From Licmophora abbreviata (taxonomy: Eukaryota), in the NCBI GenBank assembly GCA_900291995.1, contig OLMU01000222.1, forward strand, positions 1-33,231: a DNA stretch of 33,231 nucleotides, written 5' to 3'. Below the pieces are notes generated by a model. That model saw nothing but the letters and a program-made list of their open reading frames with translations, was not told the DNA's origin and did not search any database. Position numbers and translations under genes: made by a program. Below, one piece after another: positions 1-33,231 of the stretch. The stretch's first letter is position 1; the number at the start of each line of letters is the position of its first letter.

Positions 1-270
1 CCTTCATCACAGGTCTTTGTCCAGGAATTTGGAATTTGAAACCGCGACGGAGTAATAAGTCACGGATCCCAGTCATGGATCTTCCTGCCGTGAGAGCCAC
101 TCATCCTTCGATGAAATACTAGGATGTGCAGTACTTTATGTGCGCCACGCCATCAAGCACACATTGACGAGCCGCCGACGACGACGGTAGACAGCTCCAT
201 CGCCTCTGTTGTTGACCCATTTCAACGATACCTTCGACTTGTCGATTTTTGGTATCGAACCTCAGTGATC

Positions 271-625
271 ATGGATCTGTCCAAATTGACGCCGGAACAG
301 CGCCAAGCCGTCATGGTACAAGCGCAGAGAGAAGCCAATCAACAAGTCATGCAAAGCATGATGGAGAAGATGGCTAAGTCATGTTTTGACAAGTGTGCTG
401 GAACCTCGGTGCGTTTACTCTACATTGAATGATAATGCTTCCACGTTGCGCACCTGGTACCGCTCGTGTACAGTCGTCTGACAGAATACTGCCCGTCCGT
501 ATCACCCTTAGGGAGACCGATTGGATAGCAGGGAGCAAGCATGCATGGCGTCATGTCAAGATCGGTATCTCGATATTAGAGCTCAAGTTCAGGAAGCATT
601 GCAGAAACGACAGGGAATGCAGTAG
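271..625 (+). CDS. TIM13: Mitochondrial intermembrane-space small Tim chaperone (Tim8/Tim13 family, Tim13-like), 2 exons: 271-408, 512-625; 83 aa
   Basis: Removing the GT..AG intron 409-511 joins MDLSKLTPEQRQAVMVQAQREANQQVMQSMMEKMAKSCFDKCAGTS to GDRLDSREQACMASCQDRYLDIRAQVQEALQKRQGMQ*. This gives the twin CX3C motif (CFDKC, CMASC). The subfamily (Tim13 vs Tim8) is a judgement call. Confidence 0.85.
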
Positions 626-1061
626 TGATAATACTTACACAACATACGGTCATCATCAAATGCGCATGACGCGTTGATTGGTGATTGGCGTCGTCAGATT
701 GATGTGGTAGAGAAGCAAATTCAAAGCTTATGAGGCGACAACAACGACAAAGAAGGAATATTAGAGAGAAGTTACTGCTGATATCCATGACCATCTCTAG
801 CTAGGACGGCCTAATGGCTGTCTGTTGGCCGACATTTTTTCCGTGCCGAGAGAGCATCCACCGGAAGATCGTCGCGCAATTATTGTAGACAGATTGTGAC
901 GCATGATACATCAAGCCTGAGTGAGGTCGTCTCATGCCTTCGCTGGGATTGACTGACTCCTTCGATTGATTCCCCTCATCTCTACATCATGGGAACTTGG
1001 AGACGCCCTTAGGTTTGATGAGACCGCGAAGCCACCCCCACACGGAGACGAGATGAAGCAC

Positions 1062-1148
1062 TTTTTCCTTCCAAAAAAGGATCATTTTGAATTGTTTTGA
1101 AGTTTTGAATTATTTTGAATTGTTTTGTTTTGAGTTTTGGTATTTTTT
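1062..1148. repeat. AT-rich degenerate tandem TTTTG(AA) repeats / phased T-tracts
   Basis: About 7 copies of TTTTG(AAT). T-tracts start at 1085, 1095, 1103, 1113, 1123, 1128, 1135 and 1143, with further A/T tracts at 1062 and 1073. The stretch is clearly more AT-rich than the surrounding coding DNA. Confidence 0.7.
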
Positions 1149-1395
1149 CATACACTCTTTTCCACGTATCCTTAGCCCAGAGCTCGTAACTCAATAGATC
1201 AATCAGTCGAGTGAGTCAAGTCAGCAAAAAGTCGAGTGATTGATTGATTCATTCGACTCAGTTCACGATACTCTTCGCTATTTTCAATTTCGAGAGTTGC
1301 GTTTGTCTCCTCACTTTTCGACTGTGTGATCGCTGCAGCCATCTGCTGTGCTGTGAAATTCATTTGTTTCCGTTTTAACAATCACTCTTCACCTC

Positions 1396-4300
1396 ATGAG
1401 CACGAATCCTTTCGATGATCATGTGGCTATGGGCCGAAATTTGGGCGGCGGCCGGTCCAGCAAGTCGAAACACCGCTCGCATCGAGCCGACAGCACCGTC
1501 GAGCCCCCTATTTGGGCAGCTCGCAACGTCGAATGGCCGATTCCCTCGTCTCTCTCGCTTGCAAACTACCAGAAGCTCGTGAAAAGTAACAAGACGGATG
1601 CTGCGTCAACTGCTACGGCTGACAGGAAAGAAGAAGGGGGAGACGAAGATAGCAGCAACTACTTAGGTCTTGGCGGACTTATGAGTCGCGTCCTCAATAC
1701 TTCAGGAACCACCACGGACGAGGGCATTGATGAGTTTCAGACAGCAGCCTCTTCGGGATCCACGGCACGTCTCGTTCGGGCTCCTCGACCTCGCTGCGTT
1801 GCCACATCCAACGGATGGATTGTTTCGGCCTTGGAGGTGGCCACGTCGACAGCACATCACGGAGCGGCGCACGCGACACGACGAACTCTAGTCAGCAGAT
1901 GGAATGTCCGTCGAGGAAGCTCCATCAGCACTGATCCCTGGCTGCCATTGCCAGGAACGTCGGAAATTGTGCACGTCTTTGTCGATCCCACGGGGTGCCA
2001 TACGCTCCTGTCGGCACACAGTGGGGAGACATACTACTTGCACTCGTCCAGTCGTTCCATTCAAAAGATTTTTGGACACGATTCGACGGGAGGTATCCCG
2101 ATGCAGTCGGGAGCAGCGGTTCAGAGTGGAGTATCGGCTACAATGGCTGCTATGGCGCATCAGCCCGATTCCGTAATTCAAGTAGGCCTCACGAGGGGTA
2201 GCTACATTACTGCAGTGGCTTGGGACAAGGAAACAGGAACGGAGGGATCTTCCAAGTCTATTTTACTGGGAACAAGCGCAGCAGAACTCTACGAATACAC
2301 GCTGGACGCGGCAACAATTGGCTCTCCAAGCGGCGGCCAGGAACCGCCTGTTTTGTTGCACAAGTTATACGCATCGGCAGCATCCAACGAAGAGGTAGCC
2401 CAAGTGACTGGAGTTCATTTTGAGCGTCTTGCAGGTGCCGGCATGATTGTTCTAGTTTCGACAAGTGGAAGACACAAACGAACTCGTCTCTTTACGTTTC
2501 ACTCCTTTGGAAGTCATACCAGTTTCCGATCTGTCTTGGCTCAGCAGAGCTCGTTGGTGGAGTTGCCAGGGTCGATTGACTTTGCCGATTTCAGATTATG
2601 CAATGAGCATTTCGCGCTTCGTACGGCGACTGGTATCTACTACGGAACGATTGATCGGAATTCGGCTGCAACAGGGACCACGGGTGTCATTGTTGATGCC
2701 GGTATGTTGACTTATGATGACGCGTCGGCCAAGGATGGGTCGAATGTTGTCCCAGTCTCGATTGCATTGACTCCGCATCATCTCATTACTCTGACTGAGT
2801 CGGATGAAGTACGCTTCATCAACCGCGTTGCGCGCCAAGCAATTCAGAAAGAGCGGGTGGATTGGGTGACGGCCGGATCTTCGACAGGCGTAGACGAATC
2901 TCTTCTCTCGATGGGAGAGCTCATGATGGATATTCGAAGGCCCGATCAAGTTTGGCTTCGCAATGCTAGATCTCTTGTCCACATTTCTTCCACGTGTGAG
3001 GACCGCGATGTTTGGAAGTATAGTCTTGCAAAGTGCTTGGAAGTGTCACATACCGTGTCGGGTCGCTCTCCAGCGAAACGACCCGGGCTGGGCATGCCAG
3101 AGTTTGTTCGTCAAATGTCGGCTACTCCAACCATTCCAGTTTTGTCGGAAGAAGAGAAAGCACAAGAAGCCATGTTTGAGCATGCGAAGAGTCTGTGCAC
3201 CAACACAACACAGAAAGCAGTGGTGACGGCTGTTCGCGCTGAATATCATTTGCTTCAGGGTCGTACCGAGCTGGCTGCCAAGTACATGGCACAGTGCCCA
3301 CCCACGCTTGCGCCCTTTGCAGGCACGTCAATTCGCTTGTCTCTGCCCATGCTCGGCGTCGACGACCCCCTGGCCTACGGACACTCTCTTCAGGCGAAGA
3401 AGAGTCTCGGGTCCAGTAATCTTGCGCTCATCACGTATTTAAGCGACAAGATGCGAGTTGCCAAAATGAATGACGACAGTGTCGCGTGCACCATGGTCGG
3501 CGCTTGGCTTACCGAATTGTACCTACACGAGAAAGAACGGACTCATAGATCCGCTTTGGGCATTACGACGCCCTCCAAGAAGGGTTCGCGAGCTGCCGAA
3601 GCTTCGAGCCAGGCTCTGCTCACTCAGTTTTTGACCAACAACGTGAATAATATGGACGCGAAGACGATCATGCGGATACTTGCATCACACGATGTCGGTG
3701 CAACTGAGTGCTCCAGTTTTGCTGCCGCGTCGGGGGATATCGGGACCGCCGTGAACGCGTCACTTGGTGTCCGAACAAACGAAATGGTACGAGCGACTCG
3801 TTGACCACAACCTCACACTTGTTTCCACTAGCGCCAATCTTATTTTTCATTGTCCTTCTCTCTATCAGGCCGGTGCCCAGGACGCGCTGCGGATTCTCAA
3901 TGATGCCACATTTGAAGTAGCTGAGCCATACTACTACAAGCATGCACCTCTTCTTCTCGCTCGGGCTCCGACGGCTGCGTCAGAGAGCTTTCTGGCACGG
4001 TATTCTCAGGGGTTGAGCCCCGCTAAGCTTCTGCCGTCGATTATGCGCTACGAGAAGCTGAGAGCAGAACGTGGGAGAACTGAGGGCCTCCGTGGCGGGG
4101 TCGAGGAAGAGAAGGACCCCGACAAAAGTTCGGAAGACATTGATCAGCTCCGTGTCGAAGGTTCCAAGTCCAACATCGACGGCGTCGAAATCCGCTTTCA
4201 ACGCCCTGAATTACATGCTGCTCGCTCGTTTGTGGGTGACGAAACTGCGTCCATCAACTATTTGGAAGGAGTGATTAAGGCTGGATGCAGGAATAGCGCC

Positions 4301-5453
4301 GTCTTCACGTACCTAGTTTCGCTCTATACAGGAATGGAAGACGAAGAACCCCTGCTTCGTTTTCTTTCGGTCCATATTGCTGCGGCCACAACGATACTTG
4401 AAGTCAACCAGAGAGCCCTGCACGCGGGTGCGCTCATGCCCCTCGAAGTGGGCTTGTCCTCTCCTTTGGACATGTCGTATGCGTTACGTGCTGTTCTAGC
4501 TTCGGGGCGACATTTCCGCTCCGCTATCCGGTTGTACATGGGATTTGGTATGCGCCAACAAGCCGTCGAGCTCGCTCTGAATGTCGACCCTCCGTTGGCA
4601 CGAGAACTTGCCCGCAAGAGTGTCGACGAAGATGAGCGTAAGCGTCTTTGGTTGATGATATCTCGAAATGCAGCATCGGGGGGCTGACGGGAGGGGAGGG
4701 AAAGATGTTGTGGCGCGAGTGGTATCAGTGTTGAAGGACTGTGGCCCCGATGTTCTTTCAATTGAAGATGTGCTACCTTTTCTGTGAGTTTCAATCGTTT
4801 TGCTTCTGTATTCGCTTCCGCCATCAGCGGACTTGGTGTCACTCATCTAATGCATCTCCGCTGCCGTGTGTAGGCCTGATTTCGCACAGATCGATCAAAT
4901 CAAGGATGAAATCTGTGACGCTCTCACTTCGTATTCATCAAAGATCGAAGGATTCATCAAGGAAATGAACGAGTGCGACCAAACCTGCGAGGCTTTGCGC
5001 AATGAAATCACAAGGCTTCGGAGTCACCGCATGCAGATGAAAGCTGACGCCCGGTGTGCTTTGTCAAAGAAGTTGGTTCTCAACGCGGGTGGGCCGTTTT
5101 ATGTGTTCCCATCTGGATATGTTTTCCTTGAAAGCGCCTTAAGAAAGGAAGTTATCCCTCATTTGAACAAGAAGCAAGCGTTACGGGTCGAAGAAGTAGT
5201 GGAGTCCATGGCCGATCTGCGACGGTCGCCATCGGCAACCGTGTCAGAAGATGACGAGACAAAACTGGAAGCAATGCAAGCTGAGCTGGACGGCCTCATC
5301 GCAGCTGAATGTCCACTGACTGGATCGATCATGGTAGACAGTATTGACCATGGTTTCGCAGATTGCCTCGAGGCCGACGAGATCTTGGCGTCGCGAGCAT
5401 TTGTGCCTTCAGACGGAGAAGCTGCGTCCGCGTCAATGCCAGTTCAACAATAG
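1396..5453 (+). CDS. VPS18: Vacuolar protein sorting 18 (Pep3/VPS18, HOPS/CORVET subunit); exons 1396-3786, 3869-4783 (apparent +1 frameshift at G6 run 4678-4683), 4874-5453
   Basis: N-terminal propeller with VHVFVDPTGCHTLLS and ITAVAWD...ILLGT, a WLTELYL helical repeat region, KRLWLMI, LSIEDVLPFL|PDFAQIDQIKDEIC, and a C-terminal degenerate RING (FYVFPSGYVFLES...LIAAECPLTG). Introns 3787-3868 and 4784-4873 are GT-AG and preserve the frame. Confidence 0.9.
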
Positions 5454-6231
5454 AGTGTTTTTTCTATAGTGTGGTGAAGTTCGCTGCGCCTTTGAATACG
5501 GCGGCAGCGGAACCAATCGTCTGTTGAGGTAAGGTGGGACGCGATCGCAACATCGAAAGGTAAGAAAATATCGCCAATAATGCAGTCGGAAGTGAATAGC
5601 CCGAGCAGCCGACTCTCACAGCCCAGCTCGTCCTCTAGAGTTCTCTTGACTCGTCGTCGATGACTCTGGGAGAGCTTCTGCTGGACTGGTTGCCTGAAGT
5701 ATTTCATACGCGCAGTGCAGAGGACGGAACCATCGAACCAACGTCGTGTGATACTATGATACGACTTGTACTGTGGAAGGCGTTCAGGTTCCGCTGTCGA
5801 CCAGTTAAGCGCTCCTTCGACTGTGTCTATGCCATGCTGAGCAGTCTTTATACGTCGCCATTGTCACGAGAAAACATCCGTGCAGCGACAGGCTATCATC
5901 GACGGGAAAAGACAAGTACACGAGAGGTTCGCACCAGCCGCCGTGCACGTCGCCATTGTCAAGAGATAGCATTAAGACAATAGTACGAAGTAGTAGACTA
6001 GGTTAGCCACTTGTGGACTGCATTGACGTAGCAGTACCCCTGAGAAGGTGTGCACTTACTCGAGCTCTACAAAAAATACCTTAACCCGTGGGTGCTTGCT
6101 TGCTGGGAAGTCAGCGTCTCGGTGCGTATACCGATCGAATGGTTCGAGTTCCCGTCGAGGTGTGGCTGGGAGTCTGTGGCACAGTCCGTGGCGCGCCTTT
6201 TCGATCCGATGATGCTAATTCTAAATCCAAA

Positions 6232-8030
6232 ATGACCGACATGACGACGGCTCGCATCAGTGCCCTTGTCGCCGTGGTCTGGCTCTTCAGCCTGCCTCTG
6301 GTGGTCTCAGAGGGAGCGCCAACGCTGACATGTTCAATTCCAGAGGAGCAGGAGCGAGAGCTGGATCCAAATCTGAAAGAAATGAAGGTGAATCTCGACG
6401 GAGAAGACTTTTCGTTCCTTGCGTACGTACAGCCAGATGTGGCGACATTCTACAGAAACAAGGACAATCCGCCCGCTTCCACGGCCGTCACTCCCATGTT
6501 CAATGGCCACGCTGCTAAATTCATCAATCTGAGCGACAAACCTCTGAATCTGTTTTGGGAACCGAACGAAGGCGGCGATCCTTCTTTGATGAGACTGATG
6601 CCTGCGTTTCATGGAAGTGGGACAGCTAGCTTTCCAGGGCACCGCTTCTTCTTTTCTGACCCAGAAACTCCATCCCAAAAGCTGATTCTCTTCATCGTTA
6701 AAGCCTATCCGCAGAGTCTGTACGCATACGACCCCTATGAAGTCCAGGGCGACCTTGAGGCGACCAAAGCGAATCTGGGGAAATTGACCCCTGACCAACA
6801 GGAGAAGTACAGACTTCTTAAACGATCCTTGCAGTTTAGCGACGAGTACATGAAAGTCACAGGACGACCGTACCTTGTCAATTTTCCTCGACCGCGCCCC
6901 ACGCATTTCATGTGGCCTGCAGACTACTTCGGTCAAGAGCATTGGGTGACGACGAGGGAGACGCACTTTACCACCATGCCGTTGTCTGATGATTCGAAGG
7001 AGAGGGTTCAAGAAGTTGGCTCCAAACGAGTTCTGTCGGACAACGACCCTCGTCTACTTGCCAAGCACCGTACCTCGGAGTCAGAAATTATGAACATGAC
7101 ACTGAAAGTCCTATCGGTGGCACCTCGTGTCCTCGAAATCCCTGACTTTCTATCGTCGGTCGAAGTGGATCATATTCTTGAACTCGCTGCTGGCGAAGAC
7201 ATGAAACTCTCGTCGACCGGACAGGACGCGCCTGGTACTCGATCAAATATGACCGAAACCGAAAAGAGAGCTCGTCGCACGCGAACATCCTTCAACTCGT
7301 GGGTTGAGCGTGACCGCACCCCGGTGATCGATGCCATATACCGTCGAGCGGCGGACTTGTTGCGCGTCGACGAGGCGTTGCTGCGATACCGAGGAGCTGA
7401 CGAGTACCCCGACCTTGGGACGAAGAAGTCAATTGCAGAAGCACTCCAATTGGTCCATTACGATTATTCACAGGAGTACACAGCGTAAGTGTTCTGAGTC
7501 CGTCAGTCGAATCGTCTCTTCTGAATCCTGTTTTAACGATGTGCCGTTCTCGTTCTTGCAGGCACCATGACTTCGGTTATTCCCCGGTTGATGCCACGTT
7601 TCAGTCAGCGAGATATGTCACGCTCCTCTTCTATCTGAATGAAGGAATGGTTGGGGGATCTACAACGTTCCCCCGGTGGGTGAACGCCGAGTCGTTTGAA
7701 GAGCTGAGGGTCCAGCCTGAGATCGGAAAGGTATGTTGCGAGTCAGATGAACGTGGGCCCGGTCGCGATGTCGGTACGTCTGGTCGTGATGCTGTTAGCT
7801 GACTCATTCGTTCACGCCATTACAGGCTGTCCTGTTCTACTCCCAGCTTCCAGACGGAAACATGGACGACTTCTCCCAACATGCCGCAAAGTAAGTAGAC
7901 TACTCTCGCACAAATGATTGCCGTTGTACCATCATTTTCTAACACAAACATTGGACTCGACCAAAGGCCTGTTTGGGAAGGTGAAAAATTTCTGATTAAT
8001 CTCTGGATGCACGATCCAGTGTATGAATGA
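6232..8030 (+). CDS. Secretory-pathway prolyl 4-hydroxylase (2OG-Fe(II) dioxygenase) with N-terminal VHL-beta-like domain; exons 6232-7484, 7562-7730, 7826-7890, 7967-8030
   Basis: Signal peptide (ISALVAVVWLFSLPLVVSEG). P4H motifs LSVAPRVLEIPDFLS, RTRTS, EALQLVHY, HHD (HxD), TLLFYLNEGMVGGSTTFP, AVLFYS...HAA.PV..GEK...NLW. Three GT-AG introns give an intact frame. Confidence 0.88.
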
Positions 8031-8175
8031 GCTAAGCCGAGTACTTGTGCCTAAAGAGTAGGGATCGCGCACTCTTGGGTTGAGCGAATACACAAAACCT
8101 GGAATAAGTTAGAGTCACTAGCATGTTCATAATAATAAGAATGTAGCATTTTTAAAACGACGACCAGACAAGCCG

Positions 8176-11100
8176 CTATGCGACAACCAGTCCAACATTT
8201 GGTGTTGCGCCTTTGCGCTTGTTTGAACGATCGGCCTCCACAAGTCTCCGCAACTCCCCTCTTCTCTGCTTCAACAAATCGCTTGGTACGCCATATTCGA
8301 GCATCTCTCCATCGCCGAGCACCGCGATCTTGTCATAGCCAAGTACCGTATCAAGTCGGTGCGCCACAGTAATGACCGATACACCTTTGTCAACAAACTC
8401 CCGCCGAATCGTTGTTTGAACCTGTGCATCAGTTTTCGGGTCGACACTAGAGGTCGCCTCGTCCATGACAAGTACTTTGCTCTTCTTCAAAAGAGCCCTG
8501 GCGAGACAGAGCAGCTGTCGCTGCCCTAGACTGAGATTCTTGCCACCTTCGCTAACGAGAGTGTCGAGCCCTGTGCCCGCAAGACGAAACTGTCGCGCTA
8601 GCTCTGGCGACGCAGCGCTGAGAGCGGCCCATGCGTCTTCGCGACTAGCCTTGCCACTAGCATCCAAGTTGTACATGACAGTTCCCGCGAAAAGAACGGG
8701 ATCCTGAGGAATGATCGAAAGTGTCTCACGGAGCGTTTGTAACGACACCGAACGGATGTCTATTCCATCAATTTCGATGCTTCCACCTCCTTCGATCTCA
8801 ACAAGACGGAACAGGGTTAAAAGAAGCGACGACTTTCCAGACCCTGTGCGGCCCACAATGCCTAATGTAGTTCCAGCAGGCACGCCGACGCTCACATTTT
8901 TTATAACCAGAGGAGCCGTTGGCTTGTACCGCATGGACACGTTTCGGAAGACTACTCCGCCTTTCCACGGCCATCCCGCGTCGATGAGAGCGGCATCGTT
9001 GTCCGGGGCTACCGAAGCCGGAGAAGCGACCGACTGCAACTTCATCAGAGCTTCTCCAGCTGCCGCAAATTCCTTCGGCATCCGGGCCATCTCTCTCCCA
9101 GCATCGGTCTTTCCATCGTCCCGCATTTCGTCTGCGTCTAGATCTGTTAGCTCTTTTACTCTCATTACGCTCATCATGTGAGTTTCCAAATCGGTAAGGC
9201 ATCTAACTGCCCAAGTCAACAGACCGGTAATAGCGAGTGCTTGAGTGAGGCCCCATCCAGCAGATCCTGCTTTGAGCTGGCCTGACCTCGTAAGAAAGAC
9301 CGACGCCACAGCGGATGTGAACACGATCACGTTGCCAAGAGTTTCGAGTCGTATCGATAGCCAGCGGTCCAATGCCTTCACGGAGTAGAATACGGAGAGG
9401 TTTCGATCAGTAAGACTTCGATGCTGTGCAGACCATGTGATCGGGGAATTCGGAAAAGCTCGAATAATCTCTGCCCCCCGAAGTGCCTCGCCAAAGTGAG
9501 TGTAAATGGGTGAGCGGCTCTTTGACTCTGTCCGCTTCATATCGCGGGCCGCCACTCGGAAACGAGACATTGTCCTCTTATAAAGGCCGCCGATCACTGC
9601 CAGTGGAAAAATCATTCCTGGTGTTATCACTCCAGCAAGAGCGGCTCCCGACAGGAAAAGTTGGAGAAAGCAGAAGAGTACAGAGCCAATGCCATCGGGC
9701 AGGGCACGATCGACGGTTTCAAGTTCTTTTCCGAATCTCGAAAGAAGTTGCCCCGATGGAGTTGCATCGAAGAAAGATATAGGTGCAGCGAAGACTGAAG
9801 AAAGCATTCTGCTATGCAGGAATTCGGAAGCGCGGACACCCATTCGCATAGTTAGGTAGCTGCGTAACCATAGGAATACGGACACTACACCCGCGGCATT
9901 GACGAGGGATCGCAGGTACTTCCCGCCAAGCGCAATTGCCATGGCATCGGCAGTTCCGACTTCGGTCCACTTTGCAACCACATACTGCTGAAAGAACTGA
10001 GCGCCATTGGCTAGTAGGTACGAAGTTACCATTGCCACAATCAATGCAGGACTTCCGACCGACTTGAGGTACGTTTTGTACGTCGAAAAAGGTACTGCTC
10101 CAGTTGTCATAGCGTCGTCAGTTGACGTAAGCTTTTTCACTGGCGGTGCCAGAACCTTGTTAACGGGCTGAACACTGCCATTGTCTGGACTTCCTGCCTC
10201 AGTCACATTGCTCACGGGAAGTCTCGTATTGTCATCCTCAGGAGACGAGCTCTCATCGACATATATCGTGGGAGTGCTAGGGACAACTTGATCCGCGATA
10301 TAGTCAGGTACATTCTCCATACACTTCTGACAGTCTGGATCTGCGTGGCTCGAGTGGTCTGTAGCGTTCGCGGGCACCTCGTACCCACCCGCCACACGGA
10401 TTGTGTCGAGATGGGGTCGCCTAGTTGAAACCATAGAATTCATGCTACCGCCTAGTTCGTTCGAGCTGAGTTCCTCGGACTGAATGTCCAGATCGCCCAG
10501 GTCGTGGTGCGTTGACAGACTTTTGAGATCATGCCCCCGAGAAAGCAAGTCGTCGTATGTTCCCGAATCTATCACCGTCGAACACGACGATGACTCATCA
10601 GACTTGCCCACGATAATCACGCGGTCGCATCGTCGGGGCAGTGACGGGTCGTTCGTGACAAGTACAGTCGCCGCGTTAGATCTACGCAATCGCTCAGTGA
10701 GACGGTCAAATACAGAAGATCCAACAGACGCATCGAGAGCCGCGAGCGGGTCATCTAGCAGGAACACTTTCGTGTCATCGTCGCCATAGAGTGCTCGCGC
10801 GAGGGCAACACGAGCACGTTGGCCTCCCGAGAGCGAAGAGCCTCCTTCACCCACATCCGTGTCATGGCTAAGCATGCCTCGTGAAGCGGCCTCTTTCGAG
10901 TTAGCGTCACCAATACTATCAACAATGTCACCGTCCAGTCCCGCGTCCCTCAACGCGCTAAGGTACCGGTCTTCGTCGTACTTTCTCCCGAACACAATCG
11001 CTTCTCTAATTGATCCCTTCGGAAGCCACGCCTCTTGGGAGCAGTAGCCAACATTTCCTTGCAGAACGACAGATGGCTTATCCATAACGCCGACGGAATT

Positions 11101-13117
11101 GTTTGGATGCGATGCCAGCGATTGATTGACCACGACCCTAGGCACCGGCGCAAGTTCTCCCAGTAGTGCTCTTATGATCGCGGACTTGCCACTGCCAACA
11201 GAGCCGACAACCGCGACAACTTCCCCGGGATTCACGTGCAGGTTCACGTCACACAGCGCGGGAGCTGCTTTCGTTGTGAACTCGCCATCCTTCGTCGCCT
11301 TTGACGAAGACCACAAGAAATTCCCGTTCTTCATACGGATGCTCCCACCTTGACCATCAGGCGGGGCAACGTTCTCGACATATGGAATAATTTCTTCCGA
11401 TGAAAGATATGAGGACAAACGTCTCAAAGCATTCTTCCCGTTGGCCAAAGAGTCAATCAACATGGGATAGAAAAAAAGCGGGAATCGTAGTTGATTGAAC
11501 AGCGATATTGCCGTGAATATTGTGCTGGCTACAATCGGTCGTCCGGTCTTGACATACGCTGACAGCGTTACTACTAGCACCAACGCCGGAACAGCATTTG
11601 ATACCGCCTGATTTATCGCCCGAATGACACCGCGCGACACATGTCTACGAAGCTCCTCTTGACGATCTTTTCTGACACCATCAGCAAAACTCTCTTCCCA
11701 TGCCTTCATCAGGACGAGGCAATAAGATCGGTAAGGTATCGTCTCGGGACAGAGCGAGGTTAAGTGTTGTAAGGTTGTCTCACCTGCAGCTTCAGGAGTT
11801 TCATGTTGGAAATCGCTTCGGTGGTTCGTTTTGTTCGTGCATCTTTTGCCTCGTTTTCAAGCCTGCTAATGCGGTTCAATATCCGGAGCGTGACACTGTT
11901 GAGCGGGATAGTCAGCAGAAGCACCGACATCCCATAAAGTACGGACGGCCCCAGATACCGAAACAGAAGAGTCGAGTAGATGGCAATCTAGAGGATATTT
12001 TCGCGAGGTATGACAACGGGGTTAGAGAAGGAGCAAGCGCAGTAGCAGTTAGTATCGCGCATGACAGGCGCAAGTAGCAGCTCACCTGTAGGGGTCCATC
12101 CCAAATGGTGTGCAGCTGCATAGCGGTCGACTCGAGAATGGAGGCATCTGACTGCATAAGATTAAGAACGCCTCCAGCTCCCAGCGCAGATTTTGTCTTG
12201 CTTTTCGTTTCGGATGAGGTGATGCTGCTCGCACCACCACCACTAGGAAGCCTCAGACTCTTGTCAAAGATCAGCCCAGCTAGGGAACCTCGTACCTGCG
12301 TGGCCGTTTTGACAACTTGGTGGAAGTACTGGTTCTCAGTGACCATCTTCAGCGATAACACAGCGACTAGGGCAACGGCTGCCGAAAGCGCCTTGGATGG
12401 ATGATGCATGTCCCCTGCTTCTACTAATCGCAATAGCCTCGCGACCAAGAGTGCTGGAAACGCCTGTACAATCGTGTTGGCCAGGCGCAGTATTCCTGTC
12501 GAGATTAGGTTGGCACGCTGATGAATAAGCAGAGCTTTGGCCAAAGTCAATGATTCCGAGATTTTCGCGGCTCCGACATCCTTTTGCTTCTGCTGCTCAA
12601 TGCCTTTTCTTGCGTTCAATCTGCACTGATTATAAATTACTTCTAACGCCGGGACGGTCGACCCCATCAATCGCGCCTCGGGCACATCGAAGGAGTCTTC
12701 TTCTCCCAACTGTCTCTCAGATGCTAAATTAACGAGAGGAGAAGCGTAGCTGAAGAGAATCTTCGAGGGGAGCGACGCACTGCATTCCCCTCTCTTCCAA
12801 CGATCGTCTGGTGATGCAGAAAGTGGGTTAAGGCTCGACATGAACTGTCGGATCGACCTGTTCTTCTTTGGTGCGAGCACGTCGCCCGCAGTCGACATCT
12901 GCTGTGCCACTGTGACACCAGTCGCAGCTCGATTGGTGGAGGGGGGAGCTGCCACACCATGAGGGCGCGCTGAACTCAAGGGGGCGGTGTTCGCATGCGT
13001 CCCGACAAGAAGAGATGAAGCAAACGGCAGCAGAATCTGAACAAGAAGGAAAGCTATTGACACCACCGAGGATGACGACGAGCTGCGTCGTCCTCGGCCT
13101 ATTCTGGACTCCTTCAT
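8176..13117 (-). CDS. ABC transporter subfamily C (MRP-like, TMD1-NBD1-TMD2-NBD2); exons 13117-12086, 11987-11784, 11703-8176
   Basis: NBD1 GSVGSGKS / LSGGQRARVALARA / LLDDPLAALD (the degenerate site typical of ABCC). NBD2 GRTGSGKSS / LSLGQRQL / MDEATSSVD. Also FFDATPSGQLLSRF and IIPQDPVLF. Splicing joins GPLQ|IAIY and MKLLKLQ|AWEESF. Confidence 0.93.
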
Positions 13118-13715
13118 GGCTCCGTTTCTCCTGAATGATCCAATTCTGATCTTGCGTTACTCAAAAAGTTGGCTTCGGGACTTCTTCCGCAGTTTATGAG
13201 CACCCAGGAGATGACAACGCATAATTTGTTGACATCGACGAACACAGAGTTGAGTTGGTCTAGACTATTAGATCAGTTTCGAATGGTAGCGTCGCGTGCG
13301 TTATGGTATCATACCTGGCACGAACCTGGTACAATGTAGCGACTTCTCATCATTCAACATTCCGTTTGACCAGAGACCATCTACTCATGCGACCCGTACG
13401 TGAAGGAATCTTGCCCCTCCTAGAAAGCAACTGGAAGCTGGGTCCCGCAGTGTAGTTCATGACTCATGACTGACTCACCAACGGAGCCGGCTGACTGAGT
13501 GAGTCCGCCTACAAAGCTGCATCATTGCAAATCAGGTGATACACTTACTTTAGTCTACGAGATGCGTCGGTATATATAGGCATCTGGCATGCAAGGCCTT
13601 AGTAAAAGGAGACTCCATCGAATAAAGCAACATAACTTTTACTTAGTCCACTACTTGGACACAGTTAACTGACTGAGGTCTCGCCCGGCTATCATACAGC
13701 AGCGACCATAGAGCT

Positions 13716-16275
13716 CTACCCTCCAGTATCCACAACAGTGCTGGCGACAGCCTCGGCGGCACTCTTTGCAAGTTCCCCATTGTTCAGGACGGGAGGTAAA
13801 TGCGTCAAATGTTCCGGGTCGACAACGTCACACGAGTGTGACCAGTGGTAGGTAGTGATAAAGACCAGCATATGCATGGCGCAAACGTAAAAGAAGAGCG
13901 CAGTACGCATCTCTTTGCTTCCCAGGACCGTCCTCGCAACTATGAACACAATACGTTCCATAGGAGACATCTCGCTCATCTTGCGCTGTCGTTCCGTGCG
14001 ACTAAACTGGCGGAACGGATCGACGGACGCCTCGTAGCGTTGCTCCAACGCTTCCAGGTCCAGGTCACGGTCTGACATGCTGCCGCTTCGGTTGTAGGCT
14101 CCCGCCCGAGATGCCCCACCCGACGAGCTGTTAAAGTTCTGTAGGTAGCGCACCTTCTCATAAAGTTTCGTGTTGTCGGACTTGAGCGATTCTGCTGCCT
14201 GTACTTGGACTTGCAGCTCTCTCTTGAAGCTGTCACGCTCAGCCTCTAGCGCTTCGTTGCGAGCGCGAAGCCGATCGCGCTGAGCCATTACGATGGTAGC
14301 CACCGAGTGGTCATCATCGGCTTTTTCGGCGGCGGAAACACTAGTGTTGGGCATCGCCTTGCTGGAAGGCGGCGGCGTGGAGGCGTCCGGATCGAGAATA
14401 TGCTGTAGCGTGGCGGGGCTCTCGCCGTCAACAGGGACAGGGGTTTTTAAGGGCGAGGTCGCCTTCTGACTGGCGGGAGCAGCGATTGCTTTTTCCAGAT
14501 CCACTTCGAGAGAGGCAACAAGCGTTTCTGAGTCTACTCTCGCTTTCTGCGCGTTAGAAAGCTCCCGCCTCAACTCGTCGCATTCCTTGGCGTGATCCAT
14601 TTTCTGGTTTCGCTCTCGGACGAGCTCGGATTCCACACGACGGAGCTTGGCAACGAGAACAGACTCAAAGTCCTTCTCTTCTTCGTCTTCCGCGACACCA
14701 GTCATCTCCGGGTCGCGTTCTGCATCGACATCGTCCGCATTGTACTCTAGACGTTTGAGGATGCGGAGCTCACGCTTCATGTTGTCAACAAACGCGTGCG
14801 AAGGTGCAGCGGCAAGCTGAGACTCCAGAGTCATCACGCTCGACGACAGAGCGTTCCGTTCTTGTTCGAGAGAATCAATCGTAGAGTGGAACGCGCGGCG
14901 CTCTTCTGAGTGCGTGTCCTCCTTGATTCGGAGCTCTTCACGGAGCGCGTTGGCGGTGTGCGACAATTCGCTGACCTGCAAGTATACGAACCATCGTTGT
15001 TGGAAGCGTGTCTATCAAGATACGTCCAAAGTCTCCGTGCCAAGCTCTGTACTTACCTCAGCTTCATAGGCCTTGCGCTCGAGAAGTAAATCGGACATTG
15101 CCAGGCTTCCCGACGGCGGCGGGGTCGGGCCTGTGCGAGCGCTGTCCGTCCCCCTCCAACGCTGCAACACGAAGGCGGAGCTCATCGCGCTCACGCGTCG
15201 CCTCGTGCAGAGTTTCACGAAGACGCTCCGAATCGTCAATGAGGATGCGCCGCTGGGCCTCCCATGCTGCTTCGCGCTCTCCCGCACCCTCGTCTGCTTC
15301 GAGCAAGTGGACCTGAGTTGCTTCGCGCCCAGCCCGTTCAGCCTTAAGCTGGAGCTCAAGAGTCTGCACACGTCGCTCCATGACTGCCTCGCGTTCCAGA
15401 GCTTCAGAGGCGCGACGTCCTTCCGTTTCAGCTAGATCCTGCTGTGCCTTTTCAAGCTGCTGTTTCATAGCTGTTTCTCCGTCGCGCTGCAGTTCAGAGA
15501 TCTTGCCTTCAAGCTTTCTGATCGTAATGTCCTGGTTCTTGAGCGATCGGAACTCCACCTCGTATTCGGCGACTTCCCCGCGTAGTTGGATGAGCTCTTC
15601 ATGCTCAGCCTTGGACAGAGCTCCGGATGCTGATTCTTCCATTTTGGATGCGCGGAGCTGTGCCATATCGTCTTCGTGGCGACTCGCCAGCTGTGCCAAT
15701 TCGTCTTCATAACGACTTGCCTGCTGCGCCGCGTTGCTCTCGATACTCTGCATTTCGCGATTCACTCCCTCCAAGGTACCAAACAACTGCGTAAGCTGAG
15801 CCTGCTGAGAGTCGATATGCTCCATAGCAGCTCGAAGAATATTAGCAGGTTCGGGGACGTCCAACAGACTGTGGTGAATGGAGGAGCATGCAGTCTCGGA
15901 TGACTTGCAGCGGCGTGTCAGATTATCGATTTCTTCCTGGTAAGCCTTGACTGTTTTGCGGCACTCTTTGGCTAATCCATCCATCGTTTTCACCGCAACA
16001 GTAGAATGATCTGACGACGAGAGATTTTCAGCGAGTCCAGCAGACGCTTGTTCCATGCTCTTGACGCTTTTCTTGAATTGCTTGGTCGTCTCTCCTAGCT
16101 GCTTCCGGGCGGTCAGCGAATGCTCCTTCTGCTCTTTAGCTTGAATCGCTGTCTTCTCCAACTGCGACAAGCGAGAGTCCCAGTCAAACCCAAGCCATGA
16201 TTGAAATGCGAGCTGCAGAGACGACATCAGCGTCTCTTGGCTGCCTCCAGGACTTGCGTCGATTCTGGCTGCCAT
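13716..16275 (-). CDS. CASP: CASP/COY1-like Golgi coiled-coil membrane protein; exons 16275-15057 (apparent +1 frameshift near C5 run 15150-15154), 14975-13716
   Basis: CUX1/CASP N-terminus (RKQLGETTKQFKK, VKAYQEEIDNLTRR, EFRSLKNQDITIRKLE) and CASP C-terminal domain (IVMAQRDRLRARNEALE, LKSDNTKLYEKVRYLQ, YEASVDPFRQF), ending in a TM segment FFYVCAMHMLVF. Intron 15056-14976 is GTAAGT..CAG. Confidence 0.88.
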
Positions 16276-16798
16276 GGTCACAGCGAGATGATACCGCAAC
16301 AAAATGAAATGACAGCGTGTTGTCGCGCCGGCGGAACTCTCGTGACTGATCGCGCGAGCTCTTCAAATTGGATTTGGATCGCGAGGTCGTTAAGCCGACT
16401 TTCAACTTTCAGAAGCCTGAAGTCGCATCGTGATACCGCGGGCCGCAAGCTACGATTCGAACTAGTCTCTCATTGGAACTCATCGTGGACTAGGCAGAAG
16501 TGGAACCTTAGACACCTCGTGCTATCATCATTGAGAGACAAGGGAGCTTGTTGGCTTGTAGGCTAGCTGTACCGGTGGCTTGCTACTACTTGGAGTAGTA
16601 GCTACTCGGAGTAGCTACGAGCGCTATACGCATCGGCTTTCATGCTGCTCTGCCTTGACGAGATTACGAACGCGAGGGAGAAGGATACGCGTTCTCACAA
16701 CTGAAAAGACTACTCGCGATCCCTATTATTTCTCTCACTATTTATTATCTTGCTTTAGGTCGTCCGGGATCTCCGCAATCATACAGCCTGGGTCGACG

Positions 16799-16803
16799 AA
16801 AAA
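16799..16803 (-). terminator. RNA polymerase III terminator (T5) of the tRNA-Gly gene
   Basis: TTTTT on the minus strand, 5 nt after the discriminator base. Confidence 0.7.
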
Positions 16804-16808
16804 GGGAG

Positions 16809-16972
16809 TGCGCTGCCCGGGAATCGAACCCGGGTCTGCGAAACGATGAAGGGAAGAAGTTAGGGAATAAGCTGTGAGAGGAGTTTCACGATTCCGTTCT
16901 TTCGCGCGAAACACCCTGTTTGTCTTACCCCCTGAATGGGAATCAGGAATCTTGCCTCTAGACGAACAGCGC
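16809..16972 (-). tRNA. tRNA-Gly (anticodon CCC); exon 1 16972-16929, 93-nt intron 16928-16836, exon 2 16835-16809
   Basis: Spliced sequence GCGCTGT TC GTCT AGAGGCA AGAT T CCTGA TTCCCAT TCAGG GG|AC CCGGG TTCGATT CCCGG GCAGCGC A (71 nt). Acceptor, D, anticodon and T stems all pair, and B-box GGTTCGATTCC is present. Confidence 0.93.
16836..16928 (-). other. Spliceosomal-type (U2, GT-AG) intron inside the tRNA variable loop
   Basis: Starts GTAAGA. Branch motif CCTAAC has its A at 16860, 24 nt from the 3' end, followed by the pyrimidine tract TTCTTCCCTTCATCGTTTCG and a terminal CAG. Size and signals match the mRNA introns in this window. Confidence 0.85.
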
Positions 16973-17341
16973 TTGTTTCCGTTCCGTACGCGTTGTATGA
17001 AAAAATACTAGTATATAAACTGTGATCTATACTTCAAAGCAGCTTATATGTATCCGGTTGCACGGAAAACACTCTCTTCTTCTTCTAAGCTATCGACTTG
17101 CACCCTTCTTCCTTAGCCTAGAGAGAGTATAAGGCGGTCTACCTTACAAAAGAAGCTAGAATAGATAGGCATATTTCGAGTGGCGGTCAGTCAGTCGTTG
17201 TCGTGTCTGTCATCGCACGTATGCGTATCTTTGGGGGCGCCAAATCTTTCGATTTCAATTTCGATCTCTCTCATGACCTAACCGATAACCGATGAATCAT
17301 CACAGTCACCGAAAGGCAGAGAAGGAACAAAAGAAACGCCG

Positions 17342-18383
17342 ATGAAGTTGTTCTGTTTGCCGGTGTCTATGCTTGCATTCGCGCGAGTGGCTGCTTCCTT
17401 CTCGACAAAAGGATCTGCTCCGTTTCTTCGAAAGACGTCTCTCGCCATGGCCGAGCGCTTCACGATTCCTGACCAACCAGCCCGTTTTGCTAGAGCCAAG
17501 AAGGAAAACAACGAACGCTATCTTGATATCACGACCGTCTACGACCCTTCATTCCTTAAGGGCAAGCGCGTTGCAGTGACGGGAGCTAACCGAGGCATTG
17601 GACTGGCTCTTGCGACAGAGTTGGCGGAGCAGGGTGCCAAAATCGTTGCGCTATGTCGATCCAGCTCGGACGAGCTCGAAGCTCTAAAGCCTGACGAGAT
17701 GATTCTTGGTATCGACGTTAGGGACGACGAAAAGTGCGAAGCGATCAAAGACCAAATTAAGGGTGGTCCCATTGATATCGTAAGTCTGTAAATATTGAAT
17801 ATGTTGGCAGTATTGTGTGCGGTCGCTCCGAAGATACTAACCTTTTGTTCCGATCACTTTTGTTCATATTATGCTCATACTCGCACAGCTCATCAACAAC
17901 GCAGGGTACTTTTATGAGCCTTTGGAGACTCTCGACTCGCTGAACTTTCCAGAACAAATCAAAACGATCGATATCTGTGCTTGTGGACCTCTCCGTGTTT
18001 CGGCATCGCTTGTGCATGGAGGACTCCTCCAGGAGGGTTCCAAAATCATCATGATTACGTCGCAAGGCGGCTCGGTGGAGTGGCGCACAACGCAGAATCC
18101 CACCGGTCATGATTATGGTCACCATATGTCGAAAGCGGCAGCCAACATGATGTCGGTGTTGTTGGCGCAGGAGTTGAAGAGCAAGGGTATCGCCGTCGGC
18201 ATCTTTCACCCTGGCTTCAACAAGACGGGCATGACGGCCAAATACAAGGATATTTGGGAAGTGGAAGGAGCTGTTGATCCTTCTGTAGGCGCCAAGAGGA
18301 TCATGTACGAAGCAGGAAAACTGAGCATGGAGACGTCTGGTGAGTTTATCAACTGTGAGGACGGATTGGAAATCCCTTGGTAG
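17342..18383 (+). CDS. Short-chain dehydrogenase/reductase (CsgA/C-factor-like classical SDR), predicted plastid-targeted; exons 17342-17779, 17889-18383
   Basis: TGANRGIG, DI|LINNAG, ITSQGGS, YGHHMSKAAANM (catalytic Tyr position reads H in HxxxK), IFHPGFNKTGM. The N-terminal signal ends AAS-F (ASAFAP-like). Confidence 0.88.
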
Positions 18384-18766
18384 TCGTCTAGCTGGGAAGA
18401 TGAGCGACAGACGAGGGAGCTTCAGCGTAGATCCAGAATAAGCCACACGAAGTTGAAGTTTATCATGACTATCAGCGTCTAATGTAGATAGCACCGGCAA
18501 GAGCGCATGTAGACATCGATAGCAGTCGGCACTGACGGCTGACAAGTCGGCGAGCGGACATCCACGACTCATGACCTGATCACAGGCTGTGACGCCGCTT
18601 TGTCGCGATGACGATGATGTACCGTTACTATACTAGTATTAGACCACCAGGTACCATACATAATACCAGGTACAACCGATGTGACAAAACATTCCCTCTG
18701 AACCTGCATTCTTTACAAGCGTTCGTATCATCCTAAAGCGAGACCGAGTGAATCCTTGCATTGACA

Positions 18767-19888
18767 ATGATGTCGAGAAGCGCTTTATCGCGAACGCTCG
18801 TGTCCAAACTTTCGTCCTTGTCCGTGTCGTCGCCGCGGCCACCTGCTTCGGCGATGGTACGCTTTTTGACCGGCGGCGGCGGCAAGAACGACGGCGACGA
18901 TCCCAACAAAGCGAAAGACGATCCGTTTGGAGTTCACTACGATGACGGTGCGGAGAAACTCGGCCCTCCATCTGAGATGCCTCCCAAGTACATGCGTGAT
19001 CGAGCCACGGGAAAGTTTATTGGAAGAGTCGAAGATGAACTCACCGAGCGACAGCGGCGTCTGCTCAAGGGCGACTCTGTCGATGTCGAAGGGGTGGTAC
19101 GGGACGAGCTGAAGGAGCAGTGGAATGCGTCAGCAGATGAGGTGGGAGACTCGGCACTTCACGCTGAAGCGGCGCAGCGTATTCGGGAGGAAGAAATGGC
19201 CCTCAACACGATCGGAAGGAGTGCCCGAGCGCAGAGTGTCAAAGGTGTCGACGTCGATGGCAACGAGACGTATCTAGACGAGACAGGATTTTCCAAACCT
19301 CTAAGTCCTGCTGAGTTCCGCACTTTCCGGTCGGTCATGAAGGAGGAGCACATGGTCAACGTGAAGAAGGATGACATCCCCGTCGAGTGGACAAAGGAGA
19401 GGCTACCTGGTGAAAAGGACGAGGGGTCCATCTCAGACAATCCAGACTTGGACGTCGCATGGATGACTGCTGCAGCGAGGCGACAGATGGATGGAGACTC
19501 GGAGGACGACCCTTTCATGGATGTTATGCCGAGCGACTTTACTCCAGCTCGCCGTGCGAATCGACGTCACGCCAAGACGATTCCGAAGGAACTGCTTCAT
19601 CACAACAACCTCGGTTTGCTTCGCCGCTACATTACGCCCGCTGGAACAATTATGAATCGAGTTCAGAGTCGCCTTGGAGCTAAAGATCAACGCAAAATTG
19701 CAAAGCTGATTAAGCGCGCAAGGAATCTCGGCCTGATCCCTCATGTCGGTCAGTTCCGGATCGAAAACAACGGAAATATACACGAAAACGACATCCACGA
19801 AGAGAGAGAATGGGAACTAGAACTCATGAACCGAGGCCTTGTGAAACGACAGTTCTTGAAGAGCAGAGACAATCCGCAAGATGCGTAG
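18767..19888 (+). CDS. Mitochondrial ribosomal protein S18 (bS18m) with long N-terminal extension
   Basis: C-terminal S18 core NLGLLRRYITPAGTIMNRVQSRLGAKDQRKIAKLIKRARNLGLIP, plus a Ser/Arg-rich N-terminus lacking acidic residues, resembling a mitochondrial presequence. Confidence 0.85.
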   Translation: MMSRSALSRTLVSKLSSLSVSSPRPPASAMVRFLTGGGGKNDGDDPNKAKDDPFGVHYDDGAEKLGPPSEMPPKYMRDRATGKFIGRVEDELTERQRRLLKGDSVDVEGVVRDELKEQWNASADEVGDSALHAEAAQRIREEEMALNTIGRSARAQSVKGVDVDGNETYLDETGFSKPLSPAEFRTFRSVMKEEHMVNVKKDDIPVEWTKERLPGEKDEGSISDNPDLDVAWMTAAARRQMDGDSEDDPFMDVMPSDFTPARRANRRHAKTIPKELLHHNNLGLLRRYITPAGTIMNRVQSRLGAKDQRKIAKLIKRARNLGLIPHVGQFRIENNGNIHENDIHEEREWELELMNRGLVKRQFLKSRDNPQDA

Positions 19889-19943
19889 TACTGCCAGTTC
19901 TCAGAAAGAGTGCTTAAGTAGATGCAACTTTTAATAGTGGCAA

Positions 19944-21719
19944 CTAGCTAGCAGCACGATTGTTGTAGTGTCGACAAACTTCGCTGCAAATGTGCAGGTC
20001 CCACAGAGCACGCCAAAGCCATTTCTCCAGTCCTTTCTGGTGATTATCGTAAGATGGAGAACCTCCTCCCTTTGTCTGCCACCGTTGCATGCAGAAAGCG
20101 CAGTCTGATGCAAGCTGCAACGCGACGTATTTGACCAAAAGTTGTCTCACTGCCTCTTCGCCGTCAAGCATTTCTTCAACAATGCGTTCCAGCACAAGAG
20201 CGAAAGCTTCCGTTGTATTCTCCAGAAGTTCCTTCGTTCGAGCGGTCAGCTGTATCGTGTCGCCGAGCGGAGACGGCTCGAAGCGATTGACCCAGCTTGT
20301 CCCATCTGCAGTTTCTTCCATACCAAGAGTGTGAAAGAAGGACATAAGAAACTTGGTAAGGAACGCAGGAATGGGCTGGAGAGAAGGCTGTCCCAAGTCA
20401 AACAGCCACAGTCGACCGTCGGAGAAAAACATATTGTGGATGCCGGCATCCGTCAAGCCGCAATTCCAGACCCGATGTGTAGCCGAAACCCCCGTGGTAG
20501 AGGAAGCGTCACGAAGAAGACTCAGCCACGTCTCCTGTATTTCGTATAATGGAATGCGAGCATCAGGTACCTTCAGACCAAAGAGGCGAGCTAATTCGGA
20601 ACGACAAGCGAGAAAGTACTCTTCCATTGCCCTCGCTGGCAGCTCCTCTTCAGGCCTTAGCATTAATCGACCATCCATCATGGCTAGTCCCAATTCCCGA
20701 GTCAGCTTCAGCCGCCCTTTTGTCGGATGAAAATTTTTGTATACGGAGAACCCGACAAAGGCGTTGGCCAAGGGAGAGACGCCATCCGCGGTCGTGGTTG
20801 CATCCGCACGTTCCACTTCGTCTCTAACCATCTTTGCAACATCGCGTTCTTCTTCTGTTGCAAGCTCCTGCAGGGCGCGCAATACTGCAATAAACTGATC
20901 AATCATTGAATTGAGCGTGTCGCCACGTAGTTCTCCCGAAAGGTACAACGACGAGGCGGTGCGGGGATTGTGCCCTCCAATGGTAGATTGCGCGATCGAA
21001 AACTTGCAGAAATGCTTGCGCTGGAAGTTTCGCAAGTTCAGAACCAGATCCGCTAAAGCTCCGAACCCACAGGAGACAACGCCCTCATCAATATCGTACT
21101 GACTCAATAAAACCGTCGTGCCACGCTTTCGTACGTCCAAACTACAACTCTTTCCGAAGCAAACGGAGAACCGTCTTTGATATGCGGTGAACAGCAGTTC
21201 AGCATCGCCATTGCCATGTATTGAGTTGTGGAGCGAATCTTGACTTGGGTTCCTAGACCAGGCCACAACTGACCGTTGAACGACATCCCAAAGCTCCTGG
21301 GAGCGGACTCGAATGTGGTTCGGACTAATGTATATCCCCTTGAAGGTCGGTATCCGGGAACGGAGCTCTTCCGCCGCAGTCTCCGATCGACTGAGTAGCT
21401 CGTGTTCGATCTCGGCAAGCCCAAAGACTTCTCCCACGTCCTTGTGATCTCCATGCTTCCACACCAACTTCTCCGAGAACACTTCCCCCGCAAACACGGT
21501 AGTTCCACTGCCTCCGCCCTTGAGAAGTTGCGTGTTACGGATGGATGCTGGTGCGTAAATGTTGGGATGCAGCTCGTTGAGATTGCGGTCTTCTACGAAG
21601 CGAAACGTCGCTCTCCTGCCATCCCACGAGATCCAAAGTCCATACGCTTTCTCTTCCTCGATGCATGGTGACTCCAGCAGTACCTCAGGGCCGTTCTCTT
21701 TTGTCCATGCTCTCACCAT
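19944..21719 (-). CDS. Hypothetical protein with atypical (APH/choline-kinase-like) kinase motifs, 591 aa, single exon
   Basis: Long ATG-initiated ORF with LKGGGSGTTVF (Gly loop), LVWK, LTDAGIHNMFF (catalytic-loop-like DxxxxN) and LWLFDLG (DFG-like). The gene is well supported; the function is tentative. Confidence 0.7.
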   Translation of the reverse strand: MVRAWTKENGPEVLLESPCIEEEKAYGLWISWDGRRATFRFVEDRNLNELHPNIYAPASIRNTQLLKGGGSGTTVFAGEVFSEKLVWKHGDHKDVGEVFGLAEIEHELLSRSETAAEELRSRIPTFKGIYISPNHIRVRSQELWDVVQRSVVAWSRNPSQDSLHNSIHGNGDAELLFTAYQRRFSVCFGKSCSLDVRKRGTTVLLSQYDIDEGVVSCGFGALADLVLNLRNFQRKHFCKFSIAQSTIGGHNPRTASSLYLSGELRGDTLNSMIDQFIAVLRALQELATEEERDVAKMVRDEVERADATTTADGVSPLANAFVGFSVYKNFHPTKGRLKLTRELGLAMMDGRLMLRPEEELPARAMEEYFLACRSELARLFGLKVPDARIPLYEIQETWLSLLRDASSTTGVSATHRVWNCGLTDAGIHNMFFSDGRLWLFDLGQPSLQPIPAFLTKFLMSFFHTLGMEETADGTSWVNRFEPSPLGDTIQLTARTKELLENTTEAFALVLERIVEEMLDGEEAVRQLLVKYVALQLASDCAFCMQRWQTKGGGSPSYDNHQKGLEKWLWRALWDLHICSEVCRHYNNRAAS

Positions 21720-22029
21720 GGTGCTGGTCCCGGTCGAGTGTCTAGAGAGAGCGTGAGTCGAGTCGAAATAGTCTCAACAACAGGCTACGAGGGCTTCGCT
21801 CCGATAAAACGGCATGATGCTAACAGAGCAAACATCAGAATCGAATGAATCAATCAACAAAATCTGGGTGAGACCATTGGCTTCTGCACTACTAAGAGCA
21901 CCTATTCCAAGTAGAACTGCATTTTATGCATCTTTGATCCTATATGTACTCGTTTCACTAGCTGATTCACATGGACCTTGTTTAGTTGCTTTGGACGATC
22001 GGTATTCTGGCGCTCACGACATCTGGAGC

Positions 22030-22473
22030 TCAAGCCTTCGGGTTGCTAATGACTTTCACCTTGCCGCCCTCGTTTCGGATCCACGGCCACGCCTGATCAT
22101 CGAGAACACACTCCTTGGCAATATCCCAGGAGCTGATGATGCCGACGAACTCATCCGAGTCACCGACGACAATCGCGTGGTGGATCTTGTTGCCTTCAAT
22201 GACACGAGCGGCTCTGTCTCGCGACACGTTGTGCTTCACAGTCTTGAGTTCATGGGTCATTATCTCAGAAACAGAGGCATTCAATGCCACTCCCTTCTTG
22301 TAGGCCTTGGTCGTGTCCGTCTTGGTGACGATTCCCACGGGCTTGTCATCTTTGATGACGACGATAGCAGACACCTTGTTGTCCAGCATCCGGTCCAGGG
22401 CGATGCTAACAGAGTCGGCCTCTTCGCACTTGACAACTTTATCGGCAGGAAGCATGAAACCAGAGACGAGCAT
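22030..22473 (-). CDS. Stand-alone CBS-pair (Bateman domain) protein, 147 aa
   Basis: Two CBS repeats: ALDRMLDNKVSAIVVIKDDKPVGIVTKTD and VSEIMT...VIEGNKIHHAIVVGDSDEFVGIISSWDI. Confidence 0.9.
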   Translation of the reverse strand: MLVSGFMLPADKVVKCEEADSVSIALDRMLDNKVSAIVVIKDDKPVGIVTKTDTTKAYKKGVALNASVSEIMTHELKTVKHNVSRDRAARVIEGNKIHHAIVVGDSDEFVGIISSWDIAKECVLDDQAWPWIRNEGGKVKVISNPKA

Positions 22474-22860
22474 GATAAGTTCTTTGTCTTTTTGGATGAA
22501 AGATAAGTACGACTATTGTCTTCTATCGTGAGAATGATGATGTTGTCCTTCGTTTTTCTTGAGTTTTGTGATGGGCGGGTTCTCATCCTGAATCCCGTCG
22601 CCGGCGCGCGCGACGAAAGCGCGTAGCGGGCCTCAAGTTGAAGTCAAGCACAGCCGCACAAAAACAAAAAGATCGCGCCAGTGCGAGAGTTGGATTTTCG
22701 ATTGTGTTTGCACACATCATCTCTGAAGCCAACTAGCTGGTTCCTGGCTCGAAAGCCGCAGCGTTTCATTCACTTATTCTAGGGTCGAGCTACACTTTGT
22801 GCGTTTGCTTGGTCATGCATGCTAAACTTGGCTATACACGGATCAGCGACGAGACGAGAA

Positions 22861-25727
22861 ATGGACACCTGGCGACCGAAATGGCGCGGGCCGATTTCGA
22901 TAACTCTATTGACCGTCGCTGCGGTGCTTCTACGCTACACTGCGGAAGCATTGGCGTTTTCGACTTTAGCTACTCAGAAGCGGAGCATTTATGACCTTCC
23001 TGCCATTTTGGCCGCGGCATCATTGGTAGACAGCTGTGATTCTGGAACTGGGCTTTTCAGTAGAACAGAGCTGGACGAGTCACCCGACCACTCTACGGAC
23101 AAGAACATTCGGACTGTGCAATCCAGTCAGGCAAAATCAGTCCTTTCCGACGCTCCCGCGGTCTTGCTCAAATCTGGTCCGGGGACGGGAAAGACGTACG
23201 CTCTAGCATCTCGTATAGGTCACTTGATACGATCGGGTGCAGCTCGACCTGAGCAAATGGTGGTCCTGAGCTTCACAAATCGTGATGCACAGCTTCTGAA
23301 GGACCGATCGCTAGAAATGATGTTCGAAAGGTCAGAAGAAATGGGGATGGAAAAGCTAGAAGCTTCCAAACGAGACGTTTCATCTAGATTATGGAGTGGT
23401 ACGATCCACGCGTTCTCGTCGTCTATCATCAGATCGCACAGTCGGTCCAAGAAGAGATTTCGAGTGCTCACCTCCAAAGAAATACGCTCAAGAGTGGATC
23501 GATGCTTACACGCAGTTCTTGACGAAAAGCGTTACACCAGTCAATCACAACGTACTGTCAAAGCGCTAAAGAGGATTCGAATCGCGCATCGCGATGCCTT
23601 GGCGGATGTACAGCAGTCTCGAGGCATGGTAATCCATCAGATTGGTCGCTGCCTGGAAATTTGGAAGGAAGCTCGTCTCCTTTCCCCTCCCACAGTGGTC
23701 GGTGTTGATTCTTCTGTCATGGAGGAATATCCCAGGGGGCGGTCGTTGCGCGATACATGTCTTGAGCTCTCTACGCGTCTTGGAATATCACAGAATGTCG
23801 CTCTGCTCGCGCTGTACATAACCCCGGAGTACCAGGTAAGGGACAGCCGTCCAAGCGTGCCATGCACTGTCCAGCGTTTTTGGATCCATGTAAAGATTCA
23901 CTCAATACTGTCGCGATTGTCGTTACACAGAGCCTACAAGCCATTCATTCGACTGCCGATCCGTCGGACTTAGCTTCGATAGCGTACGGAGTACTCATTT
24001 CAGACAAGAAAGCCCTCGCTCGTTTTCGCGACAAGCTGAAGCATATTATTGTCGATGAGTACCAGGATGTAAGTGTCGCACAGCACGCTCTCATTCGGCT
24101 GATCGTACGAGGAGATACTGCTCGCGGACTTGGAAGCTCGATAGATATGCCGCCCGTCTTAGAGACCAAGAGGCCTACCGATCTCTCAAACGATGATGCT
24201 GCTTGTTTCAGCGTGCCCAATTTGTTTTGTGGCGGAGACTCCAACCAGTCAATCTATGGCTGGAGAGGGGCAGCCCCGTCCCTTACAGTGGATAATTTCC
24301 GTACCGACTATCCTCAAGGCATTGTTGTTTCGCTAGACACTTGCTTTCGCTTGTCTCCGAGCTCGTGGGATACCGCAAGTGCCTTTATCGGCGACGGGCA
24401 AGGAGACGCGCGAGGAGTCAAGTCGTTCAATTGTAGAAAAAACAAGAAAGTTGTAAGAGTGGCAGATGGCAGTGCTACACTGCCGATGTTGCTTTCGTCT
24501 GACACAAACGACTTGGGCACACCGATTCGTATCGAAGGACTCTGGGACGCGAGAGAGGAAGCAAAGTCGATCGCTTGGAACATTCGCAAGCGTTCCAAGT
24601 CTCGTTTGAAACGTTTTGCAAAGGCACTTAGCTCGCTAGTCGGGGTGAAGGACCGGGCAAGCGCTCTAGCCCCAGCAGATATTGTCGATCCTTCTGATGT
24701 GGCCATCATGGTGCGCTCTGGAAATCATCTCGAGCTGATCGAAGAAGCCCTTGTCGCTGTCGGCATTCCGTTTGTGGTCTGCCAGAATGAGTCAGCTCAG
24801 TCAACTATACCTCGCACTGCGATCAGCAGCAATGTCCAGCTACTGAACATGAAACCCGTAGTGCTAATGACAATGCATAGAGCCAAAGGGGAAGAGTACG
24901 ACGATGTGTACTTGGCAGGATGGACCGAAGGTGTCTTTCCTCACCCTACTTCTGTCTCAACAAACCGTGTTCACGAAGAACGCCGTCTTGCGTACGTCGC
25001 CTTGACTCGGGCTCGTGGCCAAGTGATGATAACTCACTCGTTTATGAGAAGGGCACTTCACCGTGGACCTGATCTGTCGACAAAATATGTAACAGAGCAA
25101 GTACGGCCGAGTCGTTTCTTGCATGAGCTTGTTCCACGTGCGAGGTTCTCAAACGAAGACGTCGTTGACAACTCATCAGAATCCCGTGGAGTGAAAGGTC
25201 ACTGTTCTGTGCCGAGCGTGATTTGGAATCGCGCGCGCGGTATCAAGGAGCATGTTGCCGGAAGCTCTCTGCCCGACTACTTTGCCAAGTCGTACAGAGT
25301 ACCAAAGGGCTTTGTCTCGACGGAGATTCAGAATGCATTGCACTCAGATCCTGAGAACACGATCTTGATGAACAATTCAGAAGAGAGAGAAACGAGCCGT
25401 GACGATGGCGTCGCCTGTCGTCCTCAGCTCAGTGAGACCGATGAGATACTAGTGGACACGATCGATAAAGCGTTCAATGAAATCCGAGAAAAGAAACGAG
25501 GAACGGAGAAAAAGTATCGGGCAAAATTTCGAGAGCTGTTGAAAGTGCGCTTTGGCATTGCACGTGGAAGAGCACTTGTACTCGATTGTCCCAATTCGAG
25601 TGCTATCTCTCCTGACGGGCTGGTGCTCGCGAGGAAAGCCACCAGAACGAAACCACTTTGCAAGTGTAAGGCCATGGAGCTGGGACAATACGTCTACTAT
25701 CTCATCGTCTCCGGTGACGAAGAGTGA
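22861..25727 (+). CDS. UvrD/Rep/PcrA-family SF1A DNA helicase, predicted plastid-targeted; exons 22861-23835 (alternative ATG 22819), 23931-25727
   Basis: Motifs SGPGTGKT, LSFTN, GTIHAF, IIVDEYQD, GDSNQSIYGWRGA, VAIMVR, MTMHRAKGEEYDDV, EERRLAYVALTRAR. Intron 23836-23930 is GTAAG..CAG, phase 0. A hydrophobic signal is followed by ALA-FST. Confidence 0.9.
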
Positions 25728-25948
25728 TCAATACGCAACTTGCAATGGACAATAGAGATGAAACAACGCTACTACCATAAAACGAAGTCAGACCGCTACA
25801 CCAATATTCATCGAACAGGCAATGTTCAGATGTTACACTCTAGATAGATCGAGAAGAACTCAATCGGAATTTTCAAACCGCCGCGAAAGACACGATCCGA
25901 TCCTCATGCGTCACCCCGTTGCATTACAAATCAACATCGCCAGCTGCA

Positions 25949-27206
25949 TCAAAGAGGATCATCAAGTGTGACATCAAGCACTCGCGACAAGCAATCCCCC
26001 ATACCAATGAAAATCTCATTCGAATCTGCAAATGAGTTGAAGGGGAGCGGTATCAATCCAGAACCGTTACTCTCTGCATGAAGGAAAGAGCTAGGCGGTT
26101 GGGGGGGAGGAACCTCGCGTATTAAGCCGCCGGGACTGGTGCGATCGATGCCAACTCTACCCGAAAGACTCGAACGCAAGCCGGTCAGGGGCGAACAGTT
26201 GATACCCGAATACAAGGATTGTGACGGCTCGATATGGAAAGGTGAAGCGTCTCCCGCGAGGAGGCTCATGTATGAGTCGCCCCAGTCTTGATCCTGGTCG
26301 ACGGTCACCGGCGATTGAAAGCTCGATTCGAGCGACAAAGAGATTGACGACGGCGTCGGCATGGATCCTGAACTTTTCTTTTCCTTGGGACTGACTGGGA
26401 GGGGGCCCTTCGTTGACTGACCATTATCTTCGCGATCGACTGATTCTGTAGATGCAGTAGTGGATCCTTTCGCATGTTTGCTGCCTCGCGTATTCTTCGT
26501 TTTCGTCTGACTGTCCGGGGGAGTCTTGGAGTCATCGCTCTTGGTGCGGACGTAGCCTTGACACGTGATCACGCCTCGAGCCTGCTTGTTCGAACGTCTT
26601 CGAGAACGACGTTGGCACCTGATGAGAGCGAGTTGGGCTGGATCGACTTGGCGATGAAACTCAGGGTGACGAAAAGCTCCACAAAGCCTGTGAGTCGGGT
26701 CAAAGTACGTCGTTCGGCAACAGAGATGCTTTAGATTGATGAATCACAAAGAGAAAGCACGAAACATGATCAACAACTTACTCTCGAGACGGATTAGGAT
26801 CCTTCTTCCAACCGTACTTATTGAGCTGACGCTGCAACGATTTGTACTGCGAATGGTTGAAAAACCTGCGTAGGATTTCTGGTAGCTTGCGGTGTTTGCT
26901 GTGGATCCGGAAGGCGCTGCCATTCTGCACCCACTCAATGACATCTGGATTTTCTACGGCTGTTTCCGAAACCATTGCGTACACCCGGTCAGGGAATCGG
27001 GGAGTCGCCGTGTCGATCCACAATGATCCTGTATCCGGTACGTTCGCACGAGGCGTATTCATGTTGCCGCTGCGAGGAGACTTCTGCAGCGACGGATCGT
27101 GTGGCGTTACGGCGAGCGGGAGCACTGGACTCTTGTCGGACGCAGTGGCAAGCTGCAGCAAGCCAGCACGATTGTCGTGGCACGGAGATTCCAATGTAGT
27201 AGCCAT
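25949..27206 (-). CDS. Heat shock transcription factor (HSF-type DNA-binding domain); exons 27206-26782, 26687-25949
   Basis: FPDRVYAMVS...VIEWVQNGSAFRIH...ILRRFFNHSQYKSLQRQLNKYGW spliced (intron 26781-26688) to LCGAFRHPEFHR, which completes the HSF DNA-binding domain. Ser/Pro-rich C-terminus. Confidence 0.9.
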
Positions 27207-27435
27207 ACTCGAACGACAACCAGGGGAGTCTCTTGACGACGGGAGATATTGCGTAATGACAGTAAGTCGCGGCAACCCTGTACCGGTAAGGATGATCTTC
27301 GAAGGCAATCTCGAAGCGTATTCTGATGCACTCAATGACAAGGATGTCTAGTGCGAAAGTCGAGAGCCGTCAAAGGTTCTTTGGGTAAGAGTACAACGCA
27401 AAGACATGCATTCATTGATTCACTCGTGATTATTG

Positions 27436-27738
27436 TCATACCTCCGATATCGTTTCGCGTCGCTGTCGCTTGTCGGGGCGCTCAACAGTTTTGACAGGCG
27501 AGAAAGGCAGCGTGGCGATAGTGTTTGCCACCTCTGACGACCACGACGTACTTGTATCGCTCATCGACAGGGTAGTAGGCTTCAAGAGCGCGCCAAGCGC
27601 CTTTTGGTCGTAGGTTTGATGCTTAGCCACCACGGGCGAGGCAAATTCAAGTACCACTGGACTCCTCTGCGGTGGTGTCGTGTCGTCGATCACTGGCGTT
27701 CCGAACGTGAAGCGATGGTTCACGGGAATGTCGTCCAT
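27436..27738 (-). CDS. Possible small Ser/Thr/Pro-rich hypothetical protein or terminal exon
   Basis: ORF of about 100 codons fills the gap between HSF and ARP1 and ends in a basic PDKRQRR. No recognisable domain, and no upstream exons could be established. Confidence 0.3.
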   Translation of the reverse strand: MDDIPVNHRFTFGTPVIDDTTPPQRSPVVLEFASPVVAKHQTYDQKALGALLKPTTLSMSDTSTSWSSEVANTIATLPFSPVKTVERPDKRQRRETISEV

Positions 27739-28342
27739 GCTCACTGCTACTCGTAGTTGTACAAGGTGCGGTCGATCGATTGAGAAGGTCCACTATAGAT
27801 CTACTGGACTGCGATGGCGCTGGATCGCGGACGCTCGGACGGTTCCTTTGCATCGGCGGCAGAAACTGGATGCCATGCGCCATCACATTGAGCATACTAT
27901 ACCATCGGAACGAACCACTGTCGCGCGTACCAAAGCTACATACGAGGCGCCGAACGCCTTTTTTGGCGGGAAAAAGGAAGATCGTACCAGAATAGTCTAC
28001 GTAGAGTTCTACGTAATTTGAAACGGCGCATGCAAAGAGACGACCCCGATTGCTGGACGTTTCCTTTGTTACAAGTGATCACACAAGTGCTTCCTCCACC
28101 GTCATGGGGCGCCATGATGCCATGAACAATGAATTGAGAACGACGAAAAGTGTTTGACACGCCATGATCGCAGGTTCGTAGGTGAGTCGAGTGGGTCGTA
28201 GTCACAACTTGACGCATCGAATGGGCGCACCCAGACTCAGCCGGGTTCCTGATTCCTCATCAATGTACATAGATTCACCTAGGAACTGACGTAGAAATCA
28301 GAGCATTGCATCGGCTGTGTGTAAAAAAAAGCAAAAGTGACC

Positions 28343-29740
28343 ATGGCGAGCGCCGATGCTTCGGGCGACGCCGCCGGTGCCACCGCGCAAGATCCCAGCA
28401 GCTCGATCCTTCTCAATCAGCCTATAGTACTGGATAATGGAACGTCGTGTATCAAAGCTGGATTCGCAGGAGGCTCCAAGCCGAAAGTATGTCTGCGTTG
28501 TCCGATCTTCTCGTGCGTACACTATCATACGGCTGATGTCTTGTTTCTCACCCTGACTTGACTCTCCCTCCTACTTTCTCTAAAGGTTGTCGTTGGCACG
28601 AAAATTGGAAGAGCCAAGCACATGCGCATGATGCCAGGTGGAGCGCTCGATCAGGATCAAGATCGGTCAGGACCGTCGTCGATCTTTGTGGGACGAAAGC
28701 TTGACGACCACCGAGGCGCCTTCCTGCTGGAGTACCCAATGGACCATGGCCAAGTCGTCGACGGATCATGGGATGCCATGGAACGAATCTGGGAGGTATG
28801 AAAGTCCGAGACAAAGTTTGTTAGGTGTCCGTCGCTCTCGCTGCTCTAACTGCTGCTCCCGTGATCTCTGCCACCCTAGCACGTCTACTCAAAGTCCAAT
28901 CTAAACGCTCGAATGGAGGAGCATCCTGCTTTGCTGACAGAGGCCCCCCTCAGTGCTAGATACAATCGCGACAAGACGGCCGAAGTGTTCTTTGAGACCT
29001 TTCGGACTCCCGCTCTCTTCTTCGCGCCTCCAGCAGTGCTCAGCTTGTATGCTTCTGGTCGCACGACAGGCGTCGTTTTGGATGTCGGCGAAGGCGTCAC
29101 ACACTGTGTCCCGGTCTACGAGGGTTACGCGCTGCCTCATTCTGTGACGCGTAGTGATGTTGCAGGACGAGACGTGACGCAGCACTTGCAGCTCCAGCTT
29201 CGTCGGTCTGGGTTAAACTTTACAACCACAGCTGAGGCGGATCTTGTCAAGACTATGAAGGAGGAAGTCTGCTTCGTCGCCCCAGGTGGATCTACGGACG
29301 AAACGGTTGAGAAAGATTCCAAAACGCAGTACCAACTCCCAGATGGTGAAGCAGTCACTGTTTCGTCGGAACGCTACCGTGCTCCTGAATTGTTGTTCAA
29401 CCCGTCGCTTATTGGGTCCGAGGAACTCGGAGCGGCGGATGTTCTTGTCAATTCCATCTTCAAGAGCGACCTCGATTTGCGATCGACCCTCTTCTCTCAG
29501 ATCGTTTTGGCAGGAGGGTCAACGTTGCTACCCGGCTTTGGCGACCGAATGCTCTATGAGGTGCGATCTCGTTCGCCGGCGCACACACGTATACGAATCT
29601 CGGCACCTCCGGAACGAATAAACTCAACCTACGTAGGAGGTTCGATTCTGGCCAGTCTCGCGACGTTCAAGTCCATGTGGGTGACAAAGGCCGAATACGA
29701 AGAGCGTGGCAGCGGCGCCTTGCACCGCAATGAACTCTAA
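28343..29740 (+). CDS. ARP1: Actin-related protein 1 (centractin, dynactin subunit); exons 28343-28486, 28586-28795, 28880-29740
   Basis: NQPIVLDNGTSCIKAGFAG, GRAKHMRMMPGGAL, EEHPALLTEAPL, SLYASGRTTGVVLDVGEGVTH, IVLAGGSTLLPGFGDR, RIRISAPPER. These features are Arp1-like rather than conventional actin. Confidence 0.88.
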
Positions 29741-29824
29741 GCCGCAGTCAAGTCTCTCAAATAGCATTCTACTACCTATTCTAGCCCAGACATCAGAAAA
29801 TACTAGTGTGTCGCCTACTAAGCT

Positions 29825-33231
<3,407 letters not shown>

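What the first reader, a model, noticed from the sequence alone, without database searches (positions are those of the whole stretch)
16809..16972. tRNA-Gly(CCC) gene interrupted by a spliceosomal-type intron in its variable loop
Seen in sequence: a complete tRNA-Gly(CCC) is split after the second variable-loop nucleotide (about position 45/46) by 93 nt: GTAAGACAAAC...TTATTCCCTAACTTCTTCCCTTCATCGTTTCGCAG. It has a consensus 5' splice site, a CTAAC branch point 24 nt from the end, a pyrimidine tract and CAG, matching the 76-109 nt mRNA introns of neighbouring genes. Excision exactly at GT/AG restores a 71-nt cloverleaf with a 4-nt variable loop (GGAC), intact stems, a B-box and a downstream T5 terminator, so it does not look decayed. 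Established knowledge: nuclear tRNA introns normally sit at 37/38 and are cut by the TSEN endonuclease, and non-canonical ones use bulge-helix-bulge motifs, which I do not see here. Spliceosomal introns are known in some Pol III RNAs, such as fission-yeast U6 snRNA. Inference: this pre-tRNA is matured by the spliceosome, which I do not know to be described. Standard tRNA finders could miss the gene and report the GGG decoder as absent.
Basis: partly seen in the sequence, partly recalled or inferred. Interest (0 to 1): 0.95.

Follow-up and report, generated by a model that had tools for sequence, protein, structure and literature searches.

The report
tRNA gene split by mRNA-type intron
A glycine tRNA gene of a diatom-like alga is interrupted in its variable loop by a 93-base insert that looks exactly like this organism's ordinary mRNA introns, which would be a new way to mature a tRNA if it is spliced, but no RNA data were available to show that it is.

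Summary
Window 16809-16972 (minus strand) is a complete tRNA-Gly(CCC). It is split between standard positions 45 and 46 by 93 nt (16928-16836) bounded by GT...AG. Rfam's tRNA model matches end to end (33.1 bits, cut-off 29) only in a sensitive local scan. ARAGORN and the default Rfam scan miss it.

The insert is intron-like well beyond chance. A splice-signal model trained on 13 ORF-joining introns of the same window (76-109 nt) gives it 23.6 bits. That is above all 13 real introns and above all 11,627 GT..AG decoys. There is no bulge-helix-bulge motif at the junctions, no second copy in the window, and no target-site duplication or inverted ends.

The gene is otherwise intact. It has both internal promoter boxes, an AT-rich stretch upstream as described for Phaeodactylum tRNA genes, a T5 terminator, and no T4 run inside the insert.

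The mechanism is not shown. No RNA run, no whole genome and no orthologous locus could be reached. I put spliceosomal excision giving a working tRNA at about 0.45, and a recently disabled gene at about 0.40. Seven literature searches found no spliceosomal intron described in a tRNA gene. The nearest precedents are fungal U6 and rRNA genes.

The parts
16999..17019 (-). AT-rich upstream stretch (about -47 to -27 from the tRNA 5' end), including a TATATA-like run and a T6 run
   Evidence: Read. Positions -40..-30 are 9 of 11 A/T. A passage of PMC3531208 reports an AT-rich region at -30 to -40 upstream of Phaeodactylum tricornutum tRNA genes.
16929..16972 (-). tRNA-Gly(CCC) exon 1: acceptor 5' strand, D arm (A-box region about 16965-16955), anticodon arm (anticodon CCC at 16940-16938), first two variable-loop bases
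   Evidence: Rfam RF00005 alignment, model positions 1-44. ARAGORN cloverleaf after excision in a script.
16836..16928 (-). 93-nt U2-type (GT-AG) intron-like insert between standard tRNA positions 45 and 46
   Evidence: Shown as one insertion in the Rfam alignment. Length, GC and signals fall within the 13 window introns. Composite splice score is 23.6 bits, above 13 of 13 leave-one-out real introns and above all 11,627 decoys. It has no T4+ run.
16923..16928 (-). 5' splice site GTAAGA, preceded by exon G
   Evidence: GTAAG is the commonest donor among the window's introns (6 of 13). Donor score 9.5 bits.
16859..16865 (-). Branch-site-like CCCTAAC, branch A at 16860, 24 nt before the 3' splice site
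   Evidence: 5.7 bits. CTAAC, CTGAC, TTGAC or TTAAC lie 12-48 nt from the 3' end in 8 of the 13 window introns.
16836..16858 (-). Pyrimidine tract (17 of 20 pyrimidines) and 3' splice site CAG
   Evidence: Py20 = 0.85. Acceptor score 8.4 bits.
16809..16835 (-). tRNA exon 2: last two variable-loop bases, T arm with B box GGTTCGATTCC (16830-16820), acceptor 3' strand, discriminator A
   Evidence: Rfam alignment, model positions 45-71. B-box pattern hit at 16830.
16799..16803 (-). T5 run, 5 nt after the discriminator base: Pol III terminator-like
   Evidence: Read. That short T runs end Pol III transcription is stated in a passage of PMC3531208.

Best explanation
This is a nuclear tRNA-Gly(CCC) gene of a diatom-like alga. 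At some point it acquired a genuine U2-type (GT-AG) spliceosomal intron in its variable loop.

Most likely mechanism:
1. The gene is still transcribed, probably by RNA polymerase III from its intact A and B boxes, through an insert that has no T4 stop, to the T5 run.
2. The spliceosome recognises GTAAGA, the CCCTAAC branch site and the pyrimidine tract plus CAG, and removes the 93 nt as a lariat.
3. RNase P, RNase Z and CCA addition then finish a normal 71-nt tRNA that reads GGG codons.

Shown here: the split tRNA, the intron-type signals, the absence of a BHB motif, and the intact promoter and terminator elements.
Inferred: transcription, which polymerase acts, excision by the spliceosome, and function of the product. 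A variant in which a Pol II transcript carries the tRNA is included in this explanation, at about one third of its weight.
For: Identity and intactness of the tRNA:
- Full-length Rfam match, 33.1 bits against a cut-off of 29, with no non-standard pairs flagged.
- ARAGORN calls tRNA-Gly(ccc) once the insert is removed.
- A perfect B-box match and a T5 run 5 nt downstream.
- An AT-rich stretch at -40..-30, as described for P. tricornutum tRNA genes (PMC3531208 passage).

The insert is intron-like:
- It is 93 nt against 76-109 nt (median 91) for 13 ORF-joining introns of the window. GC is 0.47 against 0.39-0.54. Its GTAAG donor is shared with 6 of the 13.
- Its composite donor + branch + acceptor score is 23.6 bits. 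Leave-one-out scores of the 13 real introns run 4.2-22.0 (median 17.4). None of 11,627 GT..AG decoys of 70-115 nt in the window reaches it. The two best decoys flank long ORFs and are probably real introns themselves.

Compatibility with Pol III: there is no T4+ run in the insert. This is weak, because 9 of 13 mRNA introns also lack one.

The alternative excision route looks closed: there is no BHB at the junctions.

A decoder is needed: GGG makes up 57 of 336 glycine codons in nine ORF segments.

A 5'UTR reading is unlikely: the tRNA-to-CASP-ATG spacer is 533 nt and holds 8 ATGs.

The intron-bearing form also stands in a Logan contig of a marine metagenome run. X1 record 5 covers 16752-16954 with 3 mismatches and no gaps. 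The run may be the source sample.

Precedents: spliceosomal introns are removed from the Pol III U6 RNA of S. pombe, and they also occur in U1, U2, U5 and rRNA genes (PMC5855946 passages).
Against: - No RNA evidence of any kind: no spliced junction, lariat or precursor.
- It is one locus in one 33-kb window. No orthologue or paralogue was seen, so conservation of position and signals is untested.
- Whether an intronless tRNA-Gly(CCC) copy exists elsewhere is unknown, because no genome is held.
- Both splice sites lie 2 nt from tRNA helices (anticodon stem and T stem), which would have to open for the spliceosome.
- By general knowledge, tRNA-Gly(UCC) can read GGG. Loss of this gene could therefore be tolerated.
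- Intact exons and strong signals are equally expected shortly after any insertion.
- The exact GT/AG restoration is not very specific (112 of 169 shifted cuts still give a tRNA call).
- The splice model rests on only 13 introns. They were picked with a GT[AG]NG donor filter and by ORF joining, not from RNA data.
Confidence: 0.45

Rival explanations
1. A recently disabled tRNA gene. An intron-type sequence, either an introner-like mobile element or an intron copied in by reverse splicing or repair, landed in a dispensable tRNA-Gly(CCC) gene. The transcript, if any, is not spliced productively. GGG is read by another tRNA-Gly. The locus looks intact only because too little time has passed. It may persist as a TFIIIC-binding site between two divergent genes.
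For: - This is a single locus with no conservation evidence.
- Introners occur in diatom relatives and in Thalassiosira oceanica (PMC12130899 passages).
- A class of short introners under 200 nt without transposon features is described in algae (PMC11146597 passage).
- The flanks of the related X1 contig differ by only 3 of 203 nt. Over such a time span, about one change or fewer is expected in 71 nt of exon.
- No case of a spliceosomal tRNA intron was found in print.
Against: - No second copy of the 93 nt exists in the window. The best other match is 12 nt, and none of the 13 other introns resembles it.
- By reading, there are no inverted ends and no target-site duplication beyond a 1-nt ambiguity.
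- Every functional element of the gene is intact.
- The insert avoids both promoter boxes and has no T4 run.
- The intron is present in two sequence variants, so it is not a private new insertion, provided X1 is not the same clone.
Confidence: 0.4
2. The insert is removed by a protein enzyme route, not by the spliceosome. This would be the tRNA splicing endonuclease plus ligase, as for non-canonical tRNA introns of red algae, nucleomorphs and archaea, or another endonuclease. On this reading the GT-AG look is incidental.
For: - Non-canonical tRNA introns exist in some algae (C. merolae, Chondrus crispus, G. theta nucleomorph; PMC13578239 passages).
- An archaeal variable-loop intron is on record (Thermofilum pendens; seen only as a reference title in PMC3978253).
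- A BHB-like arrangement can be drawn with cuts after precursor positions 45 and 125: a 4-bp centre plus 4 bp on one side.
Against: - At the cuts that restore the tRNA, the central 4-bp helix has only 2 of 4 pairs. It has 3 of 4 pairs for the equivalent cut one base to the left. The flanking helices are poor.
- The 45/125 alternative would leave 12 intron bases in the tRNA. It is one of 11 of 170 cut pairs with a perfect 4-bp centre, which is not far above chance for a G-run facing a pyrimidine tract.
- By established knowledge, eukaryotic TSEN measures from the mature domain to position 37/38, not to 45/46.
- The full set of top-scoring splice signals would be an unexplained coincidence.
Confidence: 0.05
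3. An assembly or chimera artefact: the 93 nt do not lie inside the tRNA gene in the living genome.
For: The window comes from an unnamed assembly, and only low-depth metagenome contigs match it.
Against: An independently built Logan contig (X1 record 5, 203 nt) runs from 16752 to 16954 without gaps. It bridges the 3' junction with 84 and 119 letters. It reaches 26 letters past the 5' junction, which is under the tool's 31-letter rule for bridging. An artefact would not place a complete intron exactly at GT/AG inside a loop.
Confidence: 0.03

Closest known systems
mRNA-type (spliceosomal) introns in U6 snRNA genes of Schizosaccharomyces pombe and other fungi (PMC5855946 passages)
   Same: A small, structured, Pol III-type non-coding RNA gene is interrupted by a short intron with canonical 5' splice site, branch site and 3' splice site. 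In S. pombe the spliceosome removes it. Origin by reverse splicing plus reverse transcription has been proposed.
   Different: U6 sits in the spliceosome's active site, which explains why it is a target. A tRNA does not. No tRNA case is listed among the non-coding RNAs with such introns in that review (U6, U1, U2, U5, rRNA). Splicing is unproven here.
Non-canonical tRNA introns removed by the splicing endonuclease: Cyanidioschyzon merolae, Chondrus crispus, Guillardia theta nucleomorph (PMC13578239 passages); variable-loop intron of Thermofilum pendens (reference title only)
   Same: A tRNA gene is interrupted away from position 37/38. Standard finders miss such genes.
   Different: Those introns are short and carry bulge-helix-bulge motifs at the junctions. 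This one is 93 nt, has no BHB at its junctions, and carries GT-AG, branch and pyrimidine signals.
Introners and spliceosome-mediated intron transposition (PMC12130899; PMC11146597; passages only)
   Same: A newly gained, short, non-coding GT-AG intron in a marine alga. Diatom relatives are reported to have introners.
   Different: Introners are recognised as multi-copy families in Pol II genes. No second copy was found in 33 kb, there is no TSD or TIR, and the host gene is a tRNA.
Engineered yeast pre-tRNA carrying the actin pre-mRNA intron
   Same: As recalled, a Pol III tRNA precursor with an mRNA-type intron was spliced by the pre-mRNA machinery. That would show the route is chemically and cellularly possible.
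   Different: That was an artificial construct with the intron at the anticodon-loop position in budding yeast. This locus is natural, in a diatom-like alga, and the intron is in the variable loop.

Membership tests
tRNA (Rfam RF00005), isotype Gly, anticodon CCC | Full cloverleaf match above the curated score | tested here: met
   33.1 bits against a gathering score of 29, model positions 1-71 of 71, no non-standard pair flagged. ARAGORN calls tRNA-Gly(ccc) after excision in a script.
tRNA (Rfam RF00005), isotype Gly, anticodon CCC | Expressed, processed, aminoacylated product | not testable with these tools
   No RNA holder listed. No raw reads.
U2-type spliceosomal intron | GT...AG ends with a donor like the host's own introns | tested here: met
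   GTAAGA...CAG. Donor 9.5 bits and acceptor 8.4 bits under a model built from 13 window introns.
U2-type spliceosomal intron | Branch site at the usual distance, followed by a pyrimidine tract | tested here: met
   CCCTAAC with its A 24 nt from the 3' end. 17 of 20 pyrimidines before CAG.
U2-type spliceosomal intron | Length and composition within the host's intron distribution | tested here: met
   93 nt against 76-109. GC 0.47 against 0.39-0.54.
U2-type spliceosomal intron | Excised as a lariat by the spliceosome in vivo | not testable with these tools
   No RNA data.
Endonuclease-type (BHB) tRNA intron | Two 3-nt bulges around a 4-bp helix placing both cut sites, or the canonical 37/38 position | tested here: not met
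   The position is 45/46. The central helix has 2 of 4 pairs, or 3 of 4 for the cut shifted by one base. The flanking helices are weak.
Introner / mobile intron family | Several near-identical copies in the genome | tested here: inconclusive
   No other copy in the 33-kb window; the longest other match is 12 nt. The whole genome is not held.
Introner / mobile intron family | Terminal inverted repeats or a target-site duplication | tested here: not met
   Reading of the junctions shows only a 1-nt G ambiguity and no inverted ends.
Pol III type-2 (tRNA) gene | Internal A and B boxes, a downstream T run, and no internal T4+ stop | tested here: met
   B box exact at 16830-16820. D-arm region intact. 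T5 at 16803-16799. No T4+ run in the insert. The insert stretches the A-to-B box spacing by 93 nt; whether TFIIIC tolerates this was not tested.
Group I / group II self-splicing intron | Match to a ribozyme family | tested here: not met
   The sensitive Rfam scan of 16700-17100 lists only the tRNA and a chance mascRNA-like T-arm hit. By general knowledge, 93 nt is too short.

The most novel reading that the evidence does not exclude
A natural pre-tRNA is matured by the spliceosome. This would be the first tRNA gene with a working mRNA-type intron, and it would cross the supposed wall between spliceosomal and tRNA introns. Such genes are invisible to tRNA finders, so they may recur in marine algae. 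An earlier, unchecked note of this scan reports a similar tRNA-Ala in an Ostreococcus-like alga. If so, some 'missing' decoders in annotated genomes are hidden split genes.
Probability: 0.4. Interest if true: 0.9.

Novelty: new variant of a known kind. Interest (0 to 1): 0.72.

Why it matters
Recent texts treat the two intron classes as unrelated. Spliceosomal introns are said to belong to mRNAs and other Pol II transcripts, and tRNA introns are said to be cut by a protein endonuclease (PMC12530127 introduction passage; PMC13149111 section 8.1 passage).

A working GT-AG intron in a tRNA would do four things:
- extend spliceosome substrates to the most abundant Pol III RNA class;
- give a natural test case for splicing without Pol II coupling, and for intron gain by reverse splicing;
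- tie the level of a decoder tRNA to spliceosome activity;
- show that tRNA gene sets of algae are under-counted by standard tools.

If the gene is instead dead, it is still a clean snapshot of an intron-type sequence landing outside a Pol II gene.

Tried and rejected
- Whole genome: none is held. Intronless copies, other split tRNAs and other copies of the insert could not be sought.
- RNA evidence: no RNA holder was listed among the 7 runs found.
- Reads laid from 4 DNA runs: no joints were reported, so no intronless form was seen. Cover is thin and consists of contigs only.
- Related loci, by typed pattern from the anticodon arm:
  - Metagenome scan with a 19-base pattern: 7 loci, 0 of 7 a tRNA.
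  - The same pattern in genome contigs: 5 bacterial loci, 0 of 5 a tRNA.
  - The same pattern in viral contigs: 0 hits.
  - A 21-base exon-intron junction pattern in viral contigs: 0 hits.
- Earlier notes of this scan: nothing by place, relatives or sequence.
- The 10-bp helix between the 5' splice-site region and the intron just upstream of the branch site, seen in the MFE fold: rejected as evidence. 20% of shuffled interiors pair at least as well, and the 13 mRNA introns show no such trend.
- Whole-precursor folding: z-score -2.15, with 5 of 200 shuffles as good. Not informative on mechanism.
- BHB motif: not present at the true junctions.
- tRNA embedded in the CASP 5'UTR: disfavoured by a 533-nt spacer with 8 ATGs, but not excluded.
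- snoRNA or other RNA family inside the insert: nothing in the sensitive Rfam scan.
- First protein search for taxonomy ('longer' lengths): returned only fused actins and was uninformative.
- Verifying the recalled 1990 yeast paper: the look-up failed, and it is not cited in the three reviews whose text I searched for the author name.

Full report
**What is there.**
On the minus strand, 16972-16809 reads as a tRNA-Gly with anticodon CCC, broken once.
- Exon 1 (16972-16929, 44 nt) holds the acceptor 5' strand, the D arm, the anticodon arm and the first two variable-loop bases.
- Exon 2 (16835-16809, 27 nt) holds the last two variable-loop bases, the T arm, the acceptor 3' strand and discriminator A.
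- Between them lie 93 nt (16928-16836) that begin GTAAGA and end TTTCGCAG.

Rfam's tRNA model matches the whole stretch (model positions 1-71 of 71, 33.1 bits against a gathering score of 29, E 2.8e-5). It places the 93 nt as a single insertion after model position 44 and flags no non-standard pair.

Routine scans do not see the gene. ARAGORN reports 0 genes, and still 0 with its intron option. The default Rfam scan of the window reports 0 matches.

When a script removes 16928-16836 by coordinates, ARAGORN calls tRNA-Gly(ccc). The GT/AG cut is simply the one that gives the usual 4-nt variable loop.

**Where it lies.**
The window is nuclear DNA of a diatom-like alga.
- A Vps18-like ORF finds 191 proteins at E <= 1e-20. 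Of the 120 listed, the 8 that carry an organism name are all diatoms (Cylindrotheca, Nitzschia, Mayamaea, Pseudo-nitzschia, Amphora, Seminavis, a Bacillariaceae MAG) at 46-50% identity. Unnamed metagenome proteins reach 60-67%.
- The tRNA sits in a 1,066-nt spacer between two divergent genes. One is a CASP/CUX1-like gene on the same strand downstream (ATG at 16275). The other is a short-chain dehydrogenase on the plus strand (ATG at 17342; Pfam domain continuous across its 109-nt intron).
- The 533 nt between the tRNA and the CASP start codon hold 8 ATGs. The tRNA is therefore unlikely to be part of that gene's 5'UTR.

**Is the insert an intron of this organism's kind?**
I collected 13 introns of the window that join long open frames. 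Several join halves of one Pfam domain. None has RNA support.

| Feature | 13 window introns | tRNA insert |
|---|---|---|
| Length | 76-109 nt, median 91 | 93 nt |
| GC | 0.39-0.54 | 0.47 |
| Donor | GTAAG 6, GTATG 3, GTGAG 2, GTACG 1, GTAGG 1 | GTAAG |
| Acceptor | CAG 7, TAG 4, AAG 2 | CAG |
| Branch-like motif | CTAAC, CTGAC, TTGAC or TTAAC, 12-48 nt from the end, in 8 | CCCTAAC, A 24 nt from the end |
| Pyrimidines in the last 20 nt before the acceptor | 0.50-0.90 | 17 of 20 |

A simple donor + branch + acceptor weight-matrix model trained on the 13 gives the insert 23.6 bits. Leave-one-out scores of the 13 real introns run from 4.2 to 22.0 (median 17.4). None of 11,627 other GT..AG pairs of 70-115 nt in the window reaches 23.6. 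The two best decoys adjoin long ORFs and are probably unlisted real introns. The model is small, and its training set was picked with a GT[AG]NG donor filter. Even so, the conclusion that the insert carries a full, strong set of this organism's splice signals is safe.

**What it is not.**
- *Not a BHB intron.* At the cuts that restore the tRNA, the central helix of a bulge-helix-bulge motif would have 2 of 4 pairs. It would have 3 of 4 for the equivalent cut one base to the left, and the flanking helices are poor. Eleven of 170 nearby cut pairs allow a perfect 4-bp centre. The best of these (after precursor positions 45 and 125) would leave 12 intron bases in the tRNA, and it reflects a G-run facing a pyrimidine tract.
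- *No other RNA family.* The sensitive Rfam scan finds nothing else in the stretch.
- *Not visibly a mobile family.* The insert has no other copy in the window, the longest other match being 12 nt. It has no inverted ends and no target-site duplication beyond a 1-nt ambiguity.
- *The 10-bp helix is not evidence.* The helix between the 5' splice-site region and the intron, seen in the MFE fold, is matched by 20% of shuffled interiors.
- *Probably not an artefact.* A Logan contig of a marine metagenome run (X1 record 5, 203 nt) covers 16752-16954 with 3 mismatches and no gap. It bridges the 3' junction and reaches 26 letters beyond the 5' junction. One of its differences (16850) lies in the pyrimidine tract. 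That run may be the window's own source, so it is weak as independent support.

**Is the gene otherwise alive?**
- The B box is exact.
- The D-arm/A-box region and all stems are intact.
- A T5 run follows 5 nt after the discriminator base.
- The insert contains no T4+ run, though 9 of 13 mRNA introns also lack one.
- Positions -40..-30 upstream are 9 of 11 A/T. A passage of the PlantRNA paper reports an AT-rich region at -30 to -40 before P. tricornutum tRNA genes (PMC3531208).
- GGG supplies 57 of 336 glycine codons in nine ORF segments, so a GGG reader is needed. By general knowledge, tRNA-Gly(UCC) could serve.

**How it most likely works.**
I think the most likely account (about 0.45) is that the gene is transcribed and the spliceosome removes the insert. 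Pol III is the probable polymerase; a Pol II host transcript is not excluded. End processing then yields a normal tRNA.

Reasons for this account:
- every element of the gene is intact;
- the endonuclease route appears closed;
- spliceosomal introns are known to be removed from other non-Pol II RNAs. S. pombe U6 is spliced, many fungal U6 genes carry such introns, and they also occur in U1, U2, U5 and rRNA genes (PMC5855946 passages);
- I also recall, but could not retrieve, a 1990 EMBO J paper in which a yeast pre-tRNA engineered to carry the actin intron was spliced by the pre-mRNA machinery.

The main rival (about 0.40) is a recently disabled gene.
- Introners exist in diatom relatives (PMC12130899 passages), and a class of short introners without transposon features is described in algae (PMC11146597 passage).
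- The decoder may be dispensable.
- Both intact exons and strong signals are expected soon after any insertion.

Nothing I could run separates these two accounts.

**Comparisons that failed.**
- No whole genome is held.
- No RNA run holds the locus.
- No joints were seen in four DNA runs.
- A 19-base anticodon-arm pattern found 7 metagenome and 5 prokaryote-genome loci, and 0 of these 12 holds a tRNA. Viral contigs gave 0 hits.
- The scan's own notes hold nothing on this genome or on look-alike stretches.
- They do hold one unchecked note of an Ostreococcus-like tRNA-Ala gene split by an mRNA-type intron (e1-4091646). I did not test it.

**Is it known?**
Seven full-text searches found no paper describing a spliceosomal intron in a tRNA gene. 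The phrase hits were all 'non-spliceosomal' (checked in one preprint).

I read passages only of the following:
- A 2025 paper calls the three eukaryotic intron types unrelated and assigns spliceosomal introns to Pol II transcripts (PMC12530127).
- A 2026 review of tRNA genes in photosynthetic organisms does not contain the word stem 'spliceosom' (PMC13578239).

The library lacks most subscription journals, and I saw no supplements, so a report elsewhere cannot be excluded.

**Verdict.**
The DNA observation is real and far from chance. The insert is a spliceosomal-type intron by every sequence test available. The gene around it looks functional. Whether it is spliced is open. If it is, this is a new variant of a known kind (mRNA-type introns in non-coding RNA genes), extended to tRNA.

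Noticed in passing
window 16818-16851: In run X5 a 1,584-nt contig (record 29, depth 6.5) aligns with 3 mismatches across the 3' splice junction: the last 16 nt of the insert plus the first 18 nt of exon 2. It then diverges on both sides, and 8 nt later the contig ends. A chance match of 13 or more of 16 bases beyond the universal T arm is unlikely, so a related split locus or a tRNA-derived repeat may exist in another genome of that sample.
   Followed up: no
window 28487-28585 and 11783-11704: Two of the 13 ORF-joining introns (Arp1-like intron 1 and the second ABC-transporter intron) end in AAG, not CAG or TAG. This suggests that the organism tolerates AAG acceptors.
   Followed up: partly
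window 7731-7825 (+), 5560-5638 (+): The two best-scoring 'decoy' GT..AG pairs (23.5 and 22.2 bits) adjoin open frames of 110 and 114 codons. They are probably real introns missing from my set.
   Followed up: partly
window 28340-29740 (+): An actin-related gene with two introns. Its closest longer hits include Arp1/centractin proteins at 53-61% identity, so it appears to be a dynactin-type Arp1 in a diatom-like genome.
   Followed up: no
window 16587-16627: In the spacer between the tRNA and the CASP gene, the X1 contig lacks 9 nt at 16587 and differs at 16609 and 16627. These sites lie around a short inverted repeat near 16600-16616. The polymorphism fits non-coding DNA.
   Followed up: no
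window 16276-17341: The tRNA gene lies between two divergently transcribed protein genes (CASP-like and a short-chain dehydrogenase). This is a position where, by general knowledge, tRNA genes and TFIIIC sites can act as boundary elements. That could keep the B box under selection even if the tRNA were dead.
   Followed up: no
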